A DNA stretch of 64,000 nucleotides. Source: Clostridia bacterium. Its GTDB lineage: Bacteria; Bacillota; Clostridia; Christensenellales; CAG-1252. A model generated the notes under the pieces. The model did not search any database and was not told the origin of the DNA. It saw only the letters and a program-made list of their open reading frames with translations. This document shows, piece after piece, positions 1 to 64,000 of the stretch. Within the stretch, counting starts at the first letter, position 1, and every line of letters begins with the position of its first letter. Made by a program: the position numbers and the translations under genes. The stretch is from positions 60,382 through 124,381 of the forward strand of contig JAFSWQ010000013.1 of NCBI GenBank assembly GCA_017444385.1, in the 5' to 3' direction.

Positions 1-1
1 T

Positions 2-568
2 ATAAGGAAAGCAAGTGTAAACGATTTAAATTATTACTATAATCTTTTGCCGAATTATGTTGATGCAATAAAATTGTATTTAGCAGAGTATTATGAAACT
101 CAAAAGAAATATGCAGAATTTGTTAAAGAGTTTGGAGGGCAAGGAACCATACATGGTTGCATAATAGATATAGACTTTTATAACCATATATATATGAATC
201 CAATCGATGGTAAAATTATACCATATTATGCCTATGACATTATCGATAAAGTGGTTTTCAAAGATATTAAAAGTTTGTTGAAAAACAAGTGTCCTTCTTT
301 GTATGTTTCATATAAGAAATGTGTTTCTTCAACTAATAAAGAACAATTACTTCGTATGGAAGGTAAGGATAACAAAAATGATACTGAAACTAAAGAATAC
401 TATGATACGGACATTTATAGGATCTCAAGGATTATTAAGAGTTTGCAATTTACATTAAGATATAGTCTAGTTCGAGTGTGGGATGATGAGATAGCCTTTT
501 GTGAGCCTACTAAAGAAATTGGGAAAAGATTATTGATTGATTATTTATACCCTAAAAAAGCTAATTAA
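2..568 (+). CDS. Hypothetical protein, 5'-truncated by the window edge; AT-rich
   Basis: Frame is open from nt 2 to the stop at 568; composition is much more AT-rich than the rest of the window. Confidence 0.7.
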   Translation: MRKASVNDLNYYYNLLPNYVDAIKLYLAEYYETQKKYAEFVKEFGGQGTIHGCIIDIDFYNHIYMNPIDGKIIPYYAYDIIDKVVFKDIKSLLKNKCPSLYVSYKKCVSSTNKEQLLRMEGKDNKNDTETKEYYDTDIYRISRIIKSLQFTLRYSLVRVWDDEIAFCEPTKEIGKRLLIDYLYPKKAN

Positions 569-569
569 T

Positions 570-1106
570 ATGGAAGAGAGAAAAGAATTGTATATCGAGT
601 TAAAGGACGAGGAATGGGAATATAAGGGTGTTACGCACGATAGAGACGTGGTGCGGGCGATAGTGTTTGACGACGAAGGATATCTTTATTTCGTGCGGGC
701 GGTTAGAAACGACGAATTCGGCGAGGCGACTCTTATCGAGACTTCGGGCGGCGGCGTGGAAAAAGGGGAAGACCTCGTTCCCGCCGTAAAGAGAGAACTA
801 AAAGAAGAACTCGGCGCGGACGTTGACGTGGTTTGCAAAATAGGCGTTGTGAGCGACTATTACAATTTGATATCGAGGCACAACGTCAACAATTATTACT
901 TATGCAGAGTAAAGGATTTCGGCAATAAAAATCTCACCGAAGACGAGGTGGAACGCTATCATCTTTCCACGTTGAAGCTTACTTACGACGAAGCGATAGC
1001 GGAATACGAAAAACGCCGCGATTCACGGCTCGGCAGGCTCATAGGCAACCGCGAAACGCCTATCGTTACGGAAGCGAAAAGGATACTTGGCGATAAGCTC
1101 AAATAG
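570..1106 (+). CDS. NUDIX hydrolase
   Basis: Nudix box GGGVEKGEDLVPAVKRELKEELG; ATG at 570 just after the upstream stop. Confidence 0.9.
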   Translation: MEERKELYIELKDEEWEYKGVTHDRDVVRAIVFDDEGYLYFVRAVRNDEFGEATLIETSGGGVEKGEDLVPAVKRELKEELGADVDVVCKIGVVSDYYNLISRHNVNNYYLCRVKDFGNKNLTEDEVERYHLSTLKLTYDEAIAEYEKRRDSRLGRLIGNRETPIVTEAKRILGDKLK

Positions 1107-1120
1107 CCGACATTATCATT

Positions 1121-1157
1121 CGAGTAGCGCGCAATAAGCGATTGCTACTTGATTTTT
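1121..1157 (+). terminator. Probable intrinsic terminator after the NUDIX gene
   Basis: Stem AGTAGC...GCTACT followed by a T-run. Confidence 0.45.
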
Positions 1158-1210
1158 TAGTTACGGTCGTTTATAATAATTGCAAATACGCTATTGCTTG
1201 AGAGGCTTAT

Positions 1211-1882
1211 ATGGACAAACCGAAAATAGTCGAGATAAAAGAGGATATTACGTCGCGCAATAATCTTTTTGCGAAAGAGATAAAAGCGGAAATGAAGAGA
1301 AAGAAGATATTCTACCTTAACGTTATGGCTTCCCCGGGAAGCGGGAAAACCACCCTTATAACCAATCTCGTCAACCGTTTGAAGAACGACTATAAAATAG
1401 GCGTTATAGAAGCGGATATAGACTCGGACGTGGACGCGGTGAAACTGCTCTCGACCGGCGTAAAAGTGATACAAATGCACACGGCGGGCGCTTGTCATAT
1501 CACCTGTCAAATGTCTTACGAGGCTTTATGCGCTTTGGGCGTTGAGGATCTCGACCTCGTTATTTTGGAAAACGTGGGCAACCTCGTTTGCCCCGCCGAA
1601 TTCGACACGGGCGCGACCGAAAACCTCGTTTTATTGTCCGTTCCCGAAGGGGACGATAAACCCTTAAAATACCCCCTTATGTTCGAAGTCGCCGACGTGG
1701 TCGCAATAACCAAGACCGACGTAAAAGATATCTTTGATTTTTCCTTTGAAAAGGCGAAAGCCAACGTAAGAAAACGCAACGAAAATGCCGAGGTCTTCGT
1801 ATTGTCCGCGAAGAAGGACGAGAACGTTGACGCGCTTGAACAATATTTGAGAAAAAGGATAGACTCGATTAAAAATGCTTGA
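1211..1882 (+). CDS. hypB: HypB-family nickel-insertion GTPase (copy 1)
   Basis: SPGSGKTT P-loop, CH metal motif (AGACH), ENVGNLVCPAEFD, SVPEGDDKPLKYP, TKTD. Confidence 0.92.
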   Translation: MDKPKIVEIKEDITSRNNLFAKEIKAEMKRKKIFYLNVMASPGSGKTTLITNLVNRLKNDYKIGVIEADIDSDVDAVKLLSTGVKVIQMHTAGACHITCQMSYEALCALGVEDLDLVILENVGNLVCPAEFDTGATENLVLLSVPEGDDKPLKYPLMFEVADVVAITKTDVKDIFDFSFEKAKANVRKRNENAEVFVLSAKKDENVDALEQYLRKRIDSIKNA

Positions 1883-2453
1883 CGAAAACGCTAAAAAACA
1901 ACGGGATTTTTTTAACAGACTCGCGCCCGAATGGCGTGAGAAACCCGAATATAAATTAAATGCGGAAAAGGCGCTTTCCCCCATCAAATTCAAGGTCGGC
2001 GAAAGGGTGCTTGACGTCGCTTGCGGAAGCGGCGCGTTGGACTCTACGCTACTTTCTTACGGCTTAAAAGTGGACGCGATAGACGTTTCGGATAAGATGA
2101 TAGAGAAAGCTAAAAGCGACGAGAGGAACGCGGGCGTTAATTTCATCGTAGGCGACTTTTATCAACACGCGGGCGAATACGACAAGATACTCGTTTTCGA
2201 CGCATATCCCCATTTTAAGGACAAAATCGCGTTCAAAAATTCCGCCGCGCGAATGCTTGGGAAAGAGGGCGAATTATGGATATTCTTCGACGACGGAAGA
2301 GAGGGGATAGACTCTCATCACGGCGGGTTAAGCGATATCTCTGTGGGGTTGAGGCTTCCCGAAGAGGAAAGCGAGGATTTAGCCCCCGAGTTTACGCCGT
2401 TTTTCGTGTATTCCGACGAAAAGTCGTATTATTTGGGATTAAAACGCAATTAA
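1875..2453 (+). CDS. Class I SAM-dependent methyltransferase
   Basis: VLDVACGSG motif I, IDVSDKMIEKA; overlaps the hypB stop. Confidence 0.85.
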   Translation: MLDENAKKQRDFFNRLAPEWREKPEYKLNAEKALSPIKFKVGERVLDVACGSGALDSTLLSYGLKVDAIDVSDKMIEKAKSDERNAGVNFIVGDFYQHAGEYDKILVFDAYPHFKDKIAFKNSAARMLGKEGELWIFFDDGREGIDSHHGGLSDISVGLRLPEEESEDLAPEFTPFFVYSDEKSYYLGLKRN

Positions 2454-2469
2454 GATGGATAAATATCTC

Positions 2470-2498
2470 TTTACAAAAACATATTTATAATATATAAT
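2470..2498 (+). promoter_or_regulatory. Sigma-A-like promoter upstream of the second hypB
   Basis: TTTACA-17-TATAAT. Confidence 0.6.
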
Positions 2499-2551
2499 TG
2501 AAAATAGAGAGGTAAGCTCTCGAACGTAAGACGATAAAAGCCCGCTTAAAT

Positions 2552-3214
2552 ATGGAAGTAAAGACGATTTTATTGAAGAAAAGCGTATTTGAAGACAACG
2601 ACCTGTCCGCCGCAAAACTCCGTAAAGAATTGGCGGATAAGGGCGTTTTTTTAGTAAACGTTATGTCTTCGCCCGGGGCGGGTAAGACGAGTACGCTCGT
2701 CGCTTTGATAAACGAGCTTTCTTCTTCGTACAGGATAGGCGTAATGGAAGCGGATATAGATTCGGACGTCGACGCCGTAACGGTCGCCAAAAAGACGGGT
2801 TGCCCATCGGTGCAACTTCATACCGACGGAATGTGCCACCTCGACGCTGAAATGACGAGACAAGGTCTTAACGAACTCGGCGACGGATTCGATCTTATAT
2901 TCCTGGAAAACGTGGGCAACCTCGTTTGTCCCGCCGAGTACGACACGGGCGCAAGTATGGATATGACCATCCTTTCGGTTCCCGAGGGGGACGACAAGCC
3001 TTTGAAATATCCCCTTATTTACTCTAAATGCGACCTCGTTCTTATTAACAAGATAGACGCGTTGCACTATTTCGATTTCGATCTCGAAAAGTGTGAAAAG
3101 AATATATTATATCGTAATCCTTCCGCAACGATCATTCCGATCTCCGCAAGGCGCGGCGACGGGATAGGAGCGGTCGTACAATATTTCAAAAAAATACTCG
3201 ATCAAGGAGAATAA
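2552..3214 (+). CDS. hypB: HypB-family nickel-insertion GTPase (copy 2)
   Basis: SPGAGKTS, DGMCH, ENVGNLVCPAEYD, EGDDKPLKYP, NKID. Confidence 0.92.
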   Translation: MEVKTILLKKSVFEDNDLSAAKLRKELADKGVFLVNVMSSPGAGKTSTLVALINELSSSYRIGVMEADIDSDVDAVTVAKKTGCPSVQLHTDGMCHLDAEMTRQGLNELGDGFDLIFLENVGNLVCPAEYDTGASMDMTILSVPEGDDKPLKYPLIYSKCDLVLINKIDALHYFDFDLEKCEKNILYRNPSATIIPISARRGDGIGAVVQYFKKILDQGE

Positions 3215-3215
3215 T

Positions 3216-6077
3216 ATGCCTAAACAAAACGACAAGATTATCAGTAAGTACCAAGGCGAAGCGGAACTTCAAGAGAAGTACGCAAAACTCGGTAGAAAGG
3301 TTACCGACGTAGTCGCGCATAAAATCGGCGGTATTACCGCGGACGATCCCGAATATTGGGGACTTCGCGAGATGCTCACGCCCGAGATGGTGGACATTTG
3401 TCTTAAAATGAAATTGCGTAAGCATTATACCATCGAGGAATTGCAAAAGATGAACCCCGAGTTCGAGCCCGCAAGACTGCAGGAATTGATGAACGAAATG
3501 TCGGTCATCGGCTTTATCGAGTACGATTACGGCGATTGTTATCCCGACCACGACGGCGTGTTGAGACACACCAACAAGGTCAAGAGATATCGCTTGCCTT
3601 TCTTCGTTCCCGGCAGCGCCGAATTGTTCAACTCTTCGGTGGATAGAATCGAAAGAAATCCCGCCGTCACCTCTTTCTTCGAGAGAATGACCTTTATTCC
3701 TTTGGCGGGTATAACCCAAATGGTTCGTCCCGGCGGCGACGGTATCGGTATGCACGTAATCCCCGTTGAAAAAGCCGTTCAAGCGACAAACGAATCCATC
3801 GACTTGGAACGTATCTCTTATTGGCTCGACAAGTACGAAGGGCATATATCCGCGGGTATTTGTTCTTGCCGCGCGTCCCGCGCAGTTCTCGGCGACGGTT
3901 GTACCGACAACGAAGACGATTGGTGCGTACAACTCGGCGATATGGCGGACTACACCGTGGAAACGGGGAGAGCGCATTACATAACCAAAGAGCGCGCCCT
4001 CGAGATTTTCGAGCTTGCCGAAAAGAACGGTTACGTTCACCAAATCACCAACATCGACGGTGAAAACAAGATATTCGATATTTGCAACTGTAACGTCAAA
4101 ATATGCAATGCGTTGAGAACCTCGCTTTTGTTCAATACGCCCTATCTCTCTCGTAGCGCGTACACCGCGAACGTAGAGAAAGAGAAGTGCGTCGCTTGCG
4201 GAAAGTGCGTTGAAGTGTGCCCCGCCGGCGCAGTAAAGCTCGGTCAAAAGCTTTGTAAGAAAGACGGTAGCGAAGTCAAGTATAAACACGCGCCTTTGCC
4301 CGACAACAACATTTGGGGCGAATACGCTTGGGATGAAGAGTACAGAGATACCGCGAGAATGAGCAACACCTATCCTCAAGGCAGCGCGCCTTGTAAGGCG
4401 GCTTGCCCCGCGCACGTTCCCGTACAGGCCTACCTTAAACTCGCTCGCGACGGCAAATATCGCGAGGCTTTGGCGATGATAAAGACCGAGAATCCTTTCC
4501 CCGCCGTATGCGGCAGAGTATGTAACAAACGTTGCGAAGACGCTTGTACGAGAGGACAAATCGATAAGCCCGTATCCATCGACGCGGTTAAGAAATTCGT
4601 AGCCGACCTCGAATTGAAGGCGGAAAACAGATATATTCCCGATAAGGTAGTCCAATCCGTCCACGGAAAATTCGACGAGAAGATAGCCATAATCGGCGCG
4701 GGCCCCGCGGGTTTGAGCGCGGCTTACTATCTTGCCGAGATGGGTTATAATCCCACCGTGTTCGAGAAAAACGAGAAGCCCGGCGGTATGCTTACTTACG
4801 GCATTCCTTCTTATAAACTCGAAAAAGACGTTATCGAAGCCGAAGTCGACGTTTTGAGAAAGCTCGGCGTCGAGATCAAATGCGGCGTGGAAGTAGGTAA
4901 GGACGTCACTATCGACGAACTTAAAAAGCAAGGCTATAAAGCGTTTTATATCGCCATCGGTTGCCAAGGCGGCAGACGTCCGGGCGTAGAAAACGATAAG
5001 GCTGTGGGCACCGAAATAGCGGTGGAATACTTAAAAGGCGCTCTTGATAAACAAGTCGAATTCGACGGCAACGTGGTAGTAGTTGGCGGCGGTAACGTCG
5101 CGGTAGACTGCGCGAGAACGGCGAAGAGACTCAAAGCCAAATCCGTTAAGATGATTTGCTTGGAAAGCGAGAAGGAAATGCCCGCTTCCAAAGAGGAAAT
5201 CACCGAGACCAAAGAAGAAAATATCGAAATAATGAACGGTTGGGGTCCCAAGGAAGTCAAAGTCGACGCCGAGGGCAAAGTGGTAGCCGTCGTATTCAAG
5301 AAGTGTTTGAGAACGATAGATCCCACCACGAAGAAATTCTCCCCCGTTTACGACGAAACGGTTACCGTCGAAGTACCCGCCGATAAGGTGGTATTCGCTA
5401 TCGGTCAAGCGATAGAGTGGGGCGACTTGCTCAAAGGAACCAAGGTGGAATTCTGGCACGGCAACTATCCCGTAGCGGATAAGTTCACCTATCAAACCGC
5501 GGACGAAGATATATTCGTAGGCGGCGACGTTTACACCGGTCCTCGTTTCGTCATCGACGCCATCGCTGCGGGACACGAAGCGGCGGAAAGTTTGCATCGT
5601 CACGTCAGACCTCGCGCTTCTATGACCATAGGTAGAGATAGAAGAAACTACACGCCTTTGGACAAAGAAGACCTCAAATATCCCGAATACGACAAAGCGG
5701 GCAGACAGGAAGCGGGTATGGACGAAACCGTCGATCACAAGAATTCCTTCAAGGACGCTCATAAGACCTTGACCGAAGAACAAGTCAAGATCGAGACCAA
5801 GAGATGTCTCTCTTGCGGCGCTTCCTACGTCGATCCCAATAAGTGTATCGGTTGCGGTCTTTGCACTACGAGATGCCAATTCGACGCCATCCATCTTTTG
5901 AGAGATCATCCCAAATGTTCGGATATGAGAATAGCCGAAGACAAGGTCACCGGTTTGCTTTCCTACGCGGCTAAACGCGCGTTCAAGATAATCGGTCACT
6001 TAGGCAGCGAGGAGGCGAAGGAACTCAAAGCGAAGCGTAAAGCCTACAAGAAAGCGCAAAAAGAACAAGAAGCGTAA
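3216..6077 (+). CDS. Large multi-[4Fe-4S]/FAD NAD(P)H oxidoreductase (GltD/DPD-like core) with an uncharacterised Cys-rich N-terminal domain
   Basis: CVACGKCVEVCP ferredoxin motif; APCKAACP...CGRVCNKRCEDAC; GAGPAG; GGGNVA; C-terminal RCLSC...CIGCGLCTTRC. Confidence 0.85.
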   Translation: MPKQNDKIISKYQGEAELQEKYAKLGRKVTDVVAHKIGGITADDPEYWGLREMLTPEMVDICLKMKLRKHYTIEELQKMNPEFEPARLQELMNEMSVIGFIEYDYGDCYPDHDGVLRHTNKVKRYRLPFFVPGSAELFNSSVDRIERNPAVTSFFERMTFIPLAGITQMVRPGGDGIGMHVIPVEKAVQATNESIDLERISYWLDKYEGHISAGICSCRASRAVLGDGCTDNEDDWCVQLGDMADYTVETGRAHYITKERALEIFELAEKNGYVHQITNIDGENKIFDICNCNVKICNALRTSLLFNTPYLSRSAYTANVEKEKCVACGKCVEVCPAGAVKLGQKLCKKDGSEVKYKHAPLPDNNIWGEYAWDEEYRDTARMSNTYPQGSAPCKAACPAHVPVQAYLKLARDGKYREALAMIKTENPFPAVCGRVCNKRCEDACTRGQIDKPVSIDAVKKFVADLELKAENRYIPDKVVQSVHGKFDEKIAIIGAGPAGLSAAYYLAEMGYNPTVFEKNEKPGGMLTYGIPSYKLEKDVIEAEVDVLRKLGVEIKCGVEVGKDVTIDELKKQGYKAFYIAIGCQGGRRPGVENDKAVGTEIAVEYLKGALDKQVEFDGNVVVVGGGNVAVDCARTAKRLKAKSVKMICLESEKEMPASKEEITETKEENIEIMNGWGPKEVKVDAEGKVVAVVFKKCLRTIDPTTKKFSPVYDETVTVEVPADKVVFAIGQAIEWGDLLKGTKVEFWHGNYPVADKFTYQTADEDIFVGGDVYTGPRFVIDAIAAGHEAAESLHRHVRPRASMTIGRDRRNYTPLDKEDLKYPEYDKAGRQEAGMDETVDHKNSFKDAHKTLTEEQVKIETKRCLSCGASYVDPNKCIGCGLCTTRCQFDAIHLLRDHPKCSDMRIAEDKVTGLLSYAAKRAFKIIGHLGSEEAKELKAKRKAYKKAQKEQEA

Positions 6078-6107
6078 ATCCTATAAGAAAGCGCAAAACG
6101 CTCGGCT

Positions 6108-6293
6108 CGTCATCCCGAGCGAAGTCGAGGGATCCCCTAACGCGAAGCAGCAAAAGCTAAAAACTCGGACGAGACGTTTCGACTACGCTCAACGTGACGA
6201 ACGATTATTAAACTTATGCGTAACAGTACGAAAAACGCTTAACGTATTGTAAGTACAAGTACGTCATCCCGAGCGAAGTCGAGGGATCCCCTA
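6108..6293. repeat. CGTC-tagged REP-like cluster (A, inverted B, A)
   Basis: CGTCATCCCGAGCGAAGTCGAGGGATCCCCTA at 6108 and 6262; GAGACGTTTCGACTACGCTCAACGTGACG at 6171. Confidence 0.85.
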
Positions 6294-6328
6294 TTAAAAT
6301 AAAAAGGAATGAATATATCGCTTTAACT

Positions 6329-6673
6329 ATGCACGAACTCGGAATAGTAATGAACGTAATATCGCAGGTCGAGAAGGTCGCCGAAGAAAACAAAGTGAAC
6401 GCCGTCAAAGCGCTCACTATGGAAGTCGGCGAAGTCTCTTCCGTCGTGCCCGATCTTTTCAAGGATTGTTTCGAGTGGGCGAAAAAGAGAACGAAGTATA
6501 TGACGGACTGCGAACTCGACCTCGTCGTACTCGAAGCGATATCCTATTGTAGGGACTGCAAGAGCAATTACAAAACCACGACTTACGCAAAAGAATGCCC
6601 GCATTGTAAGAGCGTAAACACCTATCTCATAACGGGCAACGAGATCAATATTCACGATATAAAAGTGATTTAG
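6329..6673 (+). CDS. hypA: HypA-family nickel metallochaperone
   Basis: N-terminal MHE nickel motif, VGEVS, two CxxC motifs (CRDC, CPHC). Confidence 0.92.
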   Translation: MHELGIVMNVISQVEKVAEENKVNAVKALTMEVGEVSSVVPDLFKDCFEWAKKRTKYMTDCELDLVVLEAISYCRDCKSNYKTTTYAKECPHCKSVNTYLITGNEINIHDIKVI

Positions 6674-6688
6674 ACGAAAGGCGTAGGC

Positions 6689-6749
6689 AAAAAAAGGACT
6701 GCGAAAACGAGTTTCCTTTTGGAATAAAACGTCGTTTGCAGCCCTTTTT
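6689..6749. terminator. Bidirectional terminator between hypA and the DUF4364 gene
   Basis: AAAAAGGACTGC...GCAGCCCTTTTT stem between convergent genes. Confidence 0.55.
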
Positions 6750-6775
6750 CGTTATCAAATCGACGGATAAAAGTA

Positions 6776-7300
6776 TCAGTCGAAAATGTGTTCGTAGAGG
6801 TATTCGTAAATGGACGTCGCTTTGTCTTGCCAGGTATTTGCGGCGTAACGAGCGCTATCCTTGTTCCCCGCGACGATCTTGAATTCAAGTAGTTTATTCG
6901 AAGAAGAAGGGTCGGAAATGGATAACTTCACCGTATAAGTGCCGTCGGCATTGAGAAAATAGTCGGCGTCCAATTCCTGTCTTTTGCGGTATTCGTACTT
7001 CTTTTTGTTTACCACGTCTACTATTTGTTCGCGGGTGGAAGAGGGTATCTTCGTGTAGAAGTTGGCGATGCAAAGCCTTCCTTCAGCGGTGATGTTGTAA
7101 AAGACCTTTCCGTTTTGACGGGAAACGTGCAGGAAATTTGCGTCGTTGAGTTGGCCCAACGCGCTCTTACAACTCATATAAGTCATCCAAGGATTGTCTT
7201 GATAGCAGATAGAAATAATAATGTCTTCAGATAGTGCTACTTCCATTCTATCCATTAAGTAAAGTATCTTCAATTTATCAATATTATCGTTATCAACCAT
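6776..7300 (-). CDS. DUF4364-like winged-helix protein
   Basis: KLKILYLM...YNITAEGR N-terminal winged helix and a C-terminal 'ADY...Y.VKL.I' region typical of this family; ATG at 7300 with an AGAGG SD. Confidence 0.7.
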   Translation of the reverse strand: MVDNDNIDKLKILYLMDRMEVALSEDIIISICYQDNPWMTYMSCKSALGQLNDANFLHVSRQNGKVFYNITAEGRLCIANFYTKIPSSTREQIVDVVNKKKYEYRKRQELDADYFLNADGTYTVKLSISDPSSSNKLLEFKIVAGNKDSARYAANTWQDKATSIYEYLYEHIFD

Positions 7301-7383
7301 AAATTCGCCTCTTGAGTGTGGTAATATGTATTTTATCATATATTCTTTATAAATAAAACAATATTTTGAAAAATTTTTTCTTA

Positions 7384-7443
7384 TATCAATATATTGTGGT
7401 CGTTTTCCCGCCGACATACTATTTAACCCACAATATGTTGTTT
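7384..7443. promoter_or_regulatory. Pair of NrdR-box-like palindromes
   Basis: TATCAATATATTGTGG (7384) and CCACAATATGTTGTTT (7428) resemble the boxes before nrdD. Confidence 0.45.
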
Positions 7444-7547
7444 CGGTAGCATATTAACGCGAAAATCGCCCGTCAGGATAAAACCGAAAATTGTCTTGAT
7501 TAGAGCCGAAGTTAGTGATATAATAGAAAAGTAACAGCGGAGGTAAT

Positions 7548-8273
7548 ATGAGTTTAACGAGAGAACAGGAATACGCTATGTTCGATAGCGCCGTAAAAGC
7601 GATAATCGGTTCGAGTACGTTGATGCTTTCAACCTGTTTCGACGATCTTTTGAAATTGATCTCTTACGACGATCCTATAAGGATATGCGTCACCGATTGC
7701 TATAATTCCATCGATTACGAACGCTTGCTCGTCACCTCTTTCGAGAAGAAGGACGGTAAGTTTTCGGTCGACCTTCCAAGCGGAAATAAGGCTATCGTGG
7801 GCTTCGTCACCAAGTTGATTTACGAATTCCATTTGGGTACGCAATCCTTCGACAAGCTTATGATTTCCCTTTACGGAAGCAGTGGGGACGAGTCTATGAG
7901 ATATTTTTCGAGAGACGTTCTCAACCCCTATCGCGAAGCGTTCAGACAGGTGTTTTTGTACGAAGTAGGCGACGTTCCCGAGGCCACGGTCGAAGAAGCG
8001 GCGCGAGAGATAAACCCCGCGGTTTTCAACGAACTATACGCGATTGTCGCCAATTTGAGAAGCGAAGTCGAGGGCAATAATAAACTGAATAACGAAAAAC
8101 GCAGCGCTCTTATGGAACTCATCGACGGGCTTTGTTATACGATAGAAAAGTCGGACGGTCGCGCCGTGAAAGCCTCTTGGCTGGGTATGAGTATGGCTCT
8201 ATCTTCGGAAAAGGCTTGCGAGAACTCGTTATCCCGCCTTGAAACTTTACTTCAAAGGTATATGCTTATTTAG
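7548..8273 (+). CDS. Hypothetical protein
   Basis: GGAGG SD and upstream TG.TATAAT; 241-aa ORF with host-like codon usage. Confidence 0.75.
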   Translation: MSLTREQEYAMFDSAVKAIIGSSTLMLSTCFDDLLKLISYDDPIRICVTDCYNSIDYERLLVTSFEKKDGKFSVDLPSGNKAIVGFVTKLIYEFHLGTQSFDKLMISLYGSSGDESMRYFSRDVLNPYREAFRQVFLYEVGDVPEATVEEAAREINPAVFNELYAIVANLRSEVEGNNKLNNEKRSALMELIDGLCYTIEKSDGRAVKASWLGMSMALSSEKACENSLSRLETLLQRYMLI

Positions 8274-8960
8274 AGGTAACGAAAAAGTATTTACTCTCTC
8301 GTCTTCGAGCAATCTCTCGAGTACGAGAGAGTATTTTTTGTATTGGTAGTCCAAAAAGAAGACGCGAAGTGGGGATTCGTCCCCGTAAATATCGGCTTTT
8401 GAAACGCTATCCCCTATTTCTATGATCTTTTCGGGTAAGAACACGCGGGATAAAATCCCTTTAACGAGCCCGTAATGCGTGCAACCCAATATCAAAGTAG
8501 GGGCGGCTATTCCTTTCGCCGTACGGGAAACGTAATCGAATATCTCTTCTTCGCTCGCGTCATCGTCTATAAGGGTGGCGAGAAGGGGTAACGCTAAACA
8601 CTTTATTCGTTCGTTCGAACGTGAAGCGAAGTTTTTAACCGAGAATTCCGTCCCTAAAAACAACGCGTCCCCTTTAATTGCTTCGAATTCGTATCTCAAC
8701 CTTGAAAAAGGAATATTCAAACGCATATTTTCGGAAGCGACGGACGCGGTGTTGCAGGCGCAAACCACCTTTTCGCAACCTAACCTTTCGAGGAAACGGC
8801 AATCATCGCGGACTATCCGTTTTAACGACTCTTTGTCTTTCGAGCCGAAGGGCGCGTTTGTTTCGTCGCCGAAATAGAGAACGTCGCCGCCGACGCCCTC
8901 TTTTATCGCTTTCGCAAGGACGGTAAGTCCCCCTTTACCGCTATCGAAAAACCCTATCAT
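8247..8960 (-). CDS. murI: Glutamate racemase (divergent)
   Basis: IGFFDSGKGGL, APFGSK, ACNTAS, LILGCTHY; both catalytic Cys present. Confidence 0.85.
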   Translation of the reverse strand: MIGFFDSGKGGLTVLAKAIKEGVGGDVLYFGDETNAPFGSKDKESLKRIVRDDCRFLERLGCEKVVCACNTASVASENMRLNIPFSRLRYEFEAIKGDALFLGTEFSVKNFASRSNERIKCLALPLLATLIDDDASEEEIFDYVSRTAKGIAAPTLILGCTHYGLVKGILSRVFLPEKIIEIGDSVSKADIYGDESPLRVFFLDYQYKKYSLVLERLLEDERVNTFSLPLNKHIPLK

Positions 8961-8972
8961 AACCTCGCTATA

Positions 8973-9000
8973 AGGATATGCGCCCGTGTAAAGAAAGGTT
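8973..9000 (-). promoter_or_regulatory. Sigma-K-like sporulation promoter for murI
   Basis: On the minus strand AACC-16-CATATCCT, matching the AC-16-CATAnnnT consensus. Confidence 0.4.
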
Positions 9001-9146
9001 GCTTTTTATCTCGTTTTTTCTTTCGTAAAGAGGGAAAATGAAAAAATTTTTTAATAATCGATATAAAATCAGTTGATAAAAAAACATTCTTATAGTAATA
9101 TATAAAAGGCCAATGAGGTTAATAAATTATCCAGAGGGGTAACAAA

Positions 9147-11165
9147 ATGAAAGTTTTTGATACAGAAAGTATTCGTAACGTGGCTTTGATAGGTCACGGC
9201 GGCGAAGGTAAGACTTCTCTTGCCGAAGCCATGATGTTTAACGGTAAAACCATCGACAGACTCGGTCGCGTAGACGACGGTACTGCTACGATGGACTTCG
9301 ACGCGGAAGAGGTCGCTCGTAAGATCTCCATCGGTTTGGGTTTGGGCTACACCGTTTGGAAAGATACCAAGATCAATATCCTCGACACTCCGGGTTCCTT
9401 CGATTTCGAAGGCGAAGTTGTCGCCGCTTTGCACGTAGCGGACGGCGCGGTCATCGTTACCAGCGCGAGCGGTAACCTTTCGGTCGGTACCGAGAAGGCG
9501 ATCGAAATGATCAACGAACGCAAAATGCCCGCTATCCTTTTCATCAACGGCGTCACCAAAGAAAACGCCAACTATCTTGAAACGGTTTCCGCTATCAGAG
9601 AGACCTACAAGAACGTTATCGCGGCTGAAATCCCCATCGTTGCCGGCAATCAAATGAACGGTTACGTCAGCGTATTGGACGGCAAGGCTTACGATATGAA
9701 CGGCGCTGAAATCGCTATCCCCGCCGCTTTCCAAAGCGCGTATGAAGAAGCGAGATTCGAACTCGTCGAAAAGGCTGCCGAAGCATCCGACGAATTGATG
9801 GAAAAATATTTCGAGACCGGCGATTTGTCCGAAGAAGACGTTCTCGCAGGCGCGAGAGTTTTGGTTGAGAACTGCGACCTTATCTTGGCGGTCGGCGGTA
9901 GCGCGACTCAAAACGTAGGCGTAAAAGAGCTTATGAACAAGATCGTTGATATCGTTCCCACGCCTAAGACGAAGGCGAGCGCTACCTGTTTGCAAGTTTT
10001 CAAATCCATCGTAGACCCTTACGTCGGCAAACTTTTGATGTTCAAAGTTATGGGCGGTACGTTGAACGCGGGCGACAACCTCGTAAACGTTTCCAACGAT
10101 AAGAGCGAAAGAGTCGCTTCCATCTATTGCATTAAGGGCAAGAAGCAAGAGGCGGTCGATAAATTCAACGCCGGCGATATCGGCGCAGTAGCGAAACTCG
10201 GTTACACCAAGACCGGCGACGTTCTTTGCGATCCTCAAAACAAGACCGAACTCGATCCCATTCCTTTCCCCGTTCCCGTTATCAGCCTCGCTATCAACGC
10301 GTTGAAGAAGGACGACGAAGAAAAGGTCATTTCCGCGGTATATAAAGTACTCGAAGAAGAAAGCACCGTTCGTATCGAAAAGAATGCCGAGACCAACGAG
10401 ACCTTATTGCAAGGTTTGGGCGAGACTCAACTCGATATCATCGTCAAGAAAGTTAAGAATAAATACGGTTTGGACGCTATTTTGAGAGAGCCCAGAGTTT
10501 CTTACAGAGAGACCATTCGTAAATCTTCCGAAGCGGTCGGCAGACATAAGAAACAAAACGGCGGTAGCGGTCAATTCGGTCAATGCTCCGTTCGTTTCGA
10601 GCCGGGCGCGGCTGACGGCGAATTCGAATTCGTCGACGCGGTCGTAGGCGGCGCGATACCTCGTCAATATATCCCTTCGGTTGAAAAAGGTCTTCGCGAA
10701 GCGGTCAAGACGGGCGTTTTGGCGGGATACCCCATGATCAACGTTAAAGCAACCGTATTCGACGGTAAGTACCATCCCGTAGACAGTAAGGAAATCGCTT
10801 TCATCTCCGCGGCTAAACTCGCGTACGACGAAGGTATCCCCGCTGCGGGTCCTTACTTCCTCGAACCCATTATGGACGTTAAGATCATCGTTCCTTCCAG
10901 TTACCTCGGTGACGTTATGGGCGATATCAGCAAACGTCGCGGCGGCATCAAGTTCACCGAAGAAGTCAACGGTAAGCAAATTATAACCGCTACCGTTCCT
11001 CAAGCGGAAATGTTGAAGTACGCCACCGACTTGCGTTCTATGACTCAAGGCAGAGGTAAGTTCACTATGACCTTCGCCGAGTATCAAGAAGTTCCCGCTT
11101 CCAATAACGATAAGATCATCGAAGACGCGAAGAAACGTCGCGCCGAACTCGAAGCGAGAAAGTAA
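9147..11165 (+). CDS. fusA: Elongation factor G paralog (EF-G2/FusA2 type)
   Basis: GHGGEGKT, DTPG, domain IV HKKQNGGSGQFG, DGKYHPVDS, YATDLRSMTQGRG; not in an str operon. Confidence 0.88.
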   Translation: MKVFDTESIRNVALIGHGGEGKTSLAEAMMFNGKTIDRLGRVDDGTATMDFDAEEVARKISIGLGLGYTVWKDTKINILDTPGSFDFEGEVVAALHVADGAVIVTSASGNLSVGTEKAIEMINERKMPAILFINGVTKENANYLETVSAIRETYKNVIAAEIPIVAGNQMNGYVSVLDGKAYDMNGAEIAIPAAFQSAYEEARFELVEKAAEASDELMEKYFETGDLSEEDVLAGARVLVENCDLILAVGGSATQNVGVKELMNKIVDIVPTPKTKASATCLQVFKSIVDPYVGKLLMFKVMGGTLNAGDNLVNVSNDKSERVASIYCIKGKKQEAVDKFNAGDIGAVAKLGYTKTGDVLCDPQNKTELDPIPFPVPVISLAINALKKDDEEKVISAVYKVLEEESTVRIEKNAETNETLLQGLGETQLDIIVKKVKNKYGLDAILREPRVSYRETIRKSSEAVGRHKKQNGGSGQFGQCSVRFEPGAADGEFEFVDAVVGGAIPRQYIPSVEKGLREAVKTGVLAGYPMINVKATVFDGKYHPVDSKEIAFISAAKLAYDEGIPAAGPYFLEPIMDVKIIVPSSYLGDVMGDISKRRGGIKFTEEVNGKQIITATVPQAEMLKYATDLRSMTQGRGKFTMTFAEYQEVPASNNDKIIEDAKKRRAELEARK

Positions 11166-11218
11166 TCGTTAAATAATTAAAGCATAAAACAGGCTACGAT
11201 TAATAGTAGTTACCCGAA

Positions 11219-11305
11219 TAGGGGATCCTTCGACTAAGCTCAGGATGACGTGCTTATTCAAAAATCGTCATATTGATCGAAGTGTAACGGAGTCGAAATA
11301 TCCCT
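11219..11305. repeat. CGTC-tagged REP-like pair
   Basis: Inverted A unit GGGGATCCTTCGACTAAGCTCAGGATGACG plus a B variant CGTCATATTGA...GTCGAAATATCCC. Confidence 0.8.
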
Positions 11306-11427
11306 CGTTGGATTAACGAACGTTTTTCGTAGCCTTTTTTGTTGCAACGCAAACGCGATAAACCGTTACGCAAACGCGTAACGGTTATACGGAAACGCTA
11401 ACGCGAATTTTTATAACGCTTTTTTAT

Positions 11428-11457
11428 TTGACATATTAAATATAATTGTAGTAAACT
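11428..11457 (+). promoter_or_regulatory. Sigma-A promoter of the dap operon
   Basis: TTGACA-18-TAAACT just upstream of the riboswitch. Confidence 0.55.
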
Positions 11458-11479
11458 AAAAATACAAATAAATAATATA

Positions 11480-11640
11480 TTAAGATTAGAGGCGCGATTG
11501 GCAAAGAGTATCCGAGACGAGAAGTCTGCAAAAGACGTTTCGGGGAAAGGTGTCGTCGCCGAAAGGGCTGTTGCAAGCAGTTACTTGGTTTTGCGGAATA
11601 ATATCCGTAAGACTGTCGCGTATGCGGAGTGCTATCTTAA
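11480..11640 (+). ncRNA. Lysine riboswitch (L-box)
   Basis: AGAGGCGCG...AGTA...GGGAAAGG...GCCGAA...ACTGTC...GAGTGCTA hallmarks with a TTAAGAT/ATCTTAA P1; directly upstream of dapA. Confidence 0.92.
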
Positions 11641-11663
11641 AACGATCTATCGTTTACGATATT

Positions 11664-11690
11664 GCCGAGCCTCAGCGCGCTCGGCTTTTT
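11664..11690 (+). terminator. Riboswitch expression-platform terminator
   Basis: GCCGAGC-loop-GCTCGGC-TTTTT before the dapA SD. Confidence 0.8.
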
Positions 11691-11707
11691 AATGAAAAGG
11701 AGATTAT

Positions 11708-12601
11708 ATGAAAAAGACTATTTTCAGCGGAGTTGCTACGGCGCTTATTACGCCGATGAATGAAAAAGGTATAGACTACGACAAGTTCGGAACGCTTATC
11801 GATTGGCAAATAGAAGAGGGCATTAACGCTTTGGTCATTTGCGGTACGACGGGCGAAAGTTCCACTTTGGGCGATGACGAACACAGGGACGCCATCACTT
11901 TCGCGGTAAAGCGCGCCGCCGGTAGAGTGCCTATCATCGCGGGTACGGGTAGTAACGATACCGCGTATGCGTTGGATCTTACCAAGTGCGCTTGCGATTC
12001 GGGCGCCGACGCGGCGTTGGTCGTGACGCCTTATTACAACAAAGCGACTCAAAAGGGCTTGATACAAATGTACACTCAAATCGCGGACAAGAGCAGTATA
12101 CCCCTTATTTTGTATAACGTTCCCTCTCGTACGGGCGTGAATATCGAGCCTTCCACTTACGCGGCTTTGGCGGATCACCCCAATATCGCGGCTATCAAAG
12201 AGGCTAACGGCAATATCAGCAAAATAGTGGAAACCATGTCTTTGGTAAACGGAAAACTCGATCTCTATTCGGGCAACGACGATCAAATCGTTCCCTTGAT
12301 GTCTTTGGGCGCGAAGGGCGTTATCAGCGTTTTATCCAACGTCGCACCTCGTCAAACCTTGGAAATCTGTAATAAATTCTTTGCTGGCGATATAAAGGGC
12401 AGCGCGGAATGTCAATTTAGGTTGCATCCTCTCATCGACGCCTTGTTCAGCGAGGTGAACCCCATTCCCGTAAAGGCGGCTATGCACGCTATGGGATTTT
12501 GCGACAGTTTCATTCGTCTGCCTCTTACCGATATGGACGAAACTAAAAAGGCGAAAATGCTCGATTTGATGAGAAAAGAAGGCATCGCTTTGAAGGTGTG
12601 A
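11708..12601 (+). CDS. dapA: 4-hydroxy-tetrahydrodipicolinate synthase
   Basis: GTTGES, VTPYYNK, LYNVPSRTG, IKEA, EVNPIPVK. Confidence 0.96.
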   Translation: MKKTIFSGVATALITPMNEKGIDYDKFGTLIDWQIEEGINALVICGTTGESSTLGDDEHRDAITFAVKRAAGRVPIIAGTGSNDTAYALDLTKCACDSGADAALVVTPYYNKATQKGLIQMYTQIADKSSIPLILYNVPSRTGVNIEPSTYAALADHPNIAAIKEANGNISKIVETMSLVNGKLDLYSGNDDQIVPLMSLGAKGVISVLSNVAPRQTLEICNKFFAGDIKGSAECQFRLHPLIDALFSEVNPIPVKAAMHAMGFCDSFIRLPLTDMDETKKAKMLDLMRKEGIALKV

Positions 12602-12602
12602 T

Positions 12603-13337
12603 ATGAAAGTATTGATAAACGGCGCCGCGGGCAGAATGGGTAAAGAGGTCGTGAAACTCTGCGAAGAGGGTTTCGCTTCGTCTTCCGTCGCCGCGAAGAT
12701 AGATAAGATAGGCGGAGAATACCTCTCTCTCGACGCTTTTTCGGGGGAAGCCGACGTAATCGTGGATTTCAGTCATCATACTTGTGCGTCAGAGGTTTGC
12801 GACTACGCCGTAAAACGTAATATCCCCGTAGTCATAGCGACGACCGGGCATACCGAAGAAGAAAAGGCGATAATAAAATCCGCCGCCGAAAAAACGGCTA
12901 TATTCTATTCGGGCAATATGAGCGTAGGCATCGCGGTTTTGAGAAAACTCGTCAAGGCTGCGGTCGCAGCGTTCCCTTCGGCTAACGTGGAAATTGTGGA
13001 AACCCACCATAACCGCAAGCTCGACGCGCCCTCGGGCACGGCTCTTATGCTTGCCGACTCGGTAAAGGCTGTAAGACCCGACGCTTACGAAGTTTACGGT
13101 AGAGAGGGACAGTCTAAACGCGATCCCAATGAAATAGGAATGCACTCACTGCGTTACGGCAATATCGTAGGTATTCACGAAGTGTTTATAAGCACCGACG
13201 CCGAGACCATAACCCTTAAACACGAAGCTCATTCGAGAGCGGTTTTTGCGGAAGGCGCGCTCGTCGCCGCCGGTTACATGGTGGGTAAAAAGAGCGGTCT
13301 TTACGCTATGGAAGATCTTTTGAGGGATAAAGAATGA
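12603..13337 (+). CDS. dapB: 4-hydroxy-tetrahydrodipicolinate reductase
   Basis: GAAGRMG, ETHHNRKLDAPSGTA. Confidence 0.96.
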   Translation: MKVLINGAAGRMGKEVVKLCEEGFASSSVAAKIDKIGGEYLSLDAFSGEADVIVDFSHHTCASEVCDYAVKRNIPVVIATTGHTEEEKAIIKSAAEKTAIFYSGNMSVGIAVLRKLVKAAVAAFPSANVEIVETHHNRKLDAPSGTALMLADSVKAVRPDAYEVYGREGQSKRDPNEIGMHSLRYGNIVGIHEVFISTDAETITLKHEAHSRAVFAEGALVAAGYMVGKKSGLYAMEDLLRDKE

Positions 13338-14188
13338 AAGTAAGTTTTACCAAAATGCAAGGCGCGGCTAACGACTATATTTACGTCGATTGCTTTAAGG
13401 AAACGATCGACGATCCGTCCTCTCTCGCCGTCGCTATGTCCCCTCGTCACTTCTCGGTCGGCGCGGACGGGTTGGTTTTGATAATGCCTTCCTCGGTCGC
13501 GGACGCAAGAATGAGAATGTTCAACGCCGACGGTAGCGAGGGAAAAATGTGCGGTAACGCCATTCGTTGCGTAGGCAAATACGTTTACGACGCGGGCTAC
13601 GCGAAAAAAGAGGTCGTCACCGTAGAGACTTTGAGCGGTATAAAGACCTTGAAAATGAAAGTGGAAGACGGCGTTGCCGTCGGAGCTACCGTGGATATGG
13701 GTATCGTCACCACCGATCCGAAAGTCATTCCCATATCAAGCGAAGAGCCGTACGTCGATAAATCCCTCGTAATAGACGGCAAGGATTACAAAGTGACCTG
13801 CGTTTCGGTCGGTAATCCGCACGTTGTCGTTTACGTCGATAACGTTGACGATTTTGACGTTTTTGGCGTGGGAAGTAAGTTTGAGAAGGACGCGTTTTTC
13901 CCCGAAAGCGTTAATACCGAATTCGTCGAAGTCGTCGACTCAACCCATCTTAAAATGAGAGTATGGGAAAGGGGAAGCGGCGAGACCTACGCTTGCGGTA
14001 CGGGCGCTTCGGCTACCGTCGCGGCGAGTTGTTTGAACGGTTTGTGCCCTTACGACGTTCCCGTAGAGGTGAAACTTTTAGGCGGCAACCTTTATATAGA
14101 AGTTAAAAAAGATCTCCGCGTCTTTATGACGGGCGCGGCTAAAAAAGTTTACGACGGAGTATACGAATATGAAGATCAAGGTAAATGA
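13334..14188 (+). CDS. dapF: Diaminopimelate epimerase
   Basis: NADGSEGKMCGNAIRC, GNPH, ERGSGETYACGTG. Confidence 0.96.
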   Translation: MKVSFTKMQGAANDYIYVDCFKETIDDPSSLAVAMSPRHFSVGADGLVLIMPSSVADARMRMFNADGSEGKMCGNAIRCVGKYVYDAGYAKKEVVTVETLSGIKTLKMKVEDGVAVGATVDMGIVTTDPKVIPISSEEPYVDKSLVIDGKDYKVTCVSVGNPHVVVYVDNVDDFDVFGVGSKFEKDAFFPESVNTEFVEVVDSTHLKMRVWERGSGETYACGTGASATVAASCLNGLCPYDVPVEVKLLGGNLYIEVKKDLRVFMTGAAKKVYDGVYEYEDQGK

Positions 14189-15350
14189 AAATTTCGGTAA
14201 TCTTAAACCCAATTATTTGTTCAGCGAGACCGCTCAAAAGGCGAGAAAATATCGCGCCGAGCATCCCGATCAAAAGGTTATCAGTTTAGGGATAGGCGAC
14301 GTAACTCAACCTCTCGCTCCCGTAGTTATCGAGGCGATGCAAAAGGCGGTATTAGAGATGGGCGTCAAAGAAACTTTCCGCGGTTACGCGCCCGAATACG
14401 GCTACGATTTTATTCGCGAAGCGATAGCGGGTTACTACGTTAATAAATTGAATATTGCGGTCAAAGCGAACGAGGTGTTCGTCGGCGACGGCGCGAAAAG
14501 CGACCTCGGCAATATCGTGGATATCTTGGGCGATAATAGAATATTGATACCCGATCCCGTTTATCCCGTTTATATGGACAGTAACATTATGAGCGGTAGA
14601 AGCGTTACGTTGCTTCCGGCGACCGCGGAAAACAACTTCCTGCCCACACCGCCCGACGACGATATCCCTTCCGTCGTGTATCTTTGTTCCCCAAACAATC
14701 CCACGGGCGCGGTCTACGACTACGATAAACTCAAAAAGTGGGTTGATTACGCTAAAAAGACGGGTTCTTTGATAATATTCGATTCGGCATACGAAAGCTA
14801 CATAAGAGAGGATCTTCCTCATAGTATATTCGCAATAGAGGGCGCGCGAGATTGCGCTATCGAGATAAACAGCCTTTCCAAAATGGCGGGTTTTACGGGT
14901 ACTCGTATGGGTTACACCGTCATTCCCGAAACCCTTACTTCGGGCGAGTTCAATTTGAACAAAATGTGGGCGCGCCGTCAGGCTACCAAATTCAACGGAG
15001 TGCCTTACGTCGTTCAAAGAGCGGGCGAAGCGGTGTTTACCGAAAGAGGACTTAAAGAATGTAAGGATCTCGTCGACTACTACCTTGAAAACGCCAAACT
15101 CATCGCCGAACTTCTCGAAAAGAAAGGCGTATGGTTCACGGGCGGCGTGAATTCCCCCTATATTTGGCTGAAATGCCCCGACGGCTTCGATTCTTGGTCG
15201 TTCTTCGACTACCTTTTGGAAAAGGCGCAGATAATAGGCACCCCCGGCGTAGGCTTCGGCGCGAACGGGGAAGGATATTTCCGTTTGACCTCTTTCGGCA
15301 GTAGAGAAAACACTTTGGAAGCGGTCGCAAGGCTCGACAAACTATTGTAA
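14169..15350 (+). CDS. dapL: LL-diaminopimelate aminotransferase
   Basis: YLF, LGIGDVT, DGAKSD, CSPNNPTG, SKMAGFTGTR. Confidence 0.95.
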   Translation: MKIKVNENFGNLKPNYLFSETAQKARKYRAEHPDQKVISLGIGDVTQPLAPVVIEAMQKAVLEMGVKETFRGYAPEYGYDFIREAIAGYYVNKLNIAVKANEVFVGDGAKSDLGNIVDILGDNRILIPDPVYPVYMDSNIMSGRSVTLLPATAENNFLPTPPDDDIPSVVYLCSPNNPTGAVYDYDKLKKWVDYAKKTGSLIIFDSAYESYIREDLPHSIFAIEGARDCAIEINSLSKMAGFTGTRMGYTVIPETLTSGEFNLNKMWARRQATKFNGVPYVVQRAGEAVFTERGLKECKDLVDYYLENAKLIAELLEKKGVWFTGGVNSPYIWLKCPDGFDSWSFFDYLLEKAQIIGTPGVGFGANGEGYFRLTSFGSRENTLEAVARLDKLL

Positions 15351-15492
15351 GATTTGACTATCGAAAAAGCGATTCGGTCGATCGTCGTTAAAAGCGGCGA
15401 AAAACCTTCGAGTGGTTTATAGGTATTTATAATAACAATAAATGTACGTTAGATAATAAAAGTCGGGGTATATCCCCGAAAAAGAGGTAATT

Positions 15493-16788
15493 ATGTTACA
15501 CGACAATTTATCGGTCAACGAATCGGGTAATCTCGCGTTTTGCGGTAAAGATACCGTTGAACTCGCAAAGAAATACGGCACCCCCTTAATGCTTCTCGAC
15601 GAAGAGGGCATTCGCTTTCAAATAAGACGGTATCTTCGCGCAATGAAGAGCAGTTTCGGAGAAGGTTCTTTCCCTTTATACGCGGGCAAAGCTCTTTGTA
15701 TAAAAGAGATATACCGCATTGCGAAAGAGGAAGGTATAGGCGTAGACCTCGTTTCTTCGGGCGAAATATATACCGCGCTTTCGGTGGGATTCCCTCTCTC
15801 TAAGGCGTTTTTCCACGGCAATAACAAGACGGACGCGGATATCAAATACGCGATGGATAACGGGATAGGGTATTTCGTCACCGATAACTTCGAGGAACTC
15901 AACGCGGTAAACGAATACGCTAAAGAGAAGGGCGTTATCCAAAAGATAGTATTAAGACTTACGCCCGGTATAGATCCCCACACCCACGCGGCTATCTCTA
16001 CGGGCAAAGTGGACAGTAAATTCGGCGTCGCTATCGAAACGGGACAAGCCGATAAGATAGTCGAATACGCTTTCGGTCTATCAAACGTTGCGCTCGTCGG
16101 CTTCCATTGCCATATCGGTTCGCAAATATTCGATATCAAGCCCTTTACCGACGCGGCGGATATCATGATAAAGTACATCGGCAAAGTCAAGGAAACGCTC
16201 GGTCGAGATATCGAGATATTGAATTTAGGGGGCGGCTTCGGCGTTCGCTACGTCGAGAGCGATCCCGTCATCGATTACGAAGACAATATCTTCCGCATTT
16301 CCGAACATATCAAGGACTATTGCGGAAAACACGATATAAAAATGCCTATAATAGTTATGGAACCCGGTAGAAGTATAGTCGCCGCCAACGGAATGACTTT
16401 GTACACGGCGGGCAGCGTGAAAGAGATCACGGGCTATAAAAACTATTTGGCTATTGACGGCGGTATGGGCGATAATCCCCGTTACGCGCTGTATAAATCG
16501 AGCTACACCGTCCTTAACGCGGGTAAAATGAACCTTCCCGCTGATTATAAATGCGTAATTGCCGGTAGATGTTGCGAAAGCGGCGATCTCATTCAAGAAG
16601 ACGTCGTAATCCCCAAACCTCAAAGAAACGACACCATCGCGGTATTGGTAACGGGCGCGTATAACTATTCTATGGCTTCCAATTATAATCGCCTGCCCCG
16701 TCCCGCTATCGTCGCGATAGACGGGCAAGAAGAGAAGATCGTAGTAAAACGCGAAACTTTCGAAGACCTCGTCCGCAACGACGTTTGA
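15493..16788 (+). CDS. lysA: Diaminopimelate decarboxylase
   Basis: YAGKA, HCHIGSQI, LGGGFG, EPGRS, CCESGD, GAYNYSMASNYN. Confidence 0.96.
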   Translation: MLHDNLSVNESGNLAFCGKDTVELAKKYGTPLMLLDEEGIRFQIRRYLRAMKSSFGEGSFPLYAGKALCIKEIYRIAKEEGIGVDLVSSGEIYTALSVGFPLSKAFFHGNNKTDADIKYAMDNGIGYFVTDNFEELNAVNEYAKEKGVIQKIVLRLTPGIDPHTHAAISTGKVDSKFGVAIETGQADKIVEYAFGLSNVALVGFHCHIGSQIFDIKPFTDAADIMIKYIGKVKETLGRDIEILNLGGGFGVRYVESDPVIDYEDNIFRISEHIKDYCGKHDIKMPIIVMEPGRSIVAANGMTLYTAGSVKEITGYKNYLAIDGGMGDNPRYALYKSSYTVLNAGKMNLPADYKCVIAGRCCESGDLIQEDVVIPKPQRNDTIAVLVTGAYNYSMASNYNRLPRPAIVAIDGQEEKIVVKRETFEDLVRNDV

Positions 16789-16829
16789 TAATAAGAGTTT
16801 TTTGAAAAACGATAATAAAAAGCATTATG

Positions 16830-16863
16830 AAAAACGCTTCCGCGATCACGGAAGCGTCCTTTT
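16830..16863. terminator. Bidirectional terminator between lysA and the lipoprotein gene
   Basis: AAAAACGCTTCCG-loop-CGGAAGCGTCCTTTT. Confidence 0.7.
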
Positions 16864-16883
16864 TATTTATAATAGTGATTTAT

Positions 16884-17717
16884 TTATTCTAGATTAATTC
16901 CTTTCAAAACGTAGGTGTAATCGCCTTCGATTATTTCGACGGGAAGTTTAATAAGGCTCTTGCCTTCGAACTTGTAAGCGTCGTTTGCAAAGCTCATATA
17001 AGTAAACGTACCGTCGCCGTACTTGGCGGGTACCGCTATGCGGAAAGTAGAGCATTTGAACTCTATTTGCTTGCTTTTGTCGTCCAATAACTTGCTCTTC
17101 TTATCGGCTTCCGCGCTTATCTTTGCGACGGATATAGTGCGTACTTCGGCGGTGTCGTTGGAAACGACGCTCATACTCAAAGAATAGTTATTCTTTTCGG
17201 GACTGAATACCGAAGCGCGAATGACGGTGTAAAGGCTGTCGTTATCGAAAGTCGAAGCGCTTTTCTTGAAAGTATGTTCTTTGCCGTTTATGAGTATCGA
17301 TCCTTTCTTGCTTCTGTAATCGGTGGTTACTTCGTAATCAAGAGCGTCGTTGCTGCTATCGTACTTTTTGTAAGAAGCGATGGGCGTCAAGGTGCTTGAA
17401 AGAATTACCTTCGAATAAATGGTGCTGCCCGCGTATTCGCCGCCGGTGATATTGAGGGAATACTCGCAATATCCGCCCGAAGATATTTCGTACTCGCCTG
17501 CGGGCGTGCTTTCCTTGCCGTTCAAGACGCGTTTGAAAGTATAGGTCATTTCGCCTATGACTTGTTCATTGTAAACTACGTCGTAGGTATAACTTTCCTT
17601 ATCGAGCCAGCCGATGGAAAGCATATTCAGTTGGTTGACGTTACTGCACGCCGCGAATACGCCCGCGGTGGATACGAGTAATACCAACGTAATCATAACG
17701 AGAATTATCTTTTTCAT
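16884..17717 (-). CDS. Lipoprotein of unknown function
   Basis: MKKIILV...VFAAC lipobox; AGAGG SD before ATG 17717. Confidence 0.8.
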   Translation of the reverse strand: MKKIILVMITLVLLVSTAGVFAACSNVNQLNMLSIGWLDKESYTYDVVYNEQVIGEMTYTFKRVLNGKESTPAGEYEISSGGYCEYSLNITGGEYAGSTIYSKVILSSTLTPIASYKKYDSSNDALDYEVTTDYRSKKGSILINGKEHTFKKSASTFDNDSLYTVIRASVFSPEKNNYSLSMSVVSNDTAEVRTISVAKISAEADKKSKLLDDKSKQIEFKCSTFRIAVPAKYGDGTFTYMSFANDAYKFEGKSLIKLPVEIIEGDYTYVLKGINLE

Positions 17718-18036
17718 AGTTACCTCTTTAATATTAGCTTTCGCCGCTATTATTGTACCATATTTACGCAAAAACACAAACAAGATTTTATATTGAATTA
17801 TAAAAAATATTATTTTTTAGTTTCAAACGCGAAAAATCCCCGATATTTTTTGAAAAACGACCTATATATAAAACGCGAAAATCGAGCGACCTATAAAAAA
17901 TAATTTGAAAAACGGATAATAAACATATTTGTCCAAAAAATACACCATTTGACGGTTGTTTTTCGATTTTTGGCGATTTATAATAAAAAGAGAAGAATAA
18001 ATGTGTTATAATGAATAAAAAAACGAAGGAAGGATT

Positions 18037-21000
18037 ATGATTAAGGTATTCAAAAGTAACGACGCCGATTATTGCGCCGAATCCCTTATTGAGTCTTTGC
18101 GTAACCGTAAAGACGACAGGGAAATATTCATTATTTGTCCCGACGCTTATACGTTTTCGGTTGAAAACCAATTGGCGGGAATAGACGGAGCGGGATTTAA
18201 AGCGGAAGTTATGAGTTTCAGCCGCTTCGCGTCCTTAATTCTCGGAAACAAAATCAAGAAGTGTTTGACGCCCGTGGGCTGCACTATGATAATGACCAAG
18301 GCGTTGTACAACGTCAAGGACGATTTGAAGTACTACGGCTCGTCTTTATCTCGTAAGGGATTCGTAAACGAGATATACAGCTCTATCACCGCGATAAGAA
18401 GCAGCGGTATTTCGGTGGACGATTTGTTAAGAGCCGCCGAAAAGATGAAGGGCTACAACGCGGGCAAGACGAGAGACCTCGCCACCATTTATAACGCGTA
18501 CCTTAAAGAATTGCAGGGTAGGTATAACGATCCCACCACCCGCCTTGAAGCGCTCGTTAAAGAGATACCTAATTCGCAAAGGGTAAAGGACGGCGTATTC
18601 TGTATCGTTGACTTTTACGAATTCAACGCGGTTCAATATAAGGTGATCGAGCAACTTATGCGCAACGCCTACGAAGTGAATATCGCGGTAGTGGATCAAG
18701 GCGGCGGGCTCGGAAACAGGGCGATATATCCCGACGTTACCACCCAAGCCGTTAAGAATATGGGCAGGAAGGCGGGCTCACCTTATAAAGAGGTGGACTG
18801 TTTCTACTCGTTCAACGATTACTCGGATTCGATAATGAACAAACTTTACGACGTTTGCGGCGCGATAAATTGCAAAAAGGACGTCGAAGTCAAACTTCTC
18901 AATCCCCCCTCGCCTCAAGACGAAATAGACGGCGTTTTGAGAGAGATCGCCCGTCTCGTACGCGATGAAAACTATCGTTATAAGGATATCGCGGTGGTTG
19001 CGGGGGATATTTTAGACCCCACTATCGACAGCGCGTTCAGCGATTTTAACATCCCTTATTTCAAGAATAAGGAAGTTCCTTTGAGTGACGATCCCGCCGC
19101 AAAATACGTCCTTTCCCTTCTCAAACTCGCGGTCAACAATTACGAAAGAGAGACGGTTATTTCTTTCTTGCGAAATCCCCTTTCCCAAGTGTCCGCTCTC
19201 GATTCTCAAAAATTCGAGTTATTCGCGTTAAAATACGGCATAGATCGTTCGCGTTTCAAGAACCCCTTCGTTTATAGTACGAGCGGAAACATAAACGAGA
19301 AAGAAAAACTCGCTTTCGAGGAAGCGGAAAAGGTACGCGCTCGTTTTATCGAACAGCAAATAAAACTGGATTCTTCCGCTCTCGTAGAAACTTACGTCGA
19401 CGCGTTAAGAGATCACCTTAAAGAGATAAAGTACGACAAACACTTTAAGGATTATTATTACTCTTTAAAAGACGATCGCGACGCTATGAACAGGGCGGCG
19501 CAAGTTCCCGAAAAACTCTCCGCCGCGTTGGATACTATGAAAGAGTTACTCTCGGGGCTCGAACTTAATCTCTCTGACTTCGCCGATTTGCTGCGCGCTT
19601 CTCTTGAAGCGGTCAAAATCGCTTTAATACCTTCCATTAACGATTGCGTGTTCGTCGGTACTGCGAAGGATTGTAAGTACGAAAAGGTCAAAGCGCTCTT
19701 CGTCATAGGCGCGGCGGAAGGTAAGATACCCGCCGAAGAGGAGAGCGGAAGTATCTTGACGGACAACTATAATTCCGAGTTGCAAAGCCACGACCTCGTG
19801 ATAAGACCCGCGGTGAAAGAGGAAAACAAGTTTGCCAAATTCTGCCTTGCCGAGATTCTTTGCAAGCCGAGCAAATTGCTCGTCGTGAGTTGCCCCGAAT
19901 ACGACGTAAAAGGAGAAGCGGTGGTAAAATCCGAGTTATTCGATATGCTGTCGAGTATGTTCTCCGTGAAAGCCAAGAGCGGATTCGAGCACACGTTCGC
20001 TCAAAAAGCGGTCACCGAAAAACAATGCTTCAAACTTGCTTCGTACGGTGAGAAAAACGACAAAGATAATGAAAATAATTATAGCGCTCTGCGTTTGTCT
20101 TTGACCGAAGAAGACAGTAAAAAGGTAGATCGTATTTCCGAGCAGAGAAACAAGCCGGAAATAAAGGACGCCGCCGAACTGTTCTTGCCCAACAACAAGT
20201 CGAGCGTAAGCAAAATGGAATCCTATTTCTACTGCCCCTATCAATTCTTTATTCAGTATGGATTAAAGGCGCAAGAGAGGGAAACCGACGAAATAGCCGT
20301 CAACGAAACGGGTACCTTTATACACGAAGTCTTAGAAAGGTATTTCAAAGAGCATCTATCCACTTACGAAACCGATTCACCCGGTAAGAGAAGAATAGAC
20401 GCCGAAGAGATCGCCAAGAAGGTTTTAGACGAAGATCCCCGTTTGAAATCCTTGAAAGAGGACGTCGGTTCGCGTAGGGTGGACAGAATGCTTTACGAAG
20501 CGGTCGACGTTACGGTCGACCTCGCCGAGTTGTCTTTGAAAGGGGATTTCCGCCCCAAATACTTGGAAGCGAAATTCGACGATAACGGCGGCTTGCTCAA
20601 ATCCATCAAGTTGAAGTCGGGCACGGCTTTGACGGGAAAAATAGATAGAATAGACGTTTCGGACGATGATCTTATCGCCTTGGACTATAAAACCGGCGCG
20701 GTAGACGCAAAATTAAAAGACGTCTATTACGGTAGAAAAATACAGCTACTCGTCTACCTGAACGCTTTGAAGAGTATGTCTTATAGACCCGTAGGCGCGT
20801 TTTACGTCCCCGTAAACGCCTCTTACGGAAAGAGAGATTACGAGTTCGTCGGGCAAATGATAGATAGCAACGCGATTTATTTGAAACTCGACCGAGACCT
20901 TACCATTAACGAATCGAGCGAAGTAATAAGCGTTAAAAAGAAAAACGGCGCTATCAAGGGCGCGGGCGATCTGAAATGCGTCAAGGAAGATGAATTCGAC

Positions 21001-21207
21001 GCGTTGATGGATTACGTTATGAGGCTATTGGAATACGGTGACGCTCGAATAAGAGAGGGGAAAATAGAACCCACCCCACTCGCGGACAGTTGCGATAATT
21101 GTAAAATGAAACACATTTGCTACGAGGCTGAGCCGAAAAGAAGAAAATCAACCGAAAAGAAGATAGAAGACTTTATTTACGCGGAGAAGGAAGAAGACGA
21201 TGAGTAA
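18037..21207 (+). CDS. addB: AddB/RexB helicase-nuclease subunit
   Basis: SVSKMESYFYCPY, GKIDRID...DYKTG PD-(D/E)XK nuclease, C-terminal CxxC...C Fe-S staple. Confidence 0.9.
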   Translation: MIKVFKSNDADYCAESLIESLRNRKDDREIFIICPDAYTFSVENQLAGIDGAGFKAEVMSFSRFASLILGNKIKKCLTPVGCTMIMTKALYNVKDDLKYYGSSLSRKGFVNEIYSSITAIRSSGISVDDLLRAAEKMKGYNAGKTRDLATIYNAYLKELQGRYNDPTTRLEALVKEIPNSQRVKDGVFCIVDFYEFNAVQYKVIEQLMRNAYEVNIAVVDQGGGLGNRAIYPDVTTQAVKNMGRKAGSPYKEVDCFYSFNDYSDSIMNKLYDVCGAINCKKDVEVKLLNPPSPQDEIDGVLREIARLVRDENYRYKDIAVVAGDILDPTIDSAFSDFNIPYFKNKEVPLSDDPAAKYVLSLLKLAVNNYERETVISFLRNPLSQVSALDSQKFELFALKYGIDRSRFKNPFVYSTSGNINEKEKLAFEEAEKVRARFIEQQIKLDSSALVETYVDALRDHLKEIKYDKHFKDYYYSLKDDRDAMNRAAQVPEKLSAALDTMKELLSGLELNLSDFADLLRASLEAVKIALIPSINDCVFVGTAKDCKYEKVKALFVIGAAEGKIPAEEESGSILTDNYNSELQSHDLVIRPAVKEENKFAKFCLAEILCKPSKLLVVSCPEYDVKGEAVVKSELFDMLSSMFSVKAKSGFEHTFAQKAVTEKQCFKLASYGEKNDKDNENNYSALRLSLTEEDSKKVDRISEQRNKPEIKDAAELFLPNNKSSVSKMESYFYCPYQFFIQYGLKAQERETDEIAVNETGTFIHEVLERYFKEHLSTYETDSPGKRRIDAEEIAKKVLDEDPRLKSLKEDVGSRRVDRMLYEAVDVTVDLAELSLKGDFRPKYLEAKFDDNGGLLKSIKLKSGTALTGKIDRIDVSDDDLIALDYKTGAVDAKLKDVYYGRKIQLLVYLNALKSMSYRPVGAFYVPVNASYGKRDYEFVGQMIDSNAIYLKLDRDLTINESSEVISVKKKNGAIKGAGDLKCVKEDEFDALMDYVMRLLEYGDARIREGKIEPTPLADSCDNCKMKHICYEAEPKRRKSTEKKIEDFIYAEKEEDDE

Positions 21208-24200
21208 TAAGTGGACTGATGATCAAAAAATGGCGATAGAAAGCAAAAGTAAGACCATTATGGTAAGCGCGGCGGCGGGCACGGGTAAAACCAGCGCTAT
21301 GATCGAGCGCGCGGTCAGGCTCATAGTGGATGAGAAAGTCCCTATCGAGCGAATAATGATGTTGTCTTACAACAACAAGTCGGGCAACGAGTTGAAAACG
21401 AAGTTAAGGAAGGCTCTCATCGAAAGGGCAAAATCCACCGCTGACGTTTCAATCCAAGATTGGATACGCGCTCAATTGGATAGTTTTTCCCGCGCGGACA
21501 TAGGCACGATACACGGTTATTGCTTCGATATAGTAAAGGAATTCTTCTATAAAGTAGGGCAGTCCCCCGACCTCGTGGTAATAGACGAAAACGACTCTAA
21601 CGAGTTAAAGGCGAAAGCGATGAAGGAAGCCTTCAAAGAGTACGAAGTAACCTCTAATATAATAGAGCTTATCGATAAACTCTCGTTAAGAAAGGACGAC
21701 AAGTTTATAGGCATCGTCGAAAAACTGTACGACTATATGGTCGTACAAGAAGAAAGAGAAAAATGGTTGAATAATGCGTATGCGATATACGATACATCCG
21801 CCGATTTTGAAGATAGCCCCATCGCTCGCTATATAGTCGAATACTTCAATGACGTTTGCGGGAAGATAATGAAAATCGCTTCCTCGCAAGTGGAAAGGAT
21901 CAAAAAAGGGGACGTAAGATGTGAAAAGTACGCCGAAAAACTAATACCTTATTTGGATAACTTTGACGAACTCGTGAGCGTTAGAGATTTGTTCAACGCA
22001 TATAAGGATTTCGCCGCTAAAGGAAGACCGAGCGATCACCATGCTAGAATAAACATAGACGCTGATTTGTTCAACGAGATGAAAACGACTTACGATGCGT
22101 TTAAAGACAACGTTATCCCTCAAATGAAAGAATTGTTCGACTCTTCGACGAGCTACGAAGAATTGATCGATACCCGCAATAAAGCGGCGGAACAAGTGAA
22201 AGCGTTGATCGACGCGACTCTTATATTCCAAAGAAAATACGATGAATTGAAAACCGAAGAGGGCGTCGTCGACTTCCAAGACTTATTGAGATACACTTGG
22301 ATCATTCTCAACGATAAAGAAGACGATGAAGAAGTCGGCAAGATATGCAAGGATATACGCTCCCGCCACGATTACGTCTTCCTCGACGAAGCGCAGGACG
22401 TCAACTATTTGCAAAACGCCGTCATTCGCAGTATAGCCGAGGGCGCGAATTTTTACGTCGTTGGCGACGTGAAACAAAGCATATATCGCTTCCAATTGGC
22501 TGAACCCAATATTTTCCTTAATTCCTTTAACGAGATATCCGGGAAGGGCGAAGGCATATCGTTCAGAGCCAACTTCCGTTCGGAAACCGATATCCTTGAA
22601 TTCGTCAATCGCGCGTTTTCTATCCTTATGACTAAAGACTTCGGTAAGATCGCCTACGGCGACGAAAGCGCGGGACATAAATTCAATTTCACCCCGAAGG
22701 AATGTAGAAACGATATCCCCGCCGTCTCTCTTTTATTCTCAAACGGTTTAAAGCTTGAGAAAAACGACGCAGAATCCGAGGAAGAAGAGAATAAACCCGA
22801 AGAACCGAGCGGCGAAGAGCAAGAAGCGGGCGCGAAACCCGATAAGGTTTACGATATGTTCGCAGCGTCCACAGATAATAAGGCAAAGGACGACGCTTAC
22901 GCCGAGGCGGGGCTTATCAAAGCGTATATCGACGAAGCAGTCGGCAAAATGGCATACGTTCCCGAGGACGGTGAAATTCATCACCGTAAGTTAGAGCATA
23001 AGGATATCGTTATACTTTACAGGGCGCGCAGTCAAGCTAATAAAACCTTGGAAGCGTTATCTGCGGCGGGCGTTCCTTTGAATTTGGGTAAATTCGAGGG
23101 CGAGATAGGTCAGGATGAACTCGATATGGTAATGGACTATTTGTCCATAATAGACAACGTTTACGACGACTACGCGCTCATCGCTTCCTTACACTCGTAC
23201 GTGGGCGGAATGACCAACGAAGAGCTTGCCGACGTTAGACGGAAATACCCCCATGAAAAAACCTTCGCCGAAGCGTGTTTGCTTTACGCCAAATCTAATA
23301 ACGAGTATGCAGACAAGTATAAACAATTCTTCGATGACGTAGAAAGATTCAGAAAGTTATCAGCCTACACCGAGGTATCCGAATTCGTTAAAATCGTGAT
23401 GGAAGAGAGCGGTTTTGCGACTTATATCGCTTCGGGTTTGGGCGGATTGCAAAAGATAGCCGCCATTAACGGTTACGTTTACGGAGTTAAAGGTAAACAA
23501 TGGGCGAACGATCTTCACTCTTTCGTCGTTCATTATAGAGAGAACGAAAAGCCCAAACTTAAAGGCGCGTCTTCGAGAGCGGACGGCGTTTCCTTCTATA
23601 CCTGCCACGAAACCAAGGGTTTGGACTACCCCGTCGTTATTCTCGCGGGGTTATACGGCGATAAAAGAGGGGACGGCAAGAACATTCTCGTCGATAGAGA
23701 GTTCGGCGCGGCGATGGATTATTACGATCCCACCGACCAATCCATTCATACGCCTTTCGACGTGAACGCCACCGTGTTGAAGAAAAAGAACGACGAAAAA
23801 GAAGACGAATTGCGCCTACTCTACGTCGCTCTTACCCGCGCTAAATGCGCCCTCGCCATAGTTTGCGACGAAAGCAAGCCTTGCCCGGCTCTTCCCGAAT
23901 TCGGCAAAAAGTTCGGCGATTGGATCAATTATTGCCTTGCCAATTATCCCGATACGTTCAAAGAGTATAAGCATTATCTAACGCCTTATCAATTCAACTT
24001 CAACGACGATGCCGATAATGATAAAAATAAAACCAAAAAGGGCACCTGTGGCGACGATAAGAGTAAAGAAGAAGAACAAGCCAAAAATGAGAAAATCGCC
24101 AAAATTCACGAAGAGGTCGAAAAAGTATTGAGGGCGGAATATCCTCATCGAGACGCCACCAAATTGCACAGCAAGTACAGCGTTTCCGAATTGAATTCGG

Positions 24201-24742
24201 AAGAAAAAATACCCGCGCCTAAACTCTTCGTAGAGGAAGAGGATAGGGCGAAGAAGGGTACGAACTACCATCTTGTAATGCAGTACGTCGATTTATTTGC
24301 CGAGACCGTCGAAGACGTTAAGAAGAGTATAGCCTCTCTCGTCGAAGACGAGATATTGACCGAGGAACAGGCGAGAGAGATAAAGCCCGAAGAGATACTC
24401 GCGTTCTTGAATACCTCGATTGGCGTTGAGGCTAAAAACGTCGAGACCCTTCGCGAAAAGAGGTTTATCTATCGCAAGAAAGCGAAAGAACTCAACGCTT
24501 ACGGCTCTTCTGATATCGGCGACGAGGAAACCCTCATACAAGGCGTTATAGATATGCTTATTATAGGTGAAAAAGTCATACTCGTGGATTTTAAGAAGTC
24601 CGACTCGACCGACGAAGTTTTGCGCGATCGTTACAAAGAGCAACTCGATCTTTACGCCGAGGCGGTGGAAAAAGGACTATCGAGAAAGGTCGACGAAAAG
24701 TATCTTTACGTATTCGGACGGAATAAACTCGTCAAAATGTAA
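21200..24742 (+). CDS. addA: AddA/RexA helicase-nuclease subunit
   Basis: AAAGTGKT, DEAQD, VGDVKQSIYRF, NFRS, RLLYVALTRA, QGVIDM...VDFK. Confidence 0.92.
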   Translation: MSNKWTDDQKMAIESKSKTIMVSAAAGTGKTSAMIERAVRLIVDEKVPIERIMMLSYNNKSGNELKTKLRKALIERAKSTADVSIQDWIRAQLDSFSRADIGTIHGYCFDIVKEFFYKVGQSPDLVVIDENDSNELKAKAMKEAFKEYEVTSNIIELIDKLSLRKDDKFIGIVEKLYDYMVVQEEREKWLNNAYAIYDTSADFEDSPIARYIVEYFNDVCGKIMKIASSQVERIKKGDVRCEKYAEKLIPYLDNFDELVSVRDLFNAYKDFAAKGRPSDHHARINIDADLFNEMKTTYDAFKDNVIPQMKELFDSSTSYEELIDTRNKAAEQVKALIDATLIFQRKYDELKTEEGVVDFQDLLRYTWIILNDKEDDEEVGKICKDIRSRHDYVFLDEAQDVNYLQNAVIRSIAEGANFYVVGDVKQSIYRFQLAEPNIFLNSFNEISGKGEGISFRANFRSETDILEFVNRAFSILMTKDFGKIAYGDESAGHKFNFTPKECRNDIPAVSLLFSNGLKLEKNDAESEEEENKPEEPSGEEQEAGAKPDKVYDMFAASTDNKAKDDAYAEAGLIKAYIDEAVGKMAYVPEDGEIHHRKLEHKDIVILYRARSQANKTLEALSAAGVPLNLGKFEGEIGQDELDMVMDYLSIIDNVYDDYALIASLHSYVGGMTNEELADVRRKYPHEKTFAEACLLYAKSNNEYADKYKQFFDDVERFRKLSAYTEVSEFVKIVMEESGFATYIASGLGGLQKIAAINGYVYGVKGKQWANDLHSFVVHYRENEKPKLKGASSRADGVSFYTCHETKGLDYPVVILAGLYGDKRGDGKNILVDREFGAAMDYYDPTDQSIHTPFDVNATVLKKKNDEKEDELRLLYVALTRAKCALAIVCDESKPCPALPEFGKKFGDWINYCLANYPDTFKEYKHYLTPYQFNFNDDADNDKNKTKKGTCGDDKSKEEEQAKNEKIAKIHEEVEKVLRAEYPHRDATKLHSKYSVSELNSEEKIPAPKLFVEEEDRAKKGTNYHLVMQYVDLFAETVEDVKKSIASLVEDEILTEEQAREIKPEEILAFLNTSIGVEAKNVETLREKRFIYRKKAKELNAYGSSDIGDEETLIQGVIDMLIIGEKVILVDFKKSDSTDEVLRDRYKEQLDLYAEAVEKGLSRKVDEKYLYVFGRNKLVKM

Positions 24743-24833
24743 TATCTTCGCGGCGAAGTATTCGCTTCTCGAAAGATAACTTTGCTTAAAGATCCTTTGA
24801 GAATAGTGTGCGACAAACGAGCAAAAACGGAAT

Positions 24834-24860
24834 AGACGTTTCGACAAATTCAACGTGACG
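24834..24860. repeat. Degenerate CGTC REP-like unit (inverted B)
   Basis: AGACGTTTCGACAAATTCAACGTGACG. Confidence 0.65.
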
Positions 24861-24898
24861 AATATCCTAACACCGTTAATTTAAGTTGTCATAAGCCC

Positions 24899-24921
24899 AA
24901 AACGCCCTTCGGGGCGTTTTT
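24899..24921 (+). terminator. Terminator after addA
   Basis: AAAACGCCC-TTCG-GGGCGTTTTT. Confidence 0.8.
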
Positions 24922-25095
24922 CTATATTCTTGCGTTTGAGTTATTCGATAAATCGGTTTATAAGTATTATTGATAGAAATAATAAATCCTGTTTATATGT
25001 CCAAAAAATACAGTAAAAAATGTCGAAATCCTCTTTTTTCACGACCGTAAAGCGTGCTATAATAAACCCATATTTTAATTATTACGGAGGCGAAA

Positions 25096-28070
<2,975 letters not shown>

Positions 28071-28098
28071 TAAACTATCGTTTAATAATATGACTTTT

Positions 28099-28126
28099 AA
28101 GAAGGGACGGTTCCGTCCCTTCTTTT
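28099..28126 (+). terminator. Terminator after gdhA
   Basis: Perfect AAGAAGGGACGG-TT-CCGTCCCTTCTT hairpin plus T-run. Confidence 0.85.
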
Positions 28127-28532
28127 GTTCGGACTCGCTAAAGCTCGATAATTCCTTGAATAAGGCTGTCGTACTTTGTGCTTTACCGTACTTATATTAA
28201 TTGCCGGCATTCCCGCGCCTCGTCTTTTCGTCGCTCGGCGTACTCGCGATTTTTCGATAAACGAGATCCTCGGATATATCCGCGGATACCCAAAACACAA
28301 GATTTTTGGATTTTTCCGTTCGTCGCTTGTTTTTTACCCTCGTTTTTCGCCTATTTTGTAAAAATGTTTAATATTATTAAACCGCGTACTATTAGGCGAA
28401 ATTCTCCTAAACTACCCGATTTTGTCGATTATTCGACTTGTTTTTCCTTTCGCTCTCTATCTTACCCTTATCGTTTGACTCGATACGCTTTGTTTTTTGC
28501 CCGTTTTGCGATCCTTCCTTTAGTATTCCTAA

Positions 28533-28580
28533 ACACAATATATTGTGGTCAAGCGTTTTTTGCAATACAATATGTAGTAA
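28533..28580. promoter_or_regulatory. Tandem NrdR boxes
   Basis: ACACAATATATTGTGG (28533) and ATACAATATGTAGTAA (28565), 32 bp apart, upstream of nrdD. Confidence 0.88.
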
Positions 28581-28608
28581 TTCTACAGTTATAAAATCTT
28601 TTTTCGTA

Positions 28609-28637
28609 TTGACTTTTTCTATTCAAAGGTTTATAAT
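28609..28637 (+). promoter_or_regulatory. Sigma-A promoter of nrdD
   Basis: TTGACT-17-TATAAT. Confidence 0.75.
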
Positions 28638-28722
28638 AATATCGAAGTTTAGGAGATCGCCGAAAAGCAGTTACCTAATTTTTTTTACTCTGTTTTTTCG
28701 TCGATATCTATGGAGGTAATTT

Positions 28723-31086
28723 ATGTATAGAATCAAGAAAAGAGACGGATCGGTGGTAGATTTTAATCTCACCAAAATCAAGATCGCAATGCAAAAAGCG
28801 TTCGAAGCGACTTCGACGCCTTACGAAGACGACGTATTGGATTTGTTGTCTTTGAAAGTTACCGCGCAGTTCGCGCCCAAGGTAAACGACGGGCTCGTCA
28901 CCGTCGAGGATATCCAAGACAGCGTGGAAGTCGTGTTGATACAGGCGGGTTACGTTTCGGTAGCGAAAGCCTATATCCTTTATCGTAAGAGTCACGAAAG
29001 CATCAGAGAGATCAAATCCACCGTCATCAACTATAAAAAGACTATCGACGATTATCTTCACATTAAAGACTGGCGCGTAAAAGAGAACAGCACCGTTACC
29101 TATTCGGTAGGCGGTTTGATCCTTTCCAACTCGGGCGCTTTGACCGCAAACTATTGGCTCAGCGAAGTCTACGACAAAGAGATAGCCGAGGCTCATCGTA
29201 ATGCGGATATCCATATTCACGACCTGTCTATGCTTACCGGTTATTGCGCCGGTTGGTCGTTGAAACAACTCATAAAAGAGGGCTTGGGCGGTATAGTCGG
29301 CAAAATAACTTCTTCCCCCGCTTCTCACCTTTCCACCCTTTGTAATCAAATGGTCAACTTCTTAGGAATAATGCAAAACGAATGGGCGGGCGCGCAAGCG
29401 TTCTCTTCCTTCGACACCTATCTCGCGCCTTTCGTAAAGATAGACAACTTATCCTATAAAGAAGTTAAACAATGCATACAATCCTTTATATACGGCGTAA
29501 ACACCCCCAGCCGTTGGGGTACGCAAGCGCCTTTCACCAATATCACTTTGGACTGGGTAGTCCCCAACGACCTCGCCGAACTCAACTGTATCGTCGGCGG
29601 TAAAGAAGTGGACTTCAAGTACAAGGATTGCGTAAAAGAAATGGCGATGGTCAACAAAGCGTTCATCGAGATAATGATAGAGGGCGACGCGAACGGAAGA
29701 GGATTCCAATATCCTATCCCCACCTATTCCATCACCCGCGATTTCGATTGGTCGGAGACCGAGAACAACAAACTTCTCTTTGAAATGACCGCCAAATACG
29801 GCACCCCTTATTTCTCTAACTATATCAACAGCGATATGGAACCTTCCGACGTTCGCAGTATGTGCTGCCGTTTGCGTTTGGATTTGAGAGAACTCCGCAA
29901 AAAGTCGGGCGGCTTCTTCGGCAGCGGCGAAAGCACTGGTTCTATCGGCGTAGTCACTTTGAATATGCCTCGTATCGCGTATCTTTCGGAAGACGAAGAC
30001 GAATTCTTCGCTCGTTTGGACAAGATGATGGATATATCAGCGCGTTCCTTGAAAGTCAAGAGAGACGTCATCTCGGGTCTTCTCGAAAACGGGCTCTATC
30101 CTTACACCAAACGCTATCTCGGCACCTTCAACAATCACTTCTCGACCATCGGTTTGGTCGGTATGAACGAGGCTTGCCTTAACGCCAAGTGGTTGAAGAA
30201 AGACCTCACTAATCCCGAATCCGTCGAGTTCACCAAGAAGGTTCTCAACCATATGAGAGAAAGACTTTCCGACTATCAAGAGATGTACGGCGACCTCTAC
30301 AACCTCGAAGCGACCCCCGCCGAGTCCACCTCTTATCGTTTGGCTAAACACGACAAGGCGCGTTTCCCCGATATGATCTTCGCTAATATGGACGGCGTTC
30401 CCTATTACACCAACAGCTCTCACCTTCCCGTCGGTTATACCGAGGACATTTTCACCGCCTTGGATATACAGGACGAACTTCAAACCCTCTATACTTCGGG
30501 TACCGTATTCCACGCTTTTTTGGGTCAAAAACTTCCCGATTGGCGCGCCGCGGCTAAACTCGTAAAAAAGATTGCAGAGAACTATCGTTTGCCTTACTAC
30601 ACCATGTCGCCTACTTATTCGGTTTGCGCAGAACACGGCTATTTGGCGGGCGAAGTCCACAGCTGTCCCGTTTGCGGCAAGACGACCGAGATATACAGCC
30701 GTATAACCGGTTACTATCGTCCCGTACAAAACTGGAACGACGGTAAGTCTCAAGAATTTAAGGATCGTCGCACTTACGATATCGAACACAGCATATTGAA
30801 AAAGACAAAGAACGTCGAAGAGGTAAAGGAAGAAACCGTTTCTTGTAAGCCCACCATCGACAAGCTCACCCTCTTTACGAGAAAGACCTGCCCCAACTGC
30901 AAGATGGCTAAATCCGTTTTGGACAAGAAGGGTATCGAATACGCGGTAATAGACGCCGAAGAAAACGTCGAATTGACTCGTTCGTTGGGCATTCAATCCG
31001 CCCCCACTTTGGTAGTACCCACCGAGGACGGAATAAAGACCATAGTCAACGTCAGCAACATTAGAGCCTTCGTCGAAAGCAAGTAA
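28723..31086 (+). CDS. nrdD: Class III anaerobic ribonucleotide reductase with N-terminal ATP cone and C-terminal NrdH/glutaredoxin-like domain
   Basis: IKKRDG ATP cone, HIHDL...GYC, SMCCRL, Zn site CAEH...CPVC, glycyl loop RITGYY, C-terminal TCPNC...SAPTLVV. Confidence 0.95.
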   Translation: MYRIKKRDGSVVDFNLTKIKIAMQKAFEATSTPYEDDVLDLLSLKVTAQFAPKVNDGLVTVEDIQDSVEVVLIQAGYVSVAKAYILYRKSHESIREIKSTVINYKKTIDDYLHIKDWRVKENSTVTYSVGGLILSNSGALTANYWLSEVYDKEIAEAHRNADIHIHDLSMLTGYCAGWSLKQLIKEGLGGIVGKITSSPASHLSTLCNQMVNFLGIMQNEWAGAQAFSSFDTYLAPFVKIDNLSYKEVKQCIQSFIYGVNTPSRWGTQAPFTNITLDWVVPNDLAELNCIVGGKEVDFKYKDCVKEMAMVNKAFIEIMIEGDANGRGFQYPIPTYSITRDFDWSETENNKLLFEMTAKYGTPYFSNYINSDMEPSDVRSMCCRLRLDLRELRKKSGGFFGSGESTGSIGVVTLNMPRIAYLSEDEDEFFARLDKMMDISARSLKVKRDVISGLLENGLYPYTKRYLGTFNNHFSTIGLVGMNEACLNAKWLKKDLTNPESVEFTKKVLNHMRERLSDYQEMYGDLYNLEATPAESTSYRLAKHDKARFPDMIFANMDGVPYYTNSSHLPVGYTEDIFTALDIQDELQTLYTSGTVFHAFLGQKLPDWRAAAKLVKKIAENYRLPYYTMSPTYSVCAEHGYLAGEVHSCPVCGKTTEIYSRITGYYRPVQNWNDGKSQEFKDRRTYDIEHSILKKTKNVEEVKEETVSCKPTIDKLTLFTRKTCPNCKMAKSVLDKKGIEYAVIDAEENVELTRSLGIQSAPTLVVPTEDGIKTIVNVSNIRAFVESK

Positions 31087-31125
31087 GAGAAGGTCTGCTA
31101 CTTATTCAAGCCTTTCAATGCGGAA

Positions 31126-31204
31126 GAGAAGTTTCGACAAAGAGGCATGACGAATAAAAACACGTCATCCTGAGCCTGTCGAATGATCCCCTAACGCGAA
31201 GCAG
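31126..31204. repeat. CGTC REP-like pair
   Basis: Degenerate inverted B plus CGTCATCCTGAGCCTGTCGAATGATCCCCTAACGCGAAGCAG. Confidence 0.75.
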
Positions 31205-31263
31205 TACCTCAAAAATAACCCCGCGCGAAGCGGTTAAAATCAATAATCAACTTAAAAACAAAC

Positions 31264-31297
31264 TGAAAAAGCGTAAGAAATTCTCACGCTTTTTTCA
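31264..31297 (+). terminator. Terminator-like hairpin immediately before the trxB SD
   Basis: TGAAAAAGCGT...ACGCTTTTTTCA. Confidence 0.5.
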
Positions 31298-31309
31298 AAA
31301 AGGAGAAGT

Positions 31310-32227
31310 ATGATCTACGATATAATGATAATCGGTTCGGGTATGGCGGGAATGACCGCCGCCCTCTACGCAAAGAGAAATAACAAGAGCGTTTTACTCA
31401 TTGAAAAGGAATCCATAGGCGGTCAAATTGCGAGTTCTCCCAAGGTGGAAAACTATCCCACCATTCCCGCGATGAGCGGAATGGATCTATCCGCAAAAGT
31501 GTTCGAGCAGATAGAGGATTACGTCGAATTCGACCTCGATACCGTCGTGTCTCTCGTCAAAGAGGACGGCGTGTTTATCGCCAAGACCGAGTACGGCACC
31601 GAGCATCGCGCGCTCAGCGTTATTATCGCTAACGGCGTAAAACACCGCAAACTCAACCTGCCCAACGAAGAGAAGTTTTTGGGTAACGGCATAAGTTTTT
31701 GCGCGGTTTGCGACGGCGCGTTCTACAAGGGCGAGGACGTACTTTTGATAGGCGACGCAAATACCGCTTTACAATACGCGCTACTCTTATCCGACCTTTG
31801 CAAGAGCGTAAGAGTATGCACTTTGTTCGATAAATTCTTCGCCGACGAGATATACGTCAACGCGTTGAAGAATAGGGAAAACGTTACCGTAGTTCACAAC
31901 CTCGCTTCGATTAATTACTTGGGCGACGACGTTTTGACGGGCGTGGAATTCAAGAACACCCAAACGGGCGAGATCGTGAGATACGACTGCAAGGGCGTGT
32001 TCGTAGCGATAGGGCAAATACCCGACAACAAGGCGTTTGCCAACCTCGCCGACCTTGACAAAATGGGTTACTTCATCGCCGACGAAACCTGCCGCACGCG
32101 TACCGAAGGTTTGTTCGTAGCGGGCGATACGAGAACGAAATCCTATCGTCAACTTACTACGGCTGCCGCCGACGGAGCGAACGCCGCGCTTGCCGCTTGC
32201 GACTATATTCTTAAACTCAAAAAATGA
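31310..32227 (+). CDS. trxB: Thioredoxin reductase-like flavoprotein
   Basis: GSGMAG, GGQI, CAVCDG active site, FVAGD; NADPH-binding motifs altered. Confidence 0.88.
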   Translation: MIYDIMIIGSGMAGMTAALYAKRNNKSVLLIEKESIGGQIASSPKVENYPTIPAMSGMDLSAKVFEQIEDYVEFDLDTVVSLVKEDGVFIAKTEYGTEHRALSVIIANGVKHRKLNLPNEEKFLGNGISFCAVCDGAFYKGEDVLLIGDANTALQYALLLSDLCKSVRVCTLFDKFFADEIYVNALKNRENVTVVHNLASINYLGDDVLTGVEFKNTQTGEIVRYDCKGVFVAIGQIPDNKAFANLADLDKMGYFIADETCRTRTEGLFVAGDTRTKSYRQLTTAAADGANAALAACDYILKLKK

Positions 32228-32910
32228 AAATAGTCGGTTTTGAAAAACTCTCTTTAGTGGACTTCGACGGCTACACAGCCTGTACTCTTTTTACGGGCGG
32301 TTGTAATTTTCGATGTCCTTTTTGTCATAACGGCCCCCTCGTTATAGGCGTAGGACTTGAAGAGTATTCCGAGGAAGAGATCTTTTCCTATTTGAAAAAG
32401 AGGAAGGGCATACTCGAAGGCGTAGTGGTTACTGGCGGCGAGCCCACCCTTCAAAAAGACTTGGACGTCTATCTCAAAAAGATAAAGGATTTAGGCTACG
32501 CGGTCAAACTCGACAGCAACGGCACCGCGCCCGAGACTTTGAGAAGCCTTATCGAGAGAAAACTCGTCGACTATATCGCTATGGACGTGAAATCCTCGCC
32601 GAGCGGCTATCCTCTCGCTACCGGCGTACCTTTTAACGAAAACGTCCTAAAAAGCGTGGACTTGCTTTTGGAAGGCATGGTCGACTACGAATTCCGCACG
32701 ACTTTGGTAAAGGGGCTTATCACCGATTTAGACGTGGAGTATATGGCGAAGTGGTTAAAAGGCGCGAAGAAATTCGTCTTTCAAAGTTTCGTAGATAGAG
32801 AAGGTTGCCTTGAACACGGTCTTGAAAAGGTGGATAAAGCGACCGCATTACGCTACGTCGAGATAATGGAAAAAGAGGGTATTCCCGCTCGTTTGCGTAA
32901 TTACGACTGA
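32224..32910 (+). CDS. nrdG: Anaerobic RNR activating radical SAM protein
   Basis: CNFRCPFCHN, TGGEP, KLDSNG, YEFRTT; adjacent to nrdD. Confidence 0.92.
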   Translation: MKIVGFEKLSLVDFDGYTACTLFTGGCNFRCPFCHNGPLVIGVGLEEYSEEEIFSYLKKRKGILEGVVVTGGEPTLQKDLDVYLKKIKDLGYAVKLDSNGTAPETLRSLIERKLVDYIAMDVKSSPSGYPLATGVPFNENVLKSVDLLLEGMVDYEFRTTLVKGLITDLDVEYMAKWLKGAKKFVFQSFVDREGCLEHGLEKVDKATALRYVEIMEKEGIPARLRNYD

Positions 32911-32917
32911 TCGAGGG

Positions 32918-32946
32918 TTGACAAATCCTTAAAATAGGTATATAAA
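32918..32946 (+). promoter_or_regulatory. Sigma-A promoter, probably giving a leaderless mRNA
   Basis: TTGACA-17-TATAAA with the ATG 7 nt after the -10. Confidence 0.6.
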
Positions 32947-32952
32947 TATAAT

Positions 32953-33852
32953 ATGGCTAAATTTATTGAGAATTTCGTAAAGAATAACAACGATTTCGTC
33001 AATTCGGACGCAATGCTCGCTTACGTCGAGCCTTTTAACGTCGAGCGTATATTCGACGTCGGTTACTCGACTAATTCCCGTCTTACATTCGACCTCTATC
33101 GTCCCATATCTTATACGGGGCTTCTTCCCGTAATAATCGATATACACGGCGGCGGTTGGTACGGCGGAAGAAAGGAAAATAACAAAGCTTTCGCAATGGA
33201 ACTCGCGAAGAAAGGGTTCGCGGTGTTCGTTCCCGAATACACTTTGGTACCCGAAGCCGATCTTAAATTGGAATTGAGGGAACTTTGCTCTTTCTTGAAT
33301 TGGTACGAATTGCATTACTCCGAATACGATTGCGATATCAAAAAGACCTGTATATGCGGCGATTCGGCGGGCGGTCAACTTGCTTCTACGCTTTTGAATA
33401 TCACCCAAAACAAGAGGGTAGCCGAGTATTTCAACGTCAACGTTTCGTTGACTTTTTCGGGCGCTTGCTTTATCGGCGGCGTTTTGTATATGGGTAAGAT
33501 GGCGAGAAAACCCTTGATGGGTATGTATTTCAAAGCCATTTTAGGTAAAAAATATCGTTCGTCACGGATAACCGATTACGTTAATTTTTGCGACAACGTA
33601 GCCGTAGAATGCCCCCCTATTTATCTCGTCACTTCCGAGCAGGACTTTATGAAAAGCCATTCGATAAAGGCGGCTGCGGAATTGAAAGCGAAAGGCTTGA
33701 AATGCGAATTGATGAATTGGGCGAGGCCGCAAGACAAAAAGCATAAACTCGTCCACGTATTCAATATACTGTACCCCACGTTCAACGAATCCGCGGTCAC
33801 GAACACGTCGATCACGACCTTCTTCGCCGCGTGCGTAAGTGATAAAAAGTGA
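32953..33852 (+). CDS. Alpha/beta hydrolase (HSL-like esterase/lipase)
   Basis: HGGGW oxyanion motif, GDSAGG nucleophile elbow, C-terminal HVF. Confidence 0.9.
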   Translation: MAKFIENFVKNNNDFVNSDAMLAYVEPFNVERIFDVGYSTNSRLTFDLYRPISYTGLLPVIIDIHGGGWYGGRKENNKAFAMELAKKGFAVFVPEYTLVPEADLKLELRELCSFLNWYELHYSEYDCDIKKTCICGDSAGGQLASTLLNITQNKRVAEYFNVNVSLTFSGACFIGGVLYMGKMARKPLMGMYFKAILGKKYRSSRITDYVNFCDNVAVECPPIYLVTSEQDFMKSHSIKAAAELKAKGLKCELMNWARPQDKKHKLVHVFNILYPTFNESAVTNTSITTFFAACVSDKK

Positions 33853-35330
33853 AAAAAGAAAGCAAATACGATCTCATCATAATAGGCGCGGGGAGCGGAT
33901 CCCTTGCGGCTGCCGTTAAATGCGCCACCGAAGGCAAAAAGGTTTTACTCGTCGAAAGCGGGAACAAAGTCGGCGGGTATAACGCCGCCGTGCGCGCGGG
34001 GCGCTATCTTTTCGACCCCGATTTCAAAGGCATTCCCGCCGAATTTTTGGGCGTAAGGCTAGAAGACCGCCTCAAAGAGTTGGGCGCGGACGTCCCCTAT
34101 ACCGTGAACGAGATCGTATTGAGGCTTTTAGTTACCGACGGAATGCCGAGGGAATACATTTTGCCCGTAGGTTTCGAGGCGTTCAAAAACAAAGTTAACG
34201 ATTATTGCCCGGAAAGCGAGGAGTCGACCTCTAAATTTTTCGCGCTCGTCGAGCAAACGGTAGAGGGTGTAAAAGCCCTCGTTTACGGCGCTACCCGCGA
34301 GAAGATAAAAAAGGACTATCCCGATTACGTTCGCGCGTCCGCTTACACTTTGGACGAGGTGGAAGAAACTCTCGATATGCCGTTGAGGGCGAGAGAGGTA
34401 ATTAACGGTTTTTGGTTTTATTTGGGGCTTACCCCCGATAAACTCGACTTCGCAACCTACGCGCTTTACCTCTACACCTACGTTTCGGGGGGCGTGTTCA
34501 AACCCGATCTCGGTAGAATCGACGTCGATTACGCTTATCTTAAAGCGTTCAGGGAAAAGGGCGGAGTCGCGCTTTTCAATACCTCGGTAGAAAAAATAAT
34601 ACTCAAAGACGGACGCGCTTATGCTGTCGTTACGGACGACGGCTTTATTAATTACGCGCCCGAAATCATTACCGATCTTCCCGACGTAGAGGTCTATAAT
34701 TCGTTATTGACTTTGGATTCGGTGGCGGAAAACGCGCGTCGTATTATTAATACGGAAAAACACGCCGCCTCGGTAGTCACTCTTTGTTTGGGTTTGGATC
34801 GATCCTTCGACGAGTTAGGTTTGGACGTAGCGCCAACCGTGGTTTTACCTTCTTCCGATTATTCCTCTCTCAACGATCGCCGCAAAGATTGGCGGGATAT
34901 AACCGCTATGTCCGTCGAGCCTCGCGAAGAGGGCGGAAAATATATATTGAAATTGACCGCCGTTTACGAGGAAGATACTTTAACGTGTATAACCATAGAT
35001 AACAAAAAGAAGCAAGAGGCCGCCATTGCCGAGCGGCTCATAAAGAGATTTGAAAAGGTCTTCGGTATCAGTATAAGGAAGAATATAGACGGATACGTCG
35101 TTTTCTCGCCTTTGCACTACGCGCACACCGTTTCCGAGTACGGCGGCTCGCCTTTGGGGCTTGAACCCACGTCGCAAAACTCGGTTTACGTTAGGTGGAA
35201 TAGAAGGAAATTGGCGGATTACCCCGTCGGGCTCGAATGCGTCGGCGTAAACGGTTTGATAAACTGTTTCGGCGCGGATTATCTCTCTGCGCCTATGGCG
35301 ATGAACGCATTTTGGAGGGTTGAAAAATGA
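33849..35330 (+). CDS. Phytoene dehydrogenase/retinol saturase-like FAD oxidoreductase
   Basis: GAGSGSL..E....GG...GRYLFD Rossmann start; C-terminal SP...GGSPLG region; GTG start overlaps the upstream stop. Confidence 0.7.
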   Translation: MKKESKYDLIIIGAGSGSLAAAVKCATEGKKVLLVESGNKVGGYNAAVRAGRYLFDPDFKGIPAEFLGVRLEDRLKELGADVPYTVNEIVLRLLVTDGMPREYILPVGFEAFKNKVNDYCPESEESTSKFFALVEQTVEGVKALVYGATREKIKKDYPDYVRASAYTLDEVEETLDMPLRAREVINGFWFYLGLTPDKLDFATYALYLYTYVSGGVFKPDLGRIDVDYAYLKAFREKGGVALFNTSVEKIILKDGRAYAVVTDDGFINYAPEIITDLPDVEVYNSLLTLDSVAENARRIINTEKHAASVVTLCLGLDRSFDELGLDVAPTVVLPSSDYSSLNDRRKDWRDITAMSVEPREEGGKYILKLTAVYEEDTLTCITIDNKKKQEAAIAERLIKRFEKVFGISIRKNIDGYVVFSPLHYAHTVSEYGGSPLGLEPTSQNSVYVRWNRRKLADYPVGLECVGVNGLINCFGADYLSAPMAMNAFWRVEK

Positions 35331-36508
35331 GCGACGATATCTTTAAGAAACGAGGTTACGGCGGCGACTTCCGCGCGGTGAAAAAACTTGAAAAAGCCGA
35401 GGAATTGATCGATAACTACAATTTCAAAAGTATTCGCAGTTATTTTGGCGAGATGAATTTCCGTGACGATCTCGATATGATGGACGTCGTAGTCACCGAT
35501 ATCGAGCCTTTTTCCGAAAACGTAAAGAGATATCGTTTGGAACCTCAAAACTATGAACTTCCTCTATTTGAAGCGGGGCAAAGCCTCTGCGTGTATATGC
35601 GGATAAACGGCGGAAGATTTTTGAAGCCTCTCGCGGTTTGTTCTTCCCCTAATCATCGTTATTACAGCGTAATAGTATTCAGGGACGACTTCGTAAGCGA
35701 TAGAATGCTCGACGATTGGGTAGTCGGTAGCGAAGTCACTATAACCCGCCCGAGAGGTAATTTCACCTATCACCCCCTTCGCGACGAGAAAAAGGTCTTG
35801 GGCTTCGTCGACGGGATAGGCATATCTCATTTTATTTCTATGGCGGAAACCATTATAGAAGGGGAAGAGAACTTCGAACTTTTCGTCGTTTACGTCGCCG
35901 ATTATTACAAAGATATAATCTTCTCGAGTTATCTTAATTGGTTGGAAAAGAATTCGAACGGCAAAGTGAAATTCTGCTATCTTTTGGGGGAAGAATCGCG
36001 CGTCGGTTGTCGCCACGGCAACGTCACGTCCTCTTTGATAAAGTCGCTTTTAGCTCCGCCTTATTCGGTGTTTGCTTCGGGTAGTAACGAATTGATAGAT
36101 AGGCTTAACTTACACCTCGCCAAATTGGGTATTAGCGATAGTGATATCCATATGCGAAGACCTTTCGTTTACGCCACGCCCGAAGATCTTTCGGGTAAGC
36201 CGTATGCAAAACTCAAACCCTTTACGATAACCGTAAAATCCGCCGATATAACCTATCCGCCCATCGAAATAGAGAAGGGGGATACGTTGATGGTCGCGAT
36301 GGAAAAAGCGGGGTTGAACGTCCCCGGCAAGTGTATGAACGGCGGATGCGGCGTATGCCGAAGCCGTTTGCTTGAAGGCAAAGTCGAGTTAATGGCAGGC
36401 GAAGACTGGAAGCCGGTGGAAGAGAAGTATTCGGTTATCCACCCCTGCGTATGCTATCCTCTCACCGACGTCACGATAGAGATCCCCATAAAACGCGACG
36501 AGATTTGA
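35327..36508 (+). CDS. Ferredoxin-NAD(P) reductase-type protein with C-terminal [2Fe-2S] domain
   Basis: FEAGQ, PRGNF, GIGISHF; CMNGGCGVC...C. Confidence 0.8.
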   Translation: MSDDIFKKRGYGGDFRAVKKLEKAEELIDNYNFKSIRSYFGEMNFRDDLDMMDVVVTDIEPFSENVKRYRLEPQNYELPLFEAGQSLCVYMRINGGRFLKPLAVCSSPNHRYYSVIVFRDDFVSDRMLDDWVVGSEVTITRPRGNFTYHPLRDEKKVLGFVDGIGISHFISMAETIIEGEENFELFVVYVADYYKDIIFSSYLNWLEKNSNGKVKFCYLLGEESRVGCRHGNVTSSLIKSLLAPPYSVFASGSNELIDRLNLHLAKLGISDSDIHMRRPFVYATPEDLSGKPYAKLKPFTITVKSADITYPPIEIEKGDTLMVAMEKAGLNVPGKCMNGGCGVCRSRLLEGKVELMAGEDWKPVEEKYSVIHPCVCYPLTDVTIEIPIKRDEI

Positions 36509-36570
36509 GCGTTAACGTTTTTGTGTCCTCGCTATGTGAAGTATCCACGAACGAGAAAGACTTTTTTATA

Positions 36571-36599
36571 CGTCATGTTTCGACAAGCTCAACGTGACG
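36571..36599. repeat. CGTC REP-like unit
   Basis: CGTCATGTTTCGACAAGCTCAACGTGACG. Confidence 0.7.
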
Positions 36600-36620
36600 A
36601 ATAAAACAATGGTAATGAAA

Positions 36621-36777
36621 TAATACCCCGCCTTGTTCCTACCTCTTAACGTTAAATCGAATTGGTAAAAATGCGGTTGTCGAATACCCCCCGTCTTATT
36701 GCCCACTTAAACCGTTAGAGGACGTCATAACCTCAGGTGAAGACCGCCCCGCCGCCTTATTCCTACCGCTTAAACCC
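36621..36777. repeat. Three degenerate direct repeats with ~62-bp period
   Basis: CCGCCTTGTTCCTACCTCTTAA (36628), CCGTCTTATTGCCCACTTAA (36691), CCGCCTTATTCCTACCGCTTAA (36752). Confidence 0.6.
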
Positions 36778-36893
36778 TCAAATCTTCATATTTAGTTTCC
36801 ACTTTTTATTAAGTTTTCCGTAAAATCGGATTTTTTGATAAAAATCATTGCATATTTTTTTCGTTTAGTTTATAATAACGCAAGAGGCAGAGT

Positions 36894-37334
36894 ATGATAG
36901 AAGTATTGTTAAGTCTCAACTTAATATACACTTTGTTGCTTTATAGGAACGGCAGAAAGCAAGCTGCCGGCCTTTCCATACTCTTCGTGCTGCTCACCGC
37001 CTCTTTGTATTTTGCGAATTTCTTCCTTGACGAGTTCTCGAAATATATTATCAACGAATACGGTTTCGACGGCTATTTGAAAGCCGTTTCCTATATCGAA
37101 ATTATTACGGACGTGGATTCTTTGCCTGCGGCTATGTATATGCTGATGATGTTCTCGAATATCCTCAACTTTATATTTACCTTGCAGGTCACCGTTTTGG
37201 TTGCGTTTATGCGCGCCCGTCCCTATAAAATCGACGAAGTGGAATACCTTTTCTATTCGTCCGTTGAAAATGATACGCCCGTAGTTATCGGGTATTCTTT
37301 CCGTTCCGCAACTCTCGCCCATTTAAGAATTTGA
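36894..37334 (+). CDS. Small membrane protein
   Basis: TTGCAT-17-TATAAT-like promoter and AGAGG SD; about three hydrophobic segments. Confidence 0.6.
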   Translation: MIEVLLSLNLIYTLLLYRNGRKQAAGLSILFVLLTASLYFANFFLDEFSKYIINEYGFDGYLKAVSYIEIITDVDSLPAAMYMLMMFSNILNFIFTLQVTVLVAFMRARPYKIDEVEYLFYSSVENDTPVVIGYSFRSATLAHLRI

Positions 37335-37497
37335 GAAGGACGAGGGCGCGTTATGATGCGGATCGCGACGTTTTCCCTCTTTTAATTTTTAATATAATAA
37401 ACTCATAAGCGACTATTTGTCGCGACTTTACGCGTATTTTTTCGCGTTCAAAAAATAAACAAAATTACAATATTTATTATAAAAGGAGATTATAAAA

Positions 37498-38007
37498 ATG
37501 AAAAAATTAAACAAAAAAGGTTTCACCATCGTTGAATTAGTTATCGTTATCGCCGTTATCGGTATTTTGGCAGGCGTACTTATCCCTACCTTCACCATCG
37601 TAGTTCGTAAAGCTAACGAATCCGCGGCTATCCAAGCCCTCGACAGCGCAAGAAAAGAACTTCTCACCATTGTTGACGCTACCGCTGACGACTTCGCAGA
37701 TGTTGATACTAATTACGCTTATCAATACACCGTAGATAAGAAAGGTCAAAACATTAAAGAACTTGCCGGTTACTATCAATTTGTTGGTGGCGAATGGAAA
37801 CAAGTAGCTGCACCCGCTGCCGATAAAGAGGCTTGGGAATACACCAAAGTTGATGCATTCATCACCGGAACTACTACCTACTATACCGATAAGAGCGGCG
37901 CTACCACTACTATCGCTGATGCTGATGCTTTTGATGCTTACGAAGGAACTTTGTACACCCGCGCTCAAATCAACATCAACGGCGTTTTGGTTTACAAAAT
38001 TGCATAA
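37498..38007 (+). CDS. Type IV major pilin candidate
   Basis: Class III signal KKG|FTIVELVIVIAVIGILAGVLIP; strong AGGAG SD; codon usage consistent with high expression. Confidence 0.9.
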   Translation: MKKLNKKGFTIVELVIVIAVIGILAGVLIPTFTIVVRKANESAAIQALDSARKELLTIVDATADDFADVDTNYAYQYTVDKKGQNIKELAGYYQFVGGEWKQVAAPAADKEAWEYTKVDAFITGTTTYYTDKSGATTTIADADAFDAYEGTLYTRAQININGVLVYKIA

Positions 38008-38056
38008 TTTGCACTGAATAAACAATAATTCAGACTCGTAAACTCTAATCTATTTT

Positions 38057-38133
38057 TCGGGGCGTACCCGCATCTACGCCCCGAGCAATTAAGTTACGGC
38101 TCAATCTCTCGTTACGCGTGGATTGAGCCGTAA
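38057..38133 (+). terminator. Two strong hairpins after the pilin gene
   Basis: TCGGGGCGTA/TACGCCCCGA and TTACGGCTCAATC/GATTGAGCCGTAA. Confidence 0.55.
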
Positions 38134-38158
38134 TCATTATGTAAGCCATTAATAAGCA

Positions 38159-38516
38159 CGTCGTGAGAGGGAAAAACCCGAGCGAAGCGAGGCTCGAACA
38201 AACGCTTGCGTTTGTGAGAAAGAGGAATAGGCAAGCAACAACGAAACCATCGTTAGATGGTGAGTAAAAGCGCAGCCTATGACGAGTCGAGGAATCCCCT
38301 AACCAAGCGTAATTACTTATCAGGTTTGGTCATGCGGAAGAGATGTTTCGACTACGAGGGTTCGTCTCGACTTTCGCTTTTATTCGTTGACAAAGAATTG
38401 TCAACTTCACTTATGCTCGGTCGTTCCTCTTTCTCGAAAACCTTTTGGGTTTTCTCGAACGCTCACTGCGTTCGTGTAAGAATACAAGCAAGTCATTCCG
38501 AGCAACGGGGAATGCC
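38159..38516. repeat. Composite palindromic element built from expanded REP units
   Basis: A-type end GTCGAGGAATCCCCTA, B-type GAGATGTTTCGACTACG, inverted GAGAAAGAGGAA/TTCCTCTTTCTC arms. Confidence 0.6.
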
Positions 38517-38618
38517 GAAAACCTAAAAAACACATCGACTTGAAATTTGTTTACAAATTTCAACAAATATTTTACTATAAGTATAGTAAAAACCCTTATT
38601 TTATTATATAATAATACT

Positions 38619-39065
38619 ATGTCAAAGAGTAATAAAGGCTTCACGTTAGTAGAATTGATCGTGACGATCGCCGTTACCGCCATCGTAACCACGTTGGCGA
38701 CGCTTTTCGCCATCTCTACCGTGAAGAGCTTCCGCACCGAGAAAAAGAAGAGCGACGCCATCTACAACGTAAAGGACGTTCACGACTTCGTTTCGGATTG
38801 GATATCTTTATTCGACTCTTCAGATTATACGTTGGAAAGCGTTACGGAATCTCAAATAACCGTCAAGAAAACCTTGAACGACGATCTTTACACTTTGACT
38901 TATGCCGATAAGAGCATAATCGCTCAAACGCTTACGGACGAAAAAATTTACCCTATACCCGACGTTGATACGGTAAGTTTCCATCAAAAAGACAACGCTA
39001 TAAAGGTCGAAGTCACTTTCCAAGATGAAAGTACCGCCTTTATCGTATATAGAAAAACCCAATAG
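38619..39065 (+). CDS. Minor pilin (prepilin-type N-terminus)
   Basis: NKG|FTLVELIVTIAV. Confidence 0.85.
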   Translation: MSKSNKGFTLVELIVTIAVTAIVTTLATLFAISTVKSFRTEKKKSDAIYNVKDVHDFVSDWISLFDSSDYTLESVTESQITVKKTLNDDLYTLTYADKSIIAQTLTDEKIYPIPDVDTVSFHQKDNAIKVEVTFQDESTAFIVYRKTQ

Positions 39066-39073
39066 GAGTGTAT

Positions 39074-40222
39074 ATGCAAGCCGAACTCAATAGCCTTAAA
39101 AATATAGTTATCGGTTTCGATCCCATCGCTTCCACCGTCCGCGTATTCCGCGTTAACTCGTCTTTGAACGACGCGGTGTGCAACGATATCAAGGTGGATA
39201 AAAACCTGTTTTTGCGCGGCGAATACGGCGAAGCGTTACGCAACGCTTTGTCTTACTACGTCAAGAACATAGCCGATATACCCTCGGCGTTCATCGTTTT
39301 GCCCAATTCGTTGGTTGCGAGCGATTACGTGGAATTGCCCAAAATGAACAAAAAGAAGATACTCGAATCCTTACGCGCCGAGATCGTCAAATTGTACGCA
39401 AACAGTATGAACCTCAACGTGCTTACCGCTCAAGTGGACGATAAGGGCGAGGAAAACGCCTTGTTCTTCGTTACGATGGGCAATATGTTGTTCATCAACG
39501 ACGTCAGCACGGGGCTTGCTAAAGTTTCCGTGCAACCGAGAGCGTTTACCTATTCCGCGCCTTGCTCGCTGAACGCATTGCTCGAAACGCGTAGCAATTT
39601 GAGGAACAAGACCTTCCTTTTCGCGGACGTGAGAGCCGCAAGCACCATATTGACTGTGTGCAGTAATTCGACGATAAGGTGCTATCTCGACCTGCCTTTC
39701 GGTTTTAACGTTTTGCGTACCGATATCATTTATCCCGAAAACTCGCTCATAGATAACGGCGACGCCGAAGAGACGGTTGACGCCGCAGTGGTAAAGGCTT
39801 CGGGCGGTAAGAAAGCGAAGACCTACGATAAGGCGAACTATCTCGAAGACTACACTTTGAACGAAAGCGAGAGGGAAAAGAAGAAACTCGAATTTTACGA
39901 CTCGCTCATTCCCGAGGGGTTGAAGACGAAAGTAACGGGGGAAGAGTTGGACGTATTATACGCGAACTTCGCTTTATTCGAGAAGAATATCGACTTGTTC
40001 GTGGAAAGCAACTCGAATTCCTCTTACATTCCCAAAATAGAATCGGTGATAATCAATTTACCCGAGGAATTCTACTGCCTTAAAGATTTCGTAGCAGAGA
40101 GCGGCAAGAAGATCCCCTACGAATTCTTGGACAACAAAAACAAAAACAGAGCGTACGTATTGAACTTCGATCTTTACGGCGCGACTCTTATAAGAAAATT
40201 CAATACGGAACAGGTGTTTTAA
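39074..40222 (+). CDS. Divergent PilM-like pilus assembly protein
   Basis: Position in the T4P cluster; N-terminal IGFD, LPKMNKKKI, FADVRAAST resembling an actin-like fold. Confidence 0.55.
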   Translation: MQAELNSLKNIVIGFDPIASTVRVFRVNSSLNDAVCNDIKVDKNLFLRGEYGEALRNALSYYVKNIADIPSAFIVLPNSLVASDYVELPKMNKKKILESLRAEIVKLYANSMNLNVLTAQVDDKGEENALFFVTMGNMLFINDVSTGLAKVSVQPRAFTYSAPCSLNALLETRSNLRNKTFLFADVRAASTILTVCSNSTIRCYLDLPFGFNVLRTDIIYPENSLIDNGDAEETVDAAVVKASGGKKAKTYDKANYLEDYTLNESEREKKKLEFYDSLIPEGLKTKVTGEELDVLYANFALFEKNIDLFVESNSNSSYIPKIESVIINLPEEFYCLKDFVAESGKKIPYEFLDNKNKNRAYVLNFDLYGATLIRKFNTEQVF

Positions 40223-40624
40223 TTGAACAAAAAAGGATTCTCTTTAGCCGAAGTTATCGTGGCGTTAGCGGTATTGAGCATAATATCGGCGACCGTGTTA
40301 GGCGTCGTTATGAGCGTCAATAAGATAAACTTGAAGTACGACGACAAGTTACTTTTAGGCTATTCGGTTGAGAGCATCGTTCAAATATACTATAACACAG
40401 CCGACGAAACCGAGTTTTTGGAAGACGTTGAGTTTTGCTTCGGCGAGAATTCGCTCGCGGGCGAAGATCACGAATACACGTTATACTATATGAACGGACA
40501 AGCCGCGACGGAAAGCAACTATCGCTACGCCGTCAGCATAAGTTACCGAGCGGACAAGATAATAATATCGGCGGTCGACAAGAAAAACGCGTCCGCTATC
40601 GCCGAGAGGGAGTTTTTAAGATGA
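40223..40624 (+). CDS. Minor pilin
   Basis: KKG|FSLAEVIVALAVL. Confidence 0.85.
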   Translation: MNKKGFSLAEVIVALAVLSIISATVLGVVMSVNKINLKYDDKLLLGYSVESIVQIYYNTADETEFLEDVEFCFGENSLAGEDHEYTLYYMNGQAATESNYRYAVSISYRADKIIISAVDKKNASAIAEREFLR

Positions 40625-40980
40625 GAAAGTATCTTTTCGGCAAGGGCGCGGCAATGATATTCGTTATGATCGTAATGGTTTTAGTCCTTATGATGAGTAC
40701 CCTTTTGTTGAGTATCGCCACCATCGGCGCGAAGAGAAGCAAAAGGGAATTCGATCTTACCGAGGAACGAATGATCGTGGAAATGATAGGGCATAACTTC
40801 GTGGCGAATAACGGGCACGTCGATATGGACGTCCGCTCGGACGCGTTTCTTTACGAGGAACAAGACGGGTCGGGCTTAAATCATACGCTCACGATAAAAA
40901 GAAAAGACGAAACCAAACTACTTGAAGTTACGATAGATCCGTCGGGGAACCTTATCGCCTGGCGACAATACTATCGATGA
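40621..40980 (+). CDS. PilX/GspK-like minor pilin
   Basis: KG|AAMIFVMIVMV without Glu5; ATGA overlap with the upstream gene. Confidence 0.7.
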   Translation: MRKYLFGKGAAMIFVMIVMVLVLMMSTLLLSIATIGAKRSKREFDLTEERMIVEMIGHNFVANNGHVDMDVRSDAFLYEEQDGSGLNHTLTIKRKDETKLLEVTIDPSGNLIAWRQYYR

Positions 40981-40990
40981 GAGGTGAAAA

Positions 40991-42196
40991 TTGCAAAAGT
41001 ATAAGTACAAAGCCGTGGATATGAACCACAAAAATTATTCCGGCACCTACTACGCCAAGGATGAGGAAGATTTGAGAAAACAGCTTGCCGAACAGCAACT
41101 CTATCTCATATCCTTTTCGGTCAAGTCGGGCGACGGAGTAAACTCGTTTTTCTCGTTTTCGGGCAAGGTAAAAACGAGCGAGATAACCCTGTTTTGTCGT
41201 CAATTCTCGACGATGATAAACGCGGGTATCTCTATAGTCGACTGTATAGGAATTCTTAAAAATCAATCCTATTCCTCGCTTTTCAAACGCGTGCTGAATA
41301 CGGTTTACGAGGATTTACATTCGGGGCTTATGCTATCCGAGTCCTTCGCCAAACACCCCAAAGTATTCCCCAACTTCTTTAGAAGTATGGTACACGTCGG
41401 AGAGATGAGCGGTAGCCTTGACGAATGTCTCGTCAACCTCGCAGACTACTACGAAATGAACGACAGGGTAAAAAGGCAGGTCAAAAGCGCGATGATTTAC
41501 CCCATTATCCTCGTACTCCTCTTGGTGGGCGTTTTGGCGTTGATGTTCGTCTACGTCATTCCCACGTTTAGGGACTCTCTCGACAACCTCGATATCGAGT
41601 TGCCCGCAATTACCAAATTCGTCTACAACGTTTCCGACTTCGTCGTGAACAATTACGCGTTTATCATTTTAGGCGTGGTTATAGTGGTAGTGTTGTTCAT
41701 TTTGATCAAGAAAAACCCCAAAGGCAGATACGGCTTGGACTATCTAAAATACACCTTGCCTATATTCAAGAAGGTAAACGTCAACCTCGTTACTTCGCGT
41801 TTCGCTCACGGCTTCGGCCTTCTTATGAAAAGCGGTATGAATTTGGTGGACAGCCTTGAAATAATGTGCGACGTTTTGGGCAATAAGTTTTGCGAAGCGA
41901 AATTCCGTAAGTCGATAGAAGAAGTAAGAAGCGGAACGAGTTTGACCGTTTCTTTGAGAAAGTATAAATTCTTCCCCGATATGCTCGAACAAATGGTGGC
42001 TATCGGCGAGGAAACCGGCTCGATAGATAGCGTGCTTTTGCGTTCCTGCGCCTATTTCGACGAGCAAGTTCAAAATACGCTAGCGGGATTGACGACGATC
42101 TTACAACCGTTGATCCTCGCTATAATGGGCGGAACGATAGGTTTCGTATTCATAGCGATTTATTCGCCTATGTTGTCGATAATGCAAACCCTGTAA
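40991..42196 (+). CDS. pilC: Type IV pilus platform protein (PilC/GspF)
   Basis: FCRQFSTMINAG, GEMSGSL, AMIYP, GEETGS. Confidence 0.92.
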   Translation: MQKYKYKAVDMNHKNYSGTYYAKDEEDLRKQLAEQQLYLISFSVKSGDGVNSFFSFSGKVKTSEITLFCRQFSTMINAGISIVDCIGILKNQSYSSLFKRVLNTVYEDLHSGLMLSESFAKHPKVFPNFFRSMVHVGEMSGSLDECLVNLADYYEMNDRVKRQVKSAMIYPIILVLLLVGVLALMFVYVIPTFRDSLDNLDIELPAITKFVYNVSDFVVNNYAFIILGVVIVVVLFILIKKNPKGRYGLDYLKYTLPIFKKVNVNLVTSRFAHGFGLLMKSGMNLVDSLEIMCDVLGNKFCEAKFRKSIEEVRSGTSLTVSLRKYKFFPDMLEQMVAIGEETGSIDSVLLRSCAYFDEQVQNTLAGLTTILQPLILAIMGGTIGFVFIAIYSPMLSIMQTL

Positions 42197-42205
42197 GGAG
42201 GGAAT

Positions 42206-43933
42206 ATGAACGTTAATAAAGATATAATGCGATATATGGTTCACTACGGCGCGATAAGCGAGGAAAAAGCGGCTACCGTCTTGTCTGCGGCGGCGGAAGC
42301 AAACGCCTTTTTGCCTAAATACCTTATCGATAAAAACGTCCTTTCGGAAGTGGACGTTACCGATATCCTCGCCAAATACTACGGGTTACCCTATATCGAC
42401 ATAGGTTTGTTGGACGTCGATAAAGACCTTTTGAACGAGTTTACGACGGGCTTTTTACGCAAGCATAAAATAGTCCCCGTTAAACGCGATAAAGTAAACA
42501 ATACCCTTATAATCGCGATAGCGGAGCCGTTGAACCCCATCGCGCGTTCTTCGATTGCGCATTGGCATAGCGGAAAGATAAGCTATATAATGGTTACCGA
42601 AAGCCAGATATTCGGCTTCATCGAATCCATTGCGGCGGTAAAATCCACGACCACCGCTTTGACCGATCTGCAATCGGTCACCGAGGAAAACACCGAGGAG
42701 AATACCGAGGGCGAAGAGACCGACGTCATAAACGCGCCCGCCGTAAGACTCGTAGACAGTATAATAAAGGAAGCCATTCCTTTCCGCGCGAGCGATATCC
42801 ATATCGAGCCTTACGAAAAGAAGGTAAGAGTCCGCTATCGTATTGACGGCGACCTCGTGGATAGGGCGTCTTTCCCGCGCGACTATTTCCCCGCTATCAC
42901 CGCGCGTATTAAGATTCTTTCGGGTATGAATATAGCCGAGAGACGTATCCCTCAAGACGGTCGTATATCTATGAAAGTGAACAACGAAGATTACGACTTC
43001 CGTGTGTCTACGATGCCCACCGTAAACGGTGAAAAATTCGTTATAAGAGTTCTGGATAAGAGCGCGTTCAATTTCACGCGTAAAGAATTGGGCTTTACCG
43101 ACGAATCCGATAGGGTAATTGATAAAATGCTCGCTCACCCGCACGGAATTATCCTGCTAACAGGTCCTACGGGCTGCGGTAAATCCACCACGCTTTACTG
43201 TTTTATTAAGGAACTCAACGACGATGACGTTAATATAATCACCGTAGAGGACCCCGTAGAGTATTCAATGGACGGCGTTAATCAAACGCAGGTAAACACG
43301 AAAGCGAATATGACATTCGCCACCGCTTTGAGAAGCATACTTCGTCAGGACCCCGATATAATAATGATAGGTGAGGTTCGTGACGAGGAAACCGCCGAGA
43401 TCGCCATTCGTTCGGCTATCACCGGCCACTTAGTTTTCTCGACCTTGCACACCAACGACGCCCCCGGCGCGATAGTACGTTTGAAGGATATGGGCGTTTC
43501 GGGTTACTTGGTAGCGGACGCTCTCGTAGGCGTTATCTCGCAAAGACTCGTTAAAAAGCTATGCCCCATTTGTAAATCCGAAGTGGTCACCACCCGTTCG
43601 CAAATGCAAATGCTCGGCATAACCGAGCCCGCGACCATCTACGAAAAGAGAGGTTGCCAATTCTGCAACAACACGGGTTATAAAGGCAGAACGGCTATCC
43701 ACGAAATAATGTATATGAATTCGGCTTTGAAGATGGCGGCAAACGAAGAGCGTAACCTCGAAGAAGTTAGGCAGTTGGCGATAGATTCGGGTATGAAAAC
43801 CATCGAAGAATCCGCTCGATCCTGCGTTTTGAAAGGTATTACGACGATAGAAGAGATGATGACCGTCATAACCGAAAATCAAATTGTAAAGGGACAGGAC
43901 GAATTCGTCGTGCCCGAAGGCGAGGAAGAATGA
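42206..43933 (+). CDS. pilB: Type IV pilus extension ATPase (PilB/GspE)
   Basis: [42 protein letters not shown], CxxC...CxxC. Confidence 0.93.
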
Positions 43934-44586
43934 TGGACGTAAAGGAAATATTGAGTAAATGCGATCATACTTTGTTAAAGCAAACCGCGACTGCGAGCGA
44001 GATACGCGACCTTATCCGCGACGGGATAAAGTACGGGGTGGCGAGCGTTTGTATCCCCCCTTGTTACGTCGCTTACGCTAAAAAGTACGCGGGCGACCTA
44101 CCTATTTGCACGGTAATCGGGTTTCCTAACGGCAATTCCACCACCGCGAGCAAGGTGTTCGAAGCGATGGACGCGATAAGAAACGGCGCCGACGAGATAG
44201 ATATGGTTATTAATATCGGCTTCGTCAAGTCGGGCGAATGGGAAGAGGTTGAAAACGAGATACAAGTCATTCGCGACGCTTGCGTGGGTAAGGTTTTGAA
44301 GGTCATAATAGAAACCTGCCTATTGACGAAAGAAGAGAAGATAAAGATGTGTCAAATCGTGTCGAGAGTGGGCGCGGACTACATAAAGACGAGTACGGGC
44401 TTTTCCACCGGCGGCGCGACCTTCGACGACGTACGGCTCTTTGCGGAAAACGTTGGCGATTGGGTCAAGATAAAGGCGGCGGGCGGTATAAGGACTTTGG
44501 AAGACGCGGAAAAGTATATAAAGCTCGGCTGTTCTCGACTGGGTACCAGCGCGATAGTTAATATCGTCAAAAAAAGCGAACAATAA
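43930..44586 (+). CDS. deoC: Deoxyribose-phosphate aldolase
   Basis: DHTLLK, IGFPNG, KVIIET, IKTSTGF, KAAGGIR. Confidence 0.96.
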
Positions 44587-44670
44587 CCCGCGAAGTATTA
44601 AGGTTTTTCGCCTCGCTCAAAATGTTCGTTTACTCGTTGAACAAATCAGTCAACGGAACGAAGTATTAAT

Positions 44671-44943
44671 CGTCATGTTGAGCTTGTGAAACATCTCAAC
44701 CATATTGAGAGTTTAATATAAGTAATTATTGCTTTGCGTTAGGGGATACTTCGACACGCGACAAGCCGCGGCTCAGTATGACGTATCGTAATGATCCCGT
44801 CATGTTGAGCGAAGTCGAAACATCTCAACCATATTGAATATTTGTATAAGTACGTACCGCTTCGCTTTAAGGGATTCCTCGACGTTGCTCGGAATGACGT
44901 ACATTTATTCACACGCGAACGCAGTGAGTTTGTCAAACATCTC
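44671..44943. repeat. BIME-like array of alternating B and inverted A CGTC repeats
   Basis: B units at 44671 and 44798 (each followed by AACCATATTGA); inverted A units at ~44740 and ~44870. Confidence 0.85.
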
Positions 44944-44994
44944 AAGGTATAGCGTACTACATAACTCGCGTATAAGCGAAAAAAGGAGTAAACG

Positions 44995-46146
44995 ATGAGA
45001 GTATTTTTGATTGTTCTTGATAGCGTAGGCGTTGGATTTCTTCCCGACGCGGCGGACTTCGGCGACGTAGGCAGTAATACTCTTTTGTCGGCGTCGAAGG
45101 CTAAAAACTTCGATATGTCGAATATGCGCCGCTTGGGACTTTTCAATATCGACGGCGTGGATATAGGCGGGAAATATCCCGAACCCGAGGGAGCGTATTG
45201 TAGGCTCGTCGAGGCGAGCAAAGGCAAAGATACCACTATCGGTCATTGGGAAATAGCGGGCGTTATTTCCAAGCGACCTTTCCCTTTATTCGAGGACGGT
45301 TTCCCCGACGAGATAATTGAGAAGATAAAGGAAATAAGTGGAAGAGGGGTTTTATGCAATAAGCCTTATTCGGGTACGCAAGTCATCAAGGACTACGGCA
45401 AGGAACACTTCGAGACGGGCGCGCTTATCGTCTATACGTCTGCCGACTCGGTTTTGCAAATAGCCGCCCACAACGACGTCGTGCCGCTAAAAGAACTATA
45501 TCGTATTTGCGAGGAAACCCGCAAAATAATGGTCGGCGAGTACGGTGTGGGCAGAATAATCGCTCGCCCGTTTACGGGAGAATATCCCTACGTTCGTACG
45601 GCGGATAGGCACGACTATTCGTTAACGCCCCCCGACACTATGCTCGACCTACTCAAAAACGCGGGCAAAACCGTTTATTCGGTGGGTAAGATAGTGGATA
45701 TTTTCGCAGGGAAGGGGATTACCAAATTCGTCCGTACCAAGAATAACGCCGACGGTTTACAAGCGACTCTTACCGCCGTAGACGAAGACTTCGACGGGTT
45801 GTGTTTCGTCAATTTGGTGGACTTCGATATGCTTTACGGGCACCGCAGAGACGTCGAGGGGTACGGCGACGCGTTGACCGCGTTCGATAAGTGGTTGCCT
45901 TCTATGCGCGCCAAAATGAAAGAGGACGATATTTTGATGATGACCGCAGACCACGGTTGCGATCCCTCTTTTACGGGGACGGATCACACCCGCGAATATA
46001 TCCCATTGGTGGTTTGCGGCGATAGAATCAAAAGCGTAAACTTGGGGACGAGGAAAACCTATGCGGATATTTCGGCGACTATACTCGATTTCTTCGGGCT
46101 TCCTTCGATTGCGGGCGAGTCGTTTATGAACGACGTCACGAGGTGA
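44995..46146 (+). CDS. deoB: Phosphopentomutase
   Basis: VLDSVG, SKGKDTTIGHWE, YTSADSVLQIAAH, YGHRRD, TADHG. Confidence 0.96.
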   Translation: MRVFLIVLDSVGVGFLPDAADFGDVGSNTLLSASKAKNFDMSNMRRLGLFNIDGVDIGGKYPEPEGAYCRLVEASKGKDTTIGHWEIAGVISKRPFPLFEDGFPDEIIEKIKEISGRGVLCNKPYSGTQVIKDYGKEHFETGALIVYTSADSVLQIAAHNDVVPLKELYRICEETRKIMVGEYGVGRIIARPFTGEYPYVRTADRHDYSLTPPDTMLDLLKNAGKTVYSVGKIVDIFAGKGITKFVRTKNNADGLQATLTAVDEDFDGLCFVNLVDFDMLYGHRRDVEGYGDALTAFDKWLPSMRAKMKEDDILMMTADHGCDPSFTGTDHTREYIPLVVCGDRIKSVNLGTRKTYADISATILDFFGLPSIAGESFMNDVTR

Positions 46147-46150
46147 GAAT

Positions 46151-47437
46151 ATGAGAATGTACGACCTTATTAAAAAGAAAAGAGACGGCGGCGTCTTGAC
46201 CGACGAAGAGATCAAGTTTTTCGTAGACGGCTTCGTGAAAGGCGAAATACCCGACTATCAGGTCGCGGCGCTTCTTATGGCGATATATTTCGAGAAACTC
46301 AACTCGGACGAAACTCTCGCTTTGACTTTGGCGATACGCGATTCGGGCGATACTCTCGATCTATCCGATATAAAAGGAATAAAAGTCGATAAACACAGTA
46401 CGGGCGGCGTAGGCGATAAAACTACGCTTGTGATCGCGCCCATTCTCGCCGCTTGCGGGTTGAAAGTCGCCAAAATGAGCGGTAGAGGCTTGGGGCACAC
46501 GGGCGGCACCATCGACAAACTCGAAGCGATCAAAGGCTTCAAAACCAATATCTCGCGCGAGCAATTTATAAAAGTCGTGAACGAGGTCGGCGTTGCCGTA
46601 GTGGGGCAGAGCGGCGACCTAACCCCCGCCGATAAAAAGATATACGCTCTTCGCGACGTTACCGCGACGGTGGACGATATTTCCCTTATCGTTTCCAGCA
46701 TAATGGGCAAGAAACTCGCGACCGATTCCGATTGCCTGCTGCTCGACGTAAAGGTGGGTAGCGGCGCGTTTATGAAGTCGTACGCGGACGCCGAAAAACT
46801 CGCGAGAGTTATGGTCGCGATAGGCAACGCGGCGGGCAAGAAAACCGCGGCTATGATCACGGATATGGATTCTCCTCTTGGCAACGCGGTCGGCAATTCG
46901 ATAGAAGTCGTCGAGGCGATAAACACCTTAAAAGGGGAAGGACCTCGTGACCTCGACGCGCTGTGCCGCGCTTTGTCCGTTCAATTATTGAAGATGAGCG
47001 GAATGGTCTTTGTGGAAGCGGAAGAGAAAGTAAACGACGCGATTTCAAACGGAAAGGCTCTTATGAAACTCAAAGAGATGGTAAGCGCGCAGGGCGGCGA
47101 CGCGTCTTTTATCGACGACGTTTCGCTGTTTCCGAGTGCGAAATATTCCCTCGACGTGCTATCCGATAGAGAAGGTGAGTTTTACGGCATAGACGCCGAG
47201 CAAGTGGGGTTGGCTTCCATAACCTTGGGCGCCGGAAGAGTGAAGAAAGAGGACTCTATCGACCACGCGGCGGGCATATATTTCCACAAGAAAAATGGAA
47301 AAATCAATGTCGGCGAACGCATTTGTACTTTGTATTCGGATAACCAATCGTCTTTGTCTGCGGCGGAAAGCATCATTAAAAACGCCATTCGTTATTCGGG
47401 CGAGGATCGTCCGCTTATTTGGAAGGTCATAGAATAA
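46151..47437 (+). CDS. pdp: Pyrimidine-nucleoside phosphorylase
   Basis: DKHSTGGVGDK, KMSGRGLGHTGGTIDKLE, YALRDVT. Confidence 0.95.
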   Translation: MRMYDLIKKKRDGGVLTDEEIKFFVDGFVKGEIPDYQVAALLMAIYFEKLNSDETLALTLAIRDSGDTLDLSDIKGIKVDKHSTGGVGDKTTLVIAPILAACGLKVAKMSGRGLGHTGGTIDKLEAIKGFKTNISREQFIKVVNEVGVAVVGQSGDLTPADKKIYALRDVTATVDDISLIVSSIMGKKLATDSDCLLLDVKVGSGAFMKSYADAEKLARVMVAIGNAAGKKTAAMITDMDSPLGNAVGNSIEVVEAINTLKGEGPRDLDALCRALSVQLLKMSGMVFVEAEEKVNDAISNGKALMKLKEMVSAQGGDASFIDDVSLFPSAKYSLDVLSDREGEFYGIDAEQVGLASITLGAGRVKKEDSIDHAAGIYFHKKNGKINVGERICTLYSDNQSSLSAAESIIKNAIRYSGEDRPLIWKVIE

Positions 47438-47439
47438 GT

Positions 47440-48015
47440 ATGGAACTTATTGGCGAAAAAGCGATGCTAAGAGACTATTTGCCATCGGATTACGACGATC
47501 ACCTAAAATGGCGAACGGTAGAGACCGAGTGGAAAAACTGGGACGCCCCTTGGAATAAAGAGGGTAGAGACGGCGATTCGGTCGTAGAGTACGCGGAAAG
47601 ACGGCTCGCGAAATTGCGCTTTGCCAAAGAGGACGATATTCGGTGGACTTTCGAGATATGTTCCTATCCCGAACGCATCCATATAGGCTGGATGAATTGC
47701 TATTGTATCGACCGATCTTGCAATTATTCCACCGTCGACCGCGGGCGATATTGCTTGGGTATAGACATAGTGCCTAAAGAGTATAGGGGCAAGGGTTTGG
47801 GCAAAGAAGCGTTTACGCTTTTTCAAAACTACCTCTTGGAATTCGGCATAACGAGGGTATATACTCAAACTTGGTCGGGCAATACGCGAATGATCGCTTT
47901 GGCAAAAAGTTTAGGGTACGTCTTATATAAAGAGAAAAAGCATTTTTATAAAACCGCTTCGCGCGATTACTCGCTTTTGACCTTCAAACTCGACCTCGAA
48001 GACCGCCTCTTTTAA
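47440..48015 (+). CDS. GNAT (RimJ/RimL-like) acetyltransferase
   Basis: YRGKGLG acetyl-CoA motif; N..MI.LA.SLGY. Confidence 0.82.
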   Translation: MELIGEKAMLRDYLPSDYDDHLKWRTVETEWKNWDAPWNKEGRDGDSVVEYAERRLAKLRFAKEDDIRWTFEICSYPERIHIGWMNCYCIDRSCNYSTVDRGRYCLGIDIVPKEYRGKGLGKEAFTLFQNYLLEFGITRVYTQTWSGNTRMIALAKSLGYVLYKEKKHFYKTASRDYSLLTFKLDLEDRLF

Positions 48016-48159
48016 CGAGGTGTTTTTTGATAATGGTTATTTGTTGATTTAATAGAGAATAACCCGCTTAATAGGATAGCTTATTAATAAATAGGATAAG
48101 AATACGTGAGGAACTATTCTAACCGAAAGATTAGTATTGATAGGAAATCATTATAAATA

Positions 48160-48188
48160 CGTCATCCTGAGCGCAGTCGAAGGATCCC
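48160..48188. repeat. CGTC REP-like unit (A)
   Basis: CGTCATCCTGAGCGCAGTCGAAGGATCCC. Confidence 0.8.
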
Positions 48189-48228
48189 TTTTGCCGAGCG
48201 CAATTACTATGGTCTATAACCTGGTTTT

Positions 48229-48307
48229 TGGAGTTTTGTGATTTTTTGGCGAAAAATGGCTGGAATTTTGTGATTTTTCACCCCTAAAACCCTTGGAATT
48301 TTGTGAT
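48229..48307. repeat. Three phased direct repeats TGGARTTTTGTGAT
   Basis: Copies at 48229, 48261 and 48294 (32-33 bp period). Confidence 0.75.
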
Positions 48308-48348
48308 AACCGCTTGAAATGAGAAAAATCGCAACAGTATTTGATATT

Positions 48349-48386
48349 AAAAACCGTAATCTTCGATACGAGACTACGGTTTTTTT
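48349..48386. terminator. Bidirectional terminator
   Basis: AAAAACCGTA...TACGGTTTTTTT. Confidence 0.7.
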
Positions 48387-48418
48387 GTTAAACGAATTAA
48401 ACGATTATCGTTTAGGCG

Positions 48419-51400
48419 TTAGGCTACGGCGAAGGTCACGCCCGAGTAGGATACGGAGTATGCGTCCGCAAGCGCTTGCGTTTTGACGTAAACCGTCTTT
48501 CCGTTCAATACCGTGAGATCGGTGCCCGTTATGGTTACCTGTTCGTCGGATAGGATATAAAGTTTAGTGATAGACTCGCAGTGCAAGAGGATTCCCTTTA
48601 ATGAATCGCTACCGTTGAAGTAGAAGGTCGTGAGCGTAGCGGGCACGTAATTGCCGTCGTAAGTCGCGGCTCCGCCGAATAGACGATATACGGCGAGTTG
48701 GTTGCTTCCGTTCGTGCCGTCGTAGGTCAAGGTTTCGACTTTCGAACAACCGCTGAATACGTTTTCGTTGACGGTCGCGTCCGCGCTTATCTCTATCGTC
48801 TTCAATGCGGAACAGCCGTTGAAGGCTTCGTTCTTGATTATCGCCGAGCCCTTTATGACGAGAGAGGTTATCGCGGTACAATTTTCAAACGCTCTGTTGC
48901 CCACTTCCAAAATGTTTTCGTCGATGGTTACCGAAGTTATCGACTTGTTTCCGCTGAATACCGCGGCGGCAATTTTGGTTACCGTGTATCCGCTTACCGA
49001 AGCGGGTATAACGAGTTTTCCGCTAACCGAACCTATCGAGGACAAGGTCGCGTTAGATCCCGAAAGCGAGAATCTCAAATTCGCCGTATTGCTTACGCCG
49101 TTCGTCTTGCTTTCGTAGAAGAGAGGTTGTACCCTTACGTTGTCGGTAGAGCCGAAGTCCGCGGTCTCGGTGACGTTCTTGTTTAACGTCAAACACCACC
49201 AGCCGCCGAAGTTATATCCCGTCTTGGTGGGGTTGCCGAGAGGTTTGGACGCCAATTCTGTATAGGTTTCCACCTTGCCGCTTAACGTCATTCCTTCCGC
49301 GTCGACGTAGGTTATCGTGCGGATAACGGCGAATTTTGCGTATAAGGTGAGGTCGTCTGCGGGGGTTTTTATCGAGGTAATTCCCGAAGAAACCGTGCCC
49401 GCTTTATTGACGAATTCCGCGTCAGTGTACCAAGCGTCGAAGACGTAGCCCGTTAATTCAGCCGAAGTGACTTTTATCGTCGTGTTGTAGGTGAACGTTT
49501 CGGGGTTTTGTCCCGTCGCACCCTCGATAAGCGTCGCGCCGTCGGGCAAAGAATAAGTCAAGTGGTACACCGTGTTGGCGAGAGAGCCGTCCAACGTGTA
49601 TTTGTTGAGTTTGTCGATGGTTATCTCGGAAGTTTCGGTCGTGCCTATCTTCCAATACTCTACGTATTTCCCGACGAGAGAGTTTTCGGCGAAAACGCCC
49701 GCAGTAAGCAGTTCTTCGTAGGTGGGAAGAACGTAAACGCCGTTTACGAAATCTTCCGCGTTGTAATTCAAAACGCCGGTTTTACCGTTTACCCTGAACG
49801 TGAGCGCGTAGTTTACGGGCGTCCAAGTTGCCGTCAACGTGATATCGCGGTAGACGAAGCCCTCGCCGCCCAAATCGGTTATGGATTCCCCGTCGAGAGT
49901 CCAAACGCAAACGTAATGCGCGCGTGTGGGTAAAGGTAAGGTGTAGGTGTACTTCGAGCCCACTCTCATTCCGTCTATCGTGTATTTGGTGGGTAGAGAG
50001 GAAACGTCGGCTTCCTCGCAAACGTAGGTTATCGAGTATTCGCCTTTTATCCATTCCGCGTAAACGGTTATTTCGTCGTTTTCATTGGCGAGAGAGACGG
50101 ACAGCGCATTGATCGCGTAAACCTCGTTGAAAGTTCCGTTTACGGCGGGGCGAGAATACCAGCTTATAAAGTCGTAGCCGTTTCTCGTGGCGTCTTCGAG
50201 ATCGGGCGAAGCGCCGTAGAGGAAGGAAGCGGGGTTCTCGGACGAGGCGGGGAAGTCCTCGGAATCGTTATAAACGTAGTTTACGGTATAAGTCTTAACG
50301 TCCCATTTTGCCCAAGCGGTATAATTCGCGCCCACTTCCGCGGGTACGAAAGAGGTCACTTTATGTATAAAGGTACTCTCTTTATACCAACCGCCGAAGT
50401 TGTAACCCGTTTTCGTGGGCGTTTCCAAGACGACTATTTCGTCTTCGAGCGTGTACGCTCTCAAACCGGGATAAACCGCGTTTTCCATATTCTTCAAGGT
50501 CATTATATAGGTAACGGGCGTCCACTTCGCGTATAATACCATGTTGCCGTAGTTGCCTTTTCTAATGTCGGTAGGATGGTGGGAAAGGAATTCTTCGTCG
50601 TCAAACCAACCTTCGAAGTTGTAGTTGGGGTATGAAGGTACTTTCAACGTGAATTCGTCGTTCGCCGTATAGGTCGCGGGTATATCCGCTTTGACGAGAT
50701 ATCCGTCGTCCTCTTTGTTGTAGTGTAGGGTTATCGTATAGGTTATCGCCGACCACTTTGCGTAAACGTCGATATCCTCGTCGGCGGTTTCGGCTTCTAT
50801 ATATTCCACGCGCGAAGTCTTGTATTCGGGATCCCTATACCAGTCCACGAAGTTGAAGCCGTTCCTCGGTATAAAGGCGGAGTCGGCGGGTACGAGAAGG
50901 TTCTTTCTTACCGTCGTTTCGTATTCCACCTCTCTTATGTACTCGACGCCGTCGAAATCGGTATAGAAGTGGTGCCTTATGACGTGCGAGTGAACGTCGT
51001 AATATGCGATGAGCGGCAAGGTGTTGTCGCGCAGTTTGTTGGAAACGATCAATTCGATTATGGGCGCGGTTGCTATATCTATCGCCTCGGTCTCGCCGAC
51101 GAGATCGTCTTCATTGGAATAGGTAAGATTAAGGTCGAGGTTTCTCCAATTCGTAAAGGTGCAACCCGGACGAGTGGGAATGAGAAGGGTTACCTTGTCG
51201 TCGTTTTCAACGAAGGTTACGTTTATGACTTTGGGATTGATGCCGTCGAGAATAAGGGTATCGAGGCTCAACGTGTAGCAGGTTTCGAGCTTCGCGTACA
51301 AGGTGACGTCCCCCGAAGAGCGAGCGGGTATCTTGTATCTGCCTTCGCTCGTTTTTGAATATTCGCTCGACGCCGAATAGGATTTGTCGGTGAACCAGCC

Positions 51401-53023
51401 GTAGAATTTGAAAGAGGGTACTTCGTAATTGGATATCAAGGTGTCCGAATCGGTGACTTTGAATTTAATAACGTCTATCACTTCGTCGGTGAGTCCGTTT
51501 ACCCTCGTCAAAGTGTATTCGTTTTCCGTCCATTTGGCGGTGACGGTGATATTCGTGCAAATATTCTTGGTCGTGGTTATCGCTTGATTGTTGTAGAACC
51601 AACCCTCGAAGGTAAATCCGCGCCTTACCGCGTCTTCGAAATCAATGGGGGCGTCTTGCGAGAAGGTCTCGGCATTTAGGTTGGTCGCGGGGGTGTCCAC
51701 CCCGTCCGAAAGAACGTAGGTCACCGTGTACTCTATCGCGGTAAAGTGAGCCGTCAAGACCATATCCCCCGTGGTGCCTTTTCTTATACCCGTTATCGTC
51801 GCGCCGCCGTAATCGGTGTAATGGCTGAAAACGTAGCCTGCGGGCGCAGTGTAGTTAGGTAATTGCGCGGGGCGGGGCAGAGGCTTTTCGTCGTCAACGT
51901 CGTAGGTGGCGTTACCCATAAAGTTGCCCTTGTCATCGTAGAAAGAAATGGTGTAATTGGCTTTTTGCCACTTCGCCGTCAATGTGATATCGCTTTCTAC
52001 AATGGCGGTGAAATCGAATTTAGCGTTGTCTTCGTCATACCAACCTATGAACACCCAGCCCGTGCGTCTTGCGTCGGGGTTTGCCACCAAGCCGTCTTTG
52101 GTCTGTACGTCGAACACGGCGCCCTCTTCGTAATTCTCGTTGAAGGTTACGGTGTAAACGGGGTAGGGTACTTTAACGGTGTATTCGAGCGTCGCTTTTA
52201 TCGTTCGCCTTTCGCTATCGGTGAAGGATATCGTGCAGGACTTTTCGCCTAATTCGGAAGAGGAAAAACCGCTCACTTTGAAAGTAGAGTCGTAGACGTA
52301 TTCGGCTACGTCGCCGTTTTCATATTCCACTCTGAATTTAACGCCCGAAAGCGCTGACGATAGTTCCGCCGTACTATCGTCGAGATAGACGGATATCGCT
52401 TTGTCGTAGGTGACAGTTTTAGCGGCGGGGAGTTGCAAAACGGTATATTCCCAAGTTGCCGTAACGTCGCCGTAGTCGGTAACGACGGTAACGTCGGCTT
52501 TTTTCGAACCTACTTTTGAAGTGGAAAAATTCTTTATCCAAATGCCTTTAATACGCAATTCCACTTCGCCCACGTCTTTGACGGTAACTACCGCCTTGCC
52601 CGTTTTAAGATATCCGTCGCCGTCAAGCGGAAGTTCCGCGTTGAAATAGATGGACTCGGGCATATCGACGAGTCTCACTTCGGTTATTCTCGAAACAATG
52701 TCGGCGGGCGAAACCGAGTACTTCAAAATCGCGGTAAAGTTTTGGTAAACGATACGCAAACTCTTTGAGGCGGCTTCCGAATTCGTGTTGAATTGCGCCG
52801 CGTCGAACATACCCTCGCTTACGGGTAAGATTTCTTGACTTCCGTCCGAATAGTTTACGGTAACGTACATTCCCGTAAGATCTATCTCGTCGCCGACTTT
52901 GTAATCGGTCTTGTAATTGCCCGAGAGCGTAACGGACGTTATCGTGACGTCTTCCTTCGCGCAAGCCGCGAACAAGCAGACGACGACGGTCAGTATTATA
53001 ACGATAGCGAATAATTTTTTCAT
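48419..53023 (-). CDS. Large surface lipoprotein with bacterial Ig-like domains, many Listeria-Bacteroides (Flg_new) repeats and C-terminal BspA-type LRRs
   Basis: LFAAC lipobox; KTDYKVGDEIDLTG.. Ig-like motif; recurrent GY.F.GWY...LYAKW units; AFENC/AFNGC LRRs. Confidence 0.88.
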   Translation of the reverse strand: MKKLFAIVIILTVVVCLFAACAKEDVTITSVTLSGNYKTDYKVGDEIDLTGMYVTVNYSDGSQEILPVSEGMFDAAQFNTNSEAASKSLRIVYQNFTAILKYSVSPADIVSRITEVRLVDMPESIYFNAELPLDGDGYLKTGKAVVTVKDVGEVELRIKGIWIKNFSTSKVGSKKADVTVVTDYGDVTATWEYTVLQLPAAKTVTYDKAISVYLDDSTAELSSALSGVKFRVEYENGDVAEYVYDSTFKVSGFSSSELGEKSCTISFTDSERRTIKATLEYTVKVPYPVYTVTFNENYEEGAVFDVQTKDGLVANPDARRTGWVFIGWYDEDNAKFDFTAIVESDITLTAKWQKANYTISFYDDKGNFMGNATYDVDDEKPLPRPAQLPNYTAPAGYVFSHYTDYGGATITGIRKGTTGDMVLTAHFTAIEYTVTYVLSDGVDTPATNLNAETFSQDAPIDFEDAVRRGFTFEGWFYNNQAITTTKNICTNITVTAKWTENEYTLTRVNGLTDEVIDVIKFKVTDSDTLISNYEVPSFKFYGWFTDKSYSASSEYSKTSEGRYKIPARSSGDVTLYAKLETCYTLSLDTLILDGINPKVINVTFVENDDKVTLLIPTRPGCTFTNWRNLDLNLTYSNEDDLVGETEAIDIATAPIIELIVSNKLRDNTLPLIAYYDVHSHVIRHHFYTDFDGVEYIREVEYETTVRKNLLVPADSAFIPRNGFNFVDWYRDPEYKTSRVEYIEAETADEDIDVYAKWSAITYTITLHYNKEDDGYLVKADIPATYTANDEFTLKVPSYPNYNFEGWFDDEEFLSHHPTDIRKGNYGNMVLYAKWTPVTYIMTLKNMENAVYPGLRAYTLEDEIVVLETPTKTGYNFGGWYKESTFIHKVTSFVPAEVGANYTAWAKWDVKTYTVNYVYNDSEDFPASSENPASFLYGASPDLEDATRNGYDFISWYSRPAVNGTFNEVYAINALSVSLANENDEITVYAEWIKGEYSITYVCEEADVSSLPTKYTIDGMRVGSKYTYTLPLPTRAHYVCVWTLDGESITDLGGEGFVYRDITLTATWTPVNYALTFRVNGKTGVLNYNAEDFVNGVYVLPTYEELLTAGVFAENSLVGKYVEYWKIGTTETSEITIDKLNKYTLDGSLANTVYHLTYSLPDGATLIEGATGQNPETFTYNTTIKVTSAELTGYVFDAWYTDAEFVNKAGTVSSGITSIKTPADDLTLYAKFAVIRTITYVDAEGMTLSGKVETYTELASKPLGNPTKTGYNFGGWWCLTLNKNVTETADFGSTDNVRVQPLFYESKTNGVSNTANLRFSLSGSNATLSSIGSVSGKLVIPASVSGYTVTKIAAAVFSGNKSITSVTIDENILEVGNRAFENCTAITSLVIKGSAIIKNEAFNGCSALKTIEISADATVNENVFSGCSKVETLTYDGTNGSNQLAVYRLFGGAATYDGNYVPATLTTFYFNGSDSLKGILLHCESITKLYILSDEQVTITGTDLTVLNGKTVYVKTQALADAYSVSYSGVTFAVA

Positions 53024-53368
53024 AGTTTCACCGTTTTGTTTAACTGTTTTAGAGCGTTTTCTTTTATTGATAATTACTATTTATATAATTTATCAAATAA
53101 AAATAATAACTCATTTTATATTATACTTATTTTTATACCCTTTGTCAATATTCGTTCGAGGTGAAGCGGCAAGAGGGAAAAGTAAATCGGCGTGCTAACT
53201 CTAACGCTTAATCGGGCGAAGTGAAATAAACTCAAATTATCGTAAGGGATTCCGATGCGTTTCCCATTATTACATTATCTTGTAGCAATCCTCTTTAATA
53301 CCATTATTTCGCAATGTTTTTTCGCTTTTTCTCTTTATTTTTCTTTTTTTATATTGTATAATAAACGT

Positions 53369-54109
53369 ATGAAAAAAACGGTAGTTTTCTTTGCTTTGAT
53401 ATTTATCGCCGTCTTCGCGGCGTCCTGCCTTCCCGCTTTTGCGGACGAGGGGGACTATTACGTCGTGGGAGAGAGTAAGATATCCTTTTACGTTGAAGTT
53501 CAATACGCCGCCCCTCAAGAAAAGTTCGAGATACCCAAAGGTTTCGCAATCAAGGTGGTAGGCTCTTCCGTGAACAACTATACCCCCGTCGAGTATTCGG
53601 GGCTTCGCGGCCTCGTCAAGAGCGACGAATTGGCTAATTGCGTCAAAACCGCGTCGCCCGAGCGTATATCCCCCACTTTTTTATTGACGGCGCGTCCCCC
53701 GAAAGCGTACACCGCGATAAATAACGGAATAGAGAAGAATCTCACCGACAAGCAGGCGGTATTCCTCGGCGTAGCTTCGTCTTCGGACGGCGCGTACTAC
53801 GCGGTAAAAGTGGACGATGAGATTTGCTATATTTACGAGTCCAACGTCGAGAATAAGACCGATCTCGACAACTATCTTAATCCCAAGACCGAAGTGGATC
53901 CCGACCCCATCGTCACCCCTTCGGGCAACGGCGAAAAAAGCGAGGAAGAGGGCGGTAAAAACAACGTCGTTCTTCGTATCATATTGATAGCGGGCATAGT
54001 TATCCCCGCCGTTATAGTCGTTATACTTTTGTTCAAACCTCGTAAAGCGAATACGAAAAAACGCCGCCAACTCGAAGACGACGGAATGCGTTACGAAGAT
54101 TTCGAATAA
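53369..54109 (+). CDS. Secreted/membrane-anchored hypothetical protein (SH3-like beta domains)
   Basis: Signal peptide ending AFA, C-terminal TM helix with basic tail. Confidence 0.7.
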   Translation: MKKTVVFFALIFIAVFAASCLPAFADEGDYYVVGESKISFYVEVQYAAPQEKFEIPKGFAIKVVGSSVNNYTPVEYSGLRGLVKSDELANCVKTASPERISPTFLLTARPPKAYTAINNGIEKNLTDKQAVFLGVASSSDGAYYAVKVDDEICYIYESNVENKTDLDNYLNPKTEVDPDPIVTPSGNGEKSEEEGGKNNVVLRIILIAGIVIPAVIVVILLFKPRKANTKKRRQLEDDGMRYEDFE

Positions 54110-54170
54110 TTATTTCATTTTAACTTTCTTTTAATAGGGAAGATCTACAATTTGACTGAAGAGGTGAAAT

Positions 54171-54854
54171 ATGAGAATACTTTTGGTTGAAGATAATTAC
54201 GATCTTTCAGACGTTTTGACGAACGTATTCCGCAAAGAGAAATACGAAGTTCTTTGCGCGTACGACGGCGAAGAGGGCTTGATGTACGCTTTGGAAAACA
54301 TATACGATATTATCATTTTGGACGTTATGATGCCCAAAATGAACGGCTTTGAGGTTTTGAAAAAGATAAGAGAAGCGAAACTATCCGTGCCCGTAATTAT
54401 GCTCACCGCTTTAAGCGAGGAAAAGGACAAGATCAAGGGTTTGGACGGCGGCGCGGACGATTATTTACCCAAGCCGTTTTCAACGCCCGAACTTTTGGCT
54501 CGCGTTCGCGCGCTCACCCGTAGAAAAGGCGAATTGCTTGAAAATAACGAATTGAAGTTTATGGACGTGTCCTTGAATTATTCCTCGCGCACGTTGAATT
54601 ACAAGGATAAGAGCATAGGCTTGTCGGTCAAGGAATTCAACATTATGGATTACCTGTTATCCAATCCCACCGCGATAGCCGAAAAGGAAAAGTTAATATC
54701 CCGCGTTTGGGGTTTGGACAACGATTTCGAATCCAATAATCTCGAGGCGTTTATGTCGTTTTTGAGAAAGAAACTCGACTATCTCAAAGCGCCTTTTTAT
54801 ATCAATTCGAAGAGAGGTGTAGGTTATCAACTCGTTCCGAGAGAAGTACAGTAA
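54171..54854 (+). CDS. OmpR-family response regulator
   Basis: LLVED, LDVMMP, GADDYLPKPF, RGVGY. Confidence 0.95.
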   Translation: MRILLVEDNYDLSDVLTNVFRKEKYEVLCAYDGEEGLMYALENIYDIIILDVMMPKMNGFEVLKKIREAKLSVPVIMLTALSEEKDKIKGLDGGADDYLPKPFSTPELLARVRALTRRKGELLENNELKFMDVSLNYSSRTLNYKDKSIGLSVKEFNIMDYLLSNPTAIAEKEKLISRVWGLDNDFESNNLEAFMSFLRKKLDYLKAPFYINSKRGVGYQLVPREVQ

Positions 54855-54861
54855 ATTACCC

Positions 54862-56040
54862 TTGATAACGAGATTAAGACTTCGTTTCACTCTTACGGTG
54901 GTATTTATATCCGCCGTTATCTTTTTCGTTATATTGTCCACAGTTTTCTTAGCGGCGTACTTCGTGACGATGCGAAGGATAAAAACCACGACTTCCAACG
55001 TTTTATCTCGCGGTTACTATCAGGACGCGTCGCTTGAAGAATCGGGTTATCTTTTGGTTTACGTTAAAGGCTCGACCTTTTTCGTAAAGAGAAGCGCGAC
55101 GTACACCGAAAAAGAGCAGAAAAACATAATACAAACTATGGTAAATTCGGATAGCGAGATATTCGATTGCGACGGTAGATTTTTCTATTACGACTACGTT
55201 TACGTTGAAGACGGCGCAACTTTATACGCCGCGTATAATCTCACCGCCGAATTAAAAACGCTTCGGGCTCTGACGATAATATTGATCCTTGCCGACGTTC
55301 TTTGCGCTTTGCTCGGCGGAATAATCGGTTGGCTGTGTTCGAAGTCCATTTTCGCCCCTTTGAAAGTCGCGTTGGATAAGCAAAGCGAACTTATCGCCAA
55401 CGCTTCGCACGAATTGAAAACCCCTTTGGCGGTTATTTCCGCGCAAACCGAACTCGTGAAAAGCGAAGTTAACGACGAAAAGACTATGAAGTGGCTTGAA
55501 GGGATAGAAACGCAAACCAAGAGGATGGAAACTTTAATACGCGAAATGCTCGAATTATCCAAACTCGAAGCGAATAAAAAAGTAGTAGTCGAGGAAGTGG
55601 ACGTAAGCGACCTCGTAGAGAGCGTATGCTTGACTATGGAAGCGCCTTGTTTCGAGAAAAACGTAGAGCTTAAAACCGAGATAAATCCCGATATCAAAAT
55701 GACCACGGATAGGGCGAAACTCGAAAAACTCATAACCATTTTATTCGATAACGCGGTTAAATACACATCGGGCGGCGGCGAGATAGCGGTTACTCTCGAA
55801 AAGAAAAAGAACCTCGTTTTTTCCATTCGCAACACAGGGGAAGGCATAGAAAAAGACAAAATAGACAAGATTTTCGACCGCTTTTACCGTCAGGACGAAT
55901 CCCACTCGGATAACGGTTCTTCTTTCGGTTTGGGGCTTGCCATCGCAAAGTCGCTCGTCGAAGCCATGCAAGGCTCTATCACCTGCGAAAGCGTGGTGAA
56001 CGAATACACCAAATTTATAGTAGTCCTACCGAACGCGTGA
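54862..56040 (+). CDS. Sensor histidine kinase
   Basis: Two TM helices, ASHELKTPL, DNAVKY, GLGLAIAK. Confidence 0.93.
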   Translation: MITRLRLRFTLTVVFISAVIFFVILSTVFLAAYFVTMRRIKTTTSNVLSRGYYQDASLEESGYLLVYVKGSTFFVKRSATYTEKEQKNIIQTMVNSDSEIFDCDGRFFYYDYVYVEDGATLYAAYNLTAELKTLRALTIILILADVLCALLGGIIGWLCSKSIFAPLKVALDKQSELIANASHELKTPLAVISAQTELVKSEVNDEKTMKWLEGIETQTKRMETLIREMLELSKLEANKKVVVEEVDVSDLVESVCLTMEAPCFEKNVELKTEINPDIKMTTDRAKLEKLITILFDNAVKYTSGGGEIAVTLEKKKNLVFSIRNTGEGIEKDKIDKIFDRFYRQDESHSDNGSSFGLGLAIAKSLVEAMQGSITCESVVNEYTKFIVVLPNA

Positions 56041-56156
56041 AATCTTGCTACGCAAGAATGATAATTCGCTAACGCGAAAATTATAACTCACTGCGTTCGT
56101 ATTATATCTTGCTACGCAAGATTTTTTTCGTCATGTTGAGCTTGTCGAAACATCTC
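56041..56156. repeat. String of short hairpins followed by a CGTC B unit
   Basis: ATCTTGCTACGCAAGA twice, TTCGCTAACGCGAA, ACTCACTGCGTTCGT; CGTCATGTTGAGCTTGTCGAAACATCTC at 56129. Confidence 0.7.
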
Positions 56157-56192
56157 TTTCGCATAATCTAATATCAATCCTTTCATTCTTTC

Positions 56193-56222
56193 GTATCTAT
56201 TAACTATTTTCAAAGCATACTA
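56193..56222 (+). promoter_or_regulatory. Forespore sigma-G/F-like promoter
   Basis: GTATC-18-CATACTA just before the ytfI-like gene. Confidence 0.55.
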
Positions 56223-56227
56223 AACCT

Positions 56228-56692
56228 ATGCTTTACGTCGTTATTATTCTAACTTTACCCTTTTTACCTCTATTGATTATTCCGCTTGGGTTTCGTTTGT
56301 CTTTTAGCGTTGAGCCGAGCGGCAACGTCATCCTTATAATAAGGCTGTATTCCTTGAAACTTTTTTCGTTAGTTCGCGAGCCGACGGGTTTGACGAAGCT
56401 TTCCAAAAAGGCGTTCGAGTCTAAAAAACTAACCCCGAAAGCCCGCAAACTGCTCGTAAAACTCGCATTGAAAATAAAGCCCACGTTATTTCTTACTCTC
56501 GTGGACGAATTGGATCCCTTCAAAGTAGCTATTCTAAACGGATTAGGGACTATCTTGAAAAACTATTTCGGAAAGGTCATAGTCAAGACGTATTCTTCCC
56601 GCCGACCTACCGTCCTTATAAATTGTTTATTGAATTTTTCTCTTTTGCAAGTATTAAGCGCGGTTTTTAGTCATACTAACGGAAAGGAGTAA
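56228..56692 (+). CDS. YtfI/DUF2953-like sporulation membrane protein
   Basis: N-terminal hydrophobic helix; conserved position upstream of ytfJ. Confidence 0.55.
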   Translation: MLYVVIILTLPFLPLLIIPLGFRLSFSVEPSGNVILIIRLYSLKLFSLVREPTGLTKLSKKAFESKKLTPKARKLLVKLALKIKPTLFLTLVDELDPFKVAILNGLGTILKNYFGKVIVKTYSSRRPTVLINCLLNFSLLQVLSAVFSHTNGKE

Positions 56693-56694
56693 AA

Positions 56695-57030
56695 ATGAAC
56701 GAAAACGAATTGCTTGAAAAAACGGTATTGAATTTGAAAGACCTCGTTGATTCGGACGCGGTGATAGGTAAAACCATTATGAGCGGCGGAAACGTCGTCA
56801 TTCCCGTTTCACGAGTAACGGTGGGTATGGTGTCGGGTAGCGGCTCGGGCGAAAAGACCAAGAGAGGCGCGTCCGAGGGATTAGCCGGGGGCGCGGGCGG
56901 CAGCGTGCAACCCGTAGGGTTTTTGGTGATAGGCAACGGCGTGAGATTTATAAGCGTCGGGAAAGAGGAGGAGAATAAATGGTTGAATTTGTTAAGTTCC
57001 GCTATCGACTTTATAAAGTCCTCTACCTGA
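56695..57030 (+). CDS. ytfJ: Sporulation protein YtfJ (GerW family)
   Basis: VIG......VIPVSRVTVG...GGAGGSVQPVGFLVI. Confidence 0.88.
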   Translation: MNENELLEKTVLNLKDLVDSDAVIGKTIMSGGNVVIPVSRVTVGMVSGSGSGEKTKRGASEGLAGGAGGSVQPVGFLVIGNGVRFISVGKEEENKWLNLLSSAIDFIKSST

Positions 57031-58034
57031 CGTTAGCAGTCTTTCTATTCGCTTTTTTCTCGTCGCTCGTTTCACCGCGCGTTTACGCTTTTGCCGACGT
57101 AGAAACATTCAAAGGGCGCGCTTACGTCGTGATGGAATCGGACAGTTTGAGAGTGCTTTCCGCGATGAACGAAGAGAGAATAAAAGAGCCTGCGAGTACG
57201 ACTAAAATACTTACCGCGATTTGCGTTTTGGAAAACGCCGATATCGAAAAGAGTATAGAAATACCCAAAGCCGCAGTAGGCGTGGAAGGCTCGTCGATAT
57301 ACCTCAAAGAAGGCGAAAAGTGGCGAATAAAAGACCTAATATACGGTTTGATGACGCGTAGCGGTAACGACGCGGCGGTCGCTCTCGCGATAGCGACTTC
57401 GGGCAGCGTGGAAAAATTCGTCGACCTTATGAACGCCACCGCGTTCAAGGCGGGAGCGTTTTCTTCGCGTTTCGATAATCCTCACGGGCTACATTCCCCT
57501 AATCACTACGTTACGGCGAAAGACCTCGCTTTGATCACCGCCTACGCTATGAAAAATCCCACCTTCCGCGATATCGCGTCTTCGAAGAGTTACACTTTCC
57601 GCTTTGGGGACGAAACGCGTACCTTCGTCAATAAAAACAAAATGCTATCCCTCTACGACGGGGCGATAGGCGTAAAAACCGGCTATACCAAAGCGTCGGG
57701 GCGGTGCCTCGTTTCGGCGGCAGAGAGAAACGGCTTGCGCCTTATTTGCGTAGTTCTCAACGAGTCGGATATGTGGGGGAAGAGTATGAGTTTGCTCGAC
57801 GCGGCGTACGCGGAATATGAGAATTGTATGGTCTTAAACGGCGAACCTTTCGTCTTGAATTCTCTTTCTTTCGTCACGAAGCCGCGCTATTATCCTCTTA
57901 AAAGAGAGGAAAAGGCTGCGTTAAGAGTCGAGTACACCGTTACGCGTTCTTCAAGAGCCTTTCAAGAGGCGGGCTACGCTAACGTTTGGATAGGCGATCG
58001 TTTGATTTTTTGCGAAAAGGTATATACAATTTAA
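56979..58034 (+). CDS. D-alanyl-D-alanine carboxypeptidase (DacB/DacF type)
   Basis: PASTTKI (SxxK), SGND, NPHGL, KTGYT. Confidence 0.92.
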   Translation: MVEFVKFRYRLYKVLYLTLAVFLFAFFSSLVSPRVYAFADVETFKGRAYVVMESDSLRVLSAMNEERIKEPASTTKILTAICVLENADIEKSIEIPKAAVGVEGSSIYLKEGEKWRIKDLIYGLMTRSGNDAAVALAIATSGSVEKFVDLMNATAFKAGAFSSRFDNPHGLHSPNHYVTAKDLALITAYAMKNPTFRDIASSKSYTFRFGDETRTFVNKNKMLSLYDGAIGVKTGYTKASGRCLVSAAERNGLRLICVVLNESDMWGKSMSLLDAAYAEYENCMVLNGEPFVLNSLSFVTKPRYYPLKREEKAALRVEYTVTRSSRAFQEAGYANVWIGDRLIFCEKVYTI

Positions 58035-58080
58035 TAAAAATATAGTATAATGATTGAAAGATAAACTTTCGAGGTATGCT

Positions 58081-58785
58081 ATGAGAATAAATAAATACGT
58101 CGCGGAATGCGGCGTCGCTTCCCGTCGCGGAGCGGACGAATTGATACTGAACGGTAGGATAAGCGTTAACGGCAAGAAAGTGACCGAGCTCGGTCTCGAC
58201 GTTTCCGAAAAGGACGTCGTGTATTTCGACGGCAAAAGGATACGCCCGGTATCTCGCTATTCCTATCTTATGCTGTATAAGCCGAAAGGCTGTATTTGCT
58301 CTGCGCGCGACGAACACGGCAGAAAAACCGTCTACGATTACGTCGAACTTGACAAAAAACTATCTATCGTCGGTCGTTTGGACTACGATAGCGAGGGGTT
58401 ATTGCTTCTCACTAACGACGGCGACCTCGTTAATAAACTCACGCACCCTTCTTTTGAAGTCCCCAAAACCTATATCGTAAAGGTGGAAGGCGAGGTAAGC
58501 GAAGCGGAAATTCAAAGGTTAAGCAACAGTATGGATATCGGGCGAGGCGAGCAAACAAAAGGGGCGAAAGTCACTTTGCTTGACGTGGAAAATCGAATAT
58601 CGCGATTGGAAATAACCATCAGCGAAGGTAAAAACAGGGAAATTCGCCGTATGATGGAAAGTATCGGCAAAAACGTTATCTTCCTAAAACGCGTAGCCAT
58701 CGGCGACCTTCGTTTGGGCGGATTGTCGAGAGGTAAAACGAGATATCTTAACGACAAAGAGATTAAATATTTGAAATCTCTTTAA
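58081..58785 (+). CDS. rluB: RluB/RsuA-family pseudouridine synthase
   Basis: S4 domain MRINKYVA.CGVASRR, GRLDYDSEGLLLLTND, EGKNREIRRM. Confidence 0.9.
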   Translation: MRINKYVAECGVASRRGADELILNGRISVNGKKVTELGLDVSEKDVVYFDGKRIRPVSRYSYLMLYKPKGCICSARDEHGRKTVYDYVELDKKLSIVGRLDYDSEGLLLLTNDGDLVNKLTHPSFEVPKTYIVKVEGEVSEAEIQRLSNSMDIGRGEQTKGAKVTLLDVENRISRLEITISEGKNREIRRMMESIGKNVIFLKRVAIGDLRLGGLSRGKTRYLNDKEIKYLKSL

Positions 58786-58794
58786 GGAGGGGCT

Positions 58795-59973
58795 ATGAGT
58801 ATTTTGTGTCCCGTTTGCGGCGCTACATTAGCGAAAAAAGTCGACCGTTGCGCGAGTTGCGGCACCGACGTAAAAGAGATTTTGGTCAAGCTTAAAAAGG
58901 AAAAAGAGAACTTGGCTAACGTCGACTTTCCTAAATACTCCACCGCCGAACTCGACGAACTTTTCGAATTCGTTGAAAACGGAAGCGGATACGGCATAGT
59001 CGAATATATGGGCAACGACGAAAAGGTCTTCGTGCCTTCCCGTTACAAAGGTAGAGCGGTAAACGCGATAAAGGCTAACGCCTTCGAGGGTAGCGACGTT
59101 ACCGAGGTTTATATGCCTGTGTCTGTGAGGATCATAGAGCACGACGCATTCGCCGCCTGTTACAAGTTGAAGTCGGTATTACTGCCCAATAAACTGCAAG
59201 AGATCGGCGCGGCGGCTTTTATGGACTGCAATTCCATAGCTTGGCTGGATATCCCCGATAGCGTGAAAGAGATCGGCGAGAGGGCGTTCAGCGGTTGCGT
59301 TTCCCTCTATAGAATCAAAATGTCCGAAAACGTCGAGATCATACCTTCGTATTGTTTCGAGAATTGTTCATCTTTGCCGTATTACGTTTTCGGCGAGAAG
59401 GTTAAAGACGTTTCTTCCTACGCCTTTTTGAATTGCCATAAAATTAAGAAGATAAAGTTTAACGAAGGGCTCGCGCATATAGGGGACTTCGCTTTTTCGG
59501 GTTGCTACGCGTTAGAGCGCGCAATTCTTCCCGAGAGCCTCGTAGAACTTGCGGACGGCGCGTTTTACGACTGTTCTTCATTGAGCGCGGCTTATGTGGG
59601 CGAGAAAACCGTCGCTTTGTCGGGCGATTGTTTCTACGCGTGCAATTCCCTCGTTAAATTCAAGGTCAGCGAGAAAAACGCTCGTTTTTACGTAGACGGA
59701 AACGCGATCATAAATAGGCTGGGCGAGGTTTTGACGGTGGGTTGTAAAGCCACCGTGATACCCCCTCAAGTAGTCAGCATCGCGCGCGCCGCGTTTTCGG
59801 GCTATTCGTTCGAAGGCTCTATTGAGATACCTTCCACCGTGAGATATATGGAAGGCGAAGCGGTGTTCAACAACGCCAACTTCACGATAGTCGCGGACTA
59901 TCCCGTTAAGCCCGAACAGTGGAACGATAAATGGGTTGTCGGCGATACTACGGTGGTCTGGAAGACCAAATAA
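58795..59973 (+). CDS. Zinc-ribbon + BspA-type leucine-rich repeat protein
   Basis: CPVCG...CASCG; repeated IG..AF..C..L..I.LP units; no signal peptide. Confidence 0.85.
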   Translation: MSILCPVCGATLAKKVDRCASCGTDVKEILVKLKKEKENLANVDFPKYSTAELDELFEFVENGSGYGIVEYMGNDEKVFVPSRYKGRAVNAIKANAFEGSDVTEVYMPVSVRIIEHDAFAACYKLKSVLLPNKLQEIGAAAFMDCNSIAWLDIPDSVKEIGERAFSGCVSLYRIKMSENVEIIPSYCFENCSSLPYYVFGEKVKDVSSYAFLNCHKIKKIKFNEGLAHIGDFAFSGCYALERAILPESLVELADGAFYDCSSLSAAYVGEKTVALSGDCFYACNSLVKFKVSEKNARFYVDGNAIINRLGEVLTVGCKATVIPPQVVSIARAAFSGYSFEGSIEIPSTVRYMEGEAVFNNANFTIVADYPVKPEQWNDKWVVGDTTVVWKTK

Positions 59974-60001
59974 CGTCGGTTTAAAATTTTTAATTGTTAT
60001 T

Positions 60002-60045
60002 GTCCCATTACGTTTATAGTAATATTACGTATTGGGACTTTTTTT
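60002..60045 (+). terminator. Terminator
   Basis: GTCCCA.TACG...CGTA.TGGGAC-TTTTTT. Confidence 0.65.
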
Positions 60046-60104
60046 ATCCCGCAATCCTTACCGTGTTTTGAGAATCCCTTAACGCGAAACCCATTCTATC
60101 AGTA

Positions 60105-60217
60105 CGTCATCCTGAGCCGCGGCTTGCCGCGAGTCGAAGGATCCCCTAAAAAGAGGTAACTATCTTATAAAAGTATGTCGACAAGGAAGAGATGTTTCGA
60201 CTACGCTCAACATGACG
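60105..60217. repeat. CGTC REP-like pair (A with loop insertion, inverted B)
   Basis: CGTCATCCTGAGCCGCGGCTTGCCGCGAGTCGAAGGATCCCC; GAGATGTTTCGACTACGCTCAACATGACG. Confidence 0.85.
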
Positions 60218-60254
60218 AAAAACTATTTTCGTAACGCGAAACGACGGTCGTTCG

Positions 60255-60455
60255 TTATTGTATTCCGTCGCGTCTACCGTCGCATATATTCCCGAAATTG
60301 CCCATTCCGCCGGCTAATAGAAGCGCAAACGCCGAGAAGATAAGCAATAGCGATTCCGTCGAATTGATACCGTTCCCCGAAAACGAGAAGAGAAGAAGCA
60401 AAATAAGCATAAACAGCATACCGTTGTTACCGAAGTTTCCAAAGTTTCCAAACAT
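60255..60455 (-). CDS. Small Gly/Asn-rich hydrophobic protein, probably sporulation-associated
   Basis: Perfect AAGGAGGT SD; two hydrophobic helices; upstream CACA-16-CATATCGT sigma-K-like promoter. Confidence 0.7.
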   Translation of the reverse strand: MFGNFGNFGNNGMLFMLILLLLFSFSGNGINSTESLLLIFSAFALLLAGGMGNFGNICDGRRDGIQ

Positions 60456-60544
60456 AAATAAACCTCCTTTATTTTCGACCGCTTTCGTCGCGTTTCTTTC
60501 GTATTCGACTTTGTGTTACACGATATGAAAGTTATTATAAAAAT

Positions 60545-60874
60545 GTGAACGATCTCAAAATCAACGATAGACAAAAAAGCCTCGTGGATTATTATTTGCC
60601 GTCCGTATCGAAGCTGGAAAAACTCGCCGCGATATACCAAGTATTCTCGGACAAAACGCGTTTAAGAATACTTTTCGCGTTGTGTATTTGCCCTATGTGC
60701 GTAAACGATATCGCCAAAACTACGGGGATAAATCGCTCTACCGTTTCCCATCAACTCGCGGCTATAAAGGTGCACGGCTTCGTTAAAGGTCGGAGCGAGG
60801 GCAAAAACGTTATATATTTTATCTCGGACGCGAGAGTTAAAGGGCTATTATCCGCAGGCACCAAAGCGTATTGA
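60545..60874 (+). CDS. ArsR/SmtB-family regulator
   Basis: FSDKTRLRIL, MCVNDIA, STVSHQL, EGKNVIY. Confidence 0.85.
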   Translation: MNDLKINDRQKSLVDYYLPSVSKLEKLAAIYQVFSDKTRLRILFALCICPMCVNDIAKTTGINRSTVSHQLAAIKVHGFVKGRSEGKNVIYFISDARVKGLLSAGTKAY

Positions 60875-60925
60875 GATTTGTTTTTGCAAGCATCATCGAG
60901 AATAAAAGCAGGCGGGTCTTATAAA

Positions 60926-61007
60926 CAAAAAACCGAGTTTTGCGCTCGGTTTCAGTCGGCTTAGCCGTTTGTTTTAAGATATGGAGGATGCTTTTCTTAC
61001 AACTACA
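60926..61007 (-). ncRNA. Candidate small regulatory RNA
   Basis: Minus-strand TATAAT (61018-61013), internal TCCTCCAT anti-SD, AAACCGAG/CTCGGTTT terminator with U-tract; no ORF on that strand. Confidence 0.5.
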
Positions 61008-61221
61008 CCCGTATTATATCCTATGAATGTGTTAGTTACGTGATAATTGATTGCAAAAGTCGAAAAAGTTTAATTTTTTCTGCAATTTTTTGTCTTTCAT
61101 CGTTTTTTTTATTTCGAGGCGGAATATCTTGCAGTCGGTTTTCTCGCGCAATAAGGTCAAACCCAAAAGAAAATATATTTTAACGCTTTACTTAAAAAGA
61201 AAATAATAGTAAAATATATAA

Positions 61222-62127
61222 ATGCTGATAAATTTGGAGTTATACAGGGTATTTTACGTGGTGGCTAAAACGGGCAGCCTTACTAAAGCGAAGCAGGAAC
61301 TGTTCATTTCGCAACCCGCGGTATCGCAAGCCATCAAGCAGTTGGAAACGCAATTGGGCGGCAAGCTTTTCGTTCGTAACTCAAAAGGCGTATCTTTGAC
61401 GAAAGAGGGCGTTATGATGTACGAACACGTCAAGGTCGCTTACGACGAGATAATCTTGGCGGAAAAGTTGTTTTCCGAAATGCGCGGCGTACGTTCGGGC
61501 GTCGTTGTGATTTCCGCTTCCGACACTATCGCGAAATACCTGTTGCCCGCTCATATAGCGCGCTTCAAAACCGCGTATCCCGACGTTACCATTCGCATAA
61601 TCAACCGTCCTTCCGTGGAAACGGTCGCAATGCTAAAAGCGGGTAAAGCGGACGTGGGTTTGATAAACGACGCGGGCGACTTCTACGACGATAACGTGTT
61701 GTTGACCCCGTTTATGACGGTTAGAGAATGTTTGGTTTGTAGCCCCGACTTCTACGAAAAGAATCTTAAAGACGTAGGGGTTTTGCAAGCGAAAGACCTA
61801 ATATCCTATCCGCTTATAATGCTCGAATCAAAAAGCGCGACTCGCTCCCAAATAGAGCGTTGTATCGTAAGGAACGGCGGAAAAGTGCGTACGACTTTCG
61901 AATTATGCAGTATCGACCTAATAATCGAGTACGCCAAAATAGGTTTAGGGATAGGTTGCGTCACCCGCGAATTCGCCCGTCGCGATTTGGAAAACGGTTC
62001 GCTCGTCGAAATAAAAACCGACTTCGACTTCGATTTCCACCAAATATCCGTAGCCACCTACAAAGGCACGACGCCGAGTTTCGCGGTGAAGACCTTCGTA
62101 GAGAATATGTTGAAAAGAAAATATTAA
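61222..62127 (+). CDS. LysR-family transcriptional regulator
   Basis: FYVVAKTGSLTKA..LFISQPAVSQAIKQLE HTH; TTTACT-17-TAAAAT ends 7 nt before the ATG. Confidence 0.94.
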   Translation: MLINLELYRVFYVVAKTGSLTKAKQELFISQPAVSQAIKQLETQLGGKLFVRNSKGVSLTKEGVMMYEHVKVAYDEIILAEKLFSEMRGVRSGVVVISASDTIAKYLLPAHIARFKTAYPDVTIRIINRPSVETVAMLKAGKADVGLINDAGDFYDDNVLLTPFMTVRECLVCSPDFYEKNLKDVGVLQAKDLISYPLIMLESKSATRSQIERCIVRNGGKVRTTFELCSIDLIIEYAKIGLGIGCVTREFARRDLENGSLVEIKTDFDFDFHQISVATYKGTTPSFAVKTFVENMLKRKY

Positions 62128-62157
62128 AGCCGTAAGGCAAGATAAAAGAGGTAAAAT

Positions 62158-63948
62158 ATGAAAAAACTTAATTCCATCGATCTTCGTGAAGCGTATCTTA
62201 ACTTTTTCAAGAGTAAAAACCACGCGGTTATCGGGAGCGCGTCGTTGATACCCGAAAACGATCCCACCGTCTTGTTCACCACCGCGGGAATGCACCCGTT
62301 GGTTCCCTATCTCTCGGGCGAAAAGCACCCCGCAGGCACTCGTTTGACCGACGTGCAAAAGTGCGTTCGTACCGGCGATATCGACGAAGTGGGCGACGCA
62401 AGCCACTGCACTTTCTTTGAAATGCTCGGTAACTGGTCGTTAGGCGACTACTTCAAGAAAGAGAGCATTTCTTGGAGTTATGAATTCTTGACGAAAGTTT
62501 TGGAAATACCAGTCGAAAAACTCGCGGTATCCGTATTCGCGGGCGACGATGATTGCCCTCGCGACGAAGAAAGCGCGGAAATCTGGCATAGCGCGGGCAT
62601 AGCCAAAGACCGCATATTCTATCTTCCCAAAAAGAACAATTGGTGGGGTCCCGCCGGCGAAACCGGTCCTTGCGGTCCCGACACCGAGATTTTTATAGAT
62701 TCGGGCGCTGCGCCTTGTTCCCCCGAGTGTTCCCCCGCTTGCAACTGCGGCAAATACCTCGAAATTTGGAACAACGTCTTTATGCAATTCAGAAAGACCG
62801 AGCAAGGCACGTTCGAGCCTTTGAAACAAAAGAACGTCGATACGGGTATGGGTTTGGAAAGAACCATATGCGTCCTTAACGGCCATTCTTCGGTTTACGA
62901 GACCGACGTATTCGCGGGCGCGATAGCCAAGCTCGAAGAGTTGAGCGGCAAGACCTACGGTAGCGACGAGCAAGTCACCAAGGCGATGAGAGTTATCGCG
63001 GATCATATCCGCACTTCCACCTTCATCATCGGCGACGAAAACGGCGTAGTCCCCGGCAACGTTTCTCAAGGCTACATTTTGAGAAGACTTATTCGCCGCG
63101 CGGTGCGTTTTGCAAGATCTCTCGAATTACCCGCCGACGCTTTGGTGGAGATAGCGAAATTGTACGTCGATCAATATCAAAACGTTTATCCCGAACTTTT
63201 GAAGAACAAGGATAAGATAGTGGACGAGTTGTCCAAGGAAAACGAGCGTTTCCGCAAGACTCTCGAACAAGGCTTGAAAGAATTCGACAAGGTCGTGGGA
63301 TATCTTCCCCCCGAAGTAAAGAGATTGTCCGGTAAGGCAGCGTTTAGACTTTACGATACCTTCGGTTTCCCGATAGAAATGACCGCCGAACTTTGCGCGG
63401 AAAAGGGAATATCCGTGGATATGAAAGGTTACGAAAAGGCTTTTGAAGACCACCAAAACACCTCTCGCGCGGGCGCCGAGCAAACCTTCAAAGGCGGTCT
63501 TGCCGACCACGCAGAAGCGACGTCGAGGCTTCACACCGCGACTCACTTGATGAACGCGGGGTTGAGAAAACTCGTTAATCCCGACATTCGTCAAAGAGGT
63601 AGCAACATAACCGCAGAAAGATTGCGTTTCGACTTCAACCTCGATCGTCCCGTCACCCCCGAAGAGATCAAAGCGGTGGAAGATTACGTAAACGGCGCGA
63701 TCAAAGCGGACGTTGAGATAAAATGCGAGGAAATGAGCGTAGCCGACGCAAAGGCTTCGGGCGCAATGGGCGTATTCGACAGCAAGTACGGCGAGGTCGT
63801 AAAGGTCTACACTATGGGCGAATACAGCAAAGAGATTTGCGGCGGCCCTCACGCTAAACGCACGGGCGAACTCGGTCATTTCAAGATCGTCAAAGAGCAA
63901 AGCTCTTCTCAAGGCGTCCGTCGTATCAAGGCGATATTGGAATATTGA
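62158..63948 (+). CDS. alaS: Alanine--tRNA ligase, short form lacking C-Ala
   Basis: LFTTAGM, FFEMLGNWS.GDY, DTGMGLER, HTATH and CGGPH editing motifs; ends at GVRRIKA. Confidence 0.95.
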   Translation: MKKLNSIDLREAYLNFFKSKNHAVIGSASLIPENDPTVLFTTAGMHPLVPYLSGEKHPAGTRLTDVQKCVRTGDIDEVGDASHCTFFEMLGNWSLGDYFKKESISWSYEFLTKVLEIPVEKLAVSVFAGDDDCPRDEESAEIWHSAGIAKDRIFYLPKKNNWWGPAGETGPCGPDTEIFIDSGAAPCSPECSPACNCGKYLEIWNNVFMQFRKTEQGTFEPLKQKNVDTGMGLERTICVLNGHSSVYETDVFAGAIAKLEELSGKTYGSDEQVTKAMRVIADHIRTSTFIIGDENGVVPGNVSQGYILRRLIRRAVRFARSLELPADALVEIAKLYVDQYQNVYPELLKNKDKIVDELSKENERFRKTLEQGLKEFDKVVGYLPPEVKRLSGKAAFRLYDTFGFPIEMTAELCAEKGISVDMKGYEKAFEDHQNTSRAGAEQTFKGGLADHAEATSRLHTATHLMNAGLRKLVNPDIRQRGSNITAERLRFDFNLDRPVTPEEIKAVEDYVNGAIKADVEIKCEEMSVADAKASGAMGVFDSKYGEVVKVYTMGEYSKEICGGPHAKRTGELGHFKIVKEQSSSQGVRRIKAILEY

Positions 63949-64000
63949 TAAAACAAAACTCACGCGTTAGTAACGAATATATAAACTATACTATATAATG

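Follow-up and report, generated by a model that had tools for sequence, protein, structure and literature searches.

The closest described system is that of IsrA, published by Kronen et al. (2023; PMC10134865) as the "putative isoprene reductase" of clade 9 and again called putative in a Pelotomaculum preprint. According to the former paper, hypA adjoins 73% and hypB 56% of 988 IsrA homologs, and a site built on six cysteines (Cys6) is named there as a candidate nickel site. In A. wieringae, IsrA, HypA and HypB have been reported as the proteins most strongly induced by isoprene, and the preprint gives a 373-fold increase of hypA and a 585-fold increase of hypB transcripts for Pelotomaculum with isoprene.

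The window analyzed here (the whole stretch of 64,000 nt) holds a further member of this published family, with a variant gene set that includes two hypB genes and a methyltransferase gene. The initial annotation had presented its large oxidoreductase (OX) and nickel chaperones as a possible unknown nickel-enzyme system, a description which does not hold, as the same family is found in PMC10134865; the reading of OX together with nickel chaperones is already published and the system is not new. The predicted features are as follows.

1149 to 1177, plus strand: promoter-like site 5' of hypB1 (TTGATT-17-TATAAT, 10/12, match to consensus only)
1211 to 1882, plus strand: hypB1, G3E-family GTPase and nickel chaperone (223 aa; TIGR00073 225.5 bits, cut-off 121.2)
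1875 to 2453, plus strand: class I SAM-dependent methyltransferase (192 aa; Methyltransf_11 45.7 bits)
2470 to 2498, plus strand: promoter-like site 5' of hypB2 (TTTACA-17-TATAAT, 11/12, match to consensus only)
2552 to 3214, plus strand: hypB2, second HypB paralog (220 aa; TIGR00073 210.6 bits, cut-off 121.2)
3216 to 6077, plus strand: OX, IsrA-type Fe-S flavoprotein (953 aa; Pyr_redox_2 95.1 bits, Fer4_20 80.5 bits)
3264 to 3701, plus strand: OX residues 17-162, winged-helix-like subdomain (predicted model, mean pLDDT 78)
3804 to 4145, plus strand: OX residues 197-310, Cys6 core (C216, C218, C237, C290, C292 and C297, with H275)
4167 to 4232, plus strand: OX residues 318-339, [4Fe-4S] ferredoxin motif (C325, C328, C331, C335; Fer4_6 match)
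4383 to 5609, plus strand: OX residues 390-798, NfnB/GltD-like core (two [4Fe-4S] clusters, FAD and NAD(P)H sites)
5808 to 5981, plus strand: OX residues 865-922, C-terminal ferredoxin-type domain (Fer4 871-892, Fer4_15 871-922)
6109 to 6139, plus strand: REP-like 31-nt dispersed repeat, copy 1, in the OX-hypA spacer
6263 to 6293, plus strand: REP-like 31-nt dispersed repeat, copy 2, in the OX-hypA spacer
6329 to 6673, plus strand: hypA, nickel metallochaperone (114 aa; PF01155 101.4 bits, cut-off 28.9)

The ORF list gives hypB1, the methyltransferase gene, hypB2, OX and hypA head to tail on the plus strand between 1211 and 6673, and together with the family scans it bears out the gene set proposed in the initial annotation. 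The single nucleotide placed there between hypB2 and OX was also confirmed (hypB2 stop at 3214, OX start at 3216), and the methyltransferase ORF overlaps the end of hypB1 by 8 nt. The two promoter-like sites are to be seen against a total of 14 such sites observed in the region, with 9.6 expected. Contigs from an animal-gut metatranscriptome, all from a single run in which DNA carry-over is possible, cover OX and hypA, with one contig spanning the hypB2/OX junction (3137-3322) and one lying over hypA (6340-6688). In this run hypB1 and the methyltransferase gene had little or no coverage, which is no sign that they are silent. The REP-like repeat occurs in 15 copies in the window's own genome when up to 3 mismatches are allowed, and in one RNA-library contig 6123 is followed directly by 6301, indicating a variant without the 177 nt between the two repeat copies.

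Both HypB proteins score over the family cut-off and carry a P-loop (GSGKT in HypB1, GAGKT in HypB2) and the C-H...C metal site (G-A-C-H and G-M-C-H, respectively, followed in each by ENVGNLVCPA), and they are 47% identical to each other. The HypA protein scores well over the PF01155 cut-off and has the N-terminal MHE nickel motif as well as two CxxC zinc motifs (C74/C77 and C90/C93); on the TIGR00100 equivalog it reaches 76.9 bits, which is under the cut-off of 88.1. No NCBIfam equivalog matched the methyltransferase at its cut-off, and weak relatives of it (28-32% identity) were found 1.0-1.7 kb downstream of OX in five of 80 related loci.

In OX, the residues from about 370 onward align with PDB chains, and the core matches chains 9bov_A, 8oh5_C and 9n5u_A (NfnA) with E-values of 2e-90 to 1.5e-77. 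Residues 1-320 matched no PDB sequence, apart from short Fer4 stretches from about residue 288, nor, with the threshold relaxed to E<=10, any Pfam family. The extra cysteines and histidine noted for this N-terminal domain in the initial annotation are present (C216-S-C218-R, C229, C237, H275-Q, C290-N-C292 and C297). The six residues of the Cys6 core and H275 are invariant across eight sequences, down to 33% identity, as are all four cysteines of the ferredoxin motif (C325, C328, C331 and C335). In the predicted structure the core blocks have pLDDT values of 79-94, the mean for the whole model being 66.7. The model of the whole N-terminal domain was matched over residues 17-162 by winged-helix proteins, with 7kd3_B at the top (Z 5.7, rmsd 4.1 over 77 aligned residues) and winged-helix DNA-binding proteins making up most of the list. 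When the Cys6 core was predicted alone, its top VIA-align match had a Z of only 3.1 and Foldseek returned no match at E<=0.001. In a comparison with the CxC sites of ferredoxin:thioredoxin reductase and ACS, no sequence match to the PDB and, for the predicted model, no fold match was found. As modeled, the Cys6 core is without a solved structural relative; it is proposed to be the site at which Ni or a Ni-Fe-S center and the substrate are held.

Synteny was followed in the 80 closest loci, retained out of 445 relatives and drawn from several phyla. This neighborhood survey, which had been suggested in the initial annotation, counted 73 loci with hypA within 500 nt of OX on the same strand, 57 with hypB no farther than 5 kb away, and 55 with the two genes together. 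Of the seven loci lacking hypA, five have a contig end no more than 204 nt from OX, and the other two (L030 and L054) have ample flank. The 23 loci in which hypB is not within 5 kb include all seven from Collinsella. Two kinds of neighbor recurred beside OX, neither offering a clue to function: DUF5692, a membrane protein in which four or more hydrophobic segments are seen, in 14 of the 80 loci, and GntR/FCD regulators in 13. In the literature DUF5692 was met in the IsrA paper only (PMC10134865).

Among 151 genomes of the order, OX was found in 16, the window's own genome included; HypA and HypB were over cut-off in all 16 and HypD in none. HypD was present in 10 genomes, which had HypA in 10, HypB in 8 and OX in none, while HypB was over cut-off in none of the genomes lacking both OX and HypD. 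Among HypA carriers, OX and the hydrogenase maturation genes are mutually exclusive, although the compared genomes are kin and the counts overstate their independence. Four genomes (G076, G104, G129 and G142) have two OX paralogs, every copy with its own adjacent hypA, and in the first three of these there is a single hypB despite the two OX copies. In a HypA tree, 47 OX-linked HypA proteins, including that of the window, fall on one side of a long branch with a support of 100/98, the outside set consisting of 10 HypA from HypD carriers and one orphan. Two further HypA matches were seen in genomes without OX and HypD. The only full-scoring one (~91 bits) is in G025, its neighbors being a sigma-54 activator with an [FeFe]-hydrogenase-like sensor domain and an 885-aa protein unrelated to OX. 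The other, in G115, is over the cut-off but marginal (29.6 bits, in a 201-aa frame).

No known nickel enzyme was detected among the other 39 ORFs of the window at E<=1e-20, these being housekeeping genes, and the scan agrees with the initial annotation that hydrogenase, urease and CODH genes are absent from the window. The hydrogenase large subunit (PF00374) was found neither in the window's own genome (G000) nor in five relatives; the relatives are 81-99% complete and G000 54%, more exactly 54.34%, and for this reason absences in G000 weigh little. The large subunit of [NiFe]-hydrogenase, HypD and CODH/HCP were each missing from five of five near-complete carriers (G001, G003, G007, G021 and G040), and urease alpha and CODH/HCP were each missing from five of five OX carriers (G003, G141, G165, G142 and G102), one of which has LarA. 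With no PF00374 in G000 and no HypD in the OX carriers, a [NiFe]-hydrogenase maturation set was not recovered. Nickel importers of the CbiM/NikM (PF01891) and NiCoT (PF03824) types were each found in none of five near-complete OX carriers, these being the two importer types searched. The check for [NiFe]-hydrogenase, HypCDEF (by way of HypD) and urease proposed in the initial annotation was negative in the genomes searched, and the pattern it had set against its own reading, a hydrogenase with hypCDEF elsewhere and homologs standing without hypAB, was not encountered in them.

On balance, these observations make it probable that the locus is an IsrA-family operon in which OX, driven by NAD(P)H and supplied with nickel by HypA/HypB, reduces conjugated C=C bonds. 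The suggestion in the initial annotation that the chaperones metallate the N-terminal domain of an NAD(P)H-driven reductase, with nickel as the putative metal, is the reading best supported by the comparative data, and the comparative tests made here strengthen, at the level of gene content and sequence, the published nickel hypothesis.

A rather unlikely alternative, which nevertheless deserves attention, is that OX is an ordinary Fe-S flavoprotein, the Cys6 site carrying nothing but an Fe-S cluster and perhaps a redox-active disulfide like that of ferredoxin:thioredoxin reductase or HdrB. The linked HypA/HypB would then deliver another metal, have a structural or regulatory role, or put nickel into a site without catalytic function. 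CxC motifs are known Fe-S ligands, and six cysteines with two CxC motifs can also bind a plain Fe-S cluster, whether or not a redox-active disulfide is present as well (ferredoxin:thioredoxin reductase, PMC10134865), which counts against the nickel reading. In the published model the Cys6 site continues the row of clusters at a distance of 13.5 Å (PMC10134865), the CbiM- and NiCoT-type importers were absent from all five OX carriers searched, and no published nickel measurement for the family was found in the literature. Against this, the MHE nickel motif of HypA and the C-H...C motif of HypB are kept, HypA and HypB accompany OX in 16 of 16 carriers without HypD, each OX paralog has its own hypA beside it, and the OX-linked HypA forms a distinct clade. 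To our knowledge, the retention of nickel chaperones with such consistency in the absence of a nickel client would be unprecedented.

For the nickel-dependent reading of OX, a hint at the substrate is given by its closest orthologs. The G141 gene that stands between the two hypB genes aligns with PDB 2B9W from end to end (E 2.4e-118). This entry is the polyunsaturated fatty acid isomerase of P. acnes (PMC13003489), described as converting linoleate to t10,c12-CLA (PMC13365329); PMC8515934 cites 2B9W without naming the protein. A 2B9W-like gene adjoins hypB-OX in G001, G019, G141 and G059, which hold the closest orthologs, and lies within 6 kb of OX in five of the 80 closest loci. It was found in four of the 151 genomes of the order, all four carrying OX, and all eight isomerase-linked OX rows are in the clade that holds the window's OX (FastTree, without support values). 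This linkage points to conjugated fatty acids as possible substrates. No PAI-like gene was found in the window or in the 54%-complete G000, and since a methyltransferase gene, not a PAI-like gene, stands between the window's two hypB genes, the fatty-acid substrate is extrapolated from the orthologs. No literature joining 'conjugated linoleic acid' with hypA and hypB was found, and among the matches listed for HypA, HypB and biohydrogenation the subject is isoprene.

It is improbable that Cys6-bound nickel activates H2 instead, making OX a new Ni-Fe-S hydrogenase free of CO and CN and coupled to NAD(P)+ or a flavin-bound substrate, the site not being one for the binding of C=C bonds. The isoprene-reducing A. 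wieringae cultures were grown on H2/HCO3-/isoprene (PMC10134865), HypA and HypB normally serve hydrogenases, and a Cys6 core that is predicted to have no solved relative leaves the chemistry open. However, HypCDEF is absent, so that no Fe(CN)2CO center would be made; an organic substrate is suggested both by the induction with isoprene and by the linkage with an isomerase that forms dienes; and the tunnel predicted in PMC10134865 has its end at Cys6. It is about as improbable that HypA/HypB serve some other, unlinked nickel enzyme and are tied to OX by co-regulation only. In favor of this, LarA occurs in one of five OX carriers, a client could be unassembled in a genome that is 54% complete, and 23 of the 80 loci have no hypB within 5 kb. 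Against it, the hydrogenase large subunit, HypD and CODH/HCP (0/5) and, in the second set, urease and CODH/HCP (0/5) were missing, HypD was in none of 16 OX carriers, LarA uses LarBCE and not HypAB (PMC10134865), hypA copy number tracks OX copy number and hypA adjoins OX in 73 of 80 loci across several phyla.

For the HypA/HypB-nickelated OX, we infer the presence of nickel, its position, the electron path and the substrate from the comparisons above. Electrons from NAD(P)H would enter at the NfnB/GltD-like FAD module and travel by way of four canonical [4Fe-4S] clusters to Cys6 in the fold-orphan N-terminal domain, where an otherwise unreactive conjugated C=C bond would be reduced. HypB would load Ni2+ onto HypA in a GTP-dependent step, the two HypB paralogs possibly acting as a heterodimer, and the client-specific HypA would insert nickel into the Cys6 site or next to it. 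For the window's clade the most likely substrate would be a conjugated-diene fatty acid, e.g., CLA from a PAI-type isomerase.

It can be suggested only tentatively that OX represents a new class of nickel enzyme, with a Ni-[Fe-S] center on a fold without a solved relative, its own HypA/HypB and no HypCDEF, which hydrogenates unactivated conjugated dienes and in the window's clade is the missing CLA reductase, taking over from a PAI-type isomerase in the biohydrogenation of gut and rumen. If nickel is bound, this would be a new catalytic use of the metal and OX would be the third known type of HypA/HypB client, after hydrogenase and urease. Members are numerous among gut and rumen anaerobes, and the OX N-terminal domain is matched by over 8000 clusters at 90% identity. 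The isomerase link ties the family to ruminal and intestinal fatty-acid biohydrogenation and makes CLA isomers concrete and cheap test substrates.

With regard to known systems, the A-cluster of ACS and ferredoxin:thioredoxin reductase have a CxC beside an Fe-S cluster, as in the Cys6 site, and both are named as its look-alikes in PMC10134865, where the maturation of ACS is attributed to AcsF/CooC-type ATPases and not to HypAB. The HypA and HypB proteins of the window keep the MHE, zinc CxxC, GTPase and C-H...C motifs of those that serve hydrogenase and Helicobacter urease. They differ from these maturation systems in standing without HypCDEF and without a hydrogenase or urease client, and the OX-linked HypA clade is apart from the HypA of HypD-carrying genomes.

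Residues 390-798 of OX resemble the module found in NfnB, GltD and the N-terminal part of dihydropyrimidine dehydrogenase (9n5u NfnA, 4ylf, 5jca), namely a two-[4Fe-4S] Fer4_20 domain followed by FAD and NAD(P)H Rossmann domains. Unlike NfnB/GltD, OX has an additional N-terminal region of 380 residues and a C-terminal ferredoxin domain, and no gene for a partner subunit is adjacent. As it scores under all NCBIfam equivalog cut-offs (TIGR01316, 270.2 vs. 471.75; NF009410, 439.4 vs. 516), OX is judged to share this module with the glutamate synthase small subunit/NfnB equivalogs but not to be a member of them.

The likeness to IsrA (VUZ27132.1) was judged from published domain order and motif spacing. 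Both proteins have, in the same order, an unannotated N-terminal domain of some 270-310 aa containing Cys6, one ferredoxin motif, a core of Fer4_20 and FAD/NAD(P) domains, and finally a ferredoxin domain at the C-terminus (PMC10134865). The first and second CxC are 74 residues apart in each (C216-C290 in OX, C180-C254 in IsrA, where the motifs are C180/C182 and C254/C256), and 35 residues separate the second CxC from the ferredoxin motif (C325 in OX, position 289 in IsrA). Both have hypA and hypB as neighbors (PMC10134865), and [NiFe] hydrogenase and HypCDEF are absent both from the genomes of OX carriers searched and from that of the IsrA host. OX is longer (953 vs. 901 aa) and comes from a gut bacterium, whereas IsrA is from the acetogen Acetobacterium wieringae ISORED-2. 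The OX locus has two hypB genes, one hypA and a methyltransferase gene, and the IsrA locus two hypA genes, one hypB and a gene for a 350-aa ferredoxin; the link to a PAI-type isomerase is a feature of the closest orthologs of OX and is absent from the main text of PMC10134865. By these comparisons of domains and motifs the locus is assigned to the "putative isoprene reductase" family of IsrA (clade 9) as a probable operon.

The 953-aa Fe-S flavoprotein (OX) was found to be encoded within a cluster of five co-directional genes, which are listed here in window coordinates.

Genes of the OX cluster
1211-1882, co-directional with the other four: hypB1, 223 aa
1875-2453, co-directional with the other four: SAM methyltransferase, 192 aa
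2552-3214, co-directional with the other four: hypB2, 220 aa
3216-6077, co-directional with the other four: OX, 953 aa
6329-6673, co-directional with the other four: hypA, 114 aa

In the ORF list, hypB1 and the methyltransferase gene overlap by 8 nt, and the OX start lies 1 nt beyond the hypB2 stop. HypB1 and HypB2 (47% identical) far exceed the TIGR00073 cut-off of 121.2 with 225.5 and 210.6 bits, respectively, and both translations contain a P-loop, a G-x-C-H motif and ENVGNLVCPA. The window HypA, with MHE at its N-terminus and two CxxC pairs, matches PF01155 at 101.4 bits (cut-off 28.9) and does not reach the TIGR00100 equivalog cut-off (76.9 vs. 88.1). The ORF list and these scores confirmed the gene arrangement of the initial annotation, and the family scan assigned the other 39 window ORFs to housekeeping genes, in agreement with its statement that the window has no hydrogenase, urease or CODH gene.

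Residues 390–798 of OX form an NfnB/GltD-like core (Fer4_20, 80.5 bits; Pyr_redox_2, 95.1 bits), with ferredoxin motifs at residues 318–339 and 871–892. Solved NfnA-, StnC- and DPD-type chains align to OX only from approximately residue 370 onwards in a PDB sequence search, and residues 1–320 gave no Pfam match at a threshold as loose as E ≤ 10. Clusters at 90% identity that match this N-terminal region (N-domain) number more than 8000; among the matches listed, the best relatives are ~80% identical and nearly all 940–960 aa. Against 1.84 billion representatives at 50% identity it gave 963 matches at E ≤ 0.001, of which 96 reached E ≤ 1e-30. The Cys/His pattern claimed for it is present in the translation. 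Across eight aligned N-domains, with identities as low as 33%, six cysteines are invariant (C216, C218, C237, C290, C292, and C297), as are R219, H275, N291, R301, several Glu and the four Cys of the ferredoxin motif after this Cys6 region; C229 is not conserved.

The fold predicted for residues 1–350 (65-row alignment; mean pLDDT 78.0, pTM 0.81) resembles known folds only in its first subdomain, residues 17–162, with matches mainly to winged-helix proteins (best Z 5.7, rmsd 4.1, 77 residues aligned), and gave no Foldseek match at E ≤ 0.001. When modelled alone (residues 160–345), the Cys6 core had a mean pLDDT of 66.7, with 79–94 across the alpha/beta core; its best structural match reached Z 3.1, again with no Foldseek match at E ≤ 0.001. 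As modelled, the core would have no detectable solved relative, although the weakness or lack of a match is no proof of a new fold.

The neighbourhoods of OX relatives were surveyed in species-representative genomes, where 601 stretches matched the search pattern, 445 of them encoding an OX relative. The best 80 of the 445 loci come from Acutalibacteraceae, Oscillospiraceae, Lachnospiraceae (Lachnospira eligens, Roseburia), Erysipelotrichaceae, Collinsella, Bacteroidales and one Hallerella genome. Among these 80, a same-strand hypA lies within 500 nt of OX in 73 and hypB within 5 kb in 57, with both nearby in 55. Seven loci lack hypA: in five of them the sequence ends within 204 nt of OX, and the other two (L030 and L054) have ample flank. 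All seven Collinsella loci have hypA and no nearby hypB.

The tandem hypB-hypB 5' of OX is a repeated feature of the subclade closest to the window (the window itself and genomes G141, G142, G164, G165, and G003), more distant clusters having one hypB each; this recurrence suggests that the two HypB proteins may form a heterodimer. The membrane protein DUF5692 (PF18948, 465 bits; L060 7788-8831), with at least four hydrophobic segments, is encoded at L060 and 13 other related loci; in 11 of these 14 its gene lies 3' of OX-hypA in the same orientation, and it may transport a substrate or a metal. A GntR/FCD regulator gene is found in 13 of the 80 loci, mostly 5' of OX in divergent orientation.

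No [NiFe]-hydrogenase large subunit, CODH/HCP or HypD was found in the window's own genome, a 0.92-Mb assembly of 19 contigs. These absences weigh little since the assembly is 54.34% complete, and relatives were therefore compared. Among 151 genomes of the order (the window's included), 28 carry HypA, 24 HypB, and 10 HypD above cut-off, and 16 carry OX. OX is accompanied by HypA and HypB in all 16 carriers and by HypD in none; the 10 HypD carriers all have HypA, eight have HypB and none has OX, although these counts are not independent events, as all the genomes are kin. Two HypA matches are left over, in G025 and, marginally (29.6 bits), in G115. At the G025 locus (L093, G025:C2, 8311-11472), in a genome without HypD, HypB or OX, the orphan hypA lies directly 5' of the gene for an 885-aa sigma-54 activator with [FeFe]-hydrogenase-like sensor, PAS and Fe-S domains, followed by NuoE/NuoF-like genes.

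Four genomes (G076, G104, G129, and G142) carry OX twice, with a separate hypA beside each copy, and the first three of these have a single hypB. This arrangement is consistent with a HypA dedicated to its client and supplied by a general HypB. In a tree built on 115 columns only, with long branches flagged by the tool, a long branch (length 2.55, support 100/98) separates the 47 OX-linked HypA proteins from ten that come from HypD carriers and from the G025 orphan.

Searches for other nickel clients found no hydrogenase large subunit, HypD or CODH/HCP in any of five relatives (G001, G003, G007, G021, and G040), and neither urease alpha nor CODH/HCP in five genomes of 97–99% completeness (G003, G141, G165, G142, and G102), one of which has LarA. 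CbiM/NikM and NiCoT, the two importer families searched for, were likewise not found in the latter five, which counts against a nickel enzyme. The proposal that HypA and HypB metallate the OX N-domain agrees with the published hypothesis for this family and gains support from three results, namely that OX and HypD exclude each other, that each OX paralog has its own hypA and that the OX-linked HypA form a clade apart, but nickel content, like the metal site and the substrate, is something we infer. On balance, we lean slightly towards a nickel-dependent active site.

As regards the substrate, the orthologous cluster of G141 (N-domain 77% identical to that of the window) has the order hypB, a 459-aa gene, hypB, OX, hypA. 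[quoted passage not shown] Such an isomerase-like gene lies directly 5' of hypB-OX in G001 (same genus, N-domain 82% identical) and G019 (78%), adjoins a cluster with an OX paralog (34% identical) in G059, and is 3.4 kb from the second OX copy in G003. It occurs within 6 kb of OX in five of the best 80 of 445 loci and in four of the 151 genomes, all four being OX carriers. A FastTree of 74 OX proteins (no support values printed) places each of the eight rows with a linked isomerase gene in the clade of the window's OX. A diene-making enzyme beside a homolog of a reductase of isoprene, itself a conjugated diene, suggests that linoleate may be turned into CLA and then into a monoene. Neither linoleate nor an isomerase is mentioned in the main text of the IsrA paper (PMC10134865), and no paper joining "conjugated linoleic acid" with hypA and hypB was found. 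The isomerase-like gene is found neither in the window nor in its half-complete genome, and the methyltransferase fills the slot held by the isomerase in G141, so that the window substrate is extrapolated from orthologs; that OX proteins of this clade act on a conjugated fatty acid is put forward tentatively.

The methyltransferase gene is translationally coupled to hypB1, and weak relatives (28–32% identity) are encoded downstream of OX-hypA at five loci (L055, L059, L065, L071, and L079). The IsrA paper (PMC10134865) likewise describes a methyltransferase that is isoprene-induced and unlinked.

In one animal-gut metatranscriptome (run X5), 27% of sampled words were present, and contigs with 1–8 differing letters each cover OX in pieces (3137-5737) and hypA (6340-6688), one crossing the hypB2/OX junction. 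Support for transcription of the cluster is weak, as the contigs show neither strand nor transcript ends and DNA carry-over is possible. One contig joins 6123 to 6301, which indicates a related-strain variant without the 177 nt between two exact 31-nt direct repeats (6109-6139 and 6263-6293) in the 251-nt OX-hypA spacer. With 15 copies distributed over both strands of the 0.92-Mb genome (≤3 mismatches), this element is REP-like and dispersed. The spacer folds more stably than its shuffles (z = -3.7).

Elsewhere in the window, a DUF4364 gene (6776-7417, minus strand; 114 bits) faces the operon in convergent orientation at its hypA end and is not a conserved neighbour of OX in related loci. A 672-aa EF-G paralog (9147-11165; NF009381, 800 bits), below the TIGR00484 EF-G equivalog cut-off (576.5 vs. 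659.4), is flanked by a racemase-like gene and a dap/lys operon, and a 1534-aa protein with Listeria-Bacteroides repeats (TIGR02543; 48419-53023, minus strand) is probably a surface protein.

The possible nickel-enzyme system that the initial annotation considered unknown belongs to an already published family. IsrA, the putative isoprene reductase of Acetobacterium wieringae, is described as a 901-aa isoprene-induced oxidoreductase whose operon includes two hypA, one hypB and a ferredoxin gene, in a genome without [NiFe] hydrogenase or hypCDEF (Kronen et al., 2023; PMC10134865). According to the same paper, no domain is annotated in its first ~270 residues, two CxC motifs (C180/C182 and C254/C256) are found among six cysteines, the ferredoxin motifs span 289–300 and 848–877, and its Cys6 "cluster V" is put forward as a possible nickel site; hypA is near 73% and hypB near 56% of 988 homologs ("clade 9"). 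A February 2026 Pelotomaculum preprint, which reports hypA and hypB transcripts up 373-fold and 585-fold with isoprene, still calls the IsrA-type enzyme uncharacterised, and nothing relevant on later IsrA biochemistry was found beyond the IsrA paper and two preprints. Compared with IsrA through its published description, OX shows its parts in the same order and with equal spacing: the two CxC motifs are 74 residues apart, and the ferredoxin motif follows 35 residues after the second one, as in distant relatives of OX. We have little doubt that OX belongs to the IsrA family, and the window locus is a real member of this known but biochemically uncharted kind.
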